NCBI GenBank assembly: GCA_947494545.1 | Contig: CANLVH010000004.1 | Location: 181,281 to 245,280, forward strand | Origin: an uncultured Mesonia sp. | GTDB lineage: Bacteria > Bacteroidota > Bacteroidia > Flavobacteriales > Flavobacteriaceae | Direction: 5' to 3' | Length of the DNA: 64,000 nucleotides | Made by a program: the position numbers and the translations under genes | Shown: in pieces, positions 1 to 64,000 of the stretch | Layout of the letters: every line of letters begins with the position of its first letter | Numbering within the stretch: the stretch's first letter is position 1 | The notes under the pieces: model-generated | The model's database searches: none | What the model was told of the DNA's origin: nothing | Seen by the model: the letters and a program-made list of their open reading frames with translations, nothing else

Positions 1-1
1 G

Positions 2-238
2 TCTCCAGCATTAAATTATGGGGAAGCTAGAAGTGTAGAATCTTCTCGAGACTTTTTACATAAAATGAAAATTTGTTTAAAAGAATTGAGAGAATCTTAC
101 GTGAATTTAAAAATTCAAAAAGGAGCTGGGCTAACTTTAAATTCAGAACTTTTAGAAGAATTATTAAAAGAGAATAACGAACTTATTTCAATTTTTGTGA
201 GGAGTGTAAAGACGGCTTCTTTTAAATTAAAATCTTAA
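2..238 (+). CDS. Four-helix-bundle protein (23S rRNA IVS-like family), 3' part; truncated by window start
   Basis: Manual translation SPALNYGEARSVESSRDFLHKMKICLKELRESYVNL...ELISIFVRSVKTASFKLKS*; the NYGEA..S..DF.HK..I.LKE.RE pattern is typical of the family. Confidence 0.85.
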   Translation, partial: SPALNYGEARSVESSRDFLHKMKICLKELRESYVNLKIQKGAGLTLNSELLEELLKENNELISIFVRSVKTASFKLKS

Positions 239-251
239 AATATTACGTTGT

Positions 252-1463
252 ATGACAAATCAACAATCAACAATCAACAATCAACAATCTTCAATTATTA
301 TTGCAATTATAGGAGCAGGAACAATGGGTAGCGGTATTGCGCAAGTTGCGGCAACCGCCGGATGCCAAGTTATGCTCTACGATACCAAACAAGAAGCATT
401 AGACAAAAGCAAAACCAAGCTGGAAAAAATCTTGTTTCGATTAATCGAAAAAGGAAGAATTGATGAAACAGAAAAAAATCGGATAGAAGGAAATATTTCG
501 TATGTAAACGCTTTAAAAGATTTGGCCAAAGCAGATTTAACCATCGAAGCAATTGTAGAAAACCTCGATATTAAGCGTAAAGTTTTTCAAGAATTGGAAA
601 GTTACCAATCTAGAGATGCTATCATAGCTTCTAATACGTCTTCGCTTTCTATAGCTAGCATTGCTGCTTCTTTAGAAAATCCGGAACGTGTTATCGGGAT
701 TCATTTTTTCAATCCCGCACCTTTAATGCCGTTGGTAGAAATTATTCCGGCCGTTCAAACTTCCGAAAAGGTAAAAGATAAAGTAGTACAAATTATAAGC
801 GACTGGGAAAAAGTTGGTGTACTTGCCAAAGACACGCCAGGCTTTATTGTAAACCGCGTGGCGCGACCATTTTACGGAGAAGCTTTACGGATTTACGAAG
901 AAGGAAAAGCCAGTTTTGCCGAAATTGATCAAGCTATGAAAGACTTAGGTGGTTTTAGAATGGGGCCATTTGAGTTGATGGATTTTATTGGAAACGACGT
1001 TAATTACACCGTTACCGAAACCGTTTTTGCAGCCTTTTATTACGATCCGCGTTACAAACCTTCCTTCACGCAAAAACGCCTATCAGAAGCTGGGTATCTC
1101 GGGCGAAAAACCGGGAAGGGTTACTACACTTATAAAGACGGCAAGCCTGTCATCCCGAGCGAAGTCGAGAAATCTCTCAACCAAGAAAAAGCAAATGAAA
1201 TCTTAGATCGCATTTTGGTAATGCTCATCAATGAAGCTGCCGACGCACTTTTCTTAAATATCGCCACGGCAAAAGATATAGATTTGGCAATGACTAAAGG
1301 CGTAAACTATCCAAAAGGTTTACTCGCTTGGGCCAACGAAAAAGGCATTGACTGGTGCGTAGAAAAAATGGATGCTTTATACGAAGAATACCACGAAGAC
1401 CGCTATCGCTGTAGTCCGCTGTTACGGAAAATGGCGAAAGAGAATAACAACTTTAACTTTTAA
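252..1463 (+). CDS. paaH: 3-hydroxyacyl-CoA dehydrogenase (PaaH-like)
   Basis: GAGTMGSGIA Rossmann motif, SNTSSLSI, GIHFFNPAPLMPLVE, DTPGFIVNR; paa gene neighbourhood. Confidence 0.85.
   Translation: MTNQQSTINNQQSSIIIAIIGAGTMGSGIAQVAATAGCQVMLYDTKQEALDKSKTKLEKILFRLIEKGRIDETEKNRIEGNISYVNALKDLAKADLTIEAIVENLDIKRKVFQELESYQSRDAIIASNTSSLSIASIAASLENPERVIGIHFFNPAPLMPLVEIIPAVQTSEKVKDKVVQIISDWEKVGVLAKDTPGFIVNRVARPFYGEALRIYEEGKASFAEIDQAMKDLGGFRMGPFELMDFIGNDVNYTVTETVFAAFYYDPRYKPSFTQKRLSEAGYLGRKTGKGYYTYKDGKPVIPSEVEKSLNQEKANEILDRILVMLINEAADALFLNIATAKDIDLAMTKGVNYPKGLLAWANEKGIDWCVEKMDALYEEYHEDRYRCSPLLRKMAKENNNFNF
255..289 (+). repeat. Heptamer tandem repeat (CAACAAT)x4 plus a degenerate unit
   Basis: Exact copies at 261-267, 268-274, 275-281, 282-288; encodes NQQSTINNQQ at the PaaH N-terminus. 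Confidence 0.95.
1148..1176 (+). repeat. CGTC-type REP-like palindrome embedded in frame in paaH
   Basis: TGTCATCCCGAGCGAAGTCGAGAAATCTC, translated as VIPSEVEKS; related copy on the minus strand at 51477-51499. Confidence 0.65.
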
Positions 1464-1474
1464 ATAAGTAGAAA

Positions 1475-1888
1475 ATGAAAAATGGCATTGTACGAAACAT
1501 TTTAGCAGTTATTTTAGGAGCTGTCTTGGGCGGTTTTATCAATATGGGAATAATAATGATAAGCGGCTATATAATTCCGCCACCTGCGGGAGCAGATTTA
1601 ACTACTCCAGAAGGATTGGAAGCGGCAAAAGATTTGTTAGAGCCCAAACATTTTATTTTTCCGTTTTTGGCACACGCTATAGGAACTTTGATAGGAGCTT
1701 TCATAACCGTAATTGTGGCCAAAAACCGTCATCTTATTTTGGCAATGCTAATTGGTTTTTTCTTTTTAATTGGGGGAATTGCAGCGGCCTTTATGATTCC
1801 ATCACCCACCTGGTTTGTGGTGTTAGATTTGGTCTTGGCTTATATTCCATTTGCTTGGTTAGCGTATAAAATTAGAAAAAAAATCTAA
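1475..1888 (+). CDS. Hypothetical membrane protein (about 4 TM segments)
   Basis: 137-aa ORF with several hydrophobic segments, co-oriented within the operon. Confidence 0.8.
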   Translation: MKNGIVRNILAVILGAVLGGFINMGIIMISGYIIPPPAGADLTTPEGLEAAKDLLEPKHFIFPFLAHAIGTLIGAFITVIVAKNRHLILAMLIGFFFLIGGIAAAFMIPSPTWFVVLDLVLAYIPFAWLAYKIRKKI

Positions 1889-1917
1889 TAGAAAGCATTA
1901 TTAAAATTAAAGTTTCG

Positions 1918-2349
1918 ATGAAAAATAAAGAAAATAAAAACAGTCTATCACCATTAAAAATTCCGCAGCATATGTTAGAAAATGATGCTTTCAGCCAATG
2001 GTTGGGGATTGAGATAGTAGAAGTGCAAGAAGGTTATTGTAAAGTGCAAATGCAAATCCGTAAAGAAATGCTTAACAGTATGAAAAAAGCCCACGGTGGC
2101 ATTACGTATTCTTTGGCAGATACCGCTTTTGGCTTTGCCTGCAACACTTACGGCAAAAAGGCAGTTTCTATAGAAACATCCATAAATCACATAGAAGCTT
2201 TAGAAGAAGGCGATATTATAACCGCAGAATCAGATGTAAAAAGCCAGAAAAACAAACTTGGTTTTTATATAGTAGAAGTAAAAAAACAAGAACAAATGGT
2301 TGCACTTTTTAAAGGCGTTACCTATCGCACGAGTGTAAACTGGGAGTAA
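1918..2349 (+). CDS. paaI: PaaI family hotdog-fold thioesterase
   Basis: DAFSQWLGIE...HGGITYSLADTAFGFA motif; paa context. Confidence 0.88.
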   Translation: MKNKENKNSLSPLKIPQHMLENDAFSQWLGIEIVEVQEGYCKVQMQIRKEMLNSMKKAHGGITYSLADTAFGFACNTYGKKAVSIETSINHIEALEEGDIITAESDVKSQKNKLGFYIVEVKKQEQMVALFKGVTYRTSVNWE

Positions 2350-2359
2350 AATAATCATT

Positions 2360-2451
2360 GGGGCGCAACCCTATCGGGTCGGGCTTTCGCGAGTCGCTTC
2401 CCGATTGCTTTCGCATCGGGAGAGCTTCAACAAACGCTCAATCCCTTGCAC
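2360..2451 (-). ncRNA. Flavo-1-like structured repeat, copy A
   Basis: Minus strand reads AGGGATTGAGCG...GCGAAAGCCCGACCC-hairpin-GGGTTGCGCCC; same architecture at 20771 and 52209. Family name assigned from recalled consensus, not from a covariance-model search. Confidence 0.55.
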
Positions 2452-2568
2452 AAAATAACAGACCATAAAATTTAAAAAATAAAATGTAAAAGTGAAAAGT
2501 TAGAGGGTTCGTATTAAAAACTTTATCTTTTGCATTCAAAATTTATAACTCAAAATTTAAAATTAGAA

Positions 2569-3774
2569 ATGAACGCATATATAATAGACGGAATAAGAAC
2601 GCCAATAGGAAATTATAAAGGAACATTGTCTCCAGTAAGAACAGACGATTTGGGAGCACTTGTCATTAAAGAAATTGTAAAAAGAAATCCGAATATTCCT
2701 AAAGATGCTTACGCCGATGTGATTATGGGCTGCGCCAACCAAGCCGGCGAAGATAATAGAAATGTTGCCAGAATGTGTTCGCTTTTGGCGGGTTTACCAT
2801 ACTCCGTTCCGGGCGAAACCGTAAATAGACTTTGCAGTAGCGGACTTTCGGCTATTATTCACGCCAATCGGGCAATAAAAACCGGAGACGGAGATTTGTT
2901 TATTTCCGGTGGTGTAGAACATATGACGCGCGGACCTTATGCTATTGCCAAACCTTCTTCCGCTTATGGAAATGATGCCAAAATGTACGATACCAGTTTT
3001 GGGTGGCGCTTTGTCAATCCAAAAATGCACGAGATGTATGGCACCGATGGCATGGGAGTAACGGCAGAAAATTTAGTAGATAAATACGTTATTTCTCGCG
3101 AAGACCAAGATGCTTTTGCATATTGGAGCCAAATGAAAGCCACCAAAGCCCAAGAAAATGGTCGTCTGGCAAAAGAAATTGTGCCTGTAGAAATTCCGCA
3201 AAGAAAAAAAGACCCTATTCACTTTAATCAAGATGAGTTTATAAAACCAAAAACCTCCAAAGAAATCTTAGCGAAGTTACGCCCGGTTTTCCGTAAAGAA
3301 GGTGGTAGTGTAACCGCAGGGAATGCTTCCGGACTTAACGATGGTGCTGCGGCAACTATTATAGCGTCAGAAGATGCTGTGAAAAAATACGATTTAAAAC
3401 CAATGGCAAAAATCTTGAGTTCTGCGGTAGTGGGGGTAGAACCAAGAATTATGGGAATAGGTCCCGTAGAAGCTTCTAATAAAGCTTTAGAAAAAGCAGG
3501 ATTAACCCTGAAAGATATGGATGTCATCGAGTTGAACGAAGCTTTTGCCGCACAAAGTTTGGCTTGTACCAGAGCTTGGGGATTAGAAGATAACGATTCC
3601 CGTCTAAACCCAAATGGAGGCGCTATTGCAATTGGTCATCCACTCGGCGTTACCGGAGCAAGACTAGCTTATACCGCAGCCTTAGAATTGCAACTTACCG
3701 GTAAAAAATATGCTCTAGTAACAATGTGCGTTGGAGTAGGACAAGGTTATGCTGCTGTAATAGAACGAGCCTAA
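2569..3774 (+). CDS. paaJ: 3-oxoadipyl-CoA/acetyl-CoA thiolase (PaaJ/PcaF)
   Basis: NRLCSSGL catalytic Cys, NEAFAAQ, GHPLGVTG, CVGVGQG; ATG at 2569 preferred to the TTG at 2530. Confidence 0.92.
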   Translation: MNAYIIDGIRTPIGNYKGTLSPVRTDDLGALVIKEIVKRNPNIPKDAYADVIMGCANQAGEDNRNVARMCSLLAGLPYSVPGETVNRLCSSGLSAIIHANRAIKTGDGDLFISGGVEHMTRGPYAIAKPSSAYGNDAKMYDTSFGWRFVNPKMHEMYGTDGMGVTAENLVDKYVISREDQDAFAYWSQMKATKAQENGRLAKEIVPVEIPQRKKDPIHFNQDEFIKPKTSKEILAKLRPVFRKEGGSVTAGNASGLNDGAAATIIASEDAVKKYDLKPMAKILSSAVVGVEPRIMGIGPVEASNKALEKAGLTLKDMDVIELNEAFAAQSLACTRAWGLEDNDSRLNPNGGAIAIGHPLGVTGARLAYTAALELQLTGKKYALVTMCVGVGQGYAAVIERA

Positions 3775-3905
3775 TTCCTGCGAAAGCAGGAATCTCAGGA
3801 GCAAGAGTAAAAGAGTTTTAGTCTGTGGGATATCTATGATAAGATATTAAGATTCCCACTTTCGTGAGAATACTGCGAAAGCAGGAATCTCAGGAGTAAG
3901 AGTAA
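3774..3905. repeat. REP-like doublet: ATTCCTGCGAAAGCAGGAATCT (3774-3795), degenerate inverted copy (3850-3871) and a second direct copy (3873-3905)
   Basis: 33-nt direct repeat 3778-3810 vs 3873-3905 with 1 mismatch; palindromic core with a GAAA loop; related copy at 15894-15921. Confidence 0.85.
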
Positions 3906-3988
3906 GAAGTTTGTGTTCTATAATTAATTGATAATGCGATTATTGTATTAAATATTTATTGATTATATTTACAAAAAATAAATATAAA

Positions 3989-4234
3989 ATGGCAACATTC
4001 ACATCTTCACTTCCCGATCATTTGCTAAAAGAACTGGCAGAAAAAGCTAAGGCATTAAAAATGCCTAAAAATAAGCTTATTGAAAAAGCGCTTGAAATTT
4101 ACTTAGAACAATTAGATCGTGCTGCGTATAAAAAATCCTACCAAAGAATGGCAAAAGACGAAGACATGTTAGCCATGGCTGAAGAAGGAATGGCAGATTA
4201 TTTTAAACAGCTTCAAGAGTTAGATAAAGAATGA
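3989..4234 (+). CDS. CopG/ribbon-helix-helix antitoxin
   Basis: MATFTSSLPDHLLKELAEKAK...KNKLIEKALEIYL RHH-like pattern; 4-nt ATGA overlap with the toxin gene. Confidence 0.8.
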   Translation: MATFTSSLPDHLLKELAEKAKALKMPKNKLIEKALEIYLEQLDRAAYKKSYQRMAKDEDMLAMAEEGMADYFKQLQELDKE

Positions 4235-4563
4235 AGCAAGGAGAAATTTGGGAAGTTTATTTTGATCCTGTAAAAGAAAGCGAGCAGGGAGGAAGACGTC
4301 CAGCAGTCATAATTTCTGGTAATTTGGTAAATGCAAATTTAAAGACAGTAATTGTATGTCCATTAACTAGCAAATTAAAAAATTATCACGGTAATTTAAT
4401 TGTGGAACCTTCCCAAAAAAACAGATTGAAAGCAAAATCAGAAGTGATGGCAATTCACGTTTGTTCCATATCTAAAGAGTGCTTTAAAAACAAATTAGGA
4501 GTTTTTAATAAAAAAGAAATGGCCGTAATTATTGAAGGCTTGAGTAAAATAATAAAGTATTAA
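4231..4563 (+). CDS. PemK/MazF family type II toxin (endoribonuclease)
   Basis: QGEIWEVYFDP..SEQGGRRPAVIIS...VIVCPLTS signature. Confidence 0.9.
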   Translation: MKQGEIWEVYFDPVKESEQGGRRPAVIISGNLVNANLKTVIVCPLTSKLKNYHGNLIVEPSQKNRLKAKSEVMAIHVCSISKECFKNKLGVFNKKEMAVIIEGLSKIIKY

Positions 4564-4607
4564 AGTAAAAATAGAAACGTTTTTTTACTGATTCTAAAAA
4601 TTAAAAA

Positions 4608-7145
4608 ATGCAAAAATTACAAAGTTATATTAACGGAAAATGGGTAAGTGGTTCTGGCGAAGGCGTCCCAATGTTAGATGCCGTAACCGGCGAAACCATT
4701 GCGTTAAGCGATACAAAAGGGCTTGATTTTGATCAAGCCTTAAAATATGGTAGAAAAAAAGGAGAAGCTTTACGGAAAATGACTTTCCAAGAACGCGGGT
4801 TAATGCTAAAAAAATTAGCGTTTTACCTGATGAAAAGAAAGAAAAAATTTTATGAAGTAAGTTACCGCACCGGCGCTACCAAAGCAGACAGTTGGGTAGA
4901 TATAGAAGGTGGATTTGGTAACCTTTTTGCCAATGCTTCTTTACGAAAAGTTTTTCCAAATCAGCCTTTTGATGTAGAAGGCGATCCTATAGATTTATCA
5001 CGCGGCGGTCGTTTTATGGGGCATCATATTTTGGTACCAAAAGAAGGTGTTGCGGTACATATTAATGCGTTTAACTTCCCGGTTTGGGGAATGTTAGAAA
5101 AATGTGCAGTCAACTGGATGGCCGGGATGCCAGCTGTGGTAAAACCGGCTACCAATACTTCTTTCTTAACAGAAGCGGTAGTGCGCGAAATCATTAATTC
5201 AGGAATTTTGCCCGAAGGCTCTTTGCAGCTTATTTCGGGTTCTGCACGTTCTATTTTAGATACCGTAGAATCGCAAGATGTGGTAACATTTACCGGCTCT
5301 GCAGATACCGGAAGACTCTTAAAATCGCATAAACGCTTGTTAGAAGAATCGGTTCCTTTTAATATGGAAGCAGATTCGTTAAACTCTTCTGTTTTGGGCG
5401 AAGATGCAAAACCCGGCATGCCGGAATTCGATTTGTTTATCAAAGAAGTACGTAACGAAATGACTTCTAAATGCGGTCAAAAATGTACGGCAATTCGTCG
5501 CGTTATTGTTCCGGAGAATTTGGTCGAAGATGTGCAAATTGCATTAGGAAAATCGCTGGGGAAAGTTACCGTTGGCGATCCACGTTTAAAAGAAGTACGT
5601 ATGGGTGCTTTGGTAAGCAAAGATCAAGTGCAAGAAGTACGTGAACGCGTGCAAGAAATGTCTAAAACCGCCAATTTGGTTTATGGCGATTTAGAAAATA
5701 TAAAAACCATAGGAGCAGATGCCAAAAAAGGCGCATTTATGTCGCCAATTGTGTTGCGAGAAGACAATCCGTTTGAAAATCTTGCTGTACACACTACAGA
5801 GGCTTTTGGTCCGGTAAGTACTATTATGCCGTACAAAAATTTAGACGAAGCTATAAAACTTTCCAAAATGGGTAAAGGTTCGTTGGTAAGTTCAATTGCT
5901 ACCGGCGATGATAAAATTGCTCGAGATTATACCGTAAAAGCAGCAACGCATCATGGTCGTATTTTGGTAATAAATAAAGAAAGCGCCAAGCAAAGTACCG
6001 GTCACGGTTCGCCATTGCCGCAATTGGTTCACGGCGGTCCCGGAAGAGCCGGAGGCGGAGAAGAAATGGGTGGTAAGCGCGGTATAAAACATTATATGCA
6101 GCGTTGCGCCATTCAAGGTTCGCCAACTACTTTAACCGAAATTACCGGTATTTATCAAGCTAATGCTAAATATAAAGAAGCAGAAAAACATCCGTTTGCG
6201 TACCATTGGGAAGATATTCAACCAGGAATGTCTTTAAAAACCCATAACCGAACCCTTACCGATACGGATATTGTTAACTTCGGGAATCTTACTTGGGATC
6301 ATTTTTATGCGCATACCGATATAACTTCTCTTGACGGAAGTATTTTTGAAAAACGAACCGCGCACGGTTACTTTATTATTTCCGCGGCAGCGGGATTATT
6401 TGTGTATCCTAATAAAGGACCGGTAGCAGCCAATTATGGTTTGGAAGAAATTCGGTTTTTGCGCCCGCTTTATCACAACGATACTATTCACGTACGTTTA
6501 ACCTGTAAAGAAAAGATAGATCGCGAACAAAAAGGAAGAGAATTACCAAGCGGAATCGTAAAATGGTTTGTAGAGGTTTTTGACACCAATGTAACCGATG
6601 GTAAATTGCCAAAAGACCAAGCAGAAGAAAAAGAGTCGCTTGTAGCAATTGCGACTATTTTAACAATGGTGCAAAAGAAACAAACAAGCTTTACGGAAAT
6701 TAATGAAGACGTGATTAATTCCGCTTTAGCGAAATTAAATGAAGACAGTAAACCGGCTTGGGGAAGTATGAAGCCGCAAGATTTGGTAGAACATTTAGAA
6801 GCAAGTTACCGAATTGCCTCGGGCGAAATTCAAGATTTTGACATTGTCACACCAGAGAAATATTTAGACGATACGCGTTCTACTTTATGGAATTATGAGC
6901 CGATGCCAAAAAATTTCAATTTCCCATTATACGAAGAAGGAAAGCTTCCGGAGTTGAGACATGAAAATTTAGAGGAAGCAAAGAAAAAACTTCGCGAAGC
7001 GCGAGAACAATATATTGAATTCTTTAAAGAAAACCCGGATGCAATTACTAAAAATGCCGTGTTTGGAGAGTTGACAAAATATGAATGGGAGTTACTAGAA
7101 CGCAAACACCTTAACCATCATTTTGAGCAGTTTGGATTGCTGTAG
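4608..7145 (+). CDS. paaZ: Oxepin-CoA hydrolase / aldehyde dehydrogenase PaaZ with an extra C-terminal DinB/DUF1569-like domain
   Basis: ALDH domain (INAFNFPVWG, EADSLN, GQKCTAIRR), MaoC domain (WDHFYAH, AHGYFIIS), then about 150 extra residues. Confidence 0.93.
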   Translation: MQKLQSYINGKWVSGSGEGVPMLDAVTGETIALSDTKGLDFDQALKYGRKKGEALRKMTFQERGLMLKKLAFYLMKRKKKFYEVSYRTGATKADSWVDIEGGFGNLFANASLRKVFPNQPFDVEGDPIDLSRGGRFMGHHILVPKEGVAVHINAFNFPVWGMLEKCAVNWMAGMPAVVKPATNTSFLTEAVVREIINSGILPEGSLQLISGSARSILDTVESQDVVTFTGSADTGRLLKSHKRLLEESVPFNMEADSLNSSVLGEDAKPGMPEFDLFIKEVRNEMTSKCGQKCTAIRRVIVPENLVEDVQIALGKSLGKVTVGDPRLKEVRMGALVSKDQVQEVRERVQEMSKTANLVYGDLENIKTIGADAKKGAFMSPIVLREDNPFENLAVHTTEAFGPVSTIMPYKNLDEAIKLSKMGKGSLVSSIATGDDKIARDYTVKAATHHGRILVINKESAKQSTGHGSPLPQLVHGGPGRAGGGEEMGGKRGIKHYMQRCAIQGSPTTLTEITGIYQANAKYKEAEKHPFAYHWEDIQPGMSLKTHNRTLTDTDIVNFGNLTWDHFYAHTDITSLDGSIFEKRTAHGYFIISAAAGLFVYPNKGPVAANYGLEEIRFLRPLYHNDTIHVRLTCKEKIDREQKGRELPSGIVKWFVEVFDTNVTDGKLPKDQAEEKESLVAIATILTMVQKKQTSFTEINEDVINSALAKLNEDSKPAWGSMKPQDLVEHLEASYRIASGEIQDFDIVTPEKYLDDTRSTLWNYEPMPKNFNFPLYEEGKLPELRHENLEEAKKKLREAREQYIEFFKENPDAITKNAVFGELTKYEWELLERKHLNHHFEQFGLL

Positions 7146-7166
7146 AAATTGGAAAAACAATAATAG

Positions 7167-7203
7167 AAAAAGCCGTCTAAAATTTGAAATTTAGACGGCT
7201 TTC
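7167..7203. terminator. Bidirectional intrinsic terminator
   Basis: AAAAAGCCGTCTAAA...TTTAGACGGCTTT hairpin between convergent genes. Confidence 0.85.
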
Positions 7204-7230
7204 TTATTTTAGTAAACTAAGTTTGCTGGT

Positions 7231-9372
7231 TTACTTCACTAAAGTCAACTCATCAATTATATGGGTTGCTCCGGCAAATTTGTCTATTAAAAACAAAACG
7301 TATCTAATATCTACACTTATGGTACGTTGCAATTCGTCATCAAAAATTACATCGCCGGCCATTGCTTCAATATTTCCGTCAAAAGCTAATCCAATTAATT
7401 CTCCTTTTCCGTTTAAAACTGGCGAGCCAGAATTTCCACCGGTAATATCATTATCCGTTAAAAAGTTTACCGGTAAATAGCCATCTTCATCGGCATATTG
7501 ACCAAAGTCTTTTTTCTCGTATAAATCAATTAACTTTTGTGGCATATCAAACTCTTCGTCTCCCGGTTGGTATTTTGCAACCGTTCCCTTTAAAGTTGTA
7601 TAATAATTTTTCTTGGCGTCGTTACTTTCGTCTTCCGGCAAGGCAATTACTTTTCCGTAGGTTAAACGCAACGTACTGTTGGCATCCGGATAATATTTTT
7701 TGTCCGGATTTTGGTTGCGCATTCCTTGAATCATTAGCCTAAACGCTTTTTGGTACTTATCTTCCCATTCTTTTTGCTCATCAGATTTTGCTCTGTAACG
7801 CGTTAATAAATCGGTAGATAAAGCGTACATCGGGTCGTTGTTAAGCTCTTCAATATTTGGATTGTTCAAAAACGCTCTAAACGTTTCTTCAGATTTAAAG
7901 ATGCTGTTTTCTACTGCTTCATCTATATAGTTCTGCCAAGCTTCTGCATCGTTATCGCTTTCATCAGCAATTTCTTTTACTTTAGGAGCAATATCTTTCG
8001 CTTTTTCAGAATACAAATGTAGTTGTGAGGCAAGAACATCTTTTTCTAAAGGCAGGTATAAACCATCGTACAACTTCTCGATTTCATTTTCTAATTTAGG
8101 CAATATTTCTGCTTGTTTTGCCTCGTTCTGCGTAAGGTAATATTCCATAGTTTTTCCTAAACGGTACGGAATTGTAGCCATTCTTGTACGCAATAAAAGA
8201 CTCAAATAATTACGATGACGACTACTTTCGTTTGTCTTTTCGTAATATTTGTTAATGGTGGGCATCACTTCTTCATACTTGTCGGTTTCCTGCTTTTTTG
8301 CCCATCTTTTAAACTTTCTCTCTGCTTTTCGCTTTGTTTTTGCTGTTTTATGTTCTTTTAAAGCATCAATCATTCCTTGTCTATTTTTCCAATAATTAGC
8401 GATGCTGGCATAGCTGGAAGCGTAGTCTAAATTAACTTGTGGTTTTTCATCCATATATTTCTTCATAACATCCATAGATGTTTTTGAAGCTTCTACCCAA
8501 GCAGGATAAGCGTACTCTACGTTTTGCTCAATTCCTGCAGAAGGCATCCAGCGGTTGGTTCTTCCGGGGTAACCCAAAATCATTGCAAAATCGTTTTCTT
8601 CAAAACCTTTTATGCTTGTTGGTAAATGATATTTAGGTTCTAATGGCACATTATCTTCAGAATATTCAGCCGGATTCCCGTCTTTGTCTGCGTACACTCT
8701 AAACAGCGCAAAATCTCCGGTATGGCGTGGCCACTCCCAATTATCTGTATCGCCACCAAATTTTCCAATATCTTTTGGCGGAGTTCCTACCAAACGCACA
8801 TCGTTATAATCTTGGTAAACAAAATAGTAAAACTCGTTACCGCTGTAAAAAGACTTTACGGAAACGGTATATTTTCCGCCTTCGCTATTTTCTTCTTGAA
8901 TTTTTGCCATCTCTTTATTTAAAGCGGCTTCACGTTCATCTTCTGTCATTTGGTCGTTTACTTGCGCCAACATACGTTCCGAAACATCGTCCATACGCAC
9001 AAAAAAGCGTACCGAAAGATTTTCCGGTTTTAATTCTTCTTCGTGGTTTTTTGCCCAAAATCCGTTGTTCAAATAATCGTTTTCTTCGGTAGAAAGTTCA
9101 GCAATAGTACCGTAACCGCAATGGTGATTGGTAAGTACCAAACCTTGATTAGAAATAATTTCTGCAGTACAACCTCCACCAAATTGTACAATGGCGTCTT
9201 TTAAGCTTTGGTTGTTAATACTGTAAATTTCTTCGGGCGTAAGTTGTAGCCCCATTTTTTGCATATCTACGTAATTTAAACGCTCAATATGCATTAAAAA
9301 CCACATTCCTTCATTTGCGCGCACGGGCAAAATAAATGTAGCCAAGAGTAAACATAAAAATAGTTTTTTCAT
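7231..9372 (-). CDS. dpp7: S46 family dipeptidyl peptidase, DPP7-like
   Basis: EGMW N-terminus, TNHHC, TGGNSGSPV catalytic Ser; FDGN (Gly at the S1 specificity position). Confidence 0.88.
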   Translation of the reverse strand: MKKLFLCLLLATFILPVRANEGMWFLMHIERLNYVDMQKMGLQLTPEEIYSINNQSLKDAIVQFGGGCTAEIISNQGLVLTNHHCGYGTIAELSTEENDYLNNGFWAKNHEEELKPENLSVRFFVRMDDVSERMLAQVNDQMTEDEREAALNKEMAKIQEENSEGGKYTVSVKSFYSGNEFYYFVYQDYNDVRLVGTPPKDIGKFGGDTDNWEWPRHTGDFALFRVYADKDGNPAEYSEDNVPLEPKYHLPTSIKGFEENDFAMILGYPGRTNRWMPSAGIEQNVEYAYPAWVEASKTSMDVMKKYMDEKPQVNLDYASSYASIANYWKNRQGMIDALKEHKTAKTKRKAERKFKRWAKKQETDKYEEVMPTINKYYEKTNESSRHRNYLSLLLRTRMATIPYRLGKTMEYYLTQNEAKQAEILPKLENEIEKLYDGLYLPLEKDVLASQLHLYSEKAKDIAPKVKEIADESDNDAEAWQNYIDEAVENSIFKSEETFRAFLNNPNIEELNNDPMYALSTDLLTRYRAKSDEQKEWEDKYQKAFRLMIQGMRNQNPDKKYYPDANSTLRLTYGKVIALPEDESNDAKKNYYTTLKGTVAKYQPGDEEFDMPQKLIDLYEKKDFGQYADEDGYLPVNFLTDNDITGGNSGSPVLNGKGELIGLAFDGNIEAMAGDVIFDDELQRTISVDIRYVLFLIDKFAGATHIIDELTLVK

Positions 9373-9414
9373 GGAATTATGTATTGATTATAAAATGATT
9401 TTAATTTCGTATCG

Positions 9415-9422
9415 CAAAGATA
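9415..9422 (-). promoter_or_regulatory. Bacteroidota -7 promoter box (TATCTTTG) upstream of dpp7
   Basis: Exact TAnnTTTG match about 45 nt upstream of the start codon. Confidence 0.6.
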
Positions 9423-9594
9423 CTTCTTTCCGTAAGTAAGACCTTTTACACGCTCAAAAGTTTAACGCTTTACGCGGAATTTTTTACCGAAATAATTTTA
9501 AAGACAGATTGGTTTTGGTTTTTAAGTATTTTTTAGACTTCTATTTGTTGGAATACATTGCACAATGTTTATTTTTGAGGTAAAACACAATACT

Positions 9595-10350
9595 ATGAGT
9601 GAACAAGCATACGTAAAAAAGAATATAGAAAATAAAATTGCAACCGTAGAATTTTTTCATCCCGCCCATAATTCCTTACCGGGAAAGATCTTGGCAGAAT
9701 TGGCAGATACGATAACAGAAATGGGACAAAATGATGAGGTTTTGGTCATTGTTTTAAAATCTGGTGGCGACAGGACTTTTTGTGCCGGGGCTAGCTTTAC
9801 GGAATTAATCAATATTGAAAACGAGAAAGATGGCGAGAAGTTTTTTATGGGCTTTGCCAATGTGATTAATGCAATGCGCAAGTGTCCTAAATTTATTATT
9901 GGGCAAGTGCAAGGAAAAGCTGTTGGCGGCGGAGTAGGCGTTGCCTCTGCAGTAGATTATTGTATGGCGACTAAATTTTCGGCAATCAAATTAAGCGAAT
10001 TAAATCTAGGTATCGGGCCTTTTGTAGTGGGACCGGCAGTAGAGCGTAAAATAGGCGTAAGCGGAATGTCTCAAATTGCAATAGATGCCAATTCTTTTTA
10101 TTCGCCAGAATGGGCCAAACAAAAAGGCTTGTACGCCAACGTTTACGAGACAGCAGAAGAATTGGAAGAAGCAGTTGCAGAATTAGCGCAAAATTTATGT
10201 GCTTACAACCCCGAAGCCGTAAAAGAAATGAAAGAAATGTTTTGGCGCGGCACCGAAGATTGGGACGAACTGCTAAACAAACGAGCAAAAATAAGCGGAC
10301 GCTTGGTGTTATCTGATTTTACAAAAGAGAAATTGGAGAAGTATAAGTAA
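9595..10350 (+). CDS. Enoyl-CoA hydratase/isomerase (crotonase family)
   Basis: FCAGASF, GKAVGGGVG, SELNLGIGP motifs; paa context; ATG at 9595. Confidence 0.88.
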   Translation: MSEQAYVKKNIENKIATVEFFHPAHNSLPGKILAELADTITEMGQNDEVLVIVLKSGGDRTFCAGASFTELINIENEKDGEKFFMGFANVINAMRKCPKFIIGQVQGKAVGGGVGVASAVDYCMATKFSAIKLSELNLGIGPFVVGPAVERKIGVSGMSQIAIDANSFYSPEWAKQKGLYANVYETAEELEEAVAELAQNLCAYNPEAVKEMKEMFWRGTEDWDELLNKRAKISGRLVLSDFTKEKLEKYK

Positions 10351-10358
10351 TAGAGGTA

Positions 10359-10382
10359 AGTGGGTAGTTTTTAGAGGGTAGT
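10359..10382. repeat. Left arm of the inverted repeat around the four-helix-bundle gene
   Basis: AGTGGGTAGTTTTTAGAGGGTAGT matches the reverse complement of 10761-10791 at 23/24 positions plus one 7-nt bulge. Confidence 0.85.
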
Positions 10383-10386
10383 GAAT

Positions 10387-10757
10387 ATGAAAAGTAATTA
10401 TCATTTTAAATTTGAAGAATTAAAAGTATATCAAAAAGCCATTGAATATGGTGAATTGGTTCATTTTCAGATATCCACTTTTCCAAAAATTGAAGATTAT
10501 CGATTGTCGGCACAATTTGGAAGAGCTGCGGATTCGATAGCATTTAACATTGCTGAAGGTTCTGGAAGTTCGGATGCAAGTTTCTTAAATTATTTGAGAA
10601 TTGCGGAGATAGTTCACGTGAATGTGTTGCTTCAACAACCAAAGCTTTATTAAGAAATTATATAACTTTTGAAGAAAGTGAAAAAAATCGAGGCTTATTG
10701 GTTGAAATCAATAAAATGCTCGCAGCCTTAATGAAACATCTAAAAAATAAAAAATAG
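10387..10757 (+). pseudogene. Four-helix-bundle protein gene with a 1-nt deletion frameshift
   Basis: FKFEELKVYQKA...QFGRAADSIAFNIAEGS family start; after ATT GCG GA the second frame continues DSSRECVASTTKALLRNYI...LMKHLKNKK* (shift near 10606). Confidence 0.85.
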
Positions 10758-10760
10758 CGT

Positions 10761-10791
10761 ACTACCCTCTACTCACTAAAAACTACCAACT
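10761..10791. repeat. Right arm of the inverted repeat (7-nt periodic)
   Basis: ACTACCCTCTACTCACTAAAAACTACCAACT; ends 3 nt before the paaY ATG. Confidence 0.85.
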
Positions 10792-10794
10792 AAA

Positions 10795-11391
10795 ATGATC
10801 TACAAATTCAAAAATCACATTCCCGTAATTCACGAAAGCAGTTTTGTGCATCCGCTTGCTGCGGTAACTGGAAATGTTATCATTGGGAAAGACTGTTATA
10901 TTGGACCCGGAGCTGCAATTCGTGGCGACTGGGGCGAAATTGTTTTAGAAGACGGCGTGAACGTGCAAGAAAATTGTACGGTGCATATGTTTCCGGGAAA
11001 AAGCATTACCTTAAAAAAAGGAGCGCACGTTGGACACGGCGCAATTATTCACGGCGCTAATTTAGGAGAGAATTGCCTTATCGGAATGAATTCTGTAATT
11101 ATGGACGATGCCGAAATTGGCGATGAATGTATTGTTGGGGCAATGGCTTTTGTAAAAGCCGAAACCAAAATAGAAAAGCGCAGTTTGGTGGTGGGCAACC
11201 CGGCAAAAGTGATTAAAAAAGTTTCTGATGAAATGATTGCTTGGAAAACTGCCGGGACTAAATTATACCAACGGTTGCCAACAGATTGTCACGAAAGCTT
11301 AGAAGAAGTAGAACCCTTACGGGGAATTCCTAAAAACAGACCCAAACAAGAAAATTTTTACCAGACTTTACAAGAGATGAAAAAAAGTTAA
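10795..11391 (+). CDS. paaY: Hexapeptide-repeat gamma-carbonic-anhydrase-like protein (PaaY/CaiE)
   Basis: IRGDWGEI, NVQENCTVH, HVGHGAIIHG left-handed beta-helix motifs. Confidence 0.82.
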   Translation: MIYKFKNHIPVIHESSFVHPLAAVTGNVIIGKDCYIGPGAAIRGDWGEIVLEDGVNVQENCTVHMFPGKSITLKKGAHVGHGAIIHGANLGENCLIGMNSVIMDDAEIGDECIVGAMAFVKAETKIEKRSLVVGNPAKVIKKVSDEMIAWKTAGTKLYQRLPTDCHESLEEVEPLRGIPKNRPKQENFYQTLQEMKKS

Positions 11392-11448
11392 TTTAAGTCG
11401 GCTAATTTGAATTGACACAATTTTCTAAGATTTAATTTAAGTGGTTAT

Positions 11449-11481
11449 AAAAAAAGCTCGCCAATTTGGCGAGCTTTTTTT
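11449..11481. terminator. Bidirectional intrinsic terminator
   Basis: AAAAAAAGCTCGCCAATTTGGCGAGCTTTTTTT. Confidence 0.9.
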
Positions 11482-11503
11482 ATGTTCAGAATTTTAAAAA
11501 GAA

Positions 11504-13669
11504 CTATTTCTTCTTAGAAGCTTTATTCTTCTTAGGATGCACCAATTTCATTTCCTCTATCAAATGATTTGCATCAGCATATTTATCTATAATGAATAAA
11601 ATGTAACGCGCATCTACCATAATGTTTCTGGAAATTACAGGATCATAATAATAATCGCTCATTGTGCCTTCCCAAACACGGTCAAAATTTAAACCAATCA
11701 GGTTTCCGTGGGCGTCAATTACCGGGCTTCCGGAGTTTCCTCCCGTGGTGTGGTTGGTGCCAATAAAGTTTACCGGTAATTTACCGTTTTCGGCATATTG
11801 ACCGTAATCTTTCTTTTCATACAAATCGATTAATTTTTGGGGTACGTCAAACTCATAATCGTCTTCTACATATTTTTGCATCACGCCTTCTAAATGCGTC
11901 ACCGGCTCGTAATAAACCGCGTCTCTAGGGCTGTAACCTTTTACTTGTCCGTAAGTAACACGCAAAGTCCCGTTGGCATTTGGGAAAATTCTGGCCTCTT
12001 TGGGACTTAATTCTACAATGGCTTTCATATATTCTTTTTGCAAAGCGTCTATTTCCATTCTTTTACTTCGGTAGGCAGGCAATACATCGCTATAAAACTT
12101 TTCTGCTTGTTTTTTTACAAAAGCATAACCCGGATCTTCGTTTAATTTAGAAACGATTTCTTGGGCATCACCTTGCATCATTTTTTCTAAAGAAGCATAG
12201 TTGGTCAAAGCAGAGTTGTTGTAAATATTTTGGGTTAATTGCTGTTTGTTTTTTTGCTGAAGTCCTTCGGTTAAGAATTTTTCCGGCATATTTTCAGCAT
12301 AAAACTCAATTACTTTTTCAAAAACCTTTTCATCTACTTTGGCGCTATAGTCTTTGTAGCGGGATTGTAAACTGCTTAATAAATTATCTTTTCTATCGTT
12401 AAAAGATTGTTTGCCACGGTTATTTAAAACTTGTTCTAATTGGTACAGTTGAAAACCGTTTCGCAATAATTCTACATTGCGTAAAAAAGCTTCGGAAAAC
12501 AGATTGTACGCTAAGTCATAATCTTTAAATTCGGCGTAAGCCTCATCAAAGTCATTTAAAATATGACCGTATTCTTTTTGCAAGCCTTTTGCTTTTACCT
12601 GCTGCATAAATTGCTTTTCCTGCTCTTTTTTAATGCCAACAACATTGGTGTTGGTAAGACCTTGACTTTCGCCAATCCATTTTTTGTGGTAATTGGCAAT
12701 GCTGGCATATTTAGAAGCATATTTTATTTTTATTTCTTGATCTTTACGCATAAAAACGTCTTGCTCTTTTAAAGCAACTTCGCGCAAACCAATTCTTGCC
12801 GGATTGATGGTTTCTACCAATTGCTCTATGGCAACGGCTGGTAAATACTCATCTGTAGTTCCCGGAAAACCAAAAACCAAGGTAAAATCATCTTCGGCAA
12901 CGCCGTCTAAACTTACCGGTAAATAATGTTTTGGCGTGTAAGGCACATTGTCTTCGCTATACTCTGCCGGACGGTTGTTTTTGTCTGCATAAATTCTAAA
13001 CAACGAAAAATCGCCGGTATGTCTTGGCCACATCCAGTTGTCTGTATCCGAGCCATATTTCCCTATAGACGAAGGTGGCGCGCCAACCAATCTAATGTCT
13101 TTAAAAGTTTCTACGCGAAATAACATAAATTGGTTGCCATCATAAAACGTGCTAACGCGGTTGGTTTGCCAGTCTTCTTTTGGTGCGTTGTTAACTACTT
13201 TTTGTTTGTTTTGTGCAATTATTTGTTGGCGTTCTTCTTCAGAAGAGGCATTTTCTGTTCCTTCTAAAACTTTCTTGGTAACATCAGAAATTTCTACGAT
13301 AAAAGTTACCGTCATTCCCGGATTGGCCAATTCTTCGTCAAGGTTTTTGGCCCAGAAGCCGTCAGTCAAATAATCGTTTTCTACGGTAGAGTGTGATTGT
13401 ATCTGGCTGTAACCGCAGTGGTGATTGGTTAATAATAAGCCTTTCGGCGAAATTACCTCAGAGGTGCAACCGCCGTTAAAATGCGGCACGGCATCTTTTA
13501 AACTACTTTGGTTAACGCTGTAAATATCTGCAGCGCTCATTTTCATGCCCAAATTTTGCATTTCGGTTTCGTTCATTCCTTCTAAAAGAGAAGGAATCCA
13601 CATTCCGCCTTGTTGCGCAAACATTGGGAAGGCAAGAAGGAGAATAAATAATCTAATAAGTTTCATCAT
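11504..13669 (-). CDS. dpp11: S46 family dipeptidyl peptidase, DPP11-like (Asp/Glu-specific)
   Basis: GGMWIP, TNHHC, TTGGNSGSPV; FDRV (Arg at the S1 specificity position). Confidence 0.85.
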   Translation of the reverse strand: MMKLIRLFILLLAFPMFAQQGGMWIPSLLEGMNETEMQNLGMKMSAADIYSVNQSSLKDAVPHFNGGCTSEVISPKGLLLTNHHCGYSQIQSHSTVENDYLTDGFWAKNLDEELANPGMTVTFIVEISDVTKKVLEGTENASSEEERQQIIAQNKQKVVNNAPKEDWQTNRVSTFYDGNQFMLFRVETFKDIRLVGAPPSSIGKYGSDTDNWMWPRHTGDFSLFRIYADKNNRPAEYSEDNVPYTPKHYLPVSLDGVAEDDFTLVFGFPGTTDEYLPAVAIEQLVETINPARIGLREVALKEQDVFMRKDQEIKIKYASKYASIANYHKKWIGESQGLTNTNVVGIKKEQEKQFMQQVKAKGLQKEYGHILNDFDEAYAEFKDYDLAYNLFSEAFLRNVELLRNGFQLYQLEQVLNNRGKQSFNDRKDNLLSSLQSRYKDYSAKVDEKVFEKVIEFYAENMPEKFLTEGLQQKNKQQLTQNIYNNSALTNYASLEKMMQGDAQEIVSKLNEDPGYAFVKKQAEKFYSDVLPAYRSKRMEIDALQKEYMKAIVELSPKEARIFPNANGTLRVTYGQVKGYSPRDAVYYEPVTHLEGVMQKYVEDDYEFDVPQKLIDLYEKKDYGQYAENGKLPVNFIGTNHTTGGNSGSPVIDAHGNLIGLNFDRVWEGTMSDYYYDPVISRNIMVDARYILFIIDKYADANHLIEEMKLVHPKKNKASKKK

Positions 13670-13865
13670 GGTATTGTAATTAAAAAATTAAATCAGAATA
13701 GGGAAAAATATTTTAGTCCGCAAAATACTAAATTTTGTTGGTTTTTGTTAGCAGATTTTTGCGTTTAAATTTGACTTAGGTATTAATTATAGCGCGTAAC
13801 ACAGTGTGACTTAAATGTTAAAACACCATAATTTGCTTTGATTTTGAATATAAAAATATATTTTT

Positions 13866-13885
13866 ACTAACTAATGTTCGTTAGT
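13866..13885. promoter_or_regulatory. Putative TetR (PaaR-like) operator
   Basis: ACTAAC-N8-GTTAGT palindrome 20 nt upstream of paaK, which is followed by a TetR gene. Confidence 0.55.
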
Positions 13886-13905
13886 TTTTAATAAAAAAGT
13901 AATTT

Positions 13906-15246
13906 ATGTACCAAAAAGAAATAGAAACCCTACCCCTAGAAAAGTTACGAAAATTGCAAAGTGAGCGCTTGGTAAAATTGGTAAATCGGGTTTATAAAAC
14001 CGTCCCGTTTTACAAAAAACAACTCGATTTGCACGGCGTGCATCCCAAAGATATTACTTCTATAGAAGATTTACATAAACTGCCATTTACGCAAAAAACA
14101 GACATTCGGGATGAGTATCCGTTTGGCTTTTTAACCGTTCCGCAATCAGATTTAAGCAGGATTCATTGCTCCAGCGGAACCACGGGGAAACCTACCGTTG
14201 TAGCTTATACCCAAAAAGATTTGGCTATTTTTTCTGAGGTTGTTGCGCGCTCGTTAAAAGCAGCCGGCGCAAAACCCGGTATGAAAATGCACAACGCCTA
14301 TGGTTACGGCTTATTTACCGGAGGAATAGGAATTCATTACGGCGCCGAAAAATTGGGAATGTCTGTAATTCCCGTTTCTGGCGGAATGACGCAAAGACAA
14401 ATTACTTTACTCAAAGATTTTCAGAGTGAAGTGATTTGCTGTACGCCATCTTATGCACAAACCATCGCGCATGAAATAGAGAAACAGGGTTTAGATTTAG
14501 CAGACTTTAATCTAAAATATGCTATATTAGGCGCTGAGCCTTGGACAGATGCCATTAGGCAAGATTTAGAAAGTAGTTTGGGCGTAAAAGCCACCAATAT
14601 TTACGGCTTGAGCGAAGTAATTGGTCCGGGCGTTTCGCAAGAAGCTTTGGGCGAAGAAAATACGGGTTGTTATGTTTGGGAAGATCATTTTTATCCCGAA
14701 ATTGTAGATAAACACACGGGTAAACCTTTGCCTTACGGCGAAGAAGGCGTATTGGTTTTTACAACCTTAACCAAAGAAGCAATGCCTTTTTTACGTTATT
14801 GGACTAATGATATTTGTAGTTTAAGTTATGACCATAGTATTTCCAGAACCCATATAAAAATGAGCGGAATTAAAGGTAGGGCAGACGATATGTTAATTAT
14901 TCGCGGTGTAAATTTATTCCACACGCAAGTGGAAGAAGTGTTTAACCATTATGATGAACTTTCTGCACATTATCAATTAATTGTGAGCAAAAAAGGAACG
15001 ATGGATATCGTGCAAATTGAAGTAGAAACTACAGCAGATTTTCAGCAAGAATTATTGTTTTCTACCGGTTTTACCAACGACGATTGTGTGAAAAATGAAA
15101 GCTTGTCTAAGCTTACCAAAAAATTAGGTAAGAAGATAAAAGACAGCACCGGACTTTCTATGCAAATACAGCTAAAACCTTACGATAGCATTAAAAAAAG
15201 TAACGGAGGTAAAATACAACGTATAAAAGATTTACGCCATGCCTAA
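13906..15246 (+). CDS. paaK: Phenylacetate-CoA ligase
   Basis: RIHCSSGTTGKPTVVAYT, YGYGLFTGG, GAEPW, YGLSEVIGPGV, GRADDMLIIRGVN. Confidence 0.93.
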   Translation: MYQKEIETLPLEKLRKLQSERLVKLVNRVYKTVPFYKKQLDLHGVHPKDITSIEDLHKLPFTQKTDIRDEYPFGFLTVPQSDLSRIHCSSGTTGKPTVVAYTQKDLAIFSEVVARSLKAAGAKPGMKMHNAYGYGLFTGGIGIHYGAEKLGMSVIPVSGGMTQRQITLLKDFQSEVICCTPSYAQTIAHEIEKQGLDLADFNLKYAILGAEPWTDAIRQDLESSLGVKATNIYGLSEVIGPGVSQEALGEENTGCYVWEDHFYPEIVDKHTGKPLPYGEEGVLVFTTLTKEAMPFLRYWTNDICSLSYDHSISRTHIKMSGIKGRADDMLIIRGVNLFHTQVEEVFNHYDELSAHYQLIVSKKGTMDIVQIEVETTADFQQELLFSTGFTNDDCVKNESLSKLTKKLGKKIKDSTGLSMQIQLKPYDSIKKSNGGKIQRIKDLRHA

Positions 15247-15832
15247 ACCAAAAAAACAGAGTAAACGTCGCGAAGAAATTTTGCAAATGTCTGCCAAACT
15301 TTTTAACGAGAAAGGTTACAAAGCAACTTCTGTAAAAGATATTGCAGCCGTTGCGGGCATAGAGGCCGCCAGTTTATACAATCATATAGAAAATAAACAA
15401 GAAGTTTTGCAAGTGTTGCTTTTGGCTGTAGCCGAAAAATTTAATGCTGCCATAGATGTAATTTCAGTACGGGGAATTCCGCCTAAGCGTAAATTAAAAC
15501 AAATAATAGAAGCGCATTTAGAAATTGCTTTTGAACATAGAAACAGCGTGCATCTTATCTTGCATGACTGGAAGGAATTAGAAGCGCAGCAAAAAGATAA
15601 ATTTTTAAGGCTAAGAAACGATTACCAGAATAAATTTCAGCAAATAATAGAAGAAGGTATAGAGGCTGGTAGTTTGAAAGCCGTAAATTCTACATTGCAA
15701 TTACAACATATTTTATCTTCTCTACGTTGGATTTACAACCCGGAGCTTTATAAAAAACCGCTAGAAATTAGTTTAGAAGAATATAAAGAAACCGTACTCA
15801 ACTTGTTGTTTAGTGGGATTATAAAGGAGTAG
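15239..15832 (+). CDS. TetR/AcrR family regulator (PaaR-like)
   Basis: N-terminal HTH: F.EKGYKATSVKDIA...ASLYNHI..K. Confidence 0.9.
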   Translation: MPKPKKQSKRREEILQMSAKLFNEKGYKATSVKDIAAVAGIEAASLYNHIENKQEVLQVLLLAVAEKFNAAIDVISVRGIPPKRKLKQIIEAHLEIAFEHRNSVHLILHDWKELEAQQKDKFLRLRNDYQNKFQQIIEEGIEAGSLKAVNSTLQLQHILSSLRWIYNPELYKKPLEISLEEYKETVLNLLFSGIIKE

Positions 15833-15893
15833 TGCTGGAATCTGTGGGAAAACACACTAAATTCGAGGTAAAATAGGTCTAAAATGCTATTTT

Positions 15894-15921
15894 TGTTACA
15901 TTCCTGCGAAGGCAGAAATCT
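15894..15921 (+). repeat. REP-like palindrome upstream of a GIY-YIG gene
   Basis: TGTTACATTCCTGCGAAGGCAGAAATCT followed by CAGGTAATGAGT; closely matches 3774-3810. Confidence 0.75.
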
Positions 15922-15987
15922 CAGGTAATGAGTGTAACGTGTTTTAGTTTTTCTTTTTAATTAGAGAATAATATAATAAACAAGAGA

Positions 15988-16302
15988 TTGGATAATTGGT
16001 ACATTTATATAATGAGAAATAAGCCGAACGGCCTAATTTATATCGGAGTTACTGATAATTTACAAGAACGAGTAAAAGAGCATAAATTTAAAATGTATCC
16101 AAACTCATTTACTGCAAAGTATAATTGTGACAAATTGGTTTATTTTGAAAAACTTGATAACGGTGCTAAAGCCTCAAGACGTGAGAAACAATTCAAAAAA
16201 TGGAAGAGAGCTTGGAAAATTTCTTTAATTGAAGAGATGAATCCTAATTGGATGGATATTAGCATGAATTGGAAATTTGATTTGAATAAATTTAGAAATT
16301 AG
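15988..16302 (+). CDS. Small GIY-YIG nuclease (YhbQ/UPF0213-like)
   Basis: WYIYIM...LIYIGVTDNLQERVKEH...FTAKYNCDKLVYFE...REKQFKKWKRAWKI.LIEEMNPNW.D. Confidence 0.9.
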   Translation: MDNWYIYIMRNKPNGLIYIGVTDNLQERVKEHKFKMYPNSFTAKYNCDKLVYFEKLDNGAKASRREKQFKKWKRAWKISLIEEMNPNWMDISMNWKFDLNKFRN

Positions 16303-16427
16303 AGTTTTACCTTCTTATAAATTTAGTTTTGGCTGGAACCTGAAATAATCTTTTAGAATAAGAGTCAAACACTTGTTTTAGATAGTTTTGAAATAGAAGT
16401 GTAAAAATCAATCAAAAAAGCAAAAGA

Positions 16428-17759
16428 ATGAGTGAAGATAAGAGATTCCCACGTTCGTGGGAATTTAAACTTCCCAAAATGGGAGAAAGTATTTCTGAAG
16501 GAACCATTATTAACTGGCTGGTAAACGAAGGAGATACCATAGAAAAAGACCAAATTATTGTAGAAGTTGCTACAGACAAAGTAGACTCTGAAGTGCCCGC
16601 CCCGGCAAATGGGAAAATCACGAAAATCTTTGCACAAGCAGATGAAGTAGTGCAAGTAGGGCAGGTAATTGCAAATATCGAAGCTTCCAGTGATCAATCG
16701 GTTAAAACAGATCACGCTTCCGCGGAAGCGAAAAAAGCAACACCTAAACCTTCTAAACCTAAAACACCAAAGAAGAAACCAGTCTCAACTTCGAACTCAC
16801 CTTCAACTTCAAAAACTTATACGCTTAATAAAAATCAGAACACTTACATTTCGCCACTTATTCAGAATATTGCGATAGATTATCACATTAGTTATGAAGA
16901 GTTGGCGCGCATTCCGGCAACGGGACACGACGGGCGTTTGCGCAAAAGCGATGTTTTTAAGTATATTGAAGAAGGCAGACCGGCGCAATTTGCACAACCC
17001 GCACCGGAAGCATCTGGTTTTCAAGTTCCCGATTTAAAATTGGACAAAGGAAAAGGCGAAATCATAGAAATGGACCGTATGCGGCAGATGATTGCCGATC
17101 ATATGGTTTATTCCAAACACACCTCGCCACACGTAACCGCGTATGTAGAAGCAGATTTAACCGAGATGGTAAATTGGCGAAATGCCAATAAAAAAGCTTT
17201 TCAAGATAAATATGGCGAAAAACTTACTTTTACGCCGCTTTTTGTAGAGGCAGTAGCCAAAGCGGTAAAAGATTTTCCCATGATTAATGTAAGCGTTGAC
17301 GGCAAAAATATCATTAAGAAAGAACATATAAATATCGGGATGGCCACGGCATTACCAAGCGGGAATTTAATTGTGCCCGTAGTAAAAAACGCTGACAAAA
17401 AAGATTTAAAAAGCATTGCTGCAGAGGTAAATGTCTTGGCGGAAAAAGCCAGAAATAACAAATTAAAACACGAAGAAACCAGCGGAAGCACGTTTACGAT
17501 TTCTAACGTAGGAACTTTTGGTAGCTTGATGGGAACCCCAATTATCAATCAGCCGGAAGTGGCGATATTAGCAACCGGAATCATCAAAAAACGCGCTGAA
17601 GTGATGGAATATGAAGATGGCGATAAAATTGAAATTAGAAGCATGATGTATCTCTCACTTTCCTTTGATCATCGCGTGGTAGATGGTTTTCTTGGCGGAA
17701 GTTTTTTAAGAAGAGTAGCAGATTATTTTGAAGATTTTAATCAAGAACGGGCTATTTGA
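16428..17759 (+). CDS. 2-oxoacid dehydrogenase E2 (dihydrolipoamide acyltransferase, branched-chain type)
   Basis: Lipoyl motif EVATDKVDSEVP, E3-binding domain, catalytic FDHRVVDG. Confidence 0.92.
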   Translation: MSEDKRFPRSWEFKLPKMGESISEGTIINWLVNEGDTIEKDQIIVEVATDKVDSEVPAPANGKITKIFAQADEVVQVGQVIANIEASSDQSVKTDHASAEAKKATPKPSKPKTPKKKPVSTSNSPSTSKTYTLNKNQNTYISPLIQNIAIDYHISYEELARIPATGHDGRLRKSDVFKYIEEGRPAQFAQPAPEASGFQVPDLKLDKGKGEIIEMDRMRQMIADHMVYSKHTSPHVTAYVEADLTEMVNWRNANKKAFQDKYGEKLTFTPLFVEAVAKAVKDFPMINVSVDGKNIIKKEHINIGMATALPSGNLIVPVVKNADKKDLKSIAAEVNVLAEKARNNKLKHEETSGSTFTISNVGTFGSLMGTPIINQPEVAILATGIIKKRAEVMEYEDGDKIEIRSMMYLSLSFDHRVVDGFLGGSFLRRVADYFEDFNQERAI

Positions 17760-17844
17760 GAAAAGACTTTTTGAAATATGACGATTTGAGACAGGACGAT
17801 TTGAATCAGGAGGTTTTGATACAAGACTTTTGGAGACAGGATTA
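17755..17844 (+). repeat. Six degenerate 15-nt tandem repeats (TTTGAGACAGGACGA-like)
   Basis: Units start at 17755, 17770, 17785, 17800, 17815, 17830; five begin TTTGA and one TTGGA. Confidence 0.9.
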
Positions 17845-17856
17845 AAGTAAAATTTG

Positions 17857-18222
17857 ATGAGACGACATAATTTTAAAAAACTACAAATTTGGAAAGAAGC
17901 GATGGATTTGATAGATGAAAATTATCTTTTCACTTCTACATTACCAGATTATGAAAGATATGGACTGAGAACTCAAATGAATCGTTGTTCTGTATCTATT
18001 GCTTCTAATATCTCGGAAGGTTCCAGTAAACGAACTGATAAACATTTTGTAAAATATTTAGAAGATAGCTTAGGTTCTGCCTATGAATGGGAAACGCAAT
18101 TAGTAGTTTGTTTCCGTCAAGATTTTCTTTCCGAAGATGTTTATTTAAGTTTAGAAAGTAAAGTGCAAAAAGTACAAAGTAAAATCTCGAATTTTATCGA
18201 CAGACTTGATTCCAATAACTAA
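17857..18222 (+). CDS. Four-helix-bundle protein (23S rRNA IVS-like family)
   Basis: HNFKKLQIWKEAMDL...ERYGLRTQMNRCSVSIASNISEGS.....F...L..SLGSAYE.ETQL. Confidence 0.92.
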   Translation: MRRHNFKKLQIWKEAMDLIDENYLFTSTLPDYERYGLRTQMNRCSVSIASNISEGSSKRTDKHFVKYLEDSLGSAYEWETQLVVCFRQDFLSEDVYLSLESKVQKVQSKISNFIDRLDSNN

Positions 18223-18224
18223 AT

Positions 18225-18258
18225 AGTCGTGGTTCAAAACGTCCTGATTCTTGATTCT
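18225..18258. repeat. Right arm of the inverted repeat, plus TTGATTC heptamer
   Basis: 18225-18250 is the reverse complement of 17803-17828 at 22/26 positions. Confidence 0.85.
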
Positions 18259-18271
18259 AAAATATATAAAT

Positions 18272-20383
18272 ATGAGTAATAAAATAAAAAAAGATATACT
18301 AAAAAAAGCCTTCTCTAACCTGTGTACCGCGAAAGCCTTAACAGAGTTATACGAAGAGAATTTTAAAACCGTATCTAAATATGTGCACGCCACTTCCCGT
18401 GGACATGAAGTGATTCAAATGGCTGTGGGAATGCAGCTTTTGCCGCAAGATTATGTTTTTCCGTATTATCGGGACGATTCGATTTTGCTTTCTATCGGGA
18501 TGCAACCAAAAGATTTGATGTTGCAAGTGCTGGCAAAAAAAGACGATCCGTTTTCTGGCGGGCGCACCTATTATTCGCATCCCAGTCTAAAAGATGCCGA
18601 TAAACCTAAGATTCCGCACCAGAGTTCTGCTACGGGAATGCAAGCCATTCCGGCTACAGGCGTTGCTTTAGGGTTTCATTACCGTGAAGGAGGCGATTTA
18701 TTTACGGAAGATGAAAAATACGCGTTTTATAAAGAAATGGGGCAAGAAGAAGCTTTGGTGAATGGCGAGAAACCAGTTGTGGTTTGTTCGTTAGGAGACG
18801 CCAGTGTTACCGAAGGGGAAATAGCAGAAGCTTTTCAAATGGCTGCGCTTAAAAAATTACCTATTTTATATGTGGTGCAAGATAACGGCTGGGATATTTC
18901 TGCTAACGAAGCCGAAACTCGTGCTCAAAATGCCGCAGAATATGCACAAGGTTTTAAAGGTCTAGAAGCCGTTTCTATAGACGGAACCAATTTTGAAGAA
19001 AGTTATACCACGGTTCAAAATGCGTTAAAAACCATCCGTAAAGAAAGAAAACCAATGTTGATTCACGCTAAAGTTCCGTTGTTGAATCACCATACTTCTG
19101 GCGTGCGAATGGAATTTTATCGTGATGATTTAGAGGAAGCAAAAACCCACGATCCGTATCCGAAAATGAAAGACTATTTGTCTAAAAATAACTTTACGGA
19201 AGACGAAATAGAAGCTATTGAAGTTTTAGCAAAAGCCAAAGTAAAAGAACACTACCAAGAAGCCTTAACTGCCGAAGACCCCAAACCGGAAGATTTATTT
19301 ACCCACGATTTCGCGCCAACATCAATTACCGAAGAAAAAGGAGAACGCTCTCCAGAAGGTGCCGAAAAAGTGGTCATGGTAGATTGCGCTTTGTTTGCTA
19401 TCGAAGAATTGATGAAAAAACACAAAGAATGCCTGTTGTACGGTCAAGATGTTGGCGGTAGATTGGGTGGAGTTTTTAGAGAAGCGGCAACTTTAGCTCA
19501 AAAATTTGGCGACAACCGCGTGTTTAATACGCCTATTCAAGAAGCTTTTATTATTGGTTCTACCGTTGGGATGTCTGCGGTTGGTCTAAAACCCATCGTA
19601 GAAGTGCAATTTGCAGATTATATCTGGCCTGGACTTAACCAGTTGTTTACGGAAGTGAGCCGAAGTTGTTATTTGTCTAACGGCAAATGGCCGGTTTCTA
19701 TGGTATTGCGCGTTCCTATTGGCGCTTACGGTAGCGGCGGACCTTACCATTCTTCTTCGGTAGAAAGTGTGGTAACCAATATTCGCGGACTTAAAATTGC
19801 GTACCCGAGCAACGGAGCCGATTTAAAAGGTTTGATGAAAGCCGCTTATTACGACCCGAATCCGGTGGTGATTTTTGAACATAAAGGTTTATATTGGAGC
19901 AAAGTGCCCGGGACAAAAGGCGCAACTTCGGTAGAACCGAGTGAAGATTATGTGTTGCCGTTTGGAAAAGCTTGGGTTTTGCAAGAAATCTGGAAGCAAG
20001 AAGATAAAGAGACCTTGAGTATTGTTACTTACGGAATGGGCGTACATTGGGCGATGAACGCTTCTGCGGAATTAGGTCTGCAAGATCAAATAGAAGTAGT
20101 AGATTTACGAACTTTACATCCACTTGATGAGGAGACCATAATGAAATCTGTAAAGAAATGCGGCAAATGTTTGGTAGTAACCGAAGAACCATCAGATAAT
20201 ACCTTTGCAAGAGCTTTGTCGGGTAAAATTCAAGAAGAATGTTTTAAAACTTTAGACGCTCCGGTCATGACAATTGGTTCAGAAAATATGCCGGCCATTC
20301 CGTTAAATTCAACCTTAGAAGAAACGATGATTCCTTCTACGGAAAAAGTAAAAGCGAAGATTGAGGAGTTGTTGAGGTATTAG
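18272..20383 (+). CDS. 2-oxoisovalerate dehydrogenase E1, fused alpha+beta subunits
   Basis: TPP-binding GDASVTEG...DNGW in the alpha part; GQDVGG..GGVFR, FNTPIQE, EVQFADY in the beta part. Confidence 0.92.
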   Translation: MSNKIKKDILKKAFSNLCTAKALTELYEENFKTVSKYVHATSRGHEVIQMAVGMQLLPQDYVFPYYRDDSILLSIGMQPKDLMLQVLAKKDDPFSGGRTYYSHPSLKDADKPKIPHQSSATGMQAIPATGVALGFHYREGGDLFTEDEKYAFYKEMGQEEALVNGEKPVVVCSLGDASVTEGEIAEAFQMAALKKLPILYVVQDNGWDISANEAETRAQNAAEYAQGFKGLEAVSIDGTNFEESYTTVQNALKTIRKERKPMLIHAKVPLLNHHTSGVRMEFYRDDLEEAKTHDPYPKMKDYLSKNNFTEDEIEAIEVLAKAKVKEHYQEALTAEDPKPEDLFTHDFAPTSITEEKGERSPEGAEKVVMVDCALFAIEELMKKHKECLLYGQDVGGRLGGVFREAATLAQKFGDNRVFNTPIQEAFIIGSTVGMSAVGLKPIVEVQFADYIWPGLNQLFTEVSRSCYLSNGKWPVSMVLRVPIGAYGSGGPYHSSSVESVVTNIRGLKIAYPSNGADLKGLMKAAYYDPNPVVIFEHKGLYWSKVPGTKGATSVEPSEDYVLPFGKAWVLQEIWKQEDKETLSIVTYGMGVHWAMNASAELGLQDQIEVVDLRTLHPLDEETIMKSVKKCGKCLVVTEEPSDNTFARALSGKIQEECFKTLDAPVMTIGSENMPAIPLNSTLEETMIPSTEKVKAKIEELLRY

Positions 20384-20431
20384 AAATGAAGAAGAAAATT
20401 TTAAAAAAAGAGGGTATTTAAAAGTCAGTTT

Positions 20432-20458
20432 TGTCATCCTGAACTCGATTAAGGATCT
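20432..20458 (+). repeat. CGTC-type REP-like palindrome (third subfamily), degenerate
   Basis: TGTCATCCTGAACTCGATTAAGGATCT; same TGTCAT-CC...GG-ATCT frame as 1148 and 3774. Confidence 0.55.
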
Positions 20459-20620
20459 TATAATGTACTATTTATCAATTTAATAAGTGTACGAACTCAA
20501 CCTGCCTTAATATTATGGACAGGCTCGAAAGTTTCGACTTTTAATGAGTTTTCAAGGGGAGAAAAATAATTTAGGAGATTATAGCTGAATCCTAAATTAA
20601 ATAAATGCATAATGTTAAAC

Positions 20621-20654
20621 AAAAAACCAATTTTTTGCAAAAGATTGGTTTTTT
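20621..20654. terminator. Intrinsic terminator-like hairpin
   Basis: AAAAAACCAAT...ATTGGTTTTTT. Confidence 0.6.
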
Positions 20655-20770
20655 GTTTTTTTAGAAATAGTTGCTACTACACTTTATATTCGTTGAAATT
20701 TACTTTTAGCAATATAAACGGAATAGCAATCAATAGTTTATATCGAATTTGTGTGTTTATTAACGACGCG

Positions 20771-20872
20771 TTAGGGATTGCAGCGGTTAGCCTGCAGGGA
20801 GCGGTAGCGAACCGAAGCCTAAAAGCGGAAAGCCCGGCCCCTCCTCAATTTAATTGGGGAGGGGGAACGCCC
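20771..20872 (+). ncRNA. Flavo-1-like structured repeat, copy B
   Basis: AGGGATTGCAGCGG...AGCGGAAAGCCCGGCCCCTCCTCAAT-TTA-ATTGGGGAGGGGGAACGCCC; GC-rich island in an AT-rich spacer. Confidence 0.55.
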
Positions 20873-21020
20873 AAATAACTACCTTGTTTATAGAATTGCT
20901 AATAAGCAGCTAAGCAAAATTATTTACCTTGGTTAAGTTCACGATAAAAATGGGGCTTTTAAGCTGTTTTTGCGTTATTTCCGGTATATTGTAAAATTGT
21001 AAAAAAATAGACGATTTAAT

Positions 21021-21893
21021 ATGAATAAGGACTTTTGGGTTCACGTTAAAGATACATTTCTAAAGTTTTTGGTAGAGATTGGTCCACGCGCCATTTATGC
21101 AATTATAGCATTATTTATAGGGGTTTTTGTTATAAAAATCGCCATGCAAATGCTTAAGCGAATACTCAAAAAATCTAAGATAGAGCTCTCTTTAAAAACC
21201 TTTTTAGAAAGTCTTTCTGTTTTTGTATTATGGGGTTTGTTGTTTTTTGTAGTTGGTTCTATTTTAGGTATAGAAGCTTCTTCTTTTCTCGCTATTTTTG
21301 GTGCAGCAGGTATTGCTATTGGCTTAGCACTACAAGGTAGTTTGGCCAATTTTGCCGGTGGAGTTTTAATCTTGGTTTTTAAACCTTTTAAAGTGGGAGA
21401 TTTGATAAAAGTTAATAATGTGCTTGGTTTTGTAGAAAAAATAGACATTCTCTACACGCGCGTTAAAACCTACGACGGACTTATAGTTACCATGCCTAAC
21501 GGAAATGTTTCTAATAGCGATGTAGATAATAGAACCATGGAGCCGTACCGAAGGGTTGGCCTGGATTTAAAATTTAATTATGATGTAGATATAGATTTTG
21601 TGCTTAACCTTATTGAAGAAACCATGAAAAAACATCCAAAAATAATACACAATCCTGAGCCAGATGCGTGGTTAGATAGTATTGGAGAGTATGAGCTCAA
21701 AGTTGTTGCGCGCTGTTGGGTAAAATCAGAAGAATATTATCCTATTTATTGGGAGCAATTATTGGCAGTAAAAAAAGCTTTAGACAAAAACGGTATAGAA
21801 ATGCCGGTGCCAAAACGTACTTTATACCAGCCGCAACTAAAGCAAGAATTAATGGTTAAACCAAATGAAAAGGCTCCAAAAGAGGGCAAATAA
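21021..21893 (+). CDS. mscS: MscS family mechanosensitive ion channel
   Basis: GAAGIAIGLALQGSLANFAGGVLIL..KPFKVGD. Confidence 0.92.
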   Translation: MNKDFWVHVKDTFLKFLVEIGPRAIYAIIALFIGVFVIKIAMQMLKRILKKSKIELSLKTFLESLSVFVLWGLLFFVVGSILGIEASSFLAIFGAAGIAIGLALQGSLANFAGGVLILVFKPFKVGDLIKVNNVLGFVEKIDILYTRVKTYDGLIVTMPNGNVSNSDVDNRTMEPYRRVGLDLKFNYDVDIDFVLNLIEETMKKHPKIIHNPEPDAWLDSIGEYELKVVARCWVKSEEYYPIYWEQLLAVKKALDKNGIEMPVPKRTLYQPQLKQELMVKPNEKAPKEGK

Positions 21894-21945
21894 TCTCTTT
21901 TCTTTAAAGGTTAGAATATTGAATTAATAAGTGGTTTCTACTTTA

Positions 21946-22824
21946 TTACCCAACTTTGTACGGATATTTTTCGTACACCGCATTATCTTCGTTAATGGTA
22001 TTGCCGGCTTCTTTGCTCTTTTTCAATTGGTTAAAAACGCTCTCCAGCTCTTTTTTTGTATAAGTTTCTAATTGCATCATAGATAATGCTTTGTAGAGCA
22101 AAGGCTCAGAAAAATTTAGGTATTTTTCTAAAGATTTCTCAAACTGTACAATGGCGTCTTCCCATTTTTGTTGCTCAAATAAGGAGATGCCGTAGTAAAA
22201 CAAATCTAAATGATGGTAACCATCTTCGCCCCATTGGGCTACTTGATCATCTATATCTTTTTTAAAGATTTTTTCTGCTTTTGCAAATTCATTCAGTTGC
22301 AAATAAGACAAGGCTATATGAAAGTTGTAGGTATGGTCCATCACAAAAGAATTGCCTTCCAGCTCTTTTATCCGCTCAAAATTTTTAATTGCGCTGTGGT
22401 AGGTTTTTGCAAAAATACATTTTATAAACCCGCGGTAAGACAGCCATTTTCTTTCGTCGTATTTTACGGCTTTGTCTAAAAATATCATTCCTGCCTCATA
22501 TTTTCGGGCTTTAAAATAAGGCATTGCTTTTTGTTGCCATATATAGGCTATGGTAGAATCTTGCGCCAAACCTTTATCTAAACATTCTTGGTATTTGTAC
22601 ATTTCATATTTGTAATTATAATTATGCGCACAATCGTACAAATACTCTTGTATAATTTGTTCTTGTTTTTCTCTTACGGAAATAGACGTTGTTGTAATTT
22701 TTTCCTTAACGGAATTTTTCTTGGCAGTTTTATGATTTTCGCAAGCACTAAACACCAAAAGGCTACAAAGCAAAATGAGCAGTTTTTTAGGCCTAAAATA
22801 GGCTTTTACTTTCTTAAGAATCAT
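21946..22824 (-). CDS. TPR-repeat putative lipoprotein
   Basis: LLVFSAC lipobox-like motif; repeated A..YL...GD/A...F.KA helical TPR patterns. Confidence 0.7.
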   Translation of the reverse strand: MILKKVKAYFRPKKLLILLCSLLVFSACENHKTAKKNSVKEKITTTSISVREKQEQIIQEYLYDCAHNYNYKYEMYKYQECLDKGLAQDSTIAYIWQQKAMPYFKARKYEAGMIFLDKAVKYDERKWLSYRGFIKCIFAKTYHSAIKNFERIKELEGNSFVMDHTYNFHIALSYLQLNEFAKAEKIFKKDIDDQVAQWGEDGYHHLDLFYYGISLFEQQKWEDAIVQFEKSLEKYLNFSEPLLYKALSMMQLETYTKKELESVFNQLKKSKEAGNTINEDNAVYEKYPYKVG

Positions 22825-22949
22825 ATAAATAAGATGTTATTTAGTTAATCTCCGTTAATTGGATAATAAGACGATGTTAATTGTATTTTTAAAGTGAATT
22901 GTATGCACTAAATTAGTTAAAAAATTAATTAAACCTTAAAATTAAAGCT

Positions 22950-23396
22950 ATGGAATTTAAAAAAGAAGTTGCATCAAACCTAAACCAATTATTAGAAAAA
23001 ACTTACGATGCCGAAAAGGGTTATAAAGAAGCTGCTTCTAATGTAAAAAATGCTAAGATGAAAAGTTTCTTAGAAGAGCAAGCAAAACAACGCTATGATT
23101 TTGGCCATAAGATTAAAGAAGAAATTAAAGCTTTTGACCAAAAACCAGATAAAGGCGGAAGCGCTACCGGAGGTTTACACAGAACCTGGATGGATGTAAA
23201 AACAGCCGTTTCCGGCAACGAAAACGAAACCGTTATGGAAGAAGTGCAACGCGGCGAAAAAGCTGCCATAGAAGATTATGACGATATTTTGGCTAAAAAA
23301 GATTTGCCGCCAAGTACCAAAAGCATGTTACAAGACCAGCGCCAAAAAATTGAGCAAGCATACCAAAGTGCTAAAAATTGGGAAGTAGTTTCCTAA
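22950..23396 (+). CDS. PA2169/DUF2383 ferritin-like four-helix protein
   Basis: LNQLLEKTYDAEKGY.EAA...GGLHRTWMDVK...EVQRGEKAAIEDY. Confidence 0.88.
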   Translation: MEFKKEVASNLNQLLEKTYDAEKGYKEAASNVKNAKMKSFLEEQAKQRYDFGHKIKEEIKAFDQKPDKGGSATGGLHRTWMDVKTAVSGNENETVMEEVQRGEKAAIEDYDDILAKKDLPPSTKSMLQDQRQKIEQAYQSAKNWEVVS

Positions 23397-23417
23397 ATCA
23401 CTATAGCCTATAAAACC

Positions 23418-23446
23418 AAAAAGGTCGGGTTATTGCCCGACCTTTT
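23418..23446. terminator. Bidirectional intrinsic terminator
   Basis: AAAAAGGTCGGG-TTATTG-CCCGACCTTTT between convergent genes. Confidence 0.85.
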
Positions 23447-23465
23447 CCTCATGAAAAAAGTAAAA

Positions 23466-24197
23466 TTAAACAGCAACATTTTGCTTCTTCTCTAAAGCAA
23501 TGGCTTTAGGAAACAAAATATTATTTTCGAGGTGTATGTGCTTATGCAAATCCTCTTCAAATTCTTGTAGCATTGCAAAGGTCACCTTATAGGTATTGCA
23601 AGCATCTGCAGGCGGTTGATAGTTGTTGCTTTCTTTTGCAATAACACGCAATAATTCTCCTGCTTCTGCATGTTCATGCTCCATCATATTAATAGGGTTT
23701 TCTACCGTGCCAAAATGTGGCTTTTCTAAAGTTTGCTTAGTCAAGTCTGTATTAACTATTTTTCTAATAAACGGGAATAAAACCAACTCCTCTTTTTTCA
23801 TATGCGAGGCCAGTTCTTTAGAAAGTTCTTGAAAAGCTTCGTTTATTTTAAATAATTCTGGGTGTCTGTCTCCGTGTACTTTGCAAAGTTTATTTAAAAA
23901 CTGTAATAAAGGTGGGGTTTTTTCAGACACATAACGGTGGTGTGTTTTTTCTACATAATCTGCCAATAGGTCTAACGGCCATTGGTTAAAGTCTGGGTCG
24001 CCGTTGTTGGTAGCAGAAAATATTTGTTCTAATTGTGCGGCAATATCGTCTGGATTAATTTTCTTTTTCTCACATACATCGTTTACTGCGCGGTTTCCGC
24101 GGCAGCAAAAATCTATTCCAAACTTATTAAAAACAGCAGCGGTTCTATAATCTTTTGCTACTAATTCTCCAATTTGTTTATTCATTATATTCTCCAT
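23466..24197 (-). CDS. ric: Iron-sulfur cluster repair di-iron protein (Ric/YtfE/ScdA)
   Basis: IDFCCRG, HHRY, HMKKEELVLFP, EHEHAEAG, HIHLENNILFP hemerythrin-like motifs. Confidence 0.93.
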   Translation of the reverse strand: MENIMNKQIGELVAKDYRTAAVFNKFGIDFCCRGNRAVNDVCEKKKINPDDIAAQLEQIFSATNNGDPDFNQWPLDLLADYVEKTHHRYVSEKTPPLLQFLNKLCKVHGDRHPELFKINEAFQELSKELASHMKKEELVLFPFIRKIVNTDLTKQTLEKPHFGTVENPINMMEHEHAEAGELLRVIAKESNNYQPPADACNTYKVTFAMLQEFEEDLHKHIHLENNILFPKAIALEKKQNVAV

Positions 24198-24208
24198 AAC
24201 ATACATAT

Positions 24209-24229
24209 TAAGGACATCTTTGTCCGATT
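24209..24229. promoter_or_regulatory. Putative Rrf2-regulator operator upstream of ric
   Basis: GGACA-N4-TGTCC palindrome; a second similar site (13/18 identical) at 24722-24743. Confidence 0.6.
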
Positions 24230-24245
24230 TTAAACTAAATTTTTT

Positions 24246-24680
24246 TTATTCTTTTAAAAATGCTAATTTGTCTTTTACACCAAGTGCCAGTTCTTCTAGC
24301 GTGGTGTGTTCTAATAAATTATTTAAATTTTCTCTTACATCCATAAATTGAAAATGCATTGCACAAGGTTTTTCTGAGCTGCACTCACTAAAACCAAGGG
24401 CGCAGTTGGTGTATAAAGCATCACCATCTAAAGCGTATACAATATCTTTTAATTTTATTTGGTCTACAGTAGATAAATCTACTCCAAAACCACCTTTGGC
24501 GCCACGCGTACTAGTTATAATATCGTTTTTTACAAGCTTTTGTAATATTTTACCGGTAAATGCTTCCGGGCTGTCTATTGCTTTTGCTATATCTTTTAAG
24601 CTGACGCGCTTTTGCAGCATTGTATCTTGCGCAATAAAAATTGCTGCTTTAATACCATATTCACATGCTTTAGAAAACAT
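24246..24680 (-). CDS. Rrf2 family transcriptional regulator (NsrR/IscR-like)
   Basis: MFSKACEYGIKA, SPEAFTGKILQKL, S.RG.KGGF, three Cys (CALGFSECSSEKPC). Confidence 0.92.
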   Translation of the reverse strand: MFSKACEYGIKAAIFIAQDTMLQKRVSLKDIAKAIDSPEAFTGKILQKLVKNDIITSTRGAKGGFGVDLSTVDQIKLKDIVYALDGDALYTNCALGFSECSSEKPCAMHFQFMDVRENLNNLLEHTTLEELALGVKDKLAFLKE

Positions 24681-24704
24681 AAAACCTTGTTTATAATACA
24701 GGTA

Positions 24705-24712
24705 CAAATGTA
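24705..24712 (-). promoter_or_regulatory. -7 promoter box (TACATTTG) for rrf2-ric
   Basis: Exact TAnnTTTG match 25 nt upstream of the Rrf2 ATG. Confidence 0.65.
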
Positions 24713-24721
24713 AGTGCTTTA

Positions 24722-24743
24722 ATTCGGATAAAAAAGTCTGAAT
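24722..24743. promoter_or_regulatory. Putative Rrf2 operator in the rrf2/nos divergent promoter
   Basis: ATTCGGATAAAAAAGTCTGAAT imperfect palindrome, similar to 24209-24229. Confidence 0.55.
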
Positions 24744-24745
24744 AA

Positions 24746-24759
24746 ATGATTTTCGTCAT
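24746..24759. promoter_or_regulatory. Crp/Fnr-type box candidate
   Basis: ATGAT-N4-GTCAT resembles TTGAT-N4-ATCAA and lies upstream of the nos -7 box. Confidence 0.4.
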
Positions 24760-24781
24760 ATTTTCAATACCTTTATGCACA

Positions 24782-24789
24782 TATCTTTG
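24782..24789 (+). promoter_or_regulatory. -7 promoter box (TATCTTTG) for the nos operon
   Basis: Exact TAnnTTTG match 35 nt upstream of the cytochrome c ATG. Confidence 0.7.
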
Positions 24790-24823
24790 TAGTGTTTTAA
24801 TAACTAAAAAAAAATCAATAACA

Positions 24824-25336
24824 ATGAAAAACTATTTAAAACTAAGTTTCTTGCTGTTAGCTTTTTCAGGTATACTGATAGGCTGCGGCGGAGAAAAGAA
24901 AAAAGACAACGAAAAAGAGAAAGTCACTTTACATAGTGGCACCGACAAAAAAGATAAAAAAGAAGACAAGGCAAGTAAGGTTCCTGCCTCAGAGCGTGTT
25001 GTATTAGACAATAAAGGAGTAGGGCCAATTAAAAATGTTGATTTAGCCGAAACGGTAGACCAAGATTTAGCAAACAAAGGTAAAGATGTATACAATAAAA
25101 TGTGTACAGCTTGCCACAAAACAACCAAACGTTTTATAGGTCCGGCCCCACAAGGAATTTTAGAAAGAAGAAGTCCGGAGTGGGTTATGAATATGATTTT
25201 GGCACCAGAAAAAATGGTACGCGAAGATCCGTTGGCAAAAGACTTATTAATAGAATTTAACGGCTCGCCAATGGCCAACCAAGGGCTTACAGAAGATGAA
25301 GCCCGTGCAGTTTTAGAATACTTTAGAACACTATAA
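24824..25336 (+). CDS. Monoheme c-type cytochrome lipoprotein associated with nos
   Basis: LIGC lipobox, CTACH heme motif, distal Met (SPMANQ). Confidence 0.9.
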   Translation: MKNYLKLSFLLLAFSGILIGCGGEKKKDNEKEKVTLHSGTDKKDKKEDKASKVPASERVVLDNKGVGPIKNVDLAETVDQDLANKGKDVYNKMCTACHKTTKRFIGPAPQGILERRSPEWVMNMILAPEKMVREDPLAKDLLIEFNGSPMANQGLTEDEARAVLEYFRTL

Positions 25337-25356
25337 ACCAATTTTATTAGAACACT

Positions 25357-27321
25357 ATGAAGATATTAAATTTAGGATTAGGCTTATTAACAGTCGCAGC
25401 CATGTTCAGCTGCAGGTCCGATGACAACGGAAATAAAAGCCAAGGGGCTTTATCTTCCAACAACGCAGAGAAAGTTTACGTTGCTCCCGGAGAGCACGAT
25501 GAGTATTATGCATTTGTATCTGGTGGTTATAGCGGTAACTTAACCGTTTACGGATTACCATCAGGTAGAATGTTTAAAGAAATTCCGGTTTTTAGCCAGT
25601 TCCCAACTTCCGGTTACGGCTACTCTGAAGAAACCAAACCAATGTTAAATACTTCGCACGGATTTATTCCTTGGGGAGATTCTCACCACCCGGATATTTC
25701 GCAAACAGAAGGAGTAACAGACGGGCGTTGGATTTTTATTAACGAAAACAACACTCCTCGTATTGCTAGAATAGATTTAGAAACGTTTGAAACTACCGAG
25801 ATTATTGAAGTTCCTAATAGTGCCGGTAACCACAGTTCTTCTTTTGTTACAGAAAATACAGAGTATGTAGTAGCAGGAACGCGTTTTTCTGTTCCGGTAC
25901 CACAAGAAGACATTAGTATTAAAGAATATAAAGGTAAATTTAAAGGCGCTTTGTCTTTTATTAGTGTAGATCCTGAAAATGGTGGCATGGATATAAAATT
26001 CCAATTAATGATGCCAGGTTTTAACTATGATTTATCACACCCCGGTCGTGGGCAATCACACGGTTGGTTCTTCTTTACTACCTATAATACAGAAGAAGCA
26101 AATACTTTATTAGAAGTTAACGCTTCGCAAAACGATAAAGATTTTATTGCAGCAGTAAACTGGAAGAAAATTGAAGAATATGTAAATAACGGCGGTGGTA
26201 AAATGATGCCGGCCAAATATGCACATAACGTGTATGATCATGATACGCACGTAGGTACTTCTACTATGAAAGAAGAAGTGCGAGTAATAAACCCTTCAGA
26301 TGTTCCCGGAGCTGTATTCTTATTGCCAACTCCAAAATCTCCTCACGGTTGTGATGTATCACCTGATGGGCAGTATATTGTGGGTAATGGTAAATTATCT
26401 GCAAACTTAACTGTACACTCTTTCCCTAAAATGTTAGAAGCTATTGAAAACGAAAAATTTGATGGCGATGCTTACGGAATTCCAATTTTAAGTTTTGAAG
26501 ACGTATTAGCAGGACAAGTAGAGCAAGCAGGTTTAGGACCACTACACACAGAATTTGACGATAAAGGAAATGCTTATACCACGTTCTTTATCTCTTCTGA
26601 AGTTGTAAAATGGAAATTAGATACTTGGGAAGTTGTAGACAGAAAACCAACTTACTATTCTGTTGGTCACCTTACCATTCCTGGAGGTAACTCAAGAGAA
26701 CCAGATGGTAAATATATGTTCGCAATGAATAAAATTACCAAAGACCGTTATTTACCAACAGGTCCTGAGTTAGAGCACTCTGCGCAGTTATACGATATCT
26801 CTGGAGAGAAAATGGAACTTATTTTAGATTTCCCTACGCATGGAGAACCGCACTACGCAGCAGCAATCAAAGCAGACAAAGTAGCGCCAAACTCTAAAAA
26901 ATTCTATAAACTGGCAGATAACAAGCACCCGCACGCCGCTAAAAGTGAAGCAGATACAAAAGTGGTTCGTGATGGTAAAGAGGTACACGTTTACTTAACA
27001 ACTATACGTAGCCACTTCTCACCAGACAATATAGAAGGTATAAAAGTAGGCGATAAAGTTTACTTCCACATTACCAACTTAGAGCAAGATTTTGATGTAC
27101 CACACGGTTTTGCAGTAATAGGTCAAAACAACTCAGAGCTTTTAATTATGCCCGGGCAAACCAAAACAACAGTTTGGGAGCCTAAACAAGTTGGCGTGTG
27201 GCCGTTTTACTGTACAGACTTCTGTTCTGCACTTCACCAAGAAATGCAAGGCTACATTCGCGTTTCACCAGAAGATTCTGATATAGAATTAGACTGGTCT
27301 CTTGGCGAAGACGTAGAGTAA
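25357..27321 (+). CDS. nosZ: Clade II (Sec-dependent) nitrous-oxide reductase
   Basis: CuZ His motifs (DSHHP, GNH, PHGCD, GPLHT, EPH); CuA site DVPHG...FYCTDFCSALHQEM; no twin-Arg; lipobox-like MFSC. Confidence 0.96.
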   Translation: MKILNLGLGLLTVAAMFSCRSDDNGNKSQGALSSNNAEKVYVAPGEHDEYYAFVSGGYSGNLTVYGLPSGRMFKEIPVFSQFPTSGYGYSEETKPMLNTSHGFIPWGDSHHPDISQTEGVTDGRWIFINENNTPRIARIDLETFETTEIIEVPNSAGNHSSSFVTENTEYVVAGTRFSVPVPQEDISIKEYKGKFKGALSFISVDPENGGMDIKFQLMMPGFNYDLSHPGRGQSHGWFFFTTYNTEEANTLLEVNASQNDKDFIAAVNWKKIEEYVNNGGGKMMPAKYAHNVYDHDTHVGTSTMKEEVRVINPSDVPGAVFLLPTPKSPHGCDVSPDGQYIVGNGKLSANLTVHSFPKMLEAIENEKFDGDAYGIPILSFEDVLAGQVEQAGLGPLHTEFDDKGNAYTTFFISSEVVKWKLDTWEVVDRKPTYYSVGHLTIPGGNSREPDGKYMFAMNKITKDRYLPTGPELEHSAQLYDISGEKMELILDFPTHGEPHYAAAIKADKVAPNSKKFYKLADNKHPHAAKSEADTKVVRDGKEVHVYLTTIRSHFSPDNIEGIKVGDKVYFHITNLEQDFDVPHGFAVIGQNNSELLIMPGQTKTTVWEPKQVGVWPFYCTDFCSALHQEMQGYIRVSPEDSDIELDWSLGEDVE

Positions 27322-27352
27322 TAATACATTGTTGATTAATTGATTTTTTCAG

Positions 27353-27393
27353 AAAAGCGGGGATGGTTGGAGTTTCAAGCCTCTCCGCTTTTT
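27353..27393 (+). terminator. Hairpin plus U-tract between nosZ and accessory genes
   Basis: AAAAGCGGGGATGGTTG...CAAGCCTCTCCGCTTTTT. Confidence 0.6.
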
Positions 27394-27412
27394 AACTTCA
27401 AAATATTTTAAA

Positions 27413-28018
27413 ATGAAAGCAGCAAGCGCTATAATGATAATTGGCTCTGCCTTGTTATTAAGCCTGTTTATCTATCCGTTATGGACGGTAGAATTAGAAG
27501 CACCGCAATATCCGGACGGCTTAGGAATGTATATTCATTTAGATGGCTTACAAGGCTTTACGGAATACGATTTAAATAATATAGATGGTCTAAACCACTA
27601 TATTGGTATGCAAAAATTACCTAAACCTACAGATATGTGGGAGTTTCAAACTTTTCCTATAGTTGTAGGAATAATGGCAGGCTTAGGAATATTAATAGGT
27701 CTTTTAGGGTTTTTTAAAGTAGTAACCTATAAATGGTTTTTAGGTTGGCTAATTTTAATGACAGTTTTAGGAGTTGCCGGTATGTACGATTTTAATGCCT
27801 GGTTGGTAGATTATGGTACCAATTTAGATCCAAAAGCTATTATAAAAGTGGTAGATAAAGAAGGAAACCCCTTTAGTTATAAACCACCACTATTAGGCTC
27901 GAGAGATATTCTTAATTTTACAGCAGTTTCTTATCCGGCTTTAGGCGGTATTTTGCTAACTGTAGGAATGTTCTTAACTTTCGTAGCTTATTTAGTAGGA
28001 TTAAAAAGAGCAAAATAA
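27413..28018 (+). CDS. nosB: Clade II nos membrane protein (NosB-like)
   Basis: PLW.VELEAPQYPDGLGMYI, INGLNHYIGM-like motif, about 4 TM; directly after a clade II nosZ. Confidence 0.65.
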   Translation: MKAASAIMIIGSALLLSLFIYPLWTVELEAPQYPDGLGMYIHLDGLQGFTEYDLNNIDGLNHYIGMQKLPKPTDMWEFQTFPIVVGIMAGLGILIGLLGFFKVVTYKWFLGWLILMTVLGVAGMYDFNAWLVDYGTNLDPKAIIKVVDKEGNPFSYKPPLLGSRDILNFTAVSYPALGGILLTVGMFLTFVAYLVGLKRAK

Positions 28019-28453
28019 ATGAAGAAATTAGGTATTTTATCTTTTCTGATGGTATTGCTAATGAGTTGTAGTAAAGAAAAACAACCCATTACATACGGAG
28101 AAGACAGTTGCGATTTTTGTAAAATGACTATTGTGGATAAAATTCACGGTGCCGAAATTGTAACAGATAAAGGTAAAGTGTACAAATTTGACGCTACAGA
28201 ATGTATGATAGATTTTGAGCAAGAAATGAGCAAAGAAAAGGTTGGTCAATTTTATACCAATCACTACCATAATCCGGGTGAGTTAATCTTAGCCAACAAA
28301 GCAAGTTTTTTGATTTCTAAAAACATACCAAGCCCCATGGGTGGCTTTATTACCGCTTTTGCCAGCCAAGAAAAGGCAGCAGAAGTACAAGCCGAAAAAG
28401 AGGGTGAAATTTACACATGGCAAGAACTCAAAAATCACCAAAACAAGAAATGA
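28019..28453 (+). CDS. nosL: NosL copper chaperone lipoprotein
   Basis: LMSC lipobox, CDFCKMTI, KFDATEC, SPMGG. Confidence 0.9.
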   Translation: MKKLGILSFLMVLLMSCSKEKQPITYGEDSCDFCKMTIVDKIHGAEIVTDKGKVYKFDATECMIDFEQEMSKEKVGQFYTNHYHNPGELILANKASFLISKNIPSPMGGFITAFASQEKAAEVQAEKEGEIYTWQELKNHQNKK

Positions 28454-28477
28454 CGTCTTTTAAAGTCGCTAGAAATT

Positions 28478-29722
28478 ATGCCCCTTCGTCTATATAGTTT
28501 ACTTCTCTTTAGTTTTTTTATTTGCAGTATTTTTATGTCGGCAAACGCACAGGTAGAAGTTTGTAATACCTGTGCTTTTACCAGCATAAAAGCAGGAATA
28601 AAAGCCGCCCAGCCCGGTGATACGGTTTTGGTTAAAAAAGGCGTTTATAAAGAAAATTCTATAATTATAGACAAAGCCATAAGTTTGGTAGGAGAAAACT
28701 TACCTACAATAGACGGCGAAGATAAAGGCGATATAATTCAGGTTTTTGCAGATAACGTGCTTATAGACGGTTTTAAACTGGTAAATGTAGGCTCTAGTTA
28801 TACAGAAGATTTTGCAGCTATCCGCGTAAGCAAAGCAAAAGATTTTACTATTCAGAATTTAGAATTGCGTAAAATTTTCTTCGGAATTTATCTGGAGAAA
28901 TCTACAGATGGTATTGTACGCAATAATAACATCTTGGGCGATGCAGTTTCTGAGCACAATTCCGGAAACGGTATACAACTTTGGTATTCCAAAAGAATAA
29001 ATATTACCAACAATAACATAAAACATGTGCGCGATGGTATTTATTTAGAATTTGCAGACGATTGTACTATTTCACATAATATAAGCAAAAATAATTTGCG
29101 CTATGGTCTGCATTTTATGTTTTCTAATGATGACATTTACCACGATAATGTTTTTGAAAACAATGGCGCAGGCGTAGCGGTTATGTTTTCTAAACGCATA
29201 AAAATGATGCGCAATAAATTTCAGTACAATTGGGGAATGGCAGCTTACGGTTTGTTACTCAAAGAAATAAACGATGCAGAGATTTACGACAATCTTTTTG
29301 AAGAAAACACCACCGGCATAAATATAGAAGGCTCTAACCGGATAAATTATAAGGGAAACACTTTTAAAAATAACGGTTGGGCTGTAAAAGTACGCGGGGC
29401 TTGTTATAATAATAAGTTTATAAACAACAATTTTCTATACAACTCTTTTGATGTTAGTTATAACAGCCGTATAAACGACAATAGGTTTTATCAGAATTTT
29501 TGGAGCGAATATACCGGCTACGATTTAGATAAAAACGGTTATGGAGACGTGCCTTACCGGCCGGTAAAACTCTTTAGTTATATTGTTAATAGAACGCCGG
29601 AAACAATTATTTTAATGCGTAGTCTTTTTGTAGATATAATAGATTTTTCAGAAAAAGTTTCGCCGGTTTTCACCCCGGATAATTTAGTAGACGAAGCACC
29701 ACTAATGAAAAAGCACCAATGA
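28478..29722 (+). CDS. nosD: NosD periplasmic maturation protein (beta-helix)
   Basis: GNGIQLWYS, RDGIYLE, LRYGLHFMFS, NFWSEYTGYDLDKNGYGDVPYRP. Confidence 0.93.
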   Translation: MPLRLYSLLLFSFFICSIFMSANAQVEVCNTCAFTSIKAGIKAAQPGDTVLVKKGVYKENSIIIDKAISLVGENLPTIDGEDKGDIIQVFADNVLIDGFKLVNVGSSYTEDFAAIRVSKAKDFTIQNLELRKIFFGIYLEKSTDGIVRNNNILGDAVSEHNSGNGIQLWYSKRINITNNNIKHVRDGIYLEFADDCTISHNISKNNLRYGLHFMFSNDDIYHDNVFENNGAGVAVMFSKRIKMMRNKFQYNWGMAAYGLLLKEINDAEIYDNLFEENTTGINIEGSNRINYKGNTFKNNGWAVKVRGACYNNKFINNNFLYNSFDVSYNSRINDNRFYQNFWSEYTGYDLDKNGYGDVPYRPVKLFSYIVNRTPETIILMRSLFVDIIDFSEKVSPVFTPDNLVDEAPLMKKHQ

Positions 29723-30426
29723 TAAAAATAGAGAACATTCATAAAAAATTTGGTAAAAATAAGGTACTGAAGGGGGTAGATTTAGAAATTCCCGAAAACG
29801 GTATTTTTGCCATCTTAGGCCCAAACGGCTCAGGTAAAACCACTTTAATAAAATCTATTTTAGGAATGGTGGTGCCGGACCAAGGCAAGATTTTTATAGA
29901 TGGTAAACAAACCCATTCTAACGGCCTTTATAGAAAAAACATAGACTATTTACCACAAATTGCTAATTTTCCCGGCAATCTTGGTGTGAGTGAGCTTATA
30001 AAAATGATTAAAGATTTACGTGGTGTAAATGCAGATTCTGATCATTTAATAAAGTTGTTTCAATTAGAACCTTTTTTAGATAAAAAACTAAATAACCTTT
30101 CCGGGGGTACCAAACAGAAAGTAAATATTGTATTAACCTTTATGTTTGACAGTAAGCTGGTAATTTTAGATGAGCCTACTACAGGTCTAGATCCTGTGGC
30201 TTTGCTGCATTTAAAAGAGCTTATAGAACAAGAAAAAAAGAAAGGAAAAACAATTTTGGTTACCTCGCATATTATGAGTTTTGTAGAAGAAATTTCTGAC
30301 GAAATTGTATTTATCCTAGAAGGTAAAATATACTTCAAAGGAAATTTAAGTCAGTTGCGGGAAAAAACCGGACAAGAAGATTTTGAACGCGCTATTGCTC
30401 ATCTTTTAAAGAAAAATCATGCTTAA
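29719..30426 (+). CDS. nosF: NosF ABC transporter ATPase
   Basis: GPNGSGKT Walker A, LSGG, ILDEPTTGLDP. Confidence 0.9.
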   Translation: MIKIENIHKKFGKNKVLKGVDLEIPENGIFAILGPNGSGKTTLIKSILGMVVPDQGKIFIDGKQTHSNGLYRKNIDYLPQIANFPGNLGVSELIKMIKDLRGVNADSDHLIKLFQLEPFLDKKLNNLSGGTKQKVNIVLTFMFDSKLVILDEPTTGLDPVALLHLKELIEQEKKKGKTILVTSHIMSFVEEISDEIVFILEGKIYFKGNLSQLREKTGQEDFERAIAHLLKKNHA

Positions 30427-31201
30427 AATATTAAAATATAGTTTTTTCGATTTAATACGTAGTAGATGGAGTTATGTGTATCTTTTATTCTACTTATTGT
30501 TGGGTTTTGTACTGCTTTTTTTAAACCAAGATTTGTCTAAAGCGGTAATTACATTAATGAATGTAATTATAATTTTAGTACCCCTTATCGGAACCATTTT
30601 TGGTGTTATGTATTATTATAACTCCAAAGAATTTACAGAATTATTGCTGGCACAACCCGTAAAGCGCTCCTCAATTTTTGTTGGGCAATACCTGGGCGTC
30701 TCTTTGTCTTTGGTCATGAGTTTGGTTTTAGGTCTCGGATTGCCGTTTGTGTTTTACGGGTTATTTCAGTCTGCTGCTATTTGGGATTTTAGTCTGCTGT
30801 TAATTACCGGCGCATTACTTACTTTTATTTTTACGGCTTTAGCGTTTAACATAGCGCTGTATAACGAGAATAAAATTAAAGGGTTTAGTTATGCTATTTT
30901 GTTATGGCTGTTTTTGGCCGTGGTTTACGATGGTTTGTTTTTAATGTCTCTAATAGTTTTTGAAACCTATCCGCTAGACAAGTTTACTTTATTTGCTACC
31001 ATATTTAACCCAATAGATTTATCTAGGATTTTAATTTTGCTTAAATTAGACATCGCAGCTTTACTTGGGTATACTGGAGCAATTTTTCAAAAATTCTTTG
31101 GCACCAATTGGGGCTTGTTTTTAGCTTTAGGAACCTTATGTTTGTGGGTAGTTTTACCCGTGCTAAACATCCGCCGAAAGGCTAAAACGAAAGATTTTTA
31201 A
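30419..31201 (+). CDS. nosY: NosY ABC permease
   Basis: Multi-TM; ELLLAQPVKRS, FNPIDLSRI; follows nosF. Confidence 0.88.
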   Translation: MLKILKYSFFDLIRSRWSYVYLLFYLLLGFVLLFLNQDLSKAVITLMNVIIILVPLIGTIFGVMYYYNSKEFTELLLAQPVKRSSIFVGQYLGVSLSLVMSLVLGLGLPFVFYGLFQSAAIWDFSLLLITGALLTFIFTALAFNIALYNENKIKGFSYAILLWLFLAVVYDGLFLMSLIVFETYPLDKFTLFATIFNPIDLSRILILLKLDIAALLGYTGAIFQKFFGTNWGLFLALGTLCLWVVLPVLNIRRKAKTKDF

Positions 31202-31212
31202 AACAAGAAACT

Positions 31213-32445
31213 TTGCTTAGTTTACAAAAACAATTGCGTATTGCCTTAAGTCTGTTTTTTATAGCAGTTTTGGCAGGTTTGTTTCTACGTTTTTTATTTG
31301 TGGCAGATTTAGAGGTTGTTTTTAAATATGTGGTGCACGCACACTCGCATGTGGCTTTGCTGGGTTGGGTTTATACCGCGTTAATTCTGCTTGTTTATAA
31401 ACTTATTCTAAAAAAGTTTGTCCCGCCAAAAGTTTATAAACGCATATTTTATTTCACGCTTTTTACCGTTATCGGGATGCTGTTTAGTTTTCCTTTTCAA
31501 GGATATGCTGCAGTTTCTATAACGTTTTCTACCTTATTTTTGTTTGCCAGTTATGCTTTTTATTGGGCATATTTAAAATATATTCCTAAAGAAGATAGAC
31601 AAACCCCCGCTTTGAAATGTATTAATTATGCGCTGTTTTATATGGTTGTTTCCAGCCTTGGTCCTTGGGCAGTTGGGGGCGTAATGGCTACGTTAGGGCC
31701 AAACTCAGATTGGTATAGGGTTGCTATTTATTTTTATTTACATTTACAATACAACGCTTGGATGATTCTGGCTTTAGTGGGCGTTTTTTTATACATTATT
31801 GAGCAACGCGGTGTTTATTTTTCCAAAAGAAATTTTAGCCGCTTTATACTAAGTTTTCACGTTTCTATTGTCTTAACTTTCTTTCTGTCGGTTTTATTTT
31901 TATATCCGCCCACCGTAGTTTATGTTTTAGCTGTAAGCGGAGGCGTGGTACAGTTTATGGCGTTTGGTTATCTGTATAAATTTCTTAAAAAACGACGATT
32001 TTTATTTGCAAGACGTTTCTCTAAATTGCAACAACAAATGCTAAGCTGGCTTTTTGTTTTGCTTATAGGAAAATTGATTTTCCAATTTATAGGAGCTTTC
32101 CCACAAGCCGCAGATTTTGCTACGGTTTATAAAAACCTAACCATCGGATTTTTACATTGGGTGTTTTTGGGCTTGGTAAGTATAGGTTTGTTTTTTTTAC
32201 TGAATTATTACCGCTTGTTACGTCTAAGTTTTTTACAATTTAGATTATACATATTAGCTTTTGTCTTGACGGAAATACTTATTTTCTTTTCGCCGTTTTC
32301 TAAAATTACCGGCTTTCCGTTTCCCGATAGTTATTATTGGTGGGTATTTTTGGCCAGTTTGTTTTTTGTATTGGTAATAGGTAGTATTTTTTTAAGCAAC
32401 CTTTCCAATAAAAAAAGACCGCCAAAAGGCAGCCTTTCTAAGTGA
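31213..32445 (+). CDS. Uncharacterised polytopic membrane protein with His motifs (NnrS/heme-copper-oxidase-like fold suspected)
   Basis: About 12 hydrophobic segments; HAHSHVALLGW, YLHLQYNAW, FLHWVFLG; TTG start. Confidence 0.7.
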   Translation: MLSLQKQLRIALSLFFIAVLAGLFLRFLFVADLEVVFKYVVHAHSHVALLGWVYTALILLVYKLILKKFVPPKVYKRIFYFTLFTVIGMLFSFPFQGYAAVSITFSTLFLFASYAFYWAYLKYIPKEDRQTPALKCINYALFYMVVSSLGPWAVGGVMATLGPNSDWYRVAIYFYLHLQYNAWMILALVGVFLYIIEQRGVYFSKRNFSRFILSFHVSIVLTFFLSVLFLYPPTVVYVLAVSGGVVQFMAFGYLYKFLKKRRFLFARRFSKLQQQMLSWLFVLLIGKLIFQFIGAFPQAADFATVYKNLTIGFLHWVFLGLVSIGLFFLLNYYRLLRLSFLQFRLYILAFVLTEILIFFSPFSKITGFPFPDSYYWWVFLASLFFVLVIGSIFLSNLSNKKRPPKGSLSK

Positions 32446-32450
32446 ATTTT

Positions 32451-32987
32451 TTATTCTTGTCCCGGCGGGTATTTCTTTAAAACTTCTTCTACAATTTCTT
32501 GTATACGTTCAATTTTGGTGTCCATATCCATAGATAGCGCTCCGGTTCCCATACCTTGCCAAACCAGTTCCATTGTTTTGGCGTCTATCAAATCTATATA
32601 AAGCGTTCCTTCTGTGGTTCTGGAAACGGTGTTATAACCGCGTCCCCAGTAATAAGGATGAAACGCATAACCATAGCCATAAGCATAGTTATTTTGATAA
32701 ATATTTACGTTTTCTTGGGTTTTTGTAAAAATGCTTACCAACAAATCGGGCTCTTGTTTTTTAGTAAAGCCTTTTGCGGTAAGTTCTTTTTCAATAGCGC
32801 GTAAAATACGTTTTTTGTCTAAATCTGAAACTTCAGCTTTATCTATTCCCGGCTTATAAAAAGCAAAGCTATTATACTTAGCAAAATTGGTTTGCCGGTC
32901 ATAATCTGTAGCTACCTGTACAGAACTACAAGAAGCTACAAAAGCTGCGAGTAGTAAAAAAACAGGTATTTTTATTAATTTTTTCAT
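32451..32987 (-). CDS. DUF4136 family lipoprotein
   Basis: VASC lipobox; DYD..TNF..Y.SFAF...EGTLYIDLIDA...LVWQG. Confidence 0.85.
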   Translation of the reverse strand: MKKLIKIPVFLLLAAFVASCSSVQVATDYDRQTNFAKYNSFAFYKPGIDKAEVSDLDKKRILRAIEKELTAKGFTKKQEPDLLVSIFTKTQENVNIYQNNYAYGYGYAFHPYYWGRGYNTVSRTTEGTLYIDLIDAKTMELVWQGMGTGALSMDMDTKIERIQEIVEEVLKKYPPGQE

Positions 32988-33001
32988 GGTGTTTTTGTTT
33001 T

Positions 33002-34987
33002 TTATAACGAATTAAACAAAGCGTCGTCCACTTGGTTGGGAAGCGTAACTTTTAAATTTGGTTCTTGTTGCATTGCACGTTTAATAGCAAAAACCGCTCC
33101 TTCATTTCGTGCCCAAGAACGTCGGGAAATCCCATTATTAACGTCCCAGAAAAGCATTGATTGTAAGCGCTTTGTAGCCTCTTTAGAACCATCAAGAATC
33201 ATACCGAAGCCACCATTAACTACTTCTCCCCAGCCAACGCCGCCGCCGTTATGAATACTAACCCAAGTTGCTCCTCTAAAGCTGTCGCCTATTACATTTT
33301 GTATGGCCATATCTGCGGTAAATTTACTGCCGTCATAAATATTAGAAGTTTCGCGGTATGGAGAATCGGTGCCGGAAACATCGTGATGATCGCGACCTAA
33401 AATCACTTCGCCTATTTCGCCTTTTTCTATGGCATCGTTAAAAGCTTGGGCAATTTTCACCCTTCCTTCCGCGTCAGCGTAAAGAATTCTAGCTTGCGAA
33501 CCAACAACCAGTTTATTTTCTTGTGCGCCTTTTATCCAAGTAATATTATCCTGCATTTGCTGTTGAATTTCTTCCGGGGCATTTTGTTTCATCTCCTCTA
33601 AAATTGTGGTTGCAATTTTATCGGTTTTTAATAAATCTTCTTTTTTACCCGAGGCGCAAACCCATCTAAAAGGTCCAAAACCGTAATCAAAGCACATTGG
33701 TCCCATAATGTCTTGCACGTAACTTGGGTATTTAAAGCTTTTGTTGTCTTGACTCATAATATCGGCGCCGGCGCGAGAAGCTTCTAAAAGAAAGGCATTT
33801 CCGTAATCAAAAAAGTAAGTGCCTTTTGCGGTATGTTTATTAATAGCGTCGGCTTGGCGCTTTAAACTGCGTTGTACTTCTTTTTTAAACTGCTCCGGAT
33901 TTTCTGCCATCATTTTATTGGCTTCTTCATAACTCAAACCAACCGGATAGTAACCACCGGCCCACGGATTGTGCAAAGAGGTTTGGTCACTGCCAATATC
34001 TATTTTTAAGTTTTCTTCATCAAATTTTTCCCAAACTTCTACAATATTTCCATCGTAAGCAATAGAAACACTTTCGTTGTTTTCTTTGGCTTTTTTTACA
34101 CGTTGGGTGAGTTGGTCTAAATCGCTAATTACCTCTTTTACCCAACCTTGTTCGTGACGGGTTTTGGTAGCTTTTTTATTTACTTCGGCGCAAACCGTTA
34201 TGCAACCTGCAATGTCACCGGCTTTGGGTTGCGCGCCGCTCATTCCGCCTAAACCAGAAGTTACAAACAAGCCACCATTGGTTGGTTTTTTAATTTTTCT
34301 AAAAGCGTTAAGAACAGTAATTGTAGTGCCGTGTACAATACCTTGCGGACCAATATACATATAACTTCCAGCAGTCATTTGTCCGTATTGGGTAACGCCA
34401 AGGGCGTTGAATTTTTCCCAATCGTCTTGCGAAGAATAATTAGGAATCATCATTCCGTTTGTAACCACAACGCGCGGCGCATCTTTATGGGAAGGAAATA
34501 ATCCCATTGGGTGCCCGCTGTACATAGCCAAAGTTTGCTCGTCTGTCATTTCTGCCAAATACTGCATTGTTAACCGGTATTGTGCCCAATTTTGAAAAAC
34601 AGCTCCGTTGCCTCCATAAGTAATCAGTTCGTGCGGATGTTGCGCCACGGCATGATCTAGATTATTCTGAATCATAAGCATTATGGCTTTTGCTTGCGTA
34701 CTTTTCCCCGGATAATCGTTTATATCGCGCGCATAGATTTCGTAATCCGGTCTAAATCTATACATGTAAATTCGGCCATATTTTTCTAATTCTTCTTTAA
34801 ATTCCGGTAATAAAGTAGCGTGGTGTTTCGCATCAAAATAACGCAAGGCATTTTGAAGTGCCAATTTTTTCTCATCGGCGTCCAAAATATCTTTTCGTTT
34901 TGGGGCGTGGTTTATCTCGGAATCGTATTTTTTTGGTTGCGGAAGTTCTTCCGGAATACCTTGTATTATTTCTTCTTTAAAAGTCAT
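33002..34987 (-). CDS. hutU: Urocanate hydratase
   Basis: PHELITYGGNG, GQMTAGSYMYIGPQGIVHGT, SDQTSLHNP, GRDHHDVSGTDSP, HNGGGVGWG. Confidence 0.96.
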   Translation of the reverse strand: MTFKEEIIQGIPEELPQPKKYDSEINHAPKRKDILDADEKKLALQNALRYFDAKHHATLLPEFKEELEKYGRIYMYRFRPDYEIYARDINDYPGKSTQAKAIMLMIQNNLDHAVAQHPHELITYGGNGAVFQNWAQYRLTMQYLAEMTDEQTLAMYSGHPMGLFPSHKDAPRVVVTNGMMIPNYSSQDDWEKFNALGVTQYGQMTAGSYMYIGPQGIVHGTTITVLNAFRKIKKPTNGGLFVTSGLGGMSGAQPKAGDIAGCITVCAEVNKKATKTRHEQGWVKEVISDLDQLTQRVKKAKENNESVSIAYDGNIVEVWEKFDEENLKIDIGSDQTSLHNPWAGGYYPVGLSYEEANKMMAENPEQFKKEVQRSLKRQADAINKHTAKGTYFFDYGNAFLLEASRAGADIMSQDNKSFKYPSYVQDIMGPMCFDYGFGPFRWVCASGKKEDLLKTDKIATTILEEMKQNAPEEIQQQMQDNITWIKGAQENKLVVGSQARILYADAEGRVKIAQAFNDAIEKGEIGEVILGRDHHDVSGTDSPYRETSNIYDGSKFTADMAIQNVIGDSFRGATWVSIHNGGGVGWGEVVNGGFGMILDGSKEATKRLQSMLFWDVNNGISRRSWARNEGAVFAIKRAMQQEPNLKVTLPNQVDDALFNSL

Positions 34988-35013
34988 TTTTTTAATTTTT
35001 CGGTTCATTTATT

Positions 35014-35091
35014 TACTACTACTTACTACCCACTGCTAACTGTTAACTGCTAACCGTCAAGTGCTACCTAAAACCCAACACCTAAAACCTA
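35014..35091. repeat. Degenerate heptamer tract (AACTGCT-type then ACCTAAA-type units)
   Basis: cactgct aactgtt aactgct aaccgtc aagtgct acctaaa acccaac acctaaa accta from 35031. Confidence 0.8.
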
Positions 35092-35247
35092 ATCCTTATT
35101 TCTATCAAAACCATACGGGCAATGTCTACAACCACTTTTACAGCAATAGCCGCGTTTTAGATGGTATTGTTCCGTAAAGCATCTGTAACCTTGCGGAGTT
35201 AAGTAATAATCGCCTTCTTCTAGCGGAATACGTTTCTTTAAATTCAT
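35089..35247 (-). CDS. Small Cys-rich protein (DUF5522-like), 52 aa, missing from the ORF track
   Basis: Manual translation MNLKKRIPLEEGDYYLTPQGYRCFTEQYHLKRGYCCKSGCRHCPYGFDRNKD*. Confidence 0.85.
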   Translation of the reverse strand: MNLKKRIPLEEGDYYLTPQGYRCFTEQYHLKRGYCCKSGCRHCPYGFDRNKD

Positions 35248-35357
35248 AGGTTTCAAAAATAAGGATTTTAAAACGGAAATAGAAGTCTCCTAAAGTGTAT
35301 AAAGCTGAAATTATTCAGTAAAACCATAAAACTTTGTATTTTTGCAAAATGTTAGCA

Positions 35358-36275
35358 ATGCAGCAAAAACCCATTAACCAATTTCTTTTTAAAGACCAAA
35401 AAAGAGGTATTGAGCTGTGGATTAAACGAGAAGATTTGTTGCATCCGGAAGTTTCGGGAAATAAATTTAGGAAACTGAAATACAATTTGCAAGCCGCAAA
35501 AAGTCAGAAGCATACAAAAGTACTGACTTTTGGGGGAGCATTTTCCAACCATATTTTAGCTACTGCAGCAGCCGCAAACGAGCAGGGTTTAGATAGTATT
35601 GGCGTAATTCGTGGCAATGAATTAGGCGGCAAAAACCTGCAAAAAACCTTAGAAGGCAATAAAACATTGCGAGAAGCGGTAAATTTTGGAATGCACTTGC
35701 ATTTTGTAACTCGGTCAGAATACCGTAAAAAACATCAATTAGATTTTATAAACGCTTTACGCGGAATTTTTAGTGATTTTTATCTTATTCCCGAAGGTGG
35801 AACAAACGATTTAGCCATAAAAGGCTGTGAGGAAATTTTGACTGAAGAAGATAAAGATTTTGATGTAGTTAGTGTTGCGGTAGGAACCGGCGGCACGATT
35901 AGTGGCTTGATAAAATCTTCTTCCGTAAAGCAAAAAATATTAGGGTTTCCTGCTTTAAAAGGAGACTTTTTGCAAGAAGAAATTAGTAATAATGTAAAAA
36001 AAGAAAACTGGCAACTTATACTAAATTATCATTTTGGCGGTTATGCTAAAACAAACGAAGCCCTAATAGGGTTTATAAATGTATTTAAAGAAAAGTATTG
36101 TGTAACTTTGGATCCTATTTATACCGGAAAAATGATATACGGACTTTTTGATTTGATTAAAAATGATTATTTTAAAGAAAACACGCGTATTTTAGCTATT
36201 CATACCGGTGGTTTGCAAGGCATTGCCGGTATAAACAAAAATTTATGTAAAAAAGGAAAGACCTATTTATTATAA
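35358..36275 (+). CDS. ACC deaminase / D-cysteine desulfhydrase family PLP enzyme
   Basis: KREDLLHPEVSGNKFRKLKYNL, TFGGAFSNH, PEGG, LDPIYTGK, HTGGLQG; start codon uncertain (35349 or 35358). Confidence 0.88.
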   Translation: MQQKPINQFLFKDQKRGIELWIKREDLLHPEVSGNKFRKLKYNLQAAKSQKHTKVLTFGGAFSNHILATAAAANEQGLDSIGVIRGNELGGKNLQKTLEGNKTLREAVNFGMHLHFVTRSEYRKKHQLDFINALRGIFSDFYLIPEGGTNDLAIKGCEEILTEEDKDFDVVSVAVGTGGTISGLIKSSSVKQKILGFPALKGDFLQEEISNNVKKENWQLILNYHFGGYAKTNEALIGFINVFKEKYCVTLDPIYTGKMIYGLFDLIKNDYFKENTRILAIHTGGLQGIAGINKNLCKKGKTYLL

Positions 36276-37147
36276 TGAGAATAAAATTTTACTTCGTATC
36301 GTTTTTGGTAATTATATTTTTTAGTGCTTGTGGTACTAAGAAAAAAGCCGTTAGCAATAAATCAGATAAACGTAATAACACTGCCTATCATTCTCGGCAA
36401 GAAATAGAAGAAAGCATTGCTCGAGAAAAAGCAAAAAAAGAAACAGAAGACCGTACAGAAGAACCTAATTATAAAAAACCAAAAGTAAAAAAACCGGTTT
36501 TTAAAGATAATAATGAACGTTATATTTATAATTACGCGCAAATTGCCAAAGACGAAATGGCTTTGTACGGCATTCCTGCTAGTATAACGTTGGCGCAAGG
36601 CATTTTAGAATCTAGTGCTGGTCTGGGCGAACTTACCAGAAAATCTAATAATCACTTTGGTATAAAATGTAACGGTTGGGAAGGCGAAAAAGCTTACCAC
36701 GATGACGATGCTTACCAAGAATGTTTTAGAAAATACAAAGACCCAAAATATAGTTTTAGAGACCATTCTTTGTTTTTAAAAGATAGAAGGCGTTATGCTT
36801 CGCTTTTTAATCTAAAAAAAGACGATTATAAAGGCTGGGCTCGCGGTTTAAAACGCGCTGGTTATGCAACAGACCCGCGTTACCCTTCAAAGTTAATTAG
36901 TATTATAGAGCGTTACCAGCTACATCGTTTTGACGAAGAAGTTTTGGGCACCGGCAGTAGAGATGGTTTACCTACAAAAACTTTAAAAGTAGATCATACC
37001 GGTATTCGGTACACCGTAAAAAAAGGCGATACGCTTTACAGTATTGCAAAACGCCATAATTTAACAGTAGAAGAGTTAAAACAACTCAACAACTTACGCA
37101 ACGACCATTTGCAAATTGGTCAGAAATTATTTGTAAAAACCTTGTAA
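36275..37147 (+). CDS. Glucosaminidase (GH73) + LysM peptidoglycan hydrolase lipoprotein
   Basis: [32 protein letters not shown]-terminal [13 protein letters not shown]. Confidence 0.92.
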
Positions 37148-37157
37148 TAAAATCATT

Positions 37158-38444
37158 ATGTTATACCAAAGAAGTAGTGCTTTATTTACCGAAGCAAAAA
37201 AGTATATTCCCGGCGGCGTAAATTCTCCGGTAAGAGCTTTTAAAGCTGTTGGCGGAAATCCTATTTTTATTAAAGAAGCCAAAGGCGCATACTTATATGA
37301 CGAAGACGACAGAAAATATATAGACTACATAAACTCTTGGGGGCCGTTAATTTTAGGCCACGCTTACCAGCCGGTAATAGACGCGGTTATAGAAAAAACC
37401 AAAAAAGGAACCAGTTTTGGTACACCAACAGAAATTGAAACCAAAATTGCTAAACTTGCAGTTTCTATGGTGCCGGGCATAGACCAAATTAGAATGGTAA
37501 ATAGCGGTACAGAAGCTTGTATGAGCGCAGTTAGATTGGCAAGAGGTTTTACCAAAAAAGACAAGATTATAAAATTTGCCGGTTGTTATCACGGTCATAG
37601 CGATTCGTTTTTGATACAAGCGGGGAGTGGTGCCGTAACCTTTGGAACACCAAACTCTCCCGGCGTTACCAAAGGAACTGCACAAGATACTTTGTTGGCA
37701 AAGTTTAACGATTTAGAAAGTGTAGAAGCTTTACTAGAAGCCAACAAAAATGAAGTTGCTTGTATAATTTTAGAACCCGTTGCCGGAAATATGGGCTGCA
37801 TCCCGCCGCAAAAAGACTTTTTAGAAGCTTTACGGAAAGTATGTGATAAACATAATGTTTTACTGATTTTTGATGAGGTAATGACGGGCTTCCGGTTAGC
37901 AAAAGGAGGCGCACAAGAACTTTTTGGCGTAAAGGCAGATATTGTAACTTTTGGAAAAGTAATTGGCGGCGGTTTGCCGGTTGGTGCGTTTGCAGCACGT
38001 AAGGAAATTATGGAACACTTAGCGCCAAACGGACCGGTTTACCAAGCAGGAACTTTAAGCGGGAATCCGTTAGCAATGGCGGCCGGTTTGGCAATGCTAA
38101 CTGAGTTGAACAACGACGATGGCGTTTATAAACGTTTGGAAGAAAAAACTACTTACTTAAAAGAAGGACTTCACAAAGCATTAGATAAAAACAATATTAC
38201 TTATACCATCAATCAAATTGGTTCTATGATTTCGGTGCATTTTAACGATGTTCCCGTAACCGATTTTGATTCTGCCGCCGAAGCAAACAACGAATATTTT
38301 AAAAAGTTTTTTCAAGGCTTGTTAGAAGAAGGCGTTTATATTGCCCCAAGTGCTTTTGAAACTTGGTTTATTACAGATGCTTTAACCTACGAAGATTTAG
38401 ATAAAACTATTGCTGCCGCGGAAAAAGTTACCGCTAAATGGTAA
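37158..38444 (+). CDS. hemL: Glutamate-1-semialdehyde 2,1-aminomutase
   Basis: [51 protein letters not shown]. Confidence 0.97.
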
Positions 38445-38481
38445 AGAAGAAGTTAGATGCTCTTTTTTATAAACACTAATT

Positions 38482-38536
38482 AAAAGTAAAGTCAGAACCT
38501 ATCTTCAAGATAAAGTTCTGACTTTACTTTTTTTTT
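38482..38536. terminator. Bidirectional terminator hairpin
   Basis: AAAAGTAAAGTCAGAAC / GTTCTGACTTTACTTTT 17-bp stem. Confidence 0.85.
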
Positions 38537-38598
38537 GTGTCTTTTATTAAAATGACACTTCAAGTTTTTCACGATATTCTTAGGTTTAAAAAAGCCTC

Positions 38599-39219
38599 TC
38601 AATAACACTTACTTGCCCGCACTACAAGTTCGGGAATATCTTCGGTATCATAATCTTGCTTTTTCATTTCTTTCACTAGAGTTTGGCAATTAGAATAGTA
38701 CTTTTTAATTCGTTTTCTAAAATACCTAAAGCTTCTAGCAAATTTTAGTAGAGGCAAAGCTTTTTCGAAACTTTTATCATAAATATAATATTCATCTGCC
38801 GCTTCTCTGCCCATAGTAATTGTGGGGGCAACACCGCTAGTACCCATAGTTGCCGGTGCACCAATGATATGTCTGCTGTAGAGGGCAGGATAAATATCTT
38901 CATTTACCACCCGAAATACTTTAAGTTTGTTTTTCCTTATGGGAATAAATTTATACACACTCTGAATGCTATCGTGTTGCAAAATAATCTTTTCAATAGC
39001 TTCTTCGTCTTTAAATTTTTCTTTATCAGCAGCTTCATTGGCTTTAAATTGCGTGTTAAAGCCATAACCAACAAGATGTTTTGCAGAGACAGGAATCCGG
39101 ACCAAGCCTTCTTTTACTTCTCCGTTTTTAAAGAAAATTTGGCCTTCATAAAACTTCCAATCTTGCGAAAAAGTTAGTAATGGTAGTAAAAGCGATAATA
39201 ATAGAGTAATTTTTTTCAT
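38599..39219 (-). CDS. Hypothetical secreted protein
   Basis: 206-aa ORF with an N-terminal signal-peptide-like segment. Confidence 0.7.
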   Translation of the reverse strand: MKKITLLLSLLLPLLTFSQDWKFYEGQIFFKNGEVKEGLVRIPVSAKHLVGYGFNTQFKANEAADKEKFKDEEAIEKIILQHDSIQSVYKFIPIRKNKLKVFRVVNEDIYPALYSRHIIGAPATMGTSGVAPTITMGREAADEYYIYDKSFEKALPLLKFARSFRYFRKRIKKYYSNCQTLVKEMKKQDYDTEDIPELVVRASKCY

Positions 39220-39291
39220 AATTTGGTTAGTTGGTTGTGGTAAAAATAAAGTCCTATATCTTGTTTTGATGTTTTTAATTAATTCTAAAAT

Positions 39292-40812
39292 CTAAATCTC
39301 CCCATTCAACTCCAACAACTCTTCTACATATTCGCGTTTGTTGGAAAGACGCGGTATTTTATGTTGTCCGCCCAATTTATTTTGTTTTTTAGACCAATTA
39401 TAAAAAAGTTTTGGTTTGGCTTGGTGCAGTTTCAACTGGTTTAAAGTGGTGTTGTTATAACGTTTGGCTTCATAGTCGCTGTTAATGCTTTGCAGAGTTT
39501 TATCGAGGCTCGTAGCAAAGGCATCTAAATTTTCCGGCGCTTTTTTAAACTCTATAATCCATTCGTGCGCACCTTTTTCTTCACCTTCCATAAATATTGG
39601 TCCGGCAGTATAATCTACAATTTCGCATTGGTGCATTTTGGAAGCTTTTCTGAGTGCTTCTTCGGCATTTTCTATTATCAATTCTTCGCCAAAAACATTT
39701 ATATGGTGTTTGGTTCTGCCGGTTACTTTTATCCGGTAAGGAGAAAGCGAGGTAAACCTAATGGTGTCGCCAATTTTATAACGCCATAAACCGGCATTTG
39801 TCGTGATGATTACGGCATAATTTACACCCGTTTCTACTTCGTTAAGCGGAATGGTTTTTTCGTTTTTTGCACCATACGTATCCATTGGTATAAACTCATA
39901 AAAAATACCATAATCTAACATCAGCAATAATTCTTTACTGTTATTTTGGTCTTGTACGGCAAAAAAACCTTCCGAAGCGTTATAGGTTTCATAATACCTA
40001 AAATCTTCTTTTGGTATTATTTTACCGTACTGCTCGGCATAAGGCTCAAAACTTACACCACCATGAAAATATACTTCCAAATCCGGCCAAACTTCCAATA
40101 AATTGCTTTTGTGCGTGGTTTCTAAAACTTGGTTTAGTAAGACCAGCATCCAAGACGGTACGCCGGCAATACTGGTAACTTTTTCCCGTATGGTTTGGTT
40201 TACAACGGCTTGCATCTTTTTTTCAAAATCGCTCATCAAAGAGATTTCATTGTTTGGCGTACTGCTGTAAGTTGCCCAAAATGGCATATTGTCTATCAAA
40301 ATGGCAGAAAGGTCGCCAAAAACAGTTCCGTTTTCGCGGTATAATTCTTTACTTCCGCCTAAGCGTAAACTTTTGCCGGTAAATAATTGTGCATTTTCGT
40401 TATTGTTGAGGTAAAGACATAACAAGTCTTTGCTTGCTGCATAATGGCAATTTTCTAAAGATTCCGGGCTAACCGGTATAAATTTACTTTTGGCGTTGGT
40501 TGTACCGCTAGATTTGGCAAACCATTTTATGGGCGTTGGCCAGAAAATATTATTTTCGCCACGACGGCTGCGTTCTATCAGCGGTTCAAATTCTTCATAG
40601 GTTTGAATGGGAACTTGCGCTTTAAAGTCTTCATAAGATTTTATGGAAGAGAAGCCGTATTTTTTGCCAATTTCTGTGTTTTTAGCCTTATAAATTAGGT
40701 GTTGTAAAAGTTCAAATTGTACTTCTTGTGGGTATTTTATAAACAATTCCATTTGATGGATTCGCTTTTTCAAAAACCACGATGCAATAGAATTTACTAT
40801 AGGAATTGGCAT
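39292..40812 (-). CDS. GH3 family acyl-adenylate/amido ligase-like protein
   Basis: FAKSSGTTNAKSKFIP, YNASEGFF, GLWRYKIGDT. Confidence 0.92.
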   Translation of the reverse strand: MPIPIVNSIASWFLKKRIHQMELFIKYPQEVQFELLQHLIYKAKNTEIGKKYGFSSIKSYEDFKAQVPIQTYEEFEPLIERSRRGENNIFWPTPIKWFAKSSGTTNAKSKFIPVSPESLENCHYAASKDLLCLYLNNNENAQLFTGKSLRLGGSKELYRENGTVFGDLSAILIDNMPFWATYSSTPNNEISLMSDFEKKMQAVVNQTIREKVTSIAGVPSWMLVLLNQVLETTHKSNLLEVWPDLEVYFHGGVSFEPYAEQYGKIIPKEDFRYYETYNASEGFFAVQDQNNSKELLLMLDYGIFYEFIPMDTYGAKNEKTIPLNEVETGVNYAVIITTNAGLWRYKIGDTIRFTSLSPYRIKVTGRTKHHINVFGEELIIENAEEALRKASKMHQCEIVDYTAGPIFMEGEEKGAHEWIIEFKKAPENLDAFATSLDKTLQSINSDYEAKRYNNTTLNQLKLHQAKPKLFYNWSKKQNKLGGQHKIPRLSNKREYVEELLELNGEI

Positions 40813-40906
40813 TTATTAACGTATATTTAAACCGAATTAGATAATCATAAAAGTAAGATTATTTTAATCGCCTAGAAAAAACTTTGTACAAAAAAATTAT
40901 AAAAAT

Positions 40907-41701
40907 ATGCAATTAGAAGGTGTTTTGAGGAAAATGAAAACCGAGTATAACCCAACGGTAGACTATTTTTTACTCTTTGAAAACGATTTTTTACACCTTA
41001 ATCAAATCTTAAACAAAAAGATAAGTATTCATTTTAAAAGGTTTGAATGTCTTAATTGTAAAAAAGATAAAAAAATTTTTAGACAAGGTTTTTGTTATGA
41101 TTGCTTTTATGAAATTCCGCAAGCGGGAGATTGGATTATGAAACCCGAATTGAGCACCGCGCATTTAGATAAAGAAGACCGCGATTTAGATTACGAAAAA
41201 AAGGTGCAATTGCAACCGCATATTGTTTATTTGGCCAATTCTTCTAACGTAAAAGTTGGCGTTACTAGAAAAACGCAAATTCCTACCCGATGGATAGATC
41301 AAGGCGCGCACGAAGCTTTAGAAATCTTAGAAGTTCCTAATCGGTACCTTGCGGGAATTGCTGAAGTTGCTTTAAAAAACCACGTGGCAGATAAAACCAA
41401 TTGGCGAACAATGTTAAAAAATGAAATTGAAGATGCCGATTTAGAAAAACTTCGCGATAGTCTAGAAGAGTTTTTACCCAAGGAAACTTTGCCATACTTA
41501 CTAAAAAACAACAGAGAAAAACATATTAATTTCCCTGTATTGCAATATCCTAAAAAGCTAAAAAGTTTAAATCTTTTAAAGAAAATGGATTATTCCGGAA
41601 CTTTAAAAGGAGTAAAAGGACAATATTTAATTTTTGAAGACGATACGGTTTTTAATGTGCGCAATAACGAAGGCTTGGTGGTAAGTATAGATTTTAATTA
41701 A
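40907..41701 (+). CDS. DUF2797 domain protein
   Basis: CLNC...QGFCYDC, PHIVYLA, KVGVTR, RWIDQGA, G.L.GVKGQYLIF. Confidence 0.85.
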   Translation: MQLEGVLRKMKTEYNPTVDYFLLFENDFLHLNQILNKKISIHFKRFECLNCKKDKKIFRQGFCYDCFYEIPQAGDWIMKPELSTAHLDKEDRDLDYEKKVQLQPHIVYLANSSNVKVGVTRKTQIPTRWIDQGAHEALEILEVPNRYLAGIAEVALKNHVADKTNWRTMLKNEIEDADLEKLRDSLEEFLPKETLPYLLKNNREKHINFPVLQYPKKLKSLNLLKKMDYSGTLKGVKGQYLIFEDDTVFNVRNNEGLVVSIDFN

Positions 41702-42774
41702 TCTATCAATTTTTTCTTGATATACTTCGAGTTCATTACGCGTAAAGCGCCCATATATGTCATTTTAAAACTCACAACGTCGCCAACTTTATAGGTTTTG
41801 GTAGATTTGCTAAGGTCTAATACCAACATATCTGAACTGGCACCAATAAAGCTTAAATTATCTTCACTGGCCTTTAAAAAATCTACTTTAGAAATATCTA
41901 ACAAGCCAATATCTAAAATAGCGCGTCGTTGGGTGCTACCATAGTCATCTTCGTTTATTTGCGTTCTTTCCCCAGAAGGGTTTGCCTCTATATAACCGTG
42001 CGGAACAGCAGGTTTTTCGGTAATTTCTATGATTTCTGAATGTAACATAAACACATCATCTTTCATCTCCGGAATGGTTTCGTTAGCAAACAAATCTGTG
42101 CCTAAAAAAAGTGTTTCGCCAATTCTAAAATGGTTTACTCCTTTAGGAATTAATCCTTTTAATAATAATGGCACCATAACCGATGAGCCGCCACTAACGC
42201 CTTTTATTTTTTTACCAAATTTGGCTTCTATCAACTGTTCGTATAAACTTAGCTGAATTAATTTGTCTTTACTAGGCATCACGCCGTTAAGGCAATTTAA
42301 ATTAGAGCCAATGCCTGCAACTTCTATGTTGGGCAATTCAAAAACGCGTTTATAAAAATCTATCAGGGAATCACCCATAATACCTTCGCGCAAATCTCCC
42401 AACTCAATCATAATAATTATACGGTGCGTTTTATTTTGTCGCTGGGCTTCTTCAGACAGCCATTGTATCGTAATAAACTCTGTATTAAAACTTACATCTG
42501 CATATTTAACCACCTTTTCTATGCTGTTTTTTGCGGGCGGTTTTATGTAAATAGTTTCTTTCTCGGGGTTTAATGCTTTTATGATTTTCAGGTTGCTCAA
42601 ACGGGCATCGCAAACTTGTTCATCTCCTAAAGACAGGATAAAATCTAAAAATATTTCGTTTCCGCAAAGCATTTTTAAAACCGGTGCCCAGTCTATATCG
42701 TTTTCACGGAATAGTTTTTGCAAAAAACGATAATTGTGCGTTAAAGAAGATTTACTAAGGGTGACGTAGGCCAT
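41698..42774 (-). CDS. Alanine/ornithine racemase family PLP enzyme
   Basis: PVLKMLCG (PLP Lys), IELGDLREG, SGGSS, RIGETLFLG, GASSDMLVLD. Confidence 0.85.
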   Translation of the reverse strand: MAYVTLSKSSLTHNYRFLQKLFRENDIDWAPVLKMLCGNEIFLDFILSLGDEQVCDARLSNLKIIKALNPEKETIYIKPPAKNSIEKVVKYADVSFNTEFITIQWLSEEAQRQNKTHRIIIMIELGDLREGIMGDSLIDFYKRVFELPNIEVAGIGSNLNCLNGVMPSKDKLIQLSLYEQLIEAKFGKKIKGVSGGSSVMVPLLLKGLIPKGVNHFRIGETLFLGTDLFANETIPEMKDDVFMLHSEIIEITEKPAVPHGYIEANPSGERTQINEDDYGSTQRRAILDIGLLDISKVDFLKASEDNLSFIGASSDMLVLDLSKSTKTYKVGDVVSFKMTYMGALRVMNSKYIKKKLID

Positions 42775-42779
42775 GCAAG

Positions 42780-44183
42780 TTATTTTTTCACGATTAAATA
42801 TACGATAATTCCGCTTATTATACCAATTAAAATAGGATCGAAACCGTAGGGAATTTTAATTTCTAAAAATGAAAGAAGTAGCGTAGTGCTACCGCCAATT
42901 AACATAGAGAGCAAAGCGGCCAATGGTTTTTTCTTTTTACCAAATAACATTCCGAGTACCGGAATAAGCAAACCGGAAACCATAAACGAATAGGAGAGAA
43001 GCATCAAATCTAAAACGCTGGTCATATAACTGGCAATTAAAACTGCCACAAAGCCAACAGTAAAGGTAATAATTTGCGAAATGCGCATAGCATTCGGGTT
43101 GTTTTCTTTTAAGCCCAAAATATCTGTAGTAAAATTACCCGAAGCTGCCAAAAGACAACTATCTGCCGTAGACATTATTGCCGAAAAATAAGCAGAAAGC
43201 ATTAAGCCCATTAAGCCAACCGGCAAAATGGTTTTTAAAAGCATTGGTAAGCCAATTTCAGGATCCATTTGTGCAGCATTGGCAAAACCTTCTGCGGCAA
43301 ATAAACCTTGTTCTGCACCAACACGGGCAAAAAGTCCTAAAATTATTCCCATAAATGCCATGATAGGATATTCAAACAAGCCGGCAATATACCAGGCTTT
43401 TTTAGCAGTTTTTTCGTCACGGCAAGAGTAAATTCGCTGGTAAAGCGTCATTCCTACAAACCAAATAGGCACAATTGTAATAAACCAGTTTAAGAATTGC
43501 ACCCACGATAAATTGGTCAGACTAAAAAGTTTGTCGGGAAGCGTATCTGTTATAGTTTGGTAGCCGCCCAAATAATTATAAGCAAACGGAATGCCTATAA
43601 AAATAAGACCAACCATTAAAATAGACCACTGAAAAGTATCGGTATAAATTACTGCTTTTATACCGCCAAAAACCGTATAAATTATGGCGACAGCGCCCAT
43701 AATATAAAGCGCGTTTTCTAGACCCAACTCGGGAAATGTGCCAACCGCCAATTTTGCTCCGGCCAATAATTGCGAAGAGGTAAATCCAAGATAACCAATA
43801 AAAGAGATTAAACCGGCTGTTAGGGCTACCGCTTTGCCGTAATGATTTTTTAATAGTTGCGGAAAGGTTAAGAAGTTAAGCTCGCGGGCTTTATGAATTA
43901 CTTTTGGAATTAAAAAAACAGCGCTCAACCAGGCGCCAATCAAACCGGTAAAAAGCATCCAAGAACCGGAAAGTCCCATTACAAAACCCAAACCTCCTAA
44001 GCCAATGCTAAAACCGCCGCCAACATCTGTGGCTACTACAGAAAGACCAACGTGAAAGCTGCTCATATCTCTACCGCCCACATAATAATCGTTGGTGCTT
44101 TTATTTTTTCTATAGTAATAAAAGCCTATTCCTAAAACAATTATCAGGTAGACAATAAAGACAATAATATCTATTAACGGCAT
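42780..44183 (-). CDS. Sodium:solute symporter (SSS) family
   Basis: DYYVGGR, YTVFGGIKAVIYTD, SAIMSTADS; about 13 TM. Confidence 0.92.
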   Translation of the reverse strand: MPLIDIIVFIVYLIIVLGIGFYYYRKNKSTNDYYVGGRDMSSFHVGLSVVATDVGGGFSIGLGGLGFVMGLSGSWMLFTGLIGAWLSAVFLIPKVIHKARELNFLTFPQLLKNHYGKAVALTAGLISFIGYLGFTSSQLLAGAKLAVGTFPELGLENALYIMGAVAIIYTVFGGIKAVIYTDTFQWSILMVGLIFIGIPFAYNYLGGYQTITDTLPDKLFSLTNLSWVQFLNWFITIVPIWFVGMTLYQRIYSCRDEKTAKKAWYIAGLFEYPIMAFMGIILGLFARVGAEQGLFAAEGFANAAQMDPEIGLPMLLKTILPVGLMGLMLSAYFSAIMSTADSCLLAASGNFTTDILGLKENNPNAMRISQIITFTVGFVAVLIASYMTSVLDLMLLSYSFMVSGLLIPVLGMLFGKKKKPLAALLSMLIGGSTTLLLSFLEIKIPYGFDPILIGIISGIIVYLIVKK

Positions 44184-44186
44184 AGA

Positions 44187-44630
44187 TTATTTTTTATACC
44201 GCATCTCTAGGTATTTATTGGTAAAGCCGAGTTTTTCGTAAAGGTGTTTGGCAGGATTATTTGGTTCTACGTGTAGCGCAATATCGCCTTTGCACGTAGC
44301 AATGGCTTTTTCCATAAGCTGTTTACCTATACCTTTTCCGCGGGTTTTGTGGTGTACAGCAATATAAACCAGAATGTTTTCGGGGATATAATCAGACATT
44401 CCGGTTTGATTGATTATTGTAATTCCTAAAGTTTCTTCTTGGTCTTTGATAAGTAATGCAAAGCCCGAAAAGTTATTTTCAGAATCCCCAATAGCATAAT
44501 TTAAGCATTTTAAAATATCGTTTTTTGCATCGCCATAATCGCCCAAATGTGTATAAAGAAAGTCTACAATATGATTTTTCTCTGACTCAGAGGGTTTATG
44601 CTGTGCATCAAATATTTTAAAAGTGTACAT
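44187..44630 (-). CDS. GNAT family N-acetyltransferase
   Basis: YIAVH...RGKGIGKQLM motif A, N..A..LYEKLGF. Confidence 0.9.
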   Translation of the reverse strand: MYTFKIFDAQHKPSESEKNHIVDFLYTHLGDYGDAKNDILKCLNYAIGDSENNFSGFALLIKDQEETLGITIINQTGMSDYIPENILVYIAVHHKTRGKGIGKQLMEKAIATCKGDIALHVEPNNPAKHLYEKLGFTNKYLEMRYKK

Positions 44631-44645
44631 AGAGCAAGTAGATTT

Positions 44646-44840
44646 CTAAAATTCTTCTTGGTCTCTTAAAGATTGTATGTAAGCTGCTTTTTGTCTTTGC
44701 TTTCTGTTTTCAACAGATTTTTTTGTGTAGTATTGGTTGTCTCTAAGGTTCTGTAACACCTTAGTATCTCTAAACTTACGCTTTAAACGTTTTAATGCGC
44801 GTTCAATTTTTTCTCCGTCTTTTACTTTTACTATTAGCAT
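44646..44840 (-). CDS. rpsU: 30S ribosomal protein S21 (possibly a paralog)
   Basis: VKDGEKIERALKRLKRKF...YTKKSV..R. Confidence 0.85.
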   Translation of the reverse strand: MLIVKVKDGEKIERALKRLKRKFRDTKVLQNLRDNQYYTKKSVENRKQRQKAAYIQSLRDQEEF

Positions 44841-44958
44841 ATATTAATTTTAACTTAAATGATTTATTCTAACAATTATTATTTTTTCTCGTAAAATGTG
44901 CCGCAAGGTACAAATAATCATGTTTAAATGCTTGAAAATTAATACCTATTAGCATTTT

Positions 44959-45822
44959 TTAGCCTAAAAACTTTTTTAATAACTTGTTTTTAGAAGAATG
45001 CCGAAGTTTTTTAATGCCTTTTTCTCGTATTTGACGTACTCTTTCTCTAGTTAAACCAAAGGTTTCGCCAATTTCTTCTAAAGTCATTGCCCGGTGATCT
45101 CCAATTCCGTAAAACAATTTAATAACATCTGCTTCGCGTTGGGTTAGGGTTTCTAGGGCACGATTTATTTCTATATTTAAAGAATCGCGTATTAAACCTT
45201 CGTCCGGGTTGGGAGATTCTCCCACATTAAGAACATCGTACAAATTGGAGGTTTCGCCGTCTTTTAATGGCGCATCCATAGATAAATGTCTGCCCGAGTT
45301 TTTTAAAGATTGCTTAACGTCTGCAATTGTCATATCTAGCTCGTTTGCAAGCTCCTCTGGAGTTGGTGGCCGCTGATTGGCTTGTTCTAAATGGGCAAAG
45401 GCTTTGTTTATTTTATTGATAGAGCCAATTTTGTTAAGCGGCAAGCGTACCACGCGAGATTGTTCTGCTAAGGCTTGTAAAATAGATTGTCTAATCCACC
45501 ATACGGCATACGAGATAAATTTAAAACCGCGGGTTTCGTCAAAACGTTTGGCGGCTTTTACCAAACCAACATTTCCTTCATTAATTAAATCTGGAAGTTT
45601 TAGACCTTGATTTTGGTATTGTTTGGCTACCGAAACTACAAAACGTAAGTTGGCAGTAGTAAGTTTTTCTAATGCAACTTGGTCTCCTTCTCTAATGCGC
45701 TGTGCCAGCTCTACTTCTTCTTCTGCGGTAATTAAATCTACCTTACTTATATCATGCAAGTATTTATCTAACGAAACAGATTCTCTATTGGTAACCTGTT
45801 TAGTAATTTTAAGCTGTCTCAT
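44959..45822 (-). CDS. Bacteroidota RpoD/SigA-type sigma70 factor
   Basis: [58 protein letters not shown]. Confidence 0.93.
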
Positions 45823-45927
45823 GCGCCGGGTGTTTTACTGTGACCTTTTCTTATTAAATTCTTAGGCAAGAGGTCTTTTTTTAAAAATGCCTAGATTTTT
45901 GCAATTTAGTATTTTATGAACGGCAAA

Positions 45928-48597
45928 TTAGTTGTTTTCTTGTTTTTGTTTGTCTTTTTTCTTTTTTCCGAAAAGACCACCTAAAATATCTTCTGCAGCG
46001 TCTTTTATTTTATCGCGGCCATCTTTGGTTTTGCTGGTATCTTTTACCGTGCCATCTTGATTTTCTGTAGCGTCATCGTCTTTATTTCCGCCAAGAATAT
46101 CTTTAATCTTATCGGTTGCTTTATCTTTTATTTTGTCTTTTTGCGAAGCTATTATTTGCTGACTCAACTCTTGCGTGGCTTGTTTTATATTAAGTTGCAC
46201 GTTTGGGTTGCTAAAACTTCCGCTTAAAGCGACAGGCAAAGTAACTTTAGTGTTTTCTAAATCTGTTTGCGTAAGATTTGCAAGTCCGCCACCAATTTCT
46301 GAGCCTAAATATTTTGCGGGTAAATCTAAAGCCATCTCATAGTTCATTTGGTTATCAAAACTATGGCTTCCGTTTACGGTAATTAAAATGTCTTTTATAT
46401 TAAAATCAAATGGTTGTAAGTTTACTTGTCCGTCTTGAAACTGCACTTTGGTTTCTATATCTTTTAAATCTAACTTGTCTAAATTTAAAAAATTTAATTT
46501 ACTGTCTAAGTTGGCCAATAGCGGCATTTGCTGCGTGTCAATATCCGCATCTAAAATTTTGGCAAAAGCATCTCCTGCCAAACTGCTTAAAATTGGCGTT
46601 AACTCTTTTGTTAAGTTACCGTGTAAATTAATAGTAGTGTTAAGATCTCCTTTTAAAGCTTTGGCAATTGGTGCTAAGTTGCGTAGTAATTCTAATTCTT
46701 TAAAAGAATCTACAATATTTATGCGGTTTAACTTCAGATCCATATCAAAAGTTGGGTGGGCCGCTTTGGTAGATACATTTCCGTTAAGGCTAATATTTCC
46801 GCCAAAAATATCTGCCGAAACATTTTCTAAACGTGCCGTTTCGTCTTTTATAGCCATTGCGCCTTTGGTGTTGCTTAGCGTCAAATTATCATAAATTACT
46901 TTATTGGCGGTAAAATCTAATCGCGCATCTAAAAAAGAAGGAATTTTAATAGCTTCTTCTTGGGTGGCTTTGGGTTGTTGCGAAGTTTCGGTTTCTTCAT
47001 TTTCCTTTACGGAAGTGTCTTCGGCTTGCGCAATCATAAAGTCGTTAATGGCAAAGGTATTGGCAGCAACTTTAAACCGACCTTTCAATTTTTGATCAGA
47101 AAATAAATACCCCATCAAATTATCTAAAGTCCCCGAAATTTTAGCATCTGTTTGACCGGTTTTTAATTGCATTTCTTGCAAAGTAACGTTACTGGTGTTA
47201 AAGCTCAAATTGGCGCGGTCTACCAAAACAGGATTAGGAATTTCTTTAGAGGTATATTTAAAATTGCTAATGCTTGCAGTACCTTGACTTTTAACCCTGC
47301 TGTAGTTTTCGTTTTCTACATCGTTCATCGCAAAATTGGTTTGCAAGTCGGCTTTTAAAATTCCGTTTAAATCTTGTTCTAATTCTAACGGATAGGCTTT
47401 TTCTAGGTTTGCAAGATTTAGCGTTCCTTTTAGAACCAAATTAACCAACATATTTTCGGTAATATTCTTAAAATTACCATTGGCAGAAAATACGTCTTGG
47501 TCTATGGTAAAAGTTAATTTATCTAAGTTTAAATAGGTGTCTTCTATCTTGCCGGTTTGGTTTTTTAAAACCGCATCTAGATTTATGTTACGCACTTGCT
47601 TTGGTAAATCAGGATATTTAAAAGCAGCGTTGTTACTGGTAACGGCAATGTCTAGTTTAGGAATATTTTCTTCGTCTATAATTCCGTTAATTTTACCATC
47701 TATTTTAAAGTCGCCCGAAGTTTCTACGCCATCCAAATTTTTTGCATAGGTTTCCGGTATAACGGCCAAAAAGTTTTTAAAATCAGACGAGGGTGTGGTA
47801 AAACTTATGTCTACTTCGTTATTATTTTCATTTACTTTTACAAAACCATCAAAAGTGAGAGGTAGTTTATTTATTAAAGCTTTATTTTCTAAAAAACTGA
47901 ATTTCTGCTCTGCCAAATTCATTTTAAAGTCGGCATCTAATTGCAGTTTATTATTTTCTAGATAATTTTCTTCGTCTAAAGTAAACGAGATAAGCGTTTC
48001 TGAAGTTGTTTTTAGCGTAAACTCTTCCGCAGAGAAATCGCCGCTACCGTGGTGATTAAAATCTTTTAAGCGTACAAAAGTTTTAGAAGCTTCGTCTAAA
48101 TAATTTATGCGCGAATTGGCAATATTATATTCTTGCACATCTAAGCTTAAACCACCTTGTGTGCTTTGGTCTTGTTGGTTTGGCGTTGCTTTTCTTTCTT
48201 TGGCAATGTCATAATTGGCGTTACCTAAAGAATCTACTTTTATATTTACATACGCATTATCTAAATCTAATTGATTTACGCTTAGCGGTGCATCGCCACC
48301 TTTAAAAAGTTGCGGAATGCCCATACTCAAGCCCAATTTTTCTGCCGTTGCCAAAGTATCGCCGGCAAAAGGTTCTTTGTTTATTACGCTCAGGTTTTCT
48401 AATTGCAACTCGGCATCCGGAAAGCTGGAAAAGAGACTTAAATCTAAATCTTCCCAAGCTACAGTTGCATTTATGTTGTTATTGATAGATTTTTTTACGG
48501 CACGCTCTATCGGGCCTTTAAATATAAAAGGTGCGGCAATTAGAAATACTACCAAAACCAGTAATACAATACCAATAATTTTTAAAGCTTTTTTCAT
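45928..48597 (-). CDS. AsmA-like (bridge-like lipid transfer family) protein
   Basis: N-terminal TM anchor, long beta-rich body, typical AsmA C-terminal FDF...I.ITVNGSHSFD. Confidence 0.8.
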   Translation of the reverse strand: MKKALKIIGIVLLVLVVFLIAAPFIFKGPIERAVKKSINNNINATVAWEDLDLSLFSSFPDAELQLENLSVINKEPFAGDTLATAEKLGLSMGIPQLFKGGDAPLSVNQLDLDNAYVNIKVDSLGNANYDIAKERKATPNQQDQSTQGGLSLDVQEYNIANSRINYLDEASKTFVRLKDFNHHGSGDFSAEEFTLKTTSETLISFTLDEENYLENNKLQLDADFKMNLAEQKFSFLENKALINKLPLTFDGFVKVNENNNEVDISFTTPSSDFKNFLAVIPETYAKNLDGVETSGDFKIDGKINGIIDEENIPKLDIAVTSNNAAFKYPDLPKQVRNINLDAVLKNQTGKIEDTYLNLDKLTFTIDQDVFSANGNFKNITENMLVNLVLKGTLNLANLEKAYPLELEQDLNGILKADLQTNFAMNDVENENYSRVKSQGTASISNFKYTSKEIPNPVLVDRANLSFNTSNVTLQEMQLKTGQTDAKISGTLDNLMGYLFSDQKLKGRFKVAANTFAINDFMIAQAEDTSVKENEETETSQQPKATQEEAIKIPSFLDARLDFTANKVIYDNLTLSNTKGAMAIKDETARLENVSADIFGGNISLNGNVSTKAAHPTFDMDLKLNRINIVDSFKELELLRNLAPIAKALKGDLNTTINLHGNLTKELTPILSSLAGDAFAKILDADIDTQQMPLLANLDSKLNFLNLDKLDLKDIETKVQFQDGQVNLQPFDFNIKDILITVNGSHSFDNQMNYEMALDLPAKYLGSEIGGGLANLTQTDLENTKVTLPVALSGSFSNPNVQLNIKQATQELSQQIIASQKDKIKDKATDKIKDILGGNKDDDATENQDGTVKDTSKTKDGRDKIKDAAEDILGGLFGKKKKDKQKQENN

Positions 48598-48843
48598 AAT
48601 TTATCTATCTACAATTCTATATTATCTTAATTTCGTTTTTTAATCTATGTTGTTTGCTTAACCTTTTTTAGGGAAAATCGATTTCTGTTGAAGCAACTTA
48701 AAATTTAATAAATTTTATAGACCGTAATTTTTTTGTTGTTGCCCAATATCGTTTTTTTGCATAGCCAAAGGCAAATTTAAGTCTCTAAATTTTCCTTTAG
48801 CTTAATTTGCTGTGAAATTGTTAATACCAGACTGTTAAAATTT

Positions 48844-49965
48844 TTGAAAAGCCCTACTATTACATACATTGCTCTGGGAAGCAATCAAGGAGATAAATTG
48901 GATAATTTGCAACTTGCCACCGCTTATATATACAAGAAAATTGGCGATGTAACCGCGGTTTCCAAAATTTATACCGGTCCGGCAATTGGTTTTAACGGCG
49001 ATGCTTTTTATAATGCTTGCATAGAAGTTTCTACGCGTTTTTCTGCTAAGAAAGTCCTTAACCAACTTTTAGAAATAGAACAATTAATGGGACGCCGGCG
49101 TAAAATTACTACCGAATATGAAAACCGGATAATAGATTTAGATTTGCTGTTTTATCAAGAAGAGGTTATCCAAACCAAACGCATTACTTTACCACACCCG
49201 CATTTGCATAAGCGCAATTTTGTTTTGCAGCCTTTGGCAGATATTGCCGGCTCGGTTTTGCATCCGGTATTGCAAAAAACGGTTAGCGAATTCTTAGAAA
49301 GCCTTCCCCATCAAGAAAAATTGACTGCTATTTCAGCAAATTTACAACCGCAAAACAGTCAATTAAAAGCTTTTAATTATTTGGCTATTGAAGGAAATAT
49401 TGGCGCGGGAAAAACAAGTTTGGCCAGTATGATAGCGCAAGATTTTAAGGCAAAACTTATTACGGAACGTTTTAAAGACAATCCGTTTTTACCAAAGTTT
49501 TACAAAGACCAAAGTAGGTATGCTTTTCCGTTAGAAATGTCTTTTTTGGCAGATCGTTACCAGCAATTATTAGACGATATTTCGCAATACGATTTGTTTA
49601 ACGATTTTATGGTAGCCGATTATGACGTGTATAAATCGCTTATTTTTGCTAAAGTTACCTTGCAGGAAGAAGAATATGCTTTGTATAAAAAGCTTTTTCA
49701 GATAATGTATAAAGATTTGGCAAAGCCCGATTTGTATGTTTATTTGTATCAAAACACAGAGCGCTTGCTAGAAAATATTCAAAAACGCGGCAGAAAATAC
49801 GAACAAGATATTCCTGCAGATTATCTAGAAAACATTAACAGAGGATATTTAGAATTCATAAAACAGCAACACCACCTCAAAGTGAAAATTATAGATATTT
49901 CTGAATTGGACTTTGTAAACCAACGCGAAGATTATTTAGAAGTGCTGGAGCAGATTTCTGGTTAG
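48844..49965 (+). CDS. folK: FolK (HPPK) fused to deoxynucleoside kinase
   Basis: YIALGSNQGD, RIIDLDLLFY, LPHP.LH.R.FVL.PL; then IEGNIGAGKTS and DRYQQ. Confidence 0.92.
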   Translation: MKSPTITYIALGSNQGDKLDNLQLATAYIYKKIGDVTAVSKIYTGPAIGFNGDAFYNACIEVSTRFSAKKVLNQLLEIEQLMGRRRKITTEYENRIIDLDLLFYQEEVIQTKRITLPHPHLHKRNFVLQPLADIAGSVLHPVLQKTVSEFLESLPHQEKLTAISANLQPQNSQLKAFNYLAIEGNIGAGKTSLASMIAQDFKAKLITERFKDNPFLPKFYKDQSRYAFPLEMSFLADRYQQLLDDISQYDLFNDFMVADYDVYKSLIFAKVTLQEEEYALYKKLFQIMYKDLAKPDLYVYLYQNTERLLENIQKRGRKYEQDIPADYLENINRGYLEFIKQQHHLKVKIIDISELDFVNQREDYLEVLEQISG

Positions 49966-50070
49966 GGATTAGGTGGTAGATTAGTAGATAGTGGGGACTA
50001 GGTTGTAGGTCTTAGGTTTTAGAAAAAATAATAGACTAGTAAACTAGTGAACCAGTCAATTAGTTAACCA
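49963..50070. repeat. Degenerate heptamer (TAGGTTT-type) tract followed by an octamer (AAACTAGT-type) tract
   Basis: TAG recurring at about 7-nt spacing over 49963-50022; agactagt aaactagt gaaccagt caattagt at 50033-50064. Confidence 0.75.
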
Positions 50071-50115
50071 AATCATTTTCCAACCAAAGCAGAAAGTTTA
50101 CGGCTAAAACAATTC

Positions 50116-51336
50116 TTATTCTACCTCGAGCTCAAATTGCAGAGATTTATTTAATTTATTGCTAACTACAAGAGTATATTTCCCGGGTTTTAGTGCCATA
50201 TAACCAGGTGTTTGCGGGTTTGGAATCTCAATAATATCTGTAGGAATAGCATTTTGAATATTTTCGTTTTTTACGTAAGCCAAAACCATTACCGGAAAAG
50301 CAATTTTTGCATCTTGTAAAGCAATTTTAACCGCTTTGTTTTCTTTACTGAATAACCAGTTTGGTCGGTTGTTGGCATATTTGGTTACAGGATGCAAAAC
50401 AGCAATATCTGTATAACTTTGGTTTCTTTTATACCCTAAAATCTCTCCATTTTTTTGAAGTAAAACCGAACTTTTTTCTAAATCTAAAGCTTTCAAAAGT
50501 TTATTGTTTAGGGCTTTATTACTGCGCTCACTGTATTTTGTCTGATTAATAGTCAGCGGATCCATGCCGGTATATTCAGAAAGTTTTGCGGCCATAGCTT
50601 TTCCCCATTTTTTATGCTTGCCTTCTAAAACATGGTCATAGCCGCAGTGAATAATATATTTGCCGTTTGGATTTTTATCCATAAAACCCTGAATGTTTTT
50701 AGCTTGTGCAATTTCCCTTTTTTTTCCATTAAAGTTGGAAGTTTGTTCATACGAGAACACGGTAAACCCTATTTCTAAAGCAGTCCGTACCAAATTTCCA
50801 AATTGCGGTTCTTTTATATAATAACCGTTTTTTTGAACGGGATAACCTCTTTCATTTAGAAGCGAATCTTTGTTTTTCCCGTTGGTCAAAGCTTCTAACC
50901 CCAAATTTTTATAACCGTTTTCGTATAATTTCTGCAATAAGCTTTTGGTGAAATTTCTGTGGGAAGGATTGTGATGCGCTTCGTTTATAATAAGTAAATC
51001 TGTAGCTTTTGCCTGCTCAACAATATAACCTGCGGCCGGTATAATTTCATATTTATTTTGAATAGAATCAATTTGCTTTTTTGAAAAAGTTGTAACCCTT
51101 CCGGGGAAAGCGATATCCCATTGCTCTAAAGCGTTTTTAAAATCTCCTTTTTTAGCATATTCTGCCGCCGAAATCTGGTTTTTCCAAGCAGTTGTGTCTT
51201 TGGCGAGTTTTTCTTGAATAGCAGCATCAAATTTATAAGGATTCTTATATTCAATTTCTTGATAGTCGTGCGTGCTTTTACAGTTTACAAAAAGAAGAAA
51301 AATAGACAACACATAAATAACCGGAAGAAAGCGCAT
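50116..51336 (-). CDS. Hypothetical exported protein/lipoprotein
   Basis: 406-aa ORF; FVNC lipobox-like motif; IINEAHH and LGLEAL motifs. Confidence 0.75.
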   Translation of the reverse strand: MRFLPVIYVLSIFLLFVNCKSTHDYQEIEYKNPYKFDAAIQEKLAKDTTAWKNQISAAEYAKKGDFKNALEQWDIAFPGRVTTFSKKQIDSIQNKYEIIPAAGYIVEQAKATDLLIINEAHHNPSHRNFTKSLLQKLYENGYKNLGLEALTNGKNKDSLLNERGYPVQKNGYYIKEPQFGNLVRTALEIGFTVFSYEQTSNFNGKKREIAQAKNIQGFMDKNPNGKYIIHCGYDHVLEGKHKKWGKAMAAKLSEYTGMDPLTINQTKYSERSNKALNNKLLKALDLEKSSVLLQKNGEILGYKRNQSYTDIAVLHPVTKYANNRPNWLFSKENKAVKIALQDAKIAFPVMVLAYVKNENIQNAIPTDIIEIPNPQTPGYMALKPGKYTLVVSNKLNKSLQFELEVE

Positions 51337-51476
51337 AGGAAAACTTTAGTTTAAACTGCAAGTATAACTAAATTTCTAGTTTTAAATAGGTTTTTTGTAA
51401 TAAAATAGAGTTGAGAGAAAATTTTTCTTTTAAAAACTTAACTTGTTTCTTGTTTAAAAACTGTGGTTAAAAAGCG

Positions 51477-51499
51477 CCTCGACTCCGCTCTCCGTGACA
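51477..51499 (-). repeat. Solo REP-like palindrome
   Basis: Reverse complement TGTCACGGAGAGCGGAGTCGAGG, related to 1148-1170. Confidence 0.5.
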
Positions 51500-51584
51500 T
51501 TTAGCTTGAAAAAGAAACATGCTCGTTCTAGCTAGCAAAACCTTTTTCTTCTTTAGCTTTTTCGCTGTTTTACTTTTGATTTAA

Positions 51585-52127
51585 TCAACTAATCTTCCCC
51601 ATTTTCGCAAACAAATCCCAAATAACAACGCCGGCACTTACCGAAATATTAAGCGAGTGTTTACTGCCGTATTGCGGAATTTCGATTACGGTGTTGGCTT
51701 TAGAAACTACCTCTTGACTTACACCTTTTACTTCGTTACCAAAAACCACTGCGTAAGTTTGGTCTCCCTTCGGAGTGAAATTATTAAGCATTATCGCGTT
51801 TTCGGCTTGTTCTATGGCTAAAACCTGTACGCCATCTGCTTGTAATTGTTCTATTAATTCTGTTGTGTTTTCTACGTGTTCCCAAGTCACGGTTTCGGTG
51901 GCGCCAAGAGCGGTTTTTCTAATATCTTTATGCGGCGGAGTTGCGGTGATGCCACAGAGATATATTTTCTCGATTAAAAAAGCATCGGCGGTCCTAAAAA
52001 CCGAACCTATATTATTTAAACTTCTGATGTTATCCAACACTAAAATCAATGGCGTTTTAGATGCGTGTTTAAATTCGGTTATGCTTTTTCTGCTTAACTC
52101 GCTGTTTTTTAGCTTTCGGTTTTTCAT
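51585..52127 (-). CDS. SpoU/TrmH family RNA 2'-O-methyltransferase
   Basis: LDNIRSLNNIGSVFRTADA, VFGNEVKGVS, EIPQYGSKHSLNISV. Confidence 0.92.
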   Translation of the reverse strand: MKNRKLKNSELSRKSITEFKHASKTPLILVLDNIRSLNNIGSVFRTADAFLIEKIYLCGITATPPHKDIRKTALGATETVTWEHVENTTELIEQLQADGVQVLAIEQAENAIMLNNFTPKGDQTYAVVFGNEVKGVSQEVVSKANTVIEIPQYGSKHSLNISVSAGVVIWDLFAKMGKIS

Positions 52128-52208
52128 AACTGCAAAAGTCTGTTAATTTGACTAATTTTTAAAATGAATTTATAAAAAACTGCTTTACGTGATTGCTTAA
52201 CGGTTTTT

Positions 52209-52379
52209 GCGTGAGGGATAGTAGCGGTAGCCCGTAAAAGCTTTCTTTGTTAAAAATACCGGGAGCCTGGGCGACCGGCAGGAAGCCCAAGAAACCGTAT
52301 ATTTTTTTAAAGAAAGCTTGCGGACTATAAGCGGATAGCCCGGCCCCTCTCCAATTAAAATTGGGGAGGGGTCACGCCC
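52209..52379 (+). ncRNA. Flavo-1-like structured repeat, copy C (extended central stem)
   Basis: GTGAGGGATAGTAGCGG...AAGCTTTCTTT/AAAGAAAGCTT stem...AGCGGATAGCCCGGCCCCTCTCCAATT-AA-AATTGGGGAGGGGTCACGCCC. Confidence 0.55.
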
Positions 52380-52470
52380 AAAATAGTTTTGTTTATATTC
52401 TTACAACCGAATTTATTAGTAAAAACTATTGGAATGCCTATTTTTACCAAAATTTAAAAAATCACTCATT

Positions 52471-55086
52471 TTGTCTGCAAAGAAACCTAAAAAAGTAACG
52501 CCGCTAATGAAGCAATATTATGCTATAAAGCATAAATATCCGGATGCGATGTTGCTATTTCGGGTAGGCGATTTTTATGAAACTTTTGGCGAAGATGCCG
52601 TAAAAGCTGCGCGAATTTTAAACATTGTTTTAACCAACCGAAACAACGGCAGCGAGCGGACAGAGTTGGCCGGTTTTCCGCATCATAGCTTAAATACATA
52701 CTTACCAAAGTTGGTAAAAGCCGGCGAGCGCGTGGCCATTTGCGACCAGTTAGAAGACCCAAAACAGACCAAAAAAATTGTAAAACGCGGGGTTACAGAA
52801 TTGGTAACGCCGGGTGTGGCGCTAAACGATGAGGTGTTGCAGAGCAAAACCAATAACTTTTTGTGTGCCGTGCATTTTGGTAAGAAAAAATGCGGAATTG
52901 CCTTTGTAGATGTTTCTACCGGTGAGTTTTTAACAGCAGAAGGCGATGTGGAGTATTTAGATAAATTGTTGCAGAATTTTAGTCCGAGTGAGGTGTTGGT
53001 TTCTAAAAATTGTAAAAACAATTTTACTGCTCATTTTGGGAGCGGCTACCATACTTTTTTTCTGGAAAATTGGATTTTTAAGTTGGATTATGCCACGGAA
53101 ACTCTAAACGAGCATTTTAAAACAAAATCGCTTAAAGGCTTTGGTATAGAAAATTTGGTAGACGGCGTAATTGCTTCGGGTGCTATTTTGTATTATTTAA
53201 GCGAAACGCAACACCATAAATTAGAGCATTTGGCTTCTATATCGCGCATTGCGCAAGATGAGTACGTTTGGATGGACCGGTTTACTATTCGTAATTTGGA
53301 GCTGTACCAATCTACGGCAAACCAAGCGGTTACTTTGCTAGATGTTATAGACAAAACTATCTCGCCAATGGGCGGCAGGCTCCTAAAACGTTGGTTGGCT
53401 TTACCGTTAAAGAGTTTAGAGAAAATTACACGGCGTTATGAAGTGGTTGGTTTTTTCTTAAAAAACACGGCTTTAAAAGAAAAACTGCAGGCTCAAATAA
53501 AAAATATGGGCGATTTGGAGCGTTTGATTTCCAAGGTTGCCACGCAAAAAATTAGTCCGCGGGAGGTGCTTCAACTCAAAACCTCTTTAGATGCCGTGGT
53601 TCCTATAAAAGAAGCTACAAAAAACACAGCTTGCGAACCTTTAAATAGTATTTCAGAAAATTTACATGCTTGTGATTTATTGCGTTCTAAAATTAAAAAT
53701 GCTTTAAAAGAAGATGCGCCGGTAAATGTATCTAAAGGAAATGTTATTGCAGATGGCTTTTCGGAAGAATTAGACGAGTTGCGTAAAATTGCCTTTTCAG
53801 GGAAAGATTATCTGGATAAAATGATAGCGCGGGAAGTAAAAACTACCGGCATTAGTAGCCTGAAAATTGGCAGCAATAATGTGTACGGATTTTATATAGA
53901 AGTACGCAATACGCACAAAGATAAAGTGCCCGAAACTTGGGTGCGTAAACAAACTTTGGTAAATGCAGAGCGTTATATTACCGAAGAACTAAAAGAATAC
54001 GAAACCAAAATTTTAGGTGCCGAAGAGAAAATACATTCCTTAGAACAAGAAATTTTCACCAAATTGGTAATTTGGCTTAACGATTACATAGCTTCGGTAC
54101 AACAAAACGCTTTGCTTATTGCCAGATTAGACTGTTTGTGCAGCTTTGCGCAATTGGCTCTAGAAGAAAATTATTGCAAACCGCAATTGCATAACGAGCA
54201 CGATTTAAAAATAGAGCAGGGCAGACATCCGGTTATAGAAAAGCAACTGCCGCCGGGCGAACCTTATATTGCCAACGATTTGTTTCTAGATAGAGAAACG
54301 CAACAAATTGTAATGATTACCGGACCAAATATGAGTGGTAAGTCGGCTATTTTACGCCAAACCGCTTTAATTGTATTGTTGGCGCAAATGGGAAGTTTTG
54401 TCCCGGCAAAAGCCGCCGAAATTGGTTTGGTAGATAAAATTTTTACTAGAGTAGGAGCCAGCGATAATATAAGTATGGGCGAATCTACTTTTATGGTAGA
54501 AATGAACGAAACTGCCAATATCTTAAACAACATTTCTGAACGTAGTTTGGTTTTGTTAGATGAGATTGGTCGTGGTACCAGTACTTACGATGGTATTTCT
54601 ATTGCTTGGGCAATTAGCGAATATTTGCATGAACATCCTGCCAAAGCAAAAACTTTATTTGCCACGCATTACCACGAGTTGAATGAAATGACCCAGCGTT
54701 TTGATCGGATCAAAAACTATAATGTTTCGGTAAAAGAATTAAAAAATAAGGTATTGTTTTTACGGAAATTGGTACCCGGCGGCAGCGAACATAGTTTTGG
54801 AATTCACGTAGCAAAAATGGCCGGAATGCCACAGCAGGTAGTGTTACGAGCTTCTAAGATATTAAAGAAGTTAGAAAAATCGCACGCAGGAGAAGAGCTT
54901 AGTTCTAACTTAAAAAGTGCAACCGAGCAGGAGCCGCAATTGAGCTTTTTTCAGTTAGACGATCCGTTGTTGGAAGAAATAAAAGAAGAGATTTTAGATC
55001 TGGATATCGATACGCTTACACCCGTGGAAGCTTTAATGAAACTAAACGAAATAAAACGATTGCTGGCGCCAAAAAAGCAGGGATGA
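52471..55086 (+). CDS. mutS: DNA mismatch repair protein MutS
   Basis: [46 protein letters not shown]; start uncertain (TTG 52471 or ATG 52507). Confidence 0.97.
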
Positions 55087-55105
55087 GTTTATACTAGATA
55101 ATACA

Positions 55106-55226
55106 GTAGAAAATAGAGAATAGAAAATAGAAGCTGTATGCTAAATTTTCTCCGTCAGAAGTGTCGAATCTTAGTATTTTTCCGAAAATCAAAAATCAGT
55201 AATCAAAAATCAGCGATCTACAATCT
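55106..55226. repeat. Two orphan heptamer tracts (ATAGAAA-type 55106-55133; AAAATCA-type 55185-55226)
   Basis: gtagaaa atagaga atagaaa atagaag; aaaatca aaaatca gtaatca aaaatca gcgatct acaatct. Confidence 0.8.
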
Positions 55227-55360
55227 TTAATTTCCAATTGCTAATTATTTCAAGATTTTATTGGTAGCGCTAATTATCAGGCTAACAAGCACTTTTAAAA
55301 TGTTAGGTGGGATTAGTAAATTTTTTTTAAAAAAATGCTTTGAGATATTAATAAAAAGTA

Positions 55361-55368
55361 TAAATTTG
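55361..55368 (+). promoter_or_regulatory. -7 box (TAAATTTG) with upstream TTTG (-33) for the tRNA operon
   Basis: TTTG at 55339-55342, 18-nt spacer, TAAATTTG, then tRNA 36 nt downstream. Confidence 0.75.
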
Positions 55369-55404
55369 CATCCGCAATAAGACAATAAAGTTCTTTTAAA
55401 AAAC

Positions 55405-55477
55405 GCGAAAATAGCTCAGCTGGTAGAGCGCCACCTTGCCAAGGTGGAGGTCGCGGGTTCGAATCCCGTTTTTCGCT
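55405..55477 (+). tRNA. tRNA-Gly (GCC)
   Basis: Cloverleaf: GCGAAAA/TTTTCGC acceptor, CCACC-TT-GCC-AA-GGTGG anticodon arm, GGTTCGAATCC T-arm. Confidence 0.97.
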
Positions 55478-55547
55478 CTGAAATGTAAAACTTTTAAACT
55501 TTTATTTTTGTGAAAAACAGTAAAGGTTTTATGTTATAAATGCTCAG

Positions 55548-55635
55548 GCTCGGGTGGTGGAATTGGTAGACACGTTGGACTTAAAATCCAATGGCCATTA
55601 TGGCCGTACGGGTTCAAGTCCCGTCCCGAGTACCA
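55548..55635 (+). tRNA. tRNA-Leu (TAA)
   Basis: GCTCGGG/CCCGAGT acceptor, TTGGA-CT-TAA-AA-TCCAA anticodon arm, long variable arm, encoded CCA. Confidence 0.97.
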
Positions 55636-55637
55636 AA

Positions 55638-55672
55638 GACCCTCTTAATCTTTTGATTTTGAGGGTTTTTTT
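55638..55672 (+). terminator. tRNA terminator hairpin, repeated in each cassette (also near 56035 and 56431)
   Basis: ACCCTC...GAGGGTTTTTTT. Confidence 0.75.
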
Positions 55673-55707
55673 GTTTTTATGTATTTTGTTTTAATCAATT
55701 AGCAATT

Positions 55708-56007
55708 ATGGCTGCGGTTTATATTCTTTATTCTGCTTCTATTGACTCTTTTTATGTTGGGAGTTGCGAAGATTTTGATAGTCGTTTATCGCAACATTTA
55801 AATGGTGATTTCAAAAAGGCATTTACTAAAAGAGCGAAAGATTGGCAGAAATTTCTTCTTCTTGAAAATCTAGAATATGCCCAGTCACGACAAATTGAGG
55901 CGCACATTAAGAAAATGAAATCGACTAAATATATTGCCAATCTCAAAATGTATGAAGAAATGATACAGAAATTAATAGAGAGATTCAAAACGGGTTCATC
56001 CCGATAG
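55708..56007 (+). CDS. Small GIY-YIG nuclease, copy 1
   Basis: VYILYS...FYVGSCEDFDSRLSQH...FTKRAKDW...IEAHIKKMKS. Confidence 0.9.
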   Translation: MAAVYILYSASIDSFYVGSCEDFDSRLSQHLNGDFKKAFTKRAKDWQKFLLLENLEYAQSRQIEAHIKKMKSTKYIANLKMYEEMIQKLIERFKTGSSR

Positions 56008-56016
56008 CTATCGGGA
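55999..56016. repeat. Perfect 18-bp palindrome TCCCGATAGCTATCGGGA inserted in the tRNA-derived T-arm (second copy 56395-56412)
   Basis: Replaces AGT of ACGGGTTCA-AGT-CCCG; contains the nuclease stop codon TAG. Confidence 0.95.
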
Positions 56017-56103
56017 CCCGTCCCGAGTACCAAAGATCCTCTTAATCTTTTGATTTTGAGGGTTTTTTGTTTTTATGTATTTTGTTTTAATCAATTAGCA
56101 AGT

Positions 56104-56403
56104 ATGGCTGTGGTTTATATTCTTTATTCTGCTTCTATTAACTCCTTTTATGTTGGAAGTTGCGAAGATTTTGATAGTCGTTTATCGCAACATTTAAATG
56201 GTGATTTCAAAAAGGCATTTACTAAAAGAGCGAAAGATTGGCAGAAATTTCTTCTTCTTGAAAATCTAGAATATGCCCAGTCACGACAAATTGAGGCGCA
56301 CATTAAGAAAATGAAATCGACTAAATATATTGCCAATCTCAAAATGTATGAAGAAATGAGACAGAAATTAATAGAGAGATTCAAAACGGGTTCATCCCGA
56401 TAG
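56104..56403 (+). CDS. Small GIY-YIG nuclease, copy 2
   Basis: 99 aa, differs from copy 1 at 3 residues (A3V, D13N, I86R); ATG at 56104. Confidence 0.9.
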   Translation: MAVVYILYSASINSFYVGSCEDFDSRLSQHLNGDFKKAFTKRAKDWQKFLLLENLEYAQSRQIEAHIKKMKSTKYIANLKMYEEMRQKLIERFKTGSSR

Positions 56404-56592
56404 CTATCGGGACCCGTCCCGAGTACCAAAACCCTCTTAATCTTTGATTTTGAGGGTTTTTTGTTTGTAAAATGATTTTGTTTTACTGAAATCATCTAAA
56501 ATTCCTCCCTACTTCCTACAGAAAAAATCAACAACGTCATCTTTTGGCGCTGTCGCTTTTTAGTTTTGTTTTCTAACCAAAAAACTAAAGAG

Positions 56593-57684
56593 ATGAACGA
56601 TACTACATTAGCAAAGCACAGTTTAAAAGATAAATTTACACAACAACTAGACAGCAGTTTATTTGGCTCTTATCCTGTTATGAATTTGTACAGAACCAGA
56701 AGACTTTTTGTGCTTAAATTTAATTATCTCCCTAATCTAATTGTAGAGAATCAAATAAACGCATCTAACTTTTACGCGGCTTTCCGTAAAGAATATAAAA
56801 ACTGTATTTATGAAGATTATTATGGAAAAAGAGGTTCTAAAAATCATTCCATAAAAATGGTAGATTATTATTGCTTTTTGAAAGAAGATATATTGGTTCA
56901 TATAGATTTTAACGAAGATGAGATAAGCTTACTTTTTAATAAAACAAATGAAGAAGCGGTAAATGAGATTCAGCAGCTAGTAGTAAAACACCGGCAGAAA
57001 ATAAAAAAAGAACCTAAAATAAATGTAGTGGTTTCTTCGCAGCACGGTCTTTCGCTGCATTTAATGGATTTGAATACTACAGAACTTGATATAGAAGCAA
57101 ATTATAACGATGATTTTCTAGCTGTGCACCAAACTATTTTGGCGCGTATTAAAAAGAAAAAGGACAAAGGTTTAGTATTACTTCACGGCAAACCCGGCAC
57201 CGGTAAAACTACTTATATAAAACACCTTATTTCTCAAGTAGAAAAAGAAGTTGTTTTTATGCCACCCAATTTGGCCAATCAAATTACCAATCCGGGACTT
57301 TTAGAGTTACTAATAGAAAATCCCAATTCTATTTTGGTAATAGAAGATGCAGAAGACATAATTCTTGAGCGAAATCAAAAAAGCAACTCGGCTGTTTCTG
57401 CTTTACTGAATTTATCTGACGGGATTTTAGCAGAGTGTTTAAACATTCAAATTATTTGTTCTTTTAATACCCAACTTTCTAAAATAGATTCTGCTTTATT
57501 GCGAAAAGGAAGACTAATTGCCAGGTATGAATTTGAAGAATTAGCACTTGATAAGGTAAATAACTTGTGCCGAAATTTAGGATTAACACAAGAGTATTTT
57601 GAGCCACAAGTCTTAGCGGAAATCTTTAATCAACACGAAAAAGCCAGTCAGCAGAAGCAAAAAAAGATTGGTTTTTTTGCTTAG
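56593..57684 (+). CDS. AAA+ ATPase with uncharacterised N-terminal domain
   Basis: LLHGKPGTGKT Walker A, ILVIEDAE Walker B, LLNLSDG, DSALLRKGRL Arg finger. Confidence 0.88.
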   Translation: MNDTTLAKHSLKDKFTQQLDSSLFGSYPVMNLYRTRRLFVLKFNYLPNLIVENQINASNFYAAFRKEYKNCIYEDYYGKRGSKNHSIKMVDYYCFLKEDILVHIDFNEDEISLLFNKTNEEAVNEIQQLVVKHRQKIKKEPKINVVVSSQHGLSLHLMDLNTTELDIEANYNDDFLAVHQTILARIKKKKDKGLVLLHGKPGTGKTTYIKHLISQVEKEVVFMPPNLANQITNPGLLELLIENPNSILVIEDAEDIILERNQKSNSAVSALLNLSDGILAECLNIQIICSFNTQLSKIDSALLRKGRLIARYEFEELALDKVNNLCRNLGLTQEYFEPQVLAEIFNQHEKASQQKQKKIGFFA

Positions 57685-57762
57685 TAATAAGGAAATCAAT
57701 TTCCAAAAAAAGCTTCGAAACAGAGAAACTAAAGATTTTTTATAAACTAAACTATATATCAA

Positions 57763-58008
57763 ATGACTAAGAAAAAATTCCAAACTCATTTTCCAAAAAG
57801 AGATCGCTTTTTAGAGAAATCCACCAAAGCGCTAGAAACATTTGAAAAATTAGAAATGCAGGTGGAGGAAATCAAAACAGAATTATTAGATTTTTTATTG
57901 TATAGTCAGGCCATAAAATTAAAAGCGATGCAAAGTGAATTAAAAACTCTAAAAACAAAATATAAAGAGATAGACGAAAACTTCTTTAAACCGCCTAACC
58001 ACAAATAA
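57763..58008 (+). CDS. Small hypothetical coiled-coil protein
   Basis: 81-aa ORF with ATG start in an otherwise empty spacer; no recognised motif. Confidence 0.45.
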   Translation: MTKKKFQTHFPKRDRFLEKSTKALETFEKLEMQVEEIKTELLDFLLYSQAIKLKAMQSELKTLKTKYKEIDENFFKPPNHK

Positions 58009-58205
58009 ATGTTTTAAAACATTATTTAACCGAGATAGTATGTAATGAACAGTTTTAAATAAAATCTATGTTTTTTTAAGAAATGCACAGGATTTTGATC
58101 CGAAAAACCTGGTTTTTGGCTAAAAAGCGGAAAAAAGAAGTCTTTTTATAGTTTTGTTAAAATTCTATTTTTGATTTTTTCTCTATATTCCCAAAAAATC
58201 AATTT

Positions 58206-59267
58206 ATGCGAAATTATTTACTCGGAATTTTCTGTTTGTTTTATTTTTTAAGCTTTGGTCAAGATACTACTGCAAACAAAGATTTTTCATCTAAAGAGTT
58301 TACCATCGGTGTTTTTGAAACGCCTCCGTTTGTCACTAAAACACCAAATGATTATGGCGGGATGAGCGTTAAATCTTGGAAAATGGTAAACGAAAAATTG
58401 CAATGGGATTATAATTTTAAAGAATACGAATCGCTTGGAGCCTTAATAAAAGGAGTAGAAGCGGGAGAAGTAGATTTTAGTATAAACCCAATTACCGTTA
58501 CCGATAAACGGATGGAGCGTCTAGATTTTTCGCAACCTTATTTTATATCTAATACCGGCATTGCAAAGAAAAGTGAATCTGCCGTATGGAAAATAATCAC
58601 TAATTTATGGAGCTGGAAATTCTTATCGGCTATCTTAATTTTGCTTTTAATCTTGCTTATTTTCGGTACTTTAGTGTGGTTTTTTGAACGGAAGAAAAAC
58701 GAAGAATTTGGCGGAAAAGGTGCCAAAGGAATTTACGAAGGTTTATGGTGGAGCGCCGTAACTATGACAACTGTAGGTTACGGAGACAAATCTCCCAGAA
58801 CTACCGGAGGCCGCGTTGTTGGACTTATCTGGATGTTTATGGCCGTGATTATTCTCTCTAGTTTAACAGCAGGAATTGCTTCGGCTTTGACCGTGCAATC
58901 TATTAGCGATGAGATAGCTTCTATAGACGATTTAGGCCGATTTAAAGTTGCAACGGTAGAAAACTCTAGCTCACAAGAACTTTTAGATTTGTACCAAATA
59001 GATTATATAACAGTAGCCAATGGCGAAGAAGGTATAGAGAAACTGTTAGACCAAGAATACCTTTTTGTATATGATTTGCCCATTTTGCAATACGAAGTTA
59101 AAGAGCAAGATTTAGAAAAAGATATCGAGATATTGGAGCGTTCTTTAAAACGAGATTATTTTAGTTACAGCTTTCCTAAAAATACTACGTTGGTAGAACC
59201 CATTAACCCCGAAATTATTGCGGTATTAAAAACAATGGAATGGAGTAAAATTACAGAAAATTATTAA
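58206..59267 (+). CDS. Ligand-gated K+ channel with split periplasmic-binding domain (GluR0-like)
   Basis: PBP S1 half (TPPF, ITVT.KR...DFSQPYF), TM1, pore WWSAVTMTTVGYGD, TM2, PBP S2 half. Confidence 0.88.
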   Translation: MRNYLLGIFCLFYFLSFGQDTTANKDFSSKEFTIGVFETPPFVTKTPNDYGGMSVKSWKMVNEKLQWDYNFKEYESLGALIKGVEAGEVDFSINPITVTDKRMERLDFSQPYFISNTGIAKKSESAVWKIITNLWSWKFLSAILILLLILLIFGTLVWFFERKKNEEFGGKGAKGIYEGLWWSAVTMTTVGYGDKSPRTTGGRVVGLIWMFMAVIILSSLTAGIASALTVQSISDEIASIDDLGRFKVATVENSSSQELLDLYQIDYITVANGEEGIEKLLDQEYLFVYDLPILQYEVKEQDLEKDIEILERSLKRDYFSYSFPKNTTLVEPINPEIIAVLKTMEWSKITENY

Positions 59268-59362
59268 GTTCTATTTGGTAGTAATTCTACGGTAAGAAAA
59301 ACGTTTAAGATTCTTGTAAGAAACTTATAATTGCTTAAAGCGGAAGAAATTATTGCTTAAAA

Positions 59363-59396
59363 TACAGGGTGGTTTTTTATAAAAAACCACCCTGTA
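59363..59396. repeat. Perfect 34-bp palindrome with no spacer
   Basis: TACAGGGTGGTTTTTTATAAAAAACCACCCTGTA equals its own reverse complement. Confidence 0.95.
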
Positions 59397-59428
59397 AAAG
59401 TTGCGATAACCTAAAATTAGAGGCGGGA

Positions 59429-59704
59429 TTAATCTATTTCTCTATCTATTTCTTCGGCCTCTTGATTTATTTCTCGGCGTGTACGCTCTGTTGCTTCTTC
59501 TACTTCTCTAGCTCCTTCTTTAACAGCTCTTTCGGTTTTTTCTGCGGCGTTTTCTATCGCTTCATCGGTTTGCTCTGCAGCATTTTCTATGTCTTCACCA
59601 ATGGCTTCTGCGGCTTCTTCGGTTTTATCTCTGGTTGTTTCTCTACACGCGCTAAATGCTAAAAGCACAAAAAGTGCAAACGTGCTTACAAATAGTTTTT
59701 TCAT
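59429..59704 (-). CDS. Small acidic lipoprotein with 11-aa repeats
   Basis: LAFSAC lipobox; IENAAEQTDEA/IENAAEKTERA repeats. Confidence 0.8.
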   Translation of the reverse strand: MKKLFVSTFALFVLLAFSACRETTRDKTEEAAEAIGEDIENAAEQTDEAIENAAEKTERAVKEGAREVEEATERTRREINQEAEEIDREID

Positions 59705-59779
59705 GGTTGTGGTTTTTAATTGTATTAAAAGTAAAATTATAAAAAAATAAATCTTAATAACAAATGTAAATTATAAAGA

Positions 59780-59819
59780 AAAAAGCTGTTTCGGGATTTT
59801 ATTCCTGAAACAGCTTTTT
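59780..59819. terminator. Intrinsic terminator
   Basis: AAAAAGCTGTTTCGGGA...TCCTGAAACAGCTTTTT. Confidence 0.85.
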
Positions 59820-59848
59820 AGTAAATTTCACCTAAAAGTAAAAAGTTC

Positions 59849-60190
59849 TTACAAGTCGTCGTTGCCGCCCATTCCTGTGTTTTCCTCTACTTCGTTGGCG
59901 CCTTCTTCTATAGCGTCACCGGTTTCGTTTGCAGCTTCTTCTACTGCATCACCGGTTTCTTCTGCTGCATTTTCAATAGCATCGCCGGTATCTTCAGCAG
60001 CTTCTTCCAAGTCGTTTTGCGCGTCTTGGGTTGCGTCATCCATATCGTCTGCAGCATCTTCCATGCTGTTTTCAATATTGTCTCCGGTTTCTTCCATTTG
60101 GTCTTCGGCAGACTGGTTTTGGTCTCTACAAGCAGTAAAAGCCGTACTTGCTGCTACTGCAATTGCTAACATTACAATTGATTTTTTCAT
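59849..60190 (-). CDS. Small very acidic lipoprotein with 11-aa repeats
   Basis: AFTAC lipobox; AEDTGDAIENA AEETGDAVEEA ANETGDAIEEG. Confidence 0.85.
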   Translation of the reverse strand: MKKSIVMLAIAVAASTAFTACRDQNQSAEDQMEETGDNIENSMEDAADDMDDATQDAQNDLEEAAEDTGDAIENAAEETGDAVEEAANETGDAIEEGANEVEENTGMGGNDDL

Positions 60191-60227
60191 GAGTTTTGGT
60201 TTTTATTTAGTATTTAATTTTTGGTCT

Positions 60228-60449
60228 TTAGTCTCCTATTTCGTCTATTTTCTTGTCTACTTCTTCGTTAACTTCTTTGTCTATTTTTTCGCCGGTTCTC
60301 TCTAAGATACCTTTGTTTTCTTCGGTTTCAACTTCTTTTTCTACCTCTACTTCTTTTACAACGGTTTCTTTTTCGGTTTTTTGATCCCTACACGAAGTAA
60401 AAGCAAGCGTAAAGCTTACTAATGCTAGCGTTAAAATTGATTTCTTCAT
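60228..60449 (-). CDS. Small lipoprotein
   Basis: LAFTSC lipobox followed by RDQKTEKE. Confidence 0.8.
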   Translation of the reverse strand: MKKSILTLALVSFTLAFTSCRDQKTEKETVVKEVEVEKEVETEENKGILERTGEKIDKEVNEEVDKKIDEIGD

Positions 60450-60548
60450 GAGTTTTTAATTAGTATTAGTGGGCTAAGTTATAAAAAACTGGAAAATTGC
60501 AACCAACACATTTATAAAATTTTAATAAATTTTTTACTTAATTGACTT

Positions 60549-61790
60549 TTACAGCAATGCTTGCTCGCTTATATATTGCATAATTTTTGTAGTGGCGCCG
60601 GTTCTTTTTATAACAAAATCTTTAGCATTTTCACCTGCTTTTTGCCGTTCTTCTTTACGGAAAAGCAAGCGCTGTAAAACACTGTTCATTTCTGTTTGAT
60701 TCTTTACGGAAAAAAGTCCGCCGTTGTTTTGTAATGCTTTAGCTTCCGGAAATTTCTGAAAATTTTCTCCTATAACAATTGGCACGCCAAAGGTTGCCGG
60801 CTCTAAAACATTATGCAAACCTGTGTTGCCCATAGCGCCGCCAACGTATGCCACGTCTGCATAATGGTATAATTTAGTAAGTAAGCCAATGGTATTAACA
60901 ATCAACACCGAAAAACCTGCTAAATCTTGTCCGTCTATTTCTGTGTATAAAATGCTGGGTTTATTTAAGGATTTTTGAAAAGCCTTTATTTTTGAAACTT
61001 CTATCTGATGCGGAGCAATAATGTACTTCGTTTCTTCTTGCGTGTTGTTAATAAAATCTGCCAAATAAGTCTCGTCTTCCGGCCAAGTGCTACCGGCTAC
61101 CAAGCAAGGTTTTTCGGCAACAAATTCTTCGGCGAAAGCCAACTTATTATCCATTTTTAACTGTGCGCTAACCCTATCAAATCTCGTGTCGCCACTTATG
61201 GCAACTTTACGGAAATCATATTTTTTTAATAGATTTAATGAATTTTTATCTTGCACGAAAATATAAGTGAAACGGTGTAAAACCTTTCGCATAAATTTGC
61301 CGTAGCTTTTAAAAAAATGTTGGTTTTTTCTAAACAAGCCCGATACTAACAAAGTGGGAATTTCTTGCTTCTGTAATTGCGCTAAATAATTGGGCCAAAC
61401 TTCGTATTTAATAAAAATGGCAAGCTTTGGCTGTACAATTTTTATAAACTGTTTAGCGTTTTTTTTGGTGTCTAGAGGTAAGTAGCAAACCACGTCTGCA
61501 ATGGCTGAGTTTTTCTTTATTTCGTAACCGGAAGGAGAGAAGAAACTAACTAAAATTTGGTATTGCGCATAGTCTTCCCGAAAGCGTTTAAGAATTGGTA
61601 CGGCTTGTTCATATTCGCCCAAAGAGGCAGCGTGGACCCAGATTACAGGTTTGTCGTTCAGTTTTTTCCGTAAAGTTTTAAAAATATTTTTTCTGCCCGA
61701 GACAAATAGTCGCATTTTGCGGCTAAAGAGCGCTATTACCGGCAAGAGCTTTTCTGCTAAGGTTATAAAAAAGTTGTAGAGAAACTTCAA
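60549..61790 (-). CDS. waaA: 3-deoxy-D-manno-octulosonic acid (Kdo) transferase
   Basis: IWVHAASLGEYEQ, FFSPSG, YLPLD, KYEVWPNY, GDTRFDRV, HNVLEPA. Confidence 0.93.
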   Translation of the reverse strand: MKFLYNFFITLAEKLLPVIALFSRKMRLFVSGRKNIFKTLRKKLNDKPVIWVHAASLGEYEQAVPILKRFREDYAQYQILVSFFSPSGYEIKKNSAIADVVCYLPLDTKKNAKQFIKIVQPKLAIFIKYEVWPNYLAQLQKQEIPTLLVSGLFRKNQHFFKSYGKFMRKVLHRFTYIFVQDKNSLNLLKKYDFRKVAISGDTRFDRVSAQLKMDNKLAFAEEFVAEKPCLVAGSTWPEDETYLADFINNTQEETKYIIAPHQIEVSKIKAFQKSLNKPSILYTEIDGQDLAGFSVLIVNTIGLLTKLYHYADVAYVGGAMGNTGLHNVLEPATFGVPIVIGENFQKFPEAKALQNNGGLFSVKNQTEMNSVLQRLLFRKEERQKAGENAKDFVIKRTGATTKIMQYISEQALL

Positions 61791-61859
61791 AAGTTATAAA
61801 ATTGTTTGGGCAAAAATAAGTCTTTCTGTTAAAAAGAAGGCTACAAAAGCGATTATTCG

Positions 61860-61867
61860 TAAATTTG
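61860..61867 (+). promoter_or_regulatory. -7 promoter box (TAAATTTG)
   Basis: Exact TAnnTTTG match 20 nt upstream of the aminotransferase ATG. Confidence 0.65.
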
Positions 61868-61886
61868 CCGCCTAGAAAGTAAGCAG

Positions 61887-63014
61887 ATGAAAAAAATACA
61901 AATGGTAGACCTTAAAGGTCAGTTTCAACCAATAAAAGAACAAATTAAAGCTTCTTGGGAAGAAGTTTTAGAAAATACAAGTTTTATAAATGGGCCGCAT
62001 GTGCATAGTTTCCAAAAAGAATTGGAAGAGTACTTAGAGGTTAAGCACGTAATACCCTGTGCTAATGGTACAGATGCTTTGCAAATTGCTATGATGGGCT
62101 TGGGCTTAAAACCCGGCGATGAGGTTATTACCGCAGATTTTACCTTTGCCGCAACGGTAGAGGTTATTGCTTTGCTCAATTTAACGCCCGTTTTGGTAGA
62201 TGTAGAAAAAGATTCTTTCAATATTTCTGTAGAGGCTATAGAGCGCGCTATTACGCCAAAAACCAAAGCAATTGTGCCGGTGCATTTGTTTGGGCAACCC
62301 GCCAATATGGCTGCAATTAACAAACTTGCCAAAAAACACAATCTGTTTGTAATAGAAGATAATGCGCAAGCAATAGGAGCCAATTATTATGATGACAGAG
62401 GAAATAGTCAAAAAACCGGAACTATTGGTGATGTTGGTACAACTTCTTTTTTTCCTTCTAAAAATCTTGGTGCTTACGGCGATGGTGGCGCAATTTTTAC
62501 AAATGATGATGCTTTGGCACATACCATAAGAGGCATTGTAAACCACGGAATGTATGAGCGTTACCACCACGATGTTGTGGGTGTAAATTCTCGTTTAGAT
62601 AGTTTGCAAGCTGCTGTTTTGCAAGCAAAGTTACCGCATTTAGATGCGTATAATAAAGCCAGACGAACGGCCGCAAATATGTATAATGAAGCTTTACGGA
62701 AAAATGAAAATGTTGTGGTACCGGAAATTTTAGGAAAAGAAGATTCGCACGTGTTCCATCAGTATTGTTTGCGAATATTAAATGGTAAACGCGATGCGCT
62801 TTTAAAACATTTGCAAGAAAATGACGTGCCTTGCGGAATTTATTACCCAATTCCGTTGCACGCTCAAAAAGCTTATGCAGACCAGCGCTATAATGAAGAT
62901 GATTTTCCGGTTACCAATCAGTTGGTAAAAGAGGTAATTGCTTTGCCAATGCATACAGAATTAGAAGAAGAGCAAATTGCGTTTATTACTAAATTGATAA
63001 ACGATTTTGTGTAG
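61887..63014 (+). CDS. DegT/DnrJ/EryC1/StrS sugar aminotransferase
   Basis: ANGTDALQIA, IEDNAQAIGA, SFFPSKNLGAYGDGGA, NSRLDSLQAA. Confidence 0.93.
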   Translation: MKKIQMVDLKGQFQPIKEQIKASWEEVLENTSFINGPHVHSFQKELEEYLEVKHVIPCANGTDALQIAMMGLGLKPGDEVITADFTFAATVEVIALLNLTPVLVDVEKDSFNISVEAIERAITPKTKAIVPVHLFGQPANMAAINKLAKKHNLFVIEDNAQAIGANYYDDRGNSQKTGTIGDVGTTSFFPSKNLGAYGDGGAIFTNDDALAHTIRGIVNHGMYERYHHDVVGVNSRLDSLQAAVLQAKLPHLDAYNKARRTAANMYNEALRKNENVVVPEILGKEDSHVFHQYCLRILNGKRDALLKHLQENDVPCGIYYPIPLHAQKAYADQRYNEDDFPVTNQLVKEVIALPMHTELEEEQIAFITKLINDFV

Positions 63015-63036
63015 CGATTAGAAATATATTATTCCT

Positions 63037-63078
63037 AAAAAACGCTTCTTGTCTGTTTAAAGATAAGAAGCGTTTTTT
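63037..63078. terminator. Bidirectional intrinsic terminator
   Basis: AAAAAACGCTTCTTGTCT...AGATAAGAAGCGTTTTTT. Confidence 0.88.
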
Positions 63079-63080
63079 AT

Positions 63081-63677
63081 TTATACTGACCAATCTAAAG
63101 CGTGTAAGTTGCTTTCTAATCCGTAAAATATGTGCACTTCTCCGTTTGGTTTTATGCATAGATGATTCATTTTAAATTCAGAATCTTTAAAGAATAAATT
63201 CTGTAATAAATTGTAAGGGTCGTGGTATAAATGTTTTTTAGGATTGGCTTGTATGCCGGAGTTTTTAGTACTAATTAAAAAAGATTGAAATTTTCTCTTG
63301 TTCTTTTTAATATAGCGCCAATACCTTTTGTCTTCTATATCTTTATTTATTTTCTCCGTCTTTTCACTATAGAGATGTAGCATCGTATTTTTTTCTGGGT
63401 CGTAATCTTCTCCAATTATTTTACTTAAAAACATTTTTAATTGCTGGTGCTGCGTACTGTCTAATTGCGCAGTATTTTTACGCGGATAGATTTCTGTTAC
63501 TATGGTAGAATCATTTTCGACGGTTTTGGTGAAAATTTTACGTTGATCTAAGCTTTTGTATACTTTTTCACTTAATACTTGTTGGTCAGGGACCATATAT
63601 CTTATTTTCTTTTTTTCTTGCCCAAAACCAGCGATAAAAAATAATAAACTGAAAATATGGATAAAATATGTTTTCAT
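63081..63677 (-). CDS. Hypothetical secreted protein
   Basis: 198-aa ORF with signal-peptide-like N-terminus. Confidence 0.7.
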   Translation of the reverse strand: MKTYFIHIFSLLFFIAGFGQEKKKIRYMVPDQQVLSEKVYKSLDQRKIFTKTVENDSTIVTEIYPRKNTAQLDSTQHQQLKMFLSKIIGEDYDPEKNTMLHLYSEKTEKINKDIEDKRYWRYIKKNKRKFQSFLISTKNSGIQANPKKHLYHDPYNLLQNLFFKDSEFKMNHLCIKPNGEVHIFYGLESNLHALDWSV

Positions 63678-63689
63678 AAAGATTATTTT

Positions 63690-63998
63690 TTAATTAGAAA
63701 CCGTAATTTTCTCTGAAATAAAGTAACCATTTTGGGAAAAACCTTCAATATAAAGATTTATGTCAGAAACATTTCTATTAGGAATTTTAAATTCTAATTC
63801 TCCGTTTTTGTTTAATTCTAGCATAGATTTCCAGTCTATTACACCAAATTTCTGAAATTCCGGTTCATAATATTTGTATTTAGGCGAATAATATTCGTCC
63901 GGTTCCGTAAAGCCTGAATTTGCGAGAAAACCTTGAATAGTCGGCTTCTTCATGCTAAATCCAGAATCTATTCTAGTTTTAATTCTGATAACACCTCC
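63690..63998 (-). CDS. C-terminal part of a larger exported protein running off the window end
   Basis: Frame stays open to the window edge (GGVIRIKTRIDSGFSMKKP...), so the track's Met at 63953 is probably internal; GGVI.I.T resembles the end of a TonB-plug-like domain. Confidence 0.7.
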   Translation of the reverse strand, partial: GGVIRIKTRIDSGFSMKKPTIQGFLANSGFTEPDEYYSPKYKYYEPEFQKFGVIDWKSMLELNKNGELEFKIPNRNVSDINLYIEGFSQNGYFISEKITVSN

Positions 63999-64000
63999 TG

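Follow-up and report, generated by a model that had tools for sequence, protein, structure and literature searches.

Tandem, integrase-less and apparently selfish GIY-YIG mini-cassettes in the 3' part of a Mesonia tRNA-Leu(UAA) gene

Introduction

T4-like phages carry free-standing GIY-YIG homing endonuclease genes, notably SegB, which is located in the T4 tRNA gene cluster. Seg proteins are about 200–250 aa long and contain DNA-binding modules; to our knowledge, Seg genes are accompanied by neither a partial tRNA duplication nor a conserved hairpin, and they do not form tandem arrays. The cassettes described here share with SegB the placement of a GIY-YIG gene between or beside tRNA genes and outside introns, a patchy, selfish distribution, a gene adjoining its presumed target, and a presumed spread by break repair with co-conversion of the flanks, with which the foreign terminator found in locus L197, as well as at 11 of the 19 metagenomic tRNA-Leu loci, is consistent. 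In contrast to SegB, the cassette protein consists of 99 aa of catalytic domain only, with no sequence-reading DNA-binding module, and is encoded on a Bacteroidota chromosome rather than by a phage.

Slx1 cuts branched and stem-loop DNA, and this activity would fit a structure-directed cassette enzyme. Stand-alone Slx1-like and UPF0213 proteins (YhbQ, BH0048, EF2693) are, like the cassette protein, lone minimal GIY-YIG domains of about 90–100 aa. They are mostly inherited vertically, their function is unknown or lies in repair, and neither tRNA linkage nor a hairpin nor arrays are reported for them (Dunin-Horkawicz et al. 2006, PMC1564403). According to the same paper, a C-terminal Asn is typical of the UvrC/homing-endonuclease lineage and not of Slx1; residue N78 of the cassette protein, 14 residues past the catalytic Glu, is a candidate equivalent.

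Like tRNA-targeting integrative elements (phages, ICEs and islands), the cassettes are inserted in the 3' (or 5') part of a tRNA gene, appear to supply the working end, leave the displaced end as a direct repeat and can occupy a site in tandem. Unlike them, they measure only ~0.35–0.48 kb with one 99-aa ORF, encode no tyrosine or serine recombinase, and have a repeat that is split by a conserved hairpin. This hairpin recalls REP/REPIN–RAYT systems in being a short palindrome scattered at 0–50 copies per genome and statistically tied to a small nuclease-type gene, with other GIY-YIG genes also lying in hairpin repeats. The differences are that the enzyme is a GIY-YIG protein and not an HUH/Y1 transposase, that the hairpins flank the gene in direct orientation without inverted REPs, and that some hairpin-rich genomes lack the Leu-type GIY-YIG clade. 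With integron gene cassettes, the elements share arrays of short, possibly promoter-less units of ORF plus hairpin at a fixed entry site, and circular intermediates are conceivable in both; however, there is no IntI, every cassette carries the same nuclease instead of diverse cargo, and the entry site is a tRNA gene. A literature search, outside which subscription journals mostly lay, found no description of GIY-YIG tRNA cassettes or of their hairpin, and the cassette type, which is widespread, is apparently undescribed and selfish.

Results

Anatomy of the tRNA-Leu(UAA) locus

All coordinates refer to the + strand of the window, the whole analysed stretch of 64,000 nt from a Mesonia sp. genome. 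An intact tRNA-Leu(TAA) gene with encoded CCA was called at 55548–55635 by both ARAGORN and Rfam, as was its upstream neighbour, tRNA-Gly(GCC), at 55405–55478. The tRNA-Leu(TAA) gene is present as a single copy in the 3.28-Mb assembly. The Rfam scan returned two tRNAs and nothing else, the remaining weak matches being due to chance.

Tandem Repeats Finder reported a repeat with a period of 396, 2.1 copies and 97% matches at 55620–56466. An earlier note on this DNA, prepared from the sequence alone, had described a recurring tRNA 3' end with its terminator, two units differing by about seven substitutions and one indel, and one small GIY-YIG gene per unit, and this description was reproduced. 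The tRNA 3' end, CCCGTCCCGAGTACCA, is repeated at 55620, 56017 and 56413 with the same terminator after each, and the units of 397 nt (55620–56016) and 396 nt (56017–56412) are set apart by exactly 7 substitutions and 1 indel. Similarity to the tRNA begins 9 nt before the repeat originally described, with ACGGGTTCA at 55990 and 56386, and the repeat extends ~57 nt past the tRNA end, to 56485.

The first copy of this ~57-nt post-tRNA segment, present in each unit, lies at 55636–55693 and comprises a terminator hairpin (CCCTC...GAGGG with a T-run, 55640–55672) and a spacer running to GTTTTA. The second copy of terminator and spacer occupies 56033–56089, and its terminator, equivalent to 55640–55672, was folded as ssDNA. 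The third copy was delimited by alignment at 56429–56485, ends with GTTTTA followed by CTGAAATC, and is the most diverged; it is probably the oldest or the resident one, as suggested by comparison with locus L197, whose last copy belongs to the resident type.

Cassette 1 (55694–56007) consists of a 14-nt leader and an ORF at 55708–56007, whose stop codon TAG falls within the hairpin, while cassette 2 (56090–56403) comprises a leader and an ORF at 56104–56403. Both ORFs are intact, encode 99-aa GIY-YIG proteins (Pfam PF01541) and differ from each other by 3 amino acids. Their common tail, ACG GGT TCA TCC CGA TAG, reads T G S S R stop. As had been noted, it is derived from the tRNA T-arm together with a palindrome: the TGS codons come from the 5' half of the T-arm, ACGGGTTCA, and the SR codons and the stop from TCCCGATAGCTATCGGGA. 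The latter is an 18-nt perfect palindrome that takes the place of the T-loop AGT in the partial T-arm.

Behind each ORF lies a pseudo-tRNA end. The first, at 55990–56032, is made up of ACGGGTTCA (55990–55998), the palindrome (55999–56016) and the T-stem 3' part, acceptor 3' part and CCA (56017–56032), and forms one composite hairpin of −11 kcal/mol as ssDNA (z = −3.3). The second, at 56386–56428, repeats this order with ACGGGTTCA at 56386–56394, the palindrome at 56395–56412 and CCCGTCCCGAGTACCA at 56413–56428. The last 16 nt of the working tRNA-Leu (55620–55635), together with CCA, look element-supplied. The order within a cassette is thus a replacement tRNA 3' end (T-loop onward, with CCA), terminator, short leader, 99-aa GIY-YIG gene, 9 nt of T-arm and the 18-nt hairpin. 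Cassettes elsewhere measure about 0.35–0.48 kb and likewise have a single small ORF.

The 99-aa GIY-YIG protein

Both ORFs matched Pfam PF01541 with E-values of 4e-9 and 1e-9 (37.2 and 38.7 bits, compared to a cut-off of 22.6). The domain spans residues 2–75, and the remainder is formed by two short helices. Residues Y5, Y16, G18, R26, H30 and E64, which include the Tyr of GIY, the Tyr of YIG and the catalytic Arg, His and Glu, are invariant in 29 homologs, and N78 (E64+14) is kept in 26 of these. The domain search of the protein yielded nothing besides GIY-YIG, with no NUMOD, HTH or zinc finger, and the match to the NCBIfam group I intron endonuclease model was limited to the first 41 positions and stayed under the cut-off. 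For the nuclease, PHROGs gave no match and PADLOC only weak generic ones. The 99-aa protein is therefore a catalytic-domain-only GIY-YIG protein, without the DNA-binding domain of classical homing endonucleases.

The AF2 model of the protein reached a pLDDT of 92.8 and is predicted to have the superfamily fold, a three-stranded sheet with helices. A PDB sequence search with the protein gave no match; matches were obtained by fold search alone. Foldseek retrieved Slx1, UPF0213, I-TevI and UvrC N-terminal domains with probabilities of 0.9–1.0, although with E-values of only about 0.02–0.2, and the closest folds were Slx1 (7cq3, 4xlg, 6sei) and UPF0213 (1zg2, 1ywl). Judging from the invariant residues and the confident model, the cassette protein is likely to be an active enzyme. 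The subfamily comprises 636 clusters at 50% identity (E ≤ 1e-10).

Recurrence of the cassettes

A second array was found in the same genome at tRNA-Asp, with three full cassettes and one truncated cassette (3.2 cassettes). Its GIY-YIG proteins are only ~35–40% identical to the Leu-type, and the array ends in a tRNA-Asp remnant that is twice interrupted by another hairpin. This Asp-type clade has a hairpin type of its own, conserved across four genera.

The expected association of homologs with tRNA genes was borne out at 26 of 28 foreign loci for the Leu-type, at 26 of 30 loci for the Asp-type (both in Flavobacteriaceae) and at 52 of 80 metagenomic loci. The homologs lie within about 100–350 nt of the tRNA, on the same strand, and end in, or follow, a partial copy of the tRNA they adjoin, as the Mesonia locus had suggested. 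The partial copy always matches the neighbouring tRNA and occurs in two mirror layouts, in which either a 3' piece follows the ORF or a 5' piece precedes it; in half of the clades it is the 5' part, not the 3' part, that is duplicated. Head-to-tail arrays also recur, closed genomes included, with up to 5–6 copies, and five near-identical cassette copies lie downstream of tRNA-Met in one closed genome. Since the copies within arrays are near-identical, the arrays result from local duplication, and an origin by independent repeated insertions was ruled out.

In the maximum-likelihood tree, the target tRNA requires 10 changes, compared to 18.0 after shuffling, and none of the 200 shuffles reached so low a value. 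Every protein clade keeps to a single tRNA and has a fixed hairpin position; the cassettes at Arg-CCT, Val-TAC and Phe-GAA form a single clade each. The Leu-type clade is present in 29 of 201 genera. Proteins of one tRNA class are ~50–60% identical across genera, and at that divergence no recent inter-genus transfer was caught.

As previously stated for the window, no integrase, transposase or RT family match was obtained at the Mesonia locus. In the flanks of 80 related loci such matches were almost absent: of 92 long ORFs, Phage_integrase matched 2 and a DDE transposase matched 2, and the others were housekeeping genes, e.g., MutS, HscB and RecO.

Empty sites and origin of the working tRNA end

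The mutS–tRNAGly–tRNALeu synteny is kept in all 19 genomes of the genus and served as the basis for locating empty sites. Such sites, implied by the proposal of an integrated element, do exist: the tRNA-Leu site is free in 17 of 19 congeners and occupied in only 2. The closest relative (G211) retains an ORF-less remnant, in which the tRNA, the terminator and the hairpin-tagged end are accompanied by only ~12 nt of the ORF tail. The 17 empty sites lack an encoded CCA, which is limited to the occupied sites (G000, G211) and to integrase-island sites, and the orthologous terminator was found at empty sites. Patchiness and decay are also visible elsewhere. Seawater metagenome contigs contain both ORF-bearing and ORF-less forms, stop-codon pseudogenes occur at three loci (L002, L019, L022), and the number of stand-alone GIY-YIG genes ranges from 0 to about 14 among the 19 species of the genus.

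At locus L197 (80% aa identity), the internal ends have CCA and one terminator type, whereas the last end is a resident, no-CCA end with the other terminator type, as at empty sites. At 11 of 19 metagenomic tRNA-Leu loci (type A), the working end and the displaced end are followed by unrelated terminators; the cassette has imported a foreign terminator and therefore supplies the working tRNA end, which strengthens the earlier idea of a rebuilt tRNA. At 8 of 19 loci and at the Mesonia locus, the terminator is duplicated along with the tRNA end. A long target-site duplication by staggered cuts fits the latter loci but was rejected as a general rule because of the unrelated terminators in 11 of 19.

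The hairpin

A (T/C)CCCGA...TCGGG(A/G) hairpin was present within the partial tRNA at 25 of 27 loci and, as a variant, in L004. The conserved hairpin is always located in the non-functional tRNA piece. Its loops vary between 3 and 6 nt and are non-palindromic; given also the covariation at the top of the stem, structure is what is conserved. A function as a duplex dimer-binding site is disfavoured by the varying size and non-palindromic sequence of the loops, and an origin as a P-nucleotide-like footprint of the flanks was rejected, as one and the same sequence recurs across unrelated sites and genera.

The exact 18-mer was found in at least 120 stretches, all from Bacteroidota where named, compared to a chance expectation of ~9. 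Most of these stretches are far from any tRNA or GIY-YIG gene, and the palindrome constitutes an independent, phylum-wide element. The motif CCCGAT-N4-ATCGGG has 713 sites in 201 Flavobacteriaceae genomes versus ~0 for the reversed control. Hairpin sites lie inside the loop of another stem of ≥5 bp in 20% of cases (control 5%) and are flanked by direct repeats in 7–8% (control 1%). The median number of hairpins per genome is 5.5 with the Leu-type GIY-YIG and 0 without it (p = 1e-9).

Three genomes, G040 (47 copies), G158 (35 copies) and G144, contain 15–47 hairpins each, and Leu-type GIY-YIG was absent from all three even at E ≤ 0.01. Only 2–3 of 85 genomic hairpin sites are near a GIY-YIG gene. 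On 46 viral contigs with 53 sites, none was near a GIY-YIG gene and only 1 near a tRNA; phages as vectors were rejected on these grounds.

Solo, ORF-less, hairpin-tagged tRNA pieces also occur, some of them in tandem; in the same Mesonia genome they lie beside tRNA-Trp, two tRNA-Ala genes and tRNA-Leu(TAG). Other GIY-YIG genes of this genome sit within other hairpin-rich repeats.

Discussion

The region 55636–56485 is best read as two tandem ~396-bp selfish, integrase-less, homing-endonuclease-like mini-cassettes in the 3' part of tRNA-Leu(UAA), which would insert, rebuild the tRNA and multiply by unequal recombination. The probability of this reading was estimated at about 0.5.

Insertion at the T-loop would leave an intact tRNA with an element-supplied 3' end on the left and the displaced original 3' end, directly behind the hairpin, on the right. 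Such an event could begin with the nuclease breaking or nicking the cognate tRNA gene on a chromosome that lacks the cassette; since it has no DNA-binding domain, it probably recognises a DNA structure and not a long sequence. The break would be repaired from a cassette-bearing copy, homology being provided on the left by the 5' two-thirds of the tRNA and on the right by the 16-nt T-stem/acceptor segment. Entry of an excised ~400-bp circle by a Campbell-type crossover within the 16-nt segment would be formally equivalent. The hairpin would mark the displaced end, where it may protect against re-cleavage, interrupt the direct repeat and thereby prevent loss of the cassette, or act as a handle for the nuclease. 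The gene would then be flanked by two repeats, and unequal recombination between these ~90-bp repeats, possibly nuclease-initiated, could yield head-to-tail arrays. A simple model in which only the cassette-free allele is cleaved needs an extra immunity feature, because the intact tRNA gene of the host has the same sequence as any presumed target.

Several observations speak against this reading. The right homology arm would be just 16 nt, and the hairpin also occurs outside cassettes, in genomes without Leu-type GIY-YIG. The solo hairpin-tagged tRNA pieces equally fit a system centred on the hairpin, while the co-duplicated terminator (8 of 19 loci and the Mesonia locus) also fits a long local duplication. 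Furthermore, within-class proteins are only ~50–60% identical, with no recent transfer between genera caught.

A more specific version, which we regard as doubtful, is that the hairpin-split pseudo-tRNA is a targeting module. The hairpin, as ssDNA or RNA, would be bound by the 99-aa GIY-YIG protein, and the tRNA arms would pair with the cognate tRNA gene or extrude its T-, D- or anticodon-arm as a long cruciform, so that structure or pairing, in place of a protein reading head, would position the break. If true, the cassettes, at ~350–480 bp, would constitute a new class of autonomous mobile elements in bacteria, with the solo hairpins as non-autonomous relatives.

Among the competing explanations, a system centred on the hairpin deserves consideration, although it was judged rather unlikely. 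The 18-nt palindrome and its clade-specific equivalents would be the propagated unit, as in REP/REPIN, with the small GIY-YIG protein in the role of RAYT; tRNA cassettes would simply be sites at which the nuclease gene and the hairpin are inherited together, and the partial tRNA copies by-products of hairpin entry into stem-loops of essential genes, tolerated only in the duplicated piece. The phylum-wide abundance of the palindrome (≥120 stretches, 713 sites in 201 genomes), its enrichment inside other stem loops and between direct repeats, the medians of 5.5 and 0, the solo tagged tRNA pieces, the other GIY-YIG genes in hairpin-rich repeats and the separate hairpin type of the Asp clade in four genera all argue for it. 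However, three hairpin-rich genomes lack the Leu-type protein, a GIY-YIG gene is near only 2–3 of 85 genomic and 0 of 53 viral sites, and neither the terminator and tRNA end carried by the cassette nor the restriction of each protein clade to one tRNA and one position is explained. A host-beneficial, non-mobile gene was considered improbable. It would encode a structure-specific nuclease, comparable to Slx1 at rDNA, kept beside highly transcribed, fork-stalling tRNA genes, with arrays and partial tRNAs arising from unequal recombination and local duplication. The top structural matches to Slx1–Slx4 and UPF0213, the conserved catalytic residues, the near-identical array copies and the co-duplicated terminators agree with such a role; yet patchiness (29 of 201 genera, 2 of 19 congeners), decay into pseudogenes and ORF-less remnants, a range of 0 to ~14 stand-alone copies within one genus, a working tRNA followed by a foreign terminator at 11 of 19 loci and a hairpin confined to the non-functional tRNA piece are unexpected for a housekeeping gene.

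It is also very unlikely that the cassettes are integrase-dependent satellites, i.e., CIME-like, integrase-less, att-flanked mini-islands that larger elements at the same tRNA mobilise in trans through their tyrosine integrases, with the GIY-YIG gene as cargo. The direct repeat of the tRNA 3' end and the element-supplied working end do resemble integrase-driven islands, and tRNA-Leu(TAA) is an island hotspot in the genus: integrase-like ORFs lie downstream of it in L041 and L046, whose tRNA ends also have an encoded CCA. Against this stand the 2 Phage_integrase matches among 92 flanking ORFs, the duplication of the tRNA 5' part in half of the clades, the interruption of the would-be att core by a hairpin, and the recurrence of one cargo at a dozen tRNAs, each clade being faithful to its tRNA, which points to the nuclease itself. 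Finally, a single cassette assembled as two is hardly credible. The genome was assembled from short reads as a draft with 89 contigs, in which the 408-bp contig C69 and the end of contig C35 consist of GIY-YIG sequence, so that some of these repeats were left unresolved; none of the indexed public runs contained the Mesonia genome, the best one sharing 18% of sampled words, all of them from tRNA. The two units nevertheless have 8 fixed differences, 3 of which are amino-acid changes, the third terminator copy is distinct, and arrays of 5–6 copies occur in single-contig genomes. The unit differences and the arrays in closed genomes (G166) thus disfavour an artefact.

If the nuclease drives the cassette, it would be among the smallest self-propagating bacterial DNA elements, composed of one ~95-aa catalytic domain and a hairpin. 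A spare gene end carried by the element would make residence in an essential single-copy gene possible, without recourse to an integrase. A concrete, testable function is thereby offered for the stand-alone GIY-YIG and UPF0213-type proteins, a large orphan family, and a minimal nuclease directed by structure or pairing, if confirmed, would be of interest as a tool. The 18-bp palindrome is a separate phylum-wide repeat.

ARAGORN labels the hairpin-bearing pieces as tRNA-SeC, tRNA-Cys or undetermined, and such pieces explain many partial or odd tRNA calls in Bacteroidota.

Structure of the tRNA-Leu Array

The tRNA-Leu(TAA) gene at 55548-55635, preceded by tRNA-Gly(GCC) at 55405-55478 (both called by ARAGORN and Rfam), is the only one of its kind in an assembly of 89 contigs and 3.28 Mb that has 37 tRNAs in all. 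A tandem repeat search returned a 396-nt unit starting at 55620, present in 2.1 copies with 97% identity; the units at 55620-56016 and 56017-56412 differ by seven substitutions and one indel. Each unit is composed of the closing 16 nt of tRNA-Leu including CCA, a terminator (hairpin and T-run), a spacer of about 20 nt, a 14-nt leader and an intact 99-aa ORF (55708-56007 and 56104-56403). The final five codons and stop of the ORF are overlapped by ACGGGTTCA, the 5' half of the T-arm, and, after it, by the perfect palindrome TCCCGATAGCTATCGGGA in the place taken by AGT in tRNA-Leu. A third, more diverged tRNA end with its terminator (56413-56485) forms the closing copy. The earlier note had described these repeats and their divergence, with one 99-aa GIY-YIG ORF per unit ending in T-arm codons, and this account was right throughout.

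In single-stranded DNA folding, the palindrome joined both halves of the T-arm in a composite hairpin of -11 kcal/mol (z = -3.3); by itself, the native segment of the T-arm gave no fold. Directly past the array, at 56566-58008, are an AAA+ ATPase of 372 aa, whose best match phrog_14322 has no assigned function, and an ORF of 81 aa. Neither is present in G211, the closest relative within the genus, where the gene at window position 58206 follows the tRNA locus, and the two are probably accessory DNA distinct from the array, at a hotspot of variable content.

The GIY-YIG Protein

Both 99-aa ORFs matched Pfam GIY-YIG above the cut-off, and when they were aligned to 28 homologs from databases, residues Y5, Y16, G18, R26, H30 and E64 were invariant. 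The AlphaFold model was confident (pLDDT 92.8), and no second domain was found in the protein. Among PDB folds (probabilities 0.9-1.0, E-values weak), it was closest to the nuclease domain of Slx1, the catalytic domain of I-TevI and two UPF0213 proteins, BH0048 and EF2693. As its closest folds are of enzymes that cleave branched DNA and it carries no reading head, it is plausible that the enzyme is directed by structure. Of 29 sequences, 26 kept an Asn at position +14 from the catalytic Glu, so the clade may belong to either the Slx1-like or the UvrC/homing-endonuclease lineage (PMC1564403). When a profile was searched against 1.84 billion cluster representatives, 636 clusters passed E <= 1e-10, a number that rose to 3647 at E <= 1e-3.

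Recurrence and Fidelity to One tRNA

By tblastn of the assembly, a second array was located at C1:293594-295345, where tRNA-Asp(GTC) is followed by three full cassettes and one truncated cassette with a period of about 485 nt, the fourth stopping after about 25 codons. The GIY-YIG protein of this array belongs to another clade (86 aa, about 35-40% identity to the Leu one). Every Asp cassette closes with a remnant of tRNA-Asp that has two of its stretches swapped for other hairpins, TCCCCAAG-TGCG-CTTGGGGA and a weaker one, written out as TCCCCAAGTGCGCTTGGGGA and TCCCCTAGTCTACTTGGGGG.

Among 201 Flavobacteriaceae genomes (one per genus), relatives of the Leu-type protein were found in 29 and relatives of the Asp-type protein in 67, many of the latter in arrays. 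A same-strand tRNA was present within about 100 nt at 26 of 28 foreign Leu-type loci, with truncated tRNA sequence at the other two, and 26 of 30 Asp-type loci adjoin a tRNA; the homologs are thus tied to tRNA genes, as the earlier note had proposed. A metagenome scan returned at least 487 relatives, and in the best 80 of these a tRNA stood alongside in 52 (chiefly tRNA-Leu isoacceptors and tRNA-Val) and the hairpin was present in about 66.

About ten more stand-alone GIY-YIG genes (87-104 aa) of the Mesonia genome lie away from tRNAs, at 16012-16302 (C4:197292-197582) and on contigs C19, C10, C14, C35 and C69, within or flanked by other hairpin-rich direct repeats. Across the genus, stand-alone GIY-YIG genes ranged from 0 to about 14 per genome, the maximum being reached in the genome studied here.

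In every case the partial tRNA copy was a match to the intact tRNA beside it. Two mirrored layouts were observed, namely intact tRNA, ORF and 3' tRNA piece (layout A), and 5' tRNA piece, ORF and intact tRNA (layout B). At 25 of 27 loci the tRNA piece was split by a (T/C)CCCGA...TCGGG(A/G) hairpin, with locus L004 carrying a variant. The position of the hairpin was constant inside each clade, replacing tRNA positions 15-17 (D-loop) in Asn-B, 23-26 in Arg-CCT, 36-40 in Met, 29-45 (the whole anticodon arm) in Val, 46-50 in Asn-A and 57-61 in Phe, and the T-loop AGT in Leu-TAA. The stem tops covary (AT, AA/TT, AC/GT) and the loops of 3-6 nt are often non-palindromic, so the conserved entity is a folded single strand, not a duplex site.

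On the maximum-likelihood tree, the target tRNA changed 10 times; shuffles gave 18.0, and none of the 200 came down to 10. In addition, Arg-CCT, Val-TAC and Phe-GAA each formed a single well-supported clade. This strong clustering indicates that colonisation of a new tRNA is rare and that the lineage then keeps its tRNA.

Gain, Loss and Probable Rebuilding of the tRNA End

The order mutS-tRNAGly-tRNALeu was common to all 19 genomes of the genus. The comparison with empty sites suggested by the earlier note could be made in 17 of them, where tRNA-Leu(TAA) lacks an encoded CCA and is followed by an orthologous terminator and then variable DNA; only the Mesonia genome and G211 (83% identical at the locus) are occupied. 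An encoded CCA at this tRNA accompanied only insertions, i.e., integrase islands or GIY-YIG cassettes. Integrase-like ORFs (N-termini) were found downstream in two of the 17 empty-site genomes, and across the genus this position is a hotspot for integration (downstream loci L040, L041 and L046).

The G211 locus has no ORF. It consists of the tRNA, a terminator, about 19 nt with the ORF's final bases, ACGGGTTCA-hairpin-TGAACCCGT... and a terminator, and is thus a deletion derivative. The pseudo-T-arm (locus L032) is now a perfect 36-nt palindrome, with the loop bases of the left side mirrored on the right, which suggests that a copying process of some kind is perfecting the arm. In seawater metagenomes, the G211-like joint without an ORF was present as well as the form with the ORF (about 99% identical). 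Array copies are near-identical, indicating that arrays grow locally.

At locus L197 (protein 80% identical, at least two tandem cassettes), the internal pseudo-end carries CCA and a 'ccctcttta...agagg'-type terminator, and the last end has no CCA and a 'gccttgttaat...caaggc' terminator; both terminator types were also found at empty sites of the genus. Among 19 metagenome type-A tRNA-Leu loci, the terminators behind the working tRNA and the displaced end were unrelated in 11 and the same in eight, like at the Mesonia locus. The L197 ends and the 11 loci with unrelated terminators are evidence for an imported cassette that rebuilds the tRNA. From them follows the simplest description, in which the element would carry the loop-onward tRNA 3' end and a terminator of its own ahead of the ORF, and a short arm and the hairpin behind it. 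It would sit in a loop of the tRNA gene, with the resident end displaced to behind the hairpin. Integrase-driven islands share this logic of insertion, the working tRNA end coming from the element, but an enzyme to go with it did not come to light among the flanking ORFs described below.

The Hairpin Beyond Cassettes

The species-level genome collection (596 Gb) contained the exact 18-mer palindrome in at least 120 stretches, where chance would give about 9. Among the matches listed, all named sources were Bacteroidota, from several orders, and about six of 85 sites were close to a tRNA and two close to a GIY-YIG gene. The 18-mer lay in the loop of another stem at 20% of sites (control 5%) and had flanking direct repeats at 7-8% (control about 1%). 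CCCGAT-N4-ATCGGG occurred at 713 sites in the 201 family genomes, the reversed control giving about 0. The median per genome was 5.5 with a Leu-type GIY-YIG gene and 0 without (p = 1e-9, phylogeny ignored); three genomes were hairpin-rich without the Leu-type clade (G040, 47; G158, 35; G144, 15).

The Mesonia genome has about 11 copies of the hairpin, most of them within ORF-less partial tRNA copies. Such solo copies were located at C13:52740-52793, C1:121455-121490(-), contig C70 and C18:49520-49694(-), with the hairpin in the D- or T-loop, 6-25 nt from tRNA-Trp, tRNA-Ala(GGC), tRNA-Ala(TGC) and tRNA-Leu(TAG). At tRNA-Leu(TAG) three solo copies stand in tandem, two carrying the variant TCCCGAAGTGTCGGGA. 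Solo units and an ORF unit are mixed in one array at locus L198, with an identical left boundary. Taken together, the tie from gene to hairpin is nearly absolute and that from hairpin to gene is loose. A palindrome copy at C7:1158, within an apparent coding sequence and beside ggtctgggtggtacca, may be an in-frame insertion. In viral contigs (IMG/VR, L229-L274), the exact palindrome was present at 53 sites in 46 stretches, none near a GIY-YIG gene and one near a tRNA.

Proposed Mechanism and Alternatives

The favoured reading, at about even odds (probability about 0.5), is a homing-endonuclease-like, integrase-less cassette. The predicted nuclease would nick or break the cognate tRNA gene on a naive chromosome, and the break would be repaired off an occupied copy, the arms being the 16-nt 3' segment on one side and the body of the tRNA on the other. 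A formally equivalent route would be an excised circle with a crossover within the 16-nt 3' segment. Either event would install the cassette and leave the observed layout, and unequal recombination across the repeats of about 90 bp would produce arrays. The hairpin may shield the end that was displaced, disrupt the repeat or serve as the enzyme's handle. The main weakness of the homing-like reading is that the intact tRNA of the host itself would equally be a target.

A rival explanation places the hairpin at the centre, as in a REP/RAYT-like system. The cassette could also be a satellite dependent on an integrase. Among 92 long flanking ORFs at 80 metagenome loci, only two matched Phage_integrase and two a DDE transposase, the remainder being housekeeping genes.

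A host function for the GIY-YIG gene is a further alternative; against it, three loci (L002, L019 and L022) are pseudogenes by stop codon. The last alternative is an assembly artefact; against it, Leu-type arrays of 2-6 copies were found in six of the 29 genomes with relatives, a single-contig genome among them. The assembly probably did collapse some arrays, since GIY-YIG repeats were left unresolved in contig C69 (408 bp) and at the end of C35.

No description of such cassettes was found in a full-text literature search that covered a minority of subscription-journal papers. Stand-alone GIY-YIG proteins were classed as repair-like, of unknown function, in a 2006 superfamily survey (PMC1564403). 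The cassettes are related to two known kinds, free-standing homing endonuclease genes and tRNA-site integrative elements, but lack the DNA-binding module that defines the former and the integrase that defines the latter.

Pseudo-tRNAs with a hairpin-replaced anticodon arm were called by ARAGORN as tRNA-SeC(tca), tRNA-Cys(gca) or undetermined (loci L021, L026 and L012), and such calls probably account for spurious tRNAs in annotations of Bacteroidota.

Follow-up and report, generated by a model that had tools for sequence, protein, structure and literature searches.

The window analysed here, a stretch of 64,000 nucleotides from a Mesonia genome, contains an intact tRNA-Leu(UAA) gene with an encoded CCA (55548-55635, plus strand; ARAGORN, and 61 bits with the Rfam tRNA model), which lies downstream of tRNA-Gly(gcc) (55405-55478) and anchors a tandem array. 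Its T-loop is TTCAAGT and its 3' end reads ACGGGTTCA-AGT-CCCGTCCCGAGTACCA. Behind the tRNA, alignment revealed a terminator hairpin with a T-run (55639-55672, plus strand; repeat family D2), the first of three copies, and this is followed by a 99-aa GIY-YIG nuclease ORF (55708-56007, plus strand; from the ORF list and Pfam PF01541) and by a spare 3' fragment of tRNA-Leu, delimited by comparison with the intact tRNA (55990-56032, plus strand). The fragment consists of the 5' strand of the T-stem plus TTCA, an 18-bp palindrome, TCCCGATAGCTATCGGGA (55999-56016, no strand; inverted repeat I1), the 3' strand of the T-stem, the acceptor strand and CCA, in this order. The same features are then repeated, with a second terminator (56035-56068, plus strand; family D2, 95% identity to the reference copy), a second, intact nuclease ORF with 97% identity to the first (56104-56403, plus strand), a second spare fragment (56386-56428, plus strand) with its palindrome (56395-56412, no strand), and a third terminator found by alignment and repeat search (56431-56463, plus strand). 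The array ends near 56490, where unit homology fades about 25 nt past this last terminator.

The tandem unit of 396-397 bp, comprising a terminator copy, the 99-aa ORF and the copy of the tRNA 3' end, is present twice with 98% identity. Because both palindromes belong to this one repeat, they represent a single event that was duplicated and not two independent ones. As the original prediction had stated, both spare 3' ends read ACGGGTTCA-TCCCGATAGCTATCGGGA-CCCGTCCCGAGTACCA, and the substitution of the palindrome for AGT (tRNA T-loop positions 58-60) is exact at the coordinates given above. It had also claimed that the palindrome supplies the stop codon of the nuclease, which is true of both ORFs: the stop is the TAG within the palindrome (56005-56007 and 56401-56403), and the last five codons and the stop of the first ORF, whose C-terminus is TGSSR*, are encoded by the T-arm copy plus the palindrome. 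The same kind of ending, GS(S/F)R* with a stop codon from the palindrome, occurs in 5 of 29 homologues and recurs in T-loop cassettes; we judge it incidental.

The 99-aa protein matches PF01541 with an E-value of 3.7e-9 and 37.2 bits (cut-off 22.6), and the catalytic residues Y5, Y16, G18, R26, H30 and E64 are invariant among the 29 homologues, which are about 94 aa long. TIGR01453 covers residues 1-41 only, with a score under its cut-off, and neither a PDB sequence search nor PHROGs gave a match. An AlphaFold2 model (pLDDT 92.8) had as its top solved folds Slx1 (7cq3), the UPF0213 protein BH0048 (1zg2) together with EF2693, and the catalytic domain of I-TevI, with weak Foldseek E-values (0.02-0.1) and 22-29% identity. 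In the 99-aa protein the catalytic core is followed by two short helices (73-92), and C-terminal DNA-binding modules of the kind present in SegB and I-TevI were not found. The orientation of the nuclease ORF is always the same as that of the tRNA.

No integrase gene is present in the 396-bp unit, whose sole content is the 99-aa ORF, and the tRNA repeat is interrupted by the palindrome. At the Rfam gathering score, the window gave matches to the two tRNAs only, and 16 loci gave nothing besides tRNA, RNase P and TPP. Directly behind the array lies an AAA+ ATPase gene (56566-57684; PF00004) whose product begins with an unrecognised domain of about 190 aa. What follows tRNA-Leu(taa) is different in each congener examined, which makes this region a variable hotspot.

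Palindrome-bearing tRNA fragments in the same genome

The genome contains five exact copies of the 18-mer and nine at up to two mismatches, and a reversed control pattern gave none. With a chance expectation of about 6e-5 per 4 Mb for the exact 18-mer, a chance origin of these copies is excluded. A genome-wide survey of the palindrome within tRNA fragments, which had been suggested as a check, placed seven of the nine copies in the D- or T-loops of partial tRNA duplicates adjoining intact tRNAs, namely Leu(taa), Ala(ggc), Ala(tgc), Gly(tcc), Trp and Leu(tag). More specifically, T-loop fragments lie 3' of tRNA-Ala(ggc) and tRNA-Ala(tgc) and D-loop fragments lie 5' of tRNA-Gly(tcc), tRNA-Trp and tRNA-Leu(tag), all of these without a nuclease gene. 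The palindrome is also carried in frame by an RHS-type ORF, in which, compared to a paralogue, ATT was replaced with a net gain of 15 nt.

Partial duplicates adjoin 12 of the 37 tRNA genes, and nearly all of them have a junction hairpin, of one of three kinds: the 18-mer, the related TCCCGA-N4-TCGGGA, or a REP-like CCTGAGCG...GTCGAAGG. For the junction motif GGCGAGAAG...CTGAGCG...GTCGAAGG of other tRNA fragments, a hammerhead or other ribozyme was considered and rejected because the core does not fit; the motif is a REP-like hairpin instead. A second GIY-YIG subfamily is found at a tRNA-Asp array of three tandem units of about 485 bp plus a truncated fourth (G000:C1:293594-295340), and there two GC-rich hairpins other than the 18-mer, TCCCCAAGTGCGCTTGGGGA and TCCCCTAGTCTACTTGGGGG, interrupt the attached tRNA copy (positions 22-38 and 51-63). 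The orthologous tRNA-Asp cassette of the closest relative, G014, has near-identical hairpins.

Tandem tRNA-fragment arrays without any ORF also occur in this genome (G000:C1:385133-385720, C10:7259-7700 and C18:49250-49694). They comprise four 3' fragments behind tRNA-Gln, further fragments behind each of the two tRNA-Lys genes, and three or more 5' fragments ahead of tRNA-Leu(tag), joined by the REP-like hairpin GGCGAGAAGTTTATCCTGAGCG...AGTCGAAGG or by TCCCGAAGTGTCGGGA. Such arrays break the assembly, since one of them runs into a contig end.

Junction geometry and turnover of the sites

In the spare copies, the hairpin stem TCCCGA(T)...(A)TCGGGA stands in place of loop bases. Variants of the palindrome stay symmetric (CCCC..GGGG, TTCC..GGAA) and the central four bases are free (AGCT, AGTT, AATT), a pattern characteristic of a hairpin whose stem has 7 bp and whose loop has 4 nt. 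As single-stranded DNA, the patched arm folds at -10.7 kcal/mol and the native T-arm at -4.1 kcal/mol. We rejected a dimeric operator in double-stranded DNA, because the variable spacing between the conserved stem halves (N4, N6 or longer) better fits recognition of a hairpin. Target-site duplication was discarded as well, since the direct-repeat flanks come from low-complexity word repeats and there is no fixed duplication, and so was a sequencing-adapter artefact, as the occurrences are confined to one phylum, lie inside contigs and recur at orthologous loci.

Elsewhere in the window, the hairpin TCCCGATTGCTTTCGCATCGGGA (2399-2421) shares the 7-bp stem arms of the 18-mer and forms the central stem of a longer repeat, for which Rfam gave no match at gathering score. 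A second dispersed perfect palindrome, CGCTTCCGCGGAAGCG (16715-16730), has ten copies in the genome with unrelated flanks; in the window it is read in frame (ASAEA) in the linker behind the lipoyl domain of an E2-type acyltransferase. Its centre, CCGCGG, is the site of the GIY-YIG restriction enzyme Eco29kI.

The number of replaced bases is exactly three at at least 16 of about 20 resolvable sites, and these bases are mostly R-N-T (AGT, GTT, AAT, ACT, ATT, GGT). Read outward from the cassette, the geometry is constant, with the inner stem strand, about 4 loop nucleotides, the palindrome, 0-1 nt, and the outer stem strand. The locus in the window is of a 3' type, in which the tRNA is followed by the terminator, the ORF and the T-arm fragment bearing the palindrome. 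Its mirror image, the 5' type, starts with a 5' fragment whose D-loop contains the palindrome, followed by the ORF and the intact tRNA, and was found in the closest homologue (G011, 56% identity), in Flagellimonas, in Chitinophaga and at one tmRNA locus. In the closest homologues (G011, L072, L140, L193 and L195), the palindrome lies in the 5' tRNA fragment, 35-50 nt upstream of the ORF. An anticodon-loop version exists as well (L112).

The palindrome of a spare tRNA copy thus always occupies a cloverleaf loop at the edge of the duplicated segment, on either side of the ORF. This comparison backs the proposal of the original prediction that the palindrome may mark the point of recombination or cleavage. 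It speaks against the further suggestion that the palindrome gives the nuclease mRNA a tRNA-like CCA 3' end, given that the palindrome lies 5' of the ORF in the closest homologues, that a terminator stands behind the fragment, and that most copies have no ORF.

Comparison with relatives of the same genus showed the sites in several states. At tRNA-Leu(taa), 17 relatives have an empty site with the tRNA's own terminator only, and the closest relative, G014, has an ORF-deleted remnant in which the last 14 nt of the ORF are left and the palindrome is retained, grown to a 36-bp perfect palindrome, ACGGGTTCA-P-TGAACCCGT. Seawater metagenome contigs yielded related alleles only, among them an ORF-less form like that of G014, and a search of public sequencing runs found none from this strain, the best run containing 24% of the sampled words. 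At tRNA-Trp, the genome has 48 extra bases, made up of positions 1-14 as a 5' fragment, the palindrome, positions 18-28 and AAAA; none of the 17 relatives whose site could be resolved, G014 included, has them. The fragment and the hairpin therefore appear together. The cassette is thus present in some and absent in other close relatives, loses its ORF and is tandemly amplified. Joint appearance of fragment and hairpin, decay to ORF-less relics and array growth are the marks of a selfish module with turnover.

The CCA of tRNA-Leu(taa) is encoded in the Mesonia source genome (window 55630-55640) and in G014, and mostly not in the other 17 congeners (CCA-less examples from loci L305-L321 are GAGTACAAA and GAGTACTCA). 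From this sequence comparison, the 3' end of the working tRNA-Leu(taa) and its trailer may have come in with the cassette.

Distribution of the 18-mer and its pairing with the nuclease

A scan of 185,579 species genomes (one per species) found the exact 18-mer on at least 120 stretches; among those listed, nearly all belong to Bacteroidota, from several classes, and the flanks are unrelated. In a 401-genome sample of the phylum, 52 genomes carry the 18-mer at up to one mismatch, with a maximum of about 52-53 copies per genome. This status as a phylum-wide dispersed module had been missed by the original prediction. On viral contigs we counted 53 copies on 46 IMG/VR stretches, often at the tips of terminator-like hairpins, and a GIY-YIG gene beside none of the 53. 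Flanking complementarity is enriched, with a stem of at least 5 at 24 of 138 sites against about 6 expected. In the congener G010, the P3 helix of RNase P RNA has the palindrome as its tip. The palindrome is also contained in the tmRNA of L193 and caps REP-like and other repeats, its exact copies numbering 30-42 in G090 and G078. Across the phylum, about 95% of the 18-mer sites have no nuclease gene near them.

Single loci add detail to this picture. In the RNase P RNA of G010 (L016, G010:C22, 1224-1542, minus strand), the palindrome reads TCTCGATAGCTATCGGGA in the RNA sense, and the Mesonia source genome has a short native loop at this place. In L204 (G182:C44, 1053-1070), the 18-mer lies in frame within the GIY-YIG ORF, near the conserved Arg-x3-His region, in all three units of an array behind tRNA-Met; a nuclease gene can therefore be struck by its own palindrome. 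At L192 (G122:C1, 1800-3215), a second palindrome-bearing 3' fragment of tRNA-Val lies 1.4 kb past the first, with several small unrelated ORFs between the two, and other cargo may accrete between such fragments.

We also analysed how the palindrome is paired with the nuclease. Among 835 kb of palindrome-selected loci, 6 of 6 family-A ORFs lie 0-429 bp from a palindrome. In the 401-genome sample, the palindrome occurs in 17 of 26 nuclease-positive genomes and in 35 of 375 others (odds ratio 18, p 8e-11), a co-occurrence of which shared ancestry or a common insertion habitat could be a partial cause. A palindrome at up to three mismatches adjoins 14 of 22 homologues at 40% identity or more versus 1 of 19 below 40%, and 91 kb of control loci contained none. 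The exact 18-mer goes with one nuclease subfamily, and other subfamilies go with other hairpins; those of distant subfamilies are conserved between species at the same locus. Nearly all homologues adjoin a tRNA or tmRNA gene (in other genomes Asn, Val, Met, Thr, Ala, Leu and tmRNA), and no hairpin-free tRNA fragment was found beside a family-A cassette. Among high-copy genomes, G090 (30 exact copies) and G117 (23 at up to one mismatch) have no homologue at E<=1e-8, and G117 has none at E<=1e-3.

Known systems and possible roles of the palindrome

A literature search that included the palindrome sequence itself yielded the SegB papers alone and no account of either the palindrome or the arrangement, and the nuclease module is apparently undescribed so far. 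SegB of phages T4 and T6 is a free-standing GIY-YIG homing endonuclease within a tRNA gene cluster (PMC2330249, PMC13096335), which cuts tRNA genes at RAWTSGAAC, corresponding to the T-loop GTTCSAWTY, and drives UvsX/UvsY-dependent tandem amplification of the adjacent segment (PMC13096335). In both systems a GIY-YIG gene adjoins tRNA genes, and recombination-dependent tandem amplification matches the present tandem units joined at the T-loop. However, SegB has about 220 aa and DNA-binding modules, is phage-borne, and has no palindrome or hairpin-patched tRNA fragments, whereas the present cassette is chromosomal, encodes 99 aa (the catalytic domain with a short helical tail) and has a conserved cognate hairpin. 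Thus, of the features of free-standing GIY-YIG homing endonucleases, we found the catalytic domain and the presence/absence polymorphism at a conserved host gene, but not the C-terminal DNA-binding modules. As the best structural matches of the model, at weak E-values, Slx1 and the UPF0213 (YhbQ-type) proteins are a second point of comparison. Slx1 is structure-specific and acts on flaps, junctions and stem-loops, which would suit a hairpin-acting enzyme; it differs in needing Slx4 and in having a RING domain. We know of no mobile-element role or cognate palindrome for UPF0213 proteins.

The palindrome itself can be compared with several kinds of elements. It resembles the REP/RAYT system in that short dispersed palindromes go with a dedicated small nuclease-type gene, solitary hairpins are far more numerous than the gene, and each enzyme subfamily goes with its own type of hairpin. 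RAYTs, however, are HUH/Y1 enzymes, and the gene beside the present palindrome is of the GIY-YIG type. REPs have a GTAG or CGTC head (PMC3733652), and neither head is present in the palindrome or its flanks. REPs are moreover extragenic and species-specific, whereas the 18-mer is identical across the phylum and lies in tRNA copies, RNA genes and ORFs. Islands that integrate at tRNA genes, with the att site of the integrase in the T-loop or 3' end, likewise show an intact tRNA and then a displaced direct repeat of the 3' end that starts in the T-arm; but the 396-bp unit lacks an integrase, there are versions with a 5' fragment (D-loop), and the repeat is a hairpin-replaced loop and not an exact att core. 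Mitochondrial GC clusters or double-hairpin elements and Rickettsia palindromic elements are GC-rich palindromic insertions of 30-150 bp in AT-rich genomes of other lineages, whose targets are protein genes, where they land in frame, structural RNA genes and, preferentially, other hairpins. To our knowledge, they have no dedicated enzyme. As with these elements, the 18-mer occurs with unrelated flanks in protein ORFs (the RHS-type ORF and L204) and in RNA genes (RNase P RNA of G010 and tmRNA of L193); the present unit differs in its 16-20 bp, in the replacement of three bases and in its link to a nuclease family. We class the cassette as a free-standing homing-endonuclease-like cassette combined with a palindromic mini-element.

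On balance, and with moderate confidence, we favour the reading that minimal GIY-YIG cassettes at tRNA and tmRNA genes throughout Bacteroidota form a family and that the palindrome is their conserved junction hairpin, which would mark and destroy the cut loop. The cassette consists of one nuclease gene of about 95 aa and a partial duplicate of the adjoining tRNA, so that one working tRNA remains. In the mechanism that we propose, the predicted nuclease would cut tRNA-gene DNA within a cloverleaf loop, and repair of the break off a cassette-bearing copy would copy the cassette in, in a homing-like manner. By analogy with phage SegB, once a genome has the cassette, repair in which the spare fragment is misaligned with the intact tRNA would add units, giving the two-unit array. 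The hairpin would mark the cut-and-join point and would deprive the spare copy of the loop sequence, in this case AWT within the SegB motif, so that the cassette would not be re-excised. The hairpin is probably recognised by the nuclease itself, because the stem sequence is conserved and subfamily-specific; such recognition would also explain the spread of the bare 18-mer to unrelated hairpin tips. That solitary copies sit at other hairpin tips argues that the 18-mer can be mobilised on its own. Several observations weigh against the junction-hairpin reading. The 99-aa protein is without the DNA-binding domains that confer specificity on SegB and I-TevI, and the neighbouring intact tRNA is unprotected, which makes simple immunity incomplete. 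Most copies have no nuclease gene nearby, among them the 53 on viral contigs, and G090 and G117 are rich in copies yet lack a homologue at the threshold given above. In addition, shared ancestry or insertion habitat could contribute to the co-occurrence, and the reading gives no account of how a fixed 18-nt sequence is pasted in for three bases.

The solitary copies are what an independent selfish mini-element would leave, one that inserts in any hairpin loop like the mitochondrial GC clusters and Rickettsia palindromic elements and is unrelated to the nuclease; the spare tRNA fragments at cassettes would then be neutral, hairpin-rich sinks in which insertions survive. Copies at the RNase P P3 tip and inside tmRNA, in frame in the RHS-type and GIY-YIG ORFs, at the apex of repeats in G090 and G078, and at terminator tips on viral contigs away from any nuclease gene all speak for it, as does the excess of complementary flanks. 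We nevertheless regard it as rather doubtful, since it does not predict the subfamily-specific pairing (14 of 22 versus 1 of 19), the constant position and geometry relative to the cassette, the joint appearance of fragment and palindrome at tRNA-Trp, or the fact that a hairpin-free fragment by a family-A cassette was never found, and since the tRNA-Asp cassettes of another subfamily bear other hairpins despite the presence of the 18-mer in the same genome. We give similarly limited credence to a two-part mobile system, spread over the phylum and its phages, in which an 18-nt hairpin (stem TCCCGA/TCGGGA) and a minimal GIY-YIG nuclease with structure-specific activity would be the functional counterpart of REP and RAYT. 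There, the hairpin stem would be what the nuclease recognises, single-stranded loops of DNA hairpins (tRNA arms, terminators, RNA-gene stems) would be what it cuts, and the hairpin would then be pasted over three loop bases. If this were true, no smaller non-autonomous mobile element than the bare 18-mer would be known, and the gene-bearing form would be a tRNA/tmRNA gene drive that keeps the host gene working via partial duplication.

Two further explanations were considered. The palindrome could be pure target-site disruption, whereby any insertion that breaks the loop would guard the spare copy against the nuclease or against loss by recombination and the shared sequence would reflect common descent. 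Each spare copy is indeed broken in a loop or arm, and the removed triplet (AGT, AAT, ACT or ATT, positions 58-60) is the AWT of the SegB motif GTTCSAWTY, and to this extent the homing-like immunity put forward in the original prediction is plausible. Disruption leaves unexplained, however, why the 18-mer is 100% conserved across classes, tRNAs and loops when the ORFs are at 40-50% identity; compensatory symmetric variants show selection or a mechanism acting on the hairpin itself, solitary copies elsewhere are left unaccounted for, and the neighbouring intact tRNA is still a target, so that we consider this explanation improbable and immunity an incomplete account. A role at the RNA level, in which the hairpin would stabilise or process the nuclease transcript by acting as a terminator element or protective stem-loop or by providing a tRNA-like 3' end with CCA, appears very unlikely to us. 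It would agree with the constant co-orientation of ORF and tRNA, with the hairpin at the ORF 3' end in 3'-type and near the transcript 5' end in 5'-type cassettes, with the apex position in terminator-like hairpins of viral contigs and with a stable fold as RNA and DNA. Yet a stability element needs no exact sequence throughout a phylum, the position relative to the ORF is inconsistent, copies lie in coding frames and far from any cassette, and at the tRNA-Leu(UAA) array a separate terminator already stands behind the fragment.

In summary, what is new here is an 18-mer that is letter-perfect across a phylum and paired with one nuclease subfamily, the three-base rule with its mirror geometry, the series of filled, empty and decayed sites, and the independent life of the 18-mer in RNA genes, ORFs and phages. 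Such conservation of 18 bp, letter for letter and in unrelated contexts, would offer a rare handle on the mobilisation of very short DNA, and a compact hairpin-specific nuclease could have practical interest. If the junction-hairpin reading is true, small stand-alone GIY-YIG (UPF0213/Slx1-like) proteins of bacteria would gain a concrete, testable function and substrate. The tRNA genes of a major bacterial phylum would then host widespread, undescribed miniature selfish nuclease cassettes, to which many "partial tRNA" annotations, tandem arrays of tRNA fragments and breaks in assemblies would be traceable.
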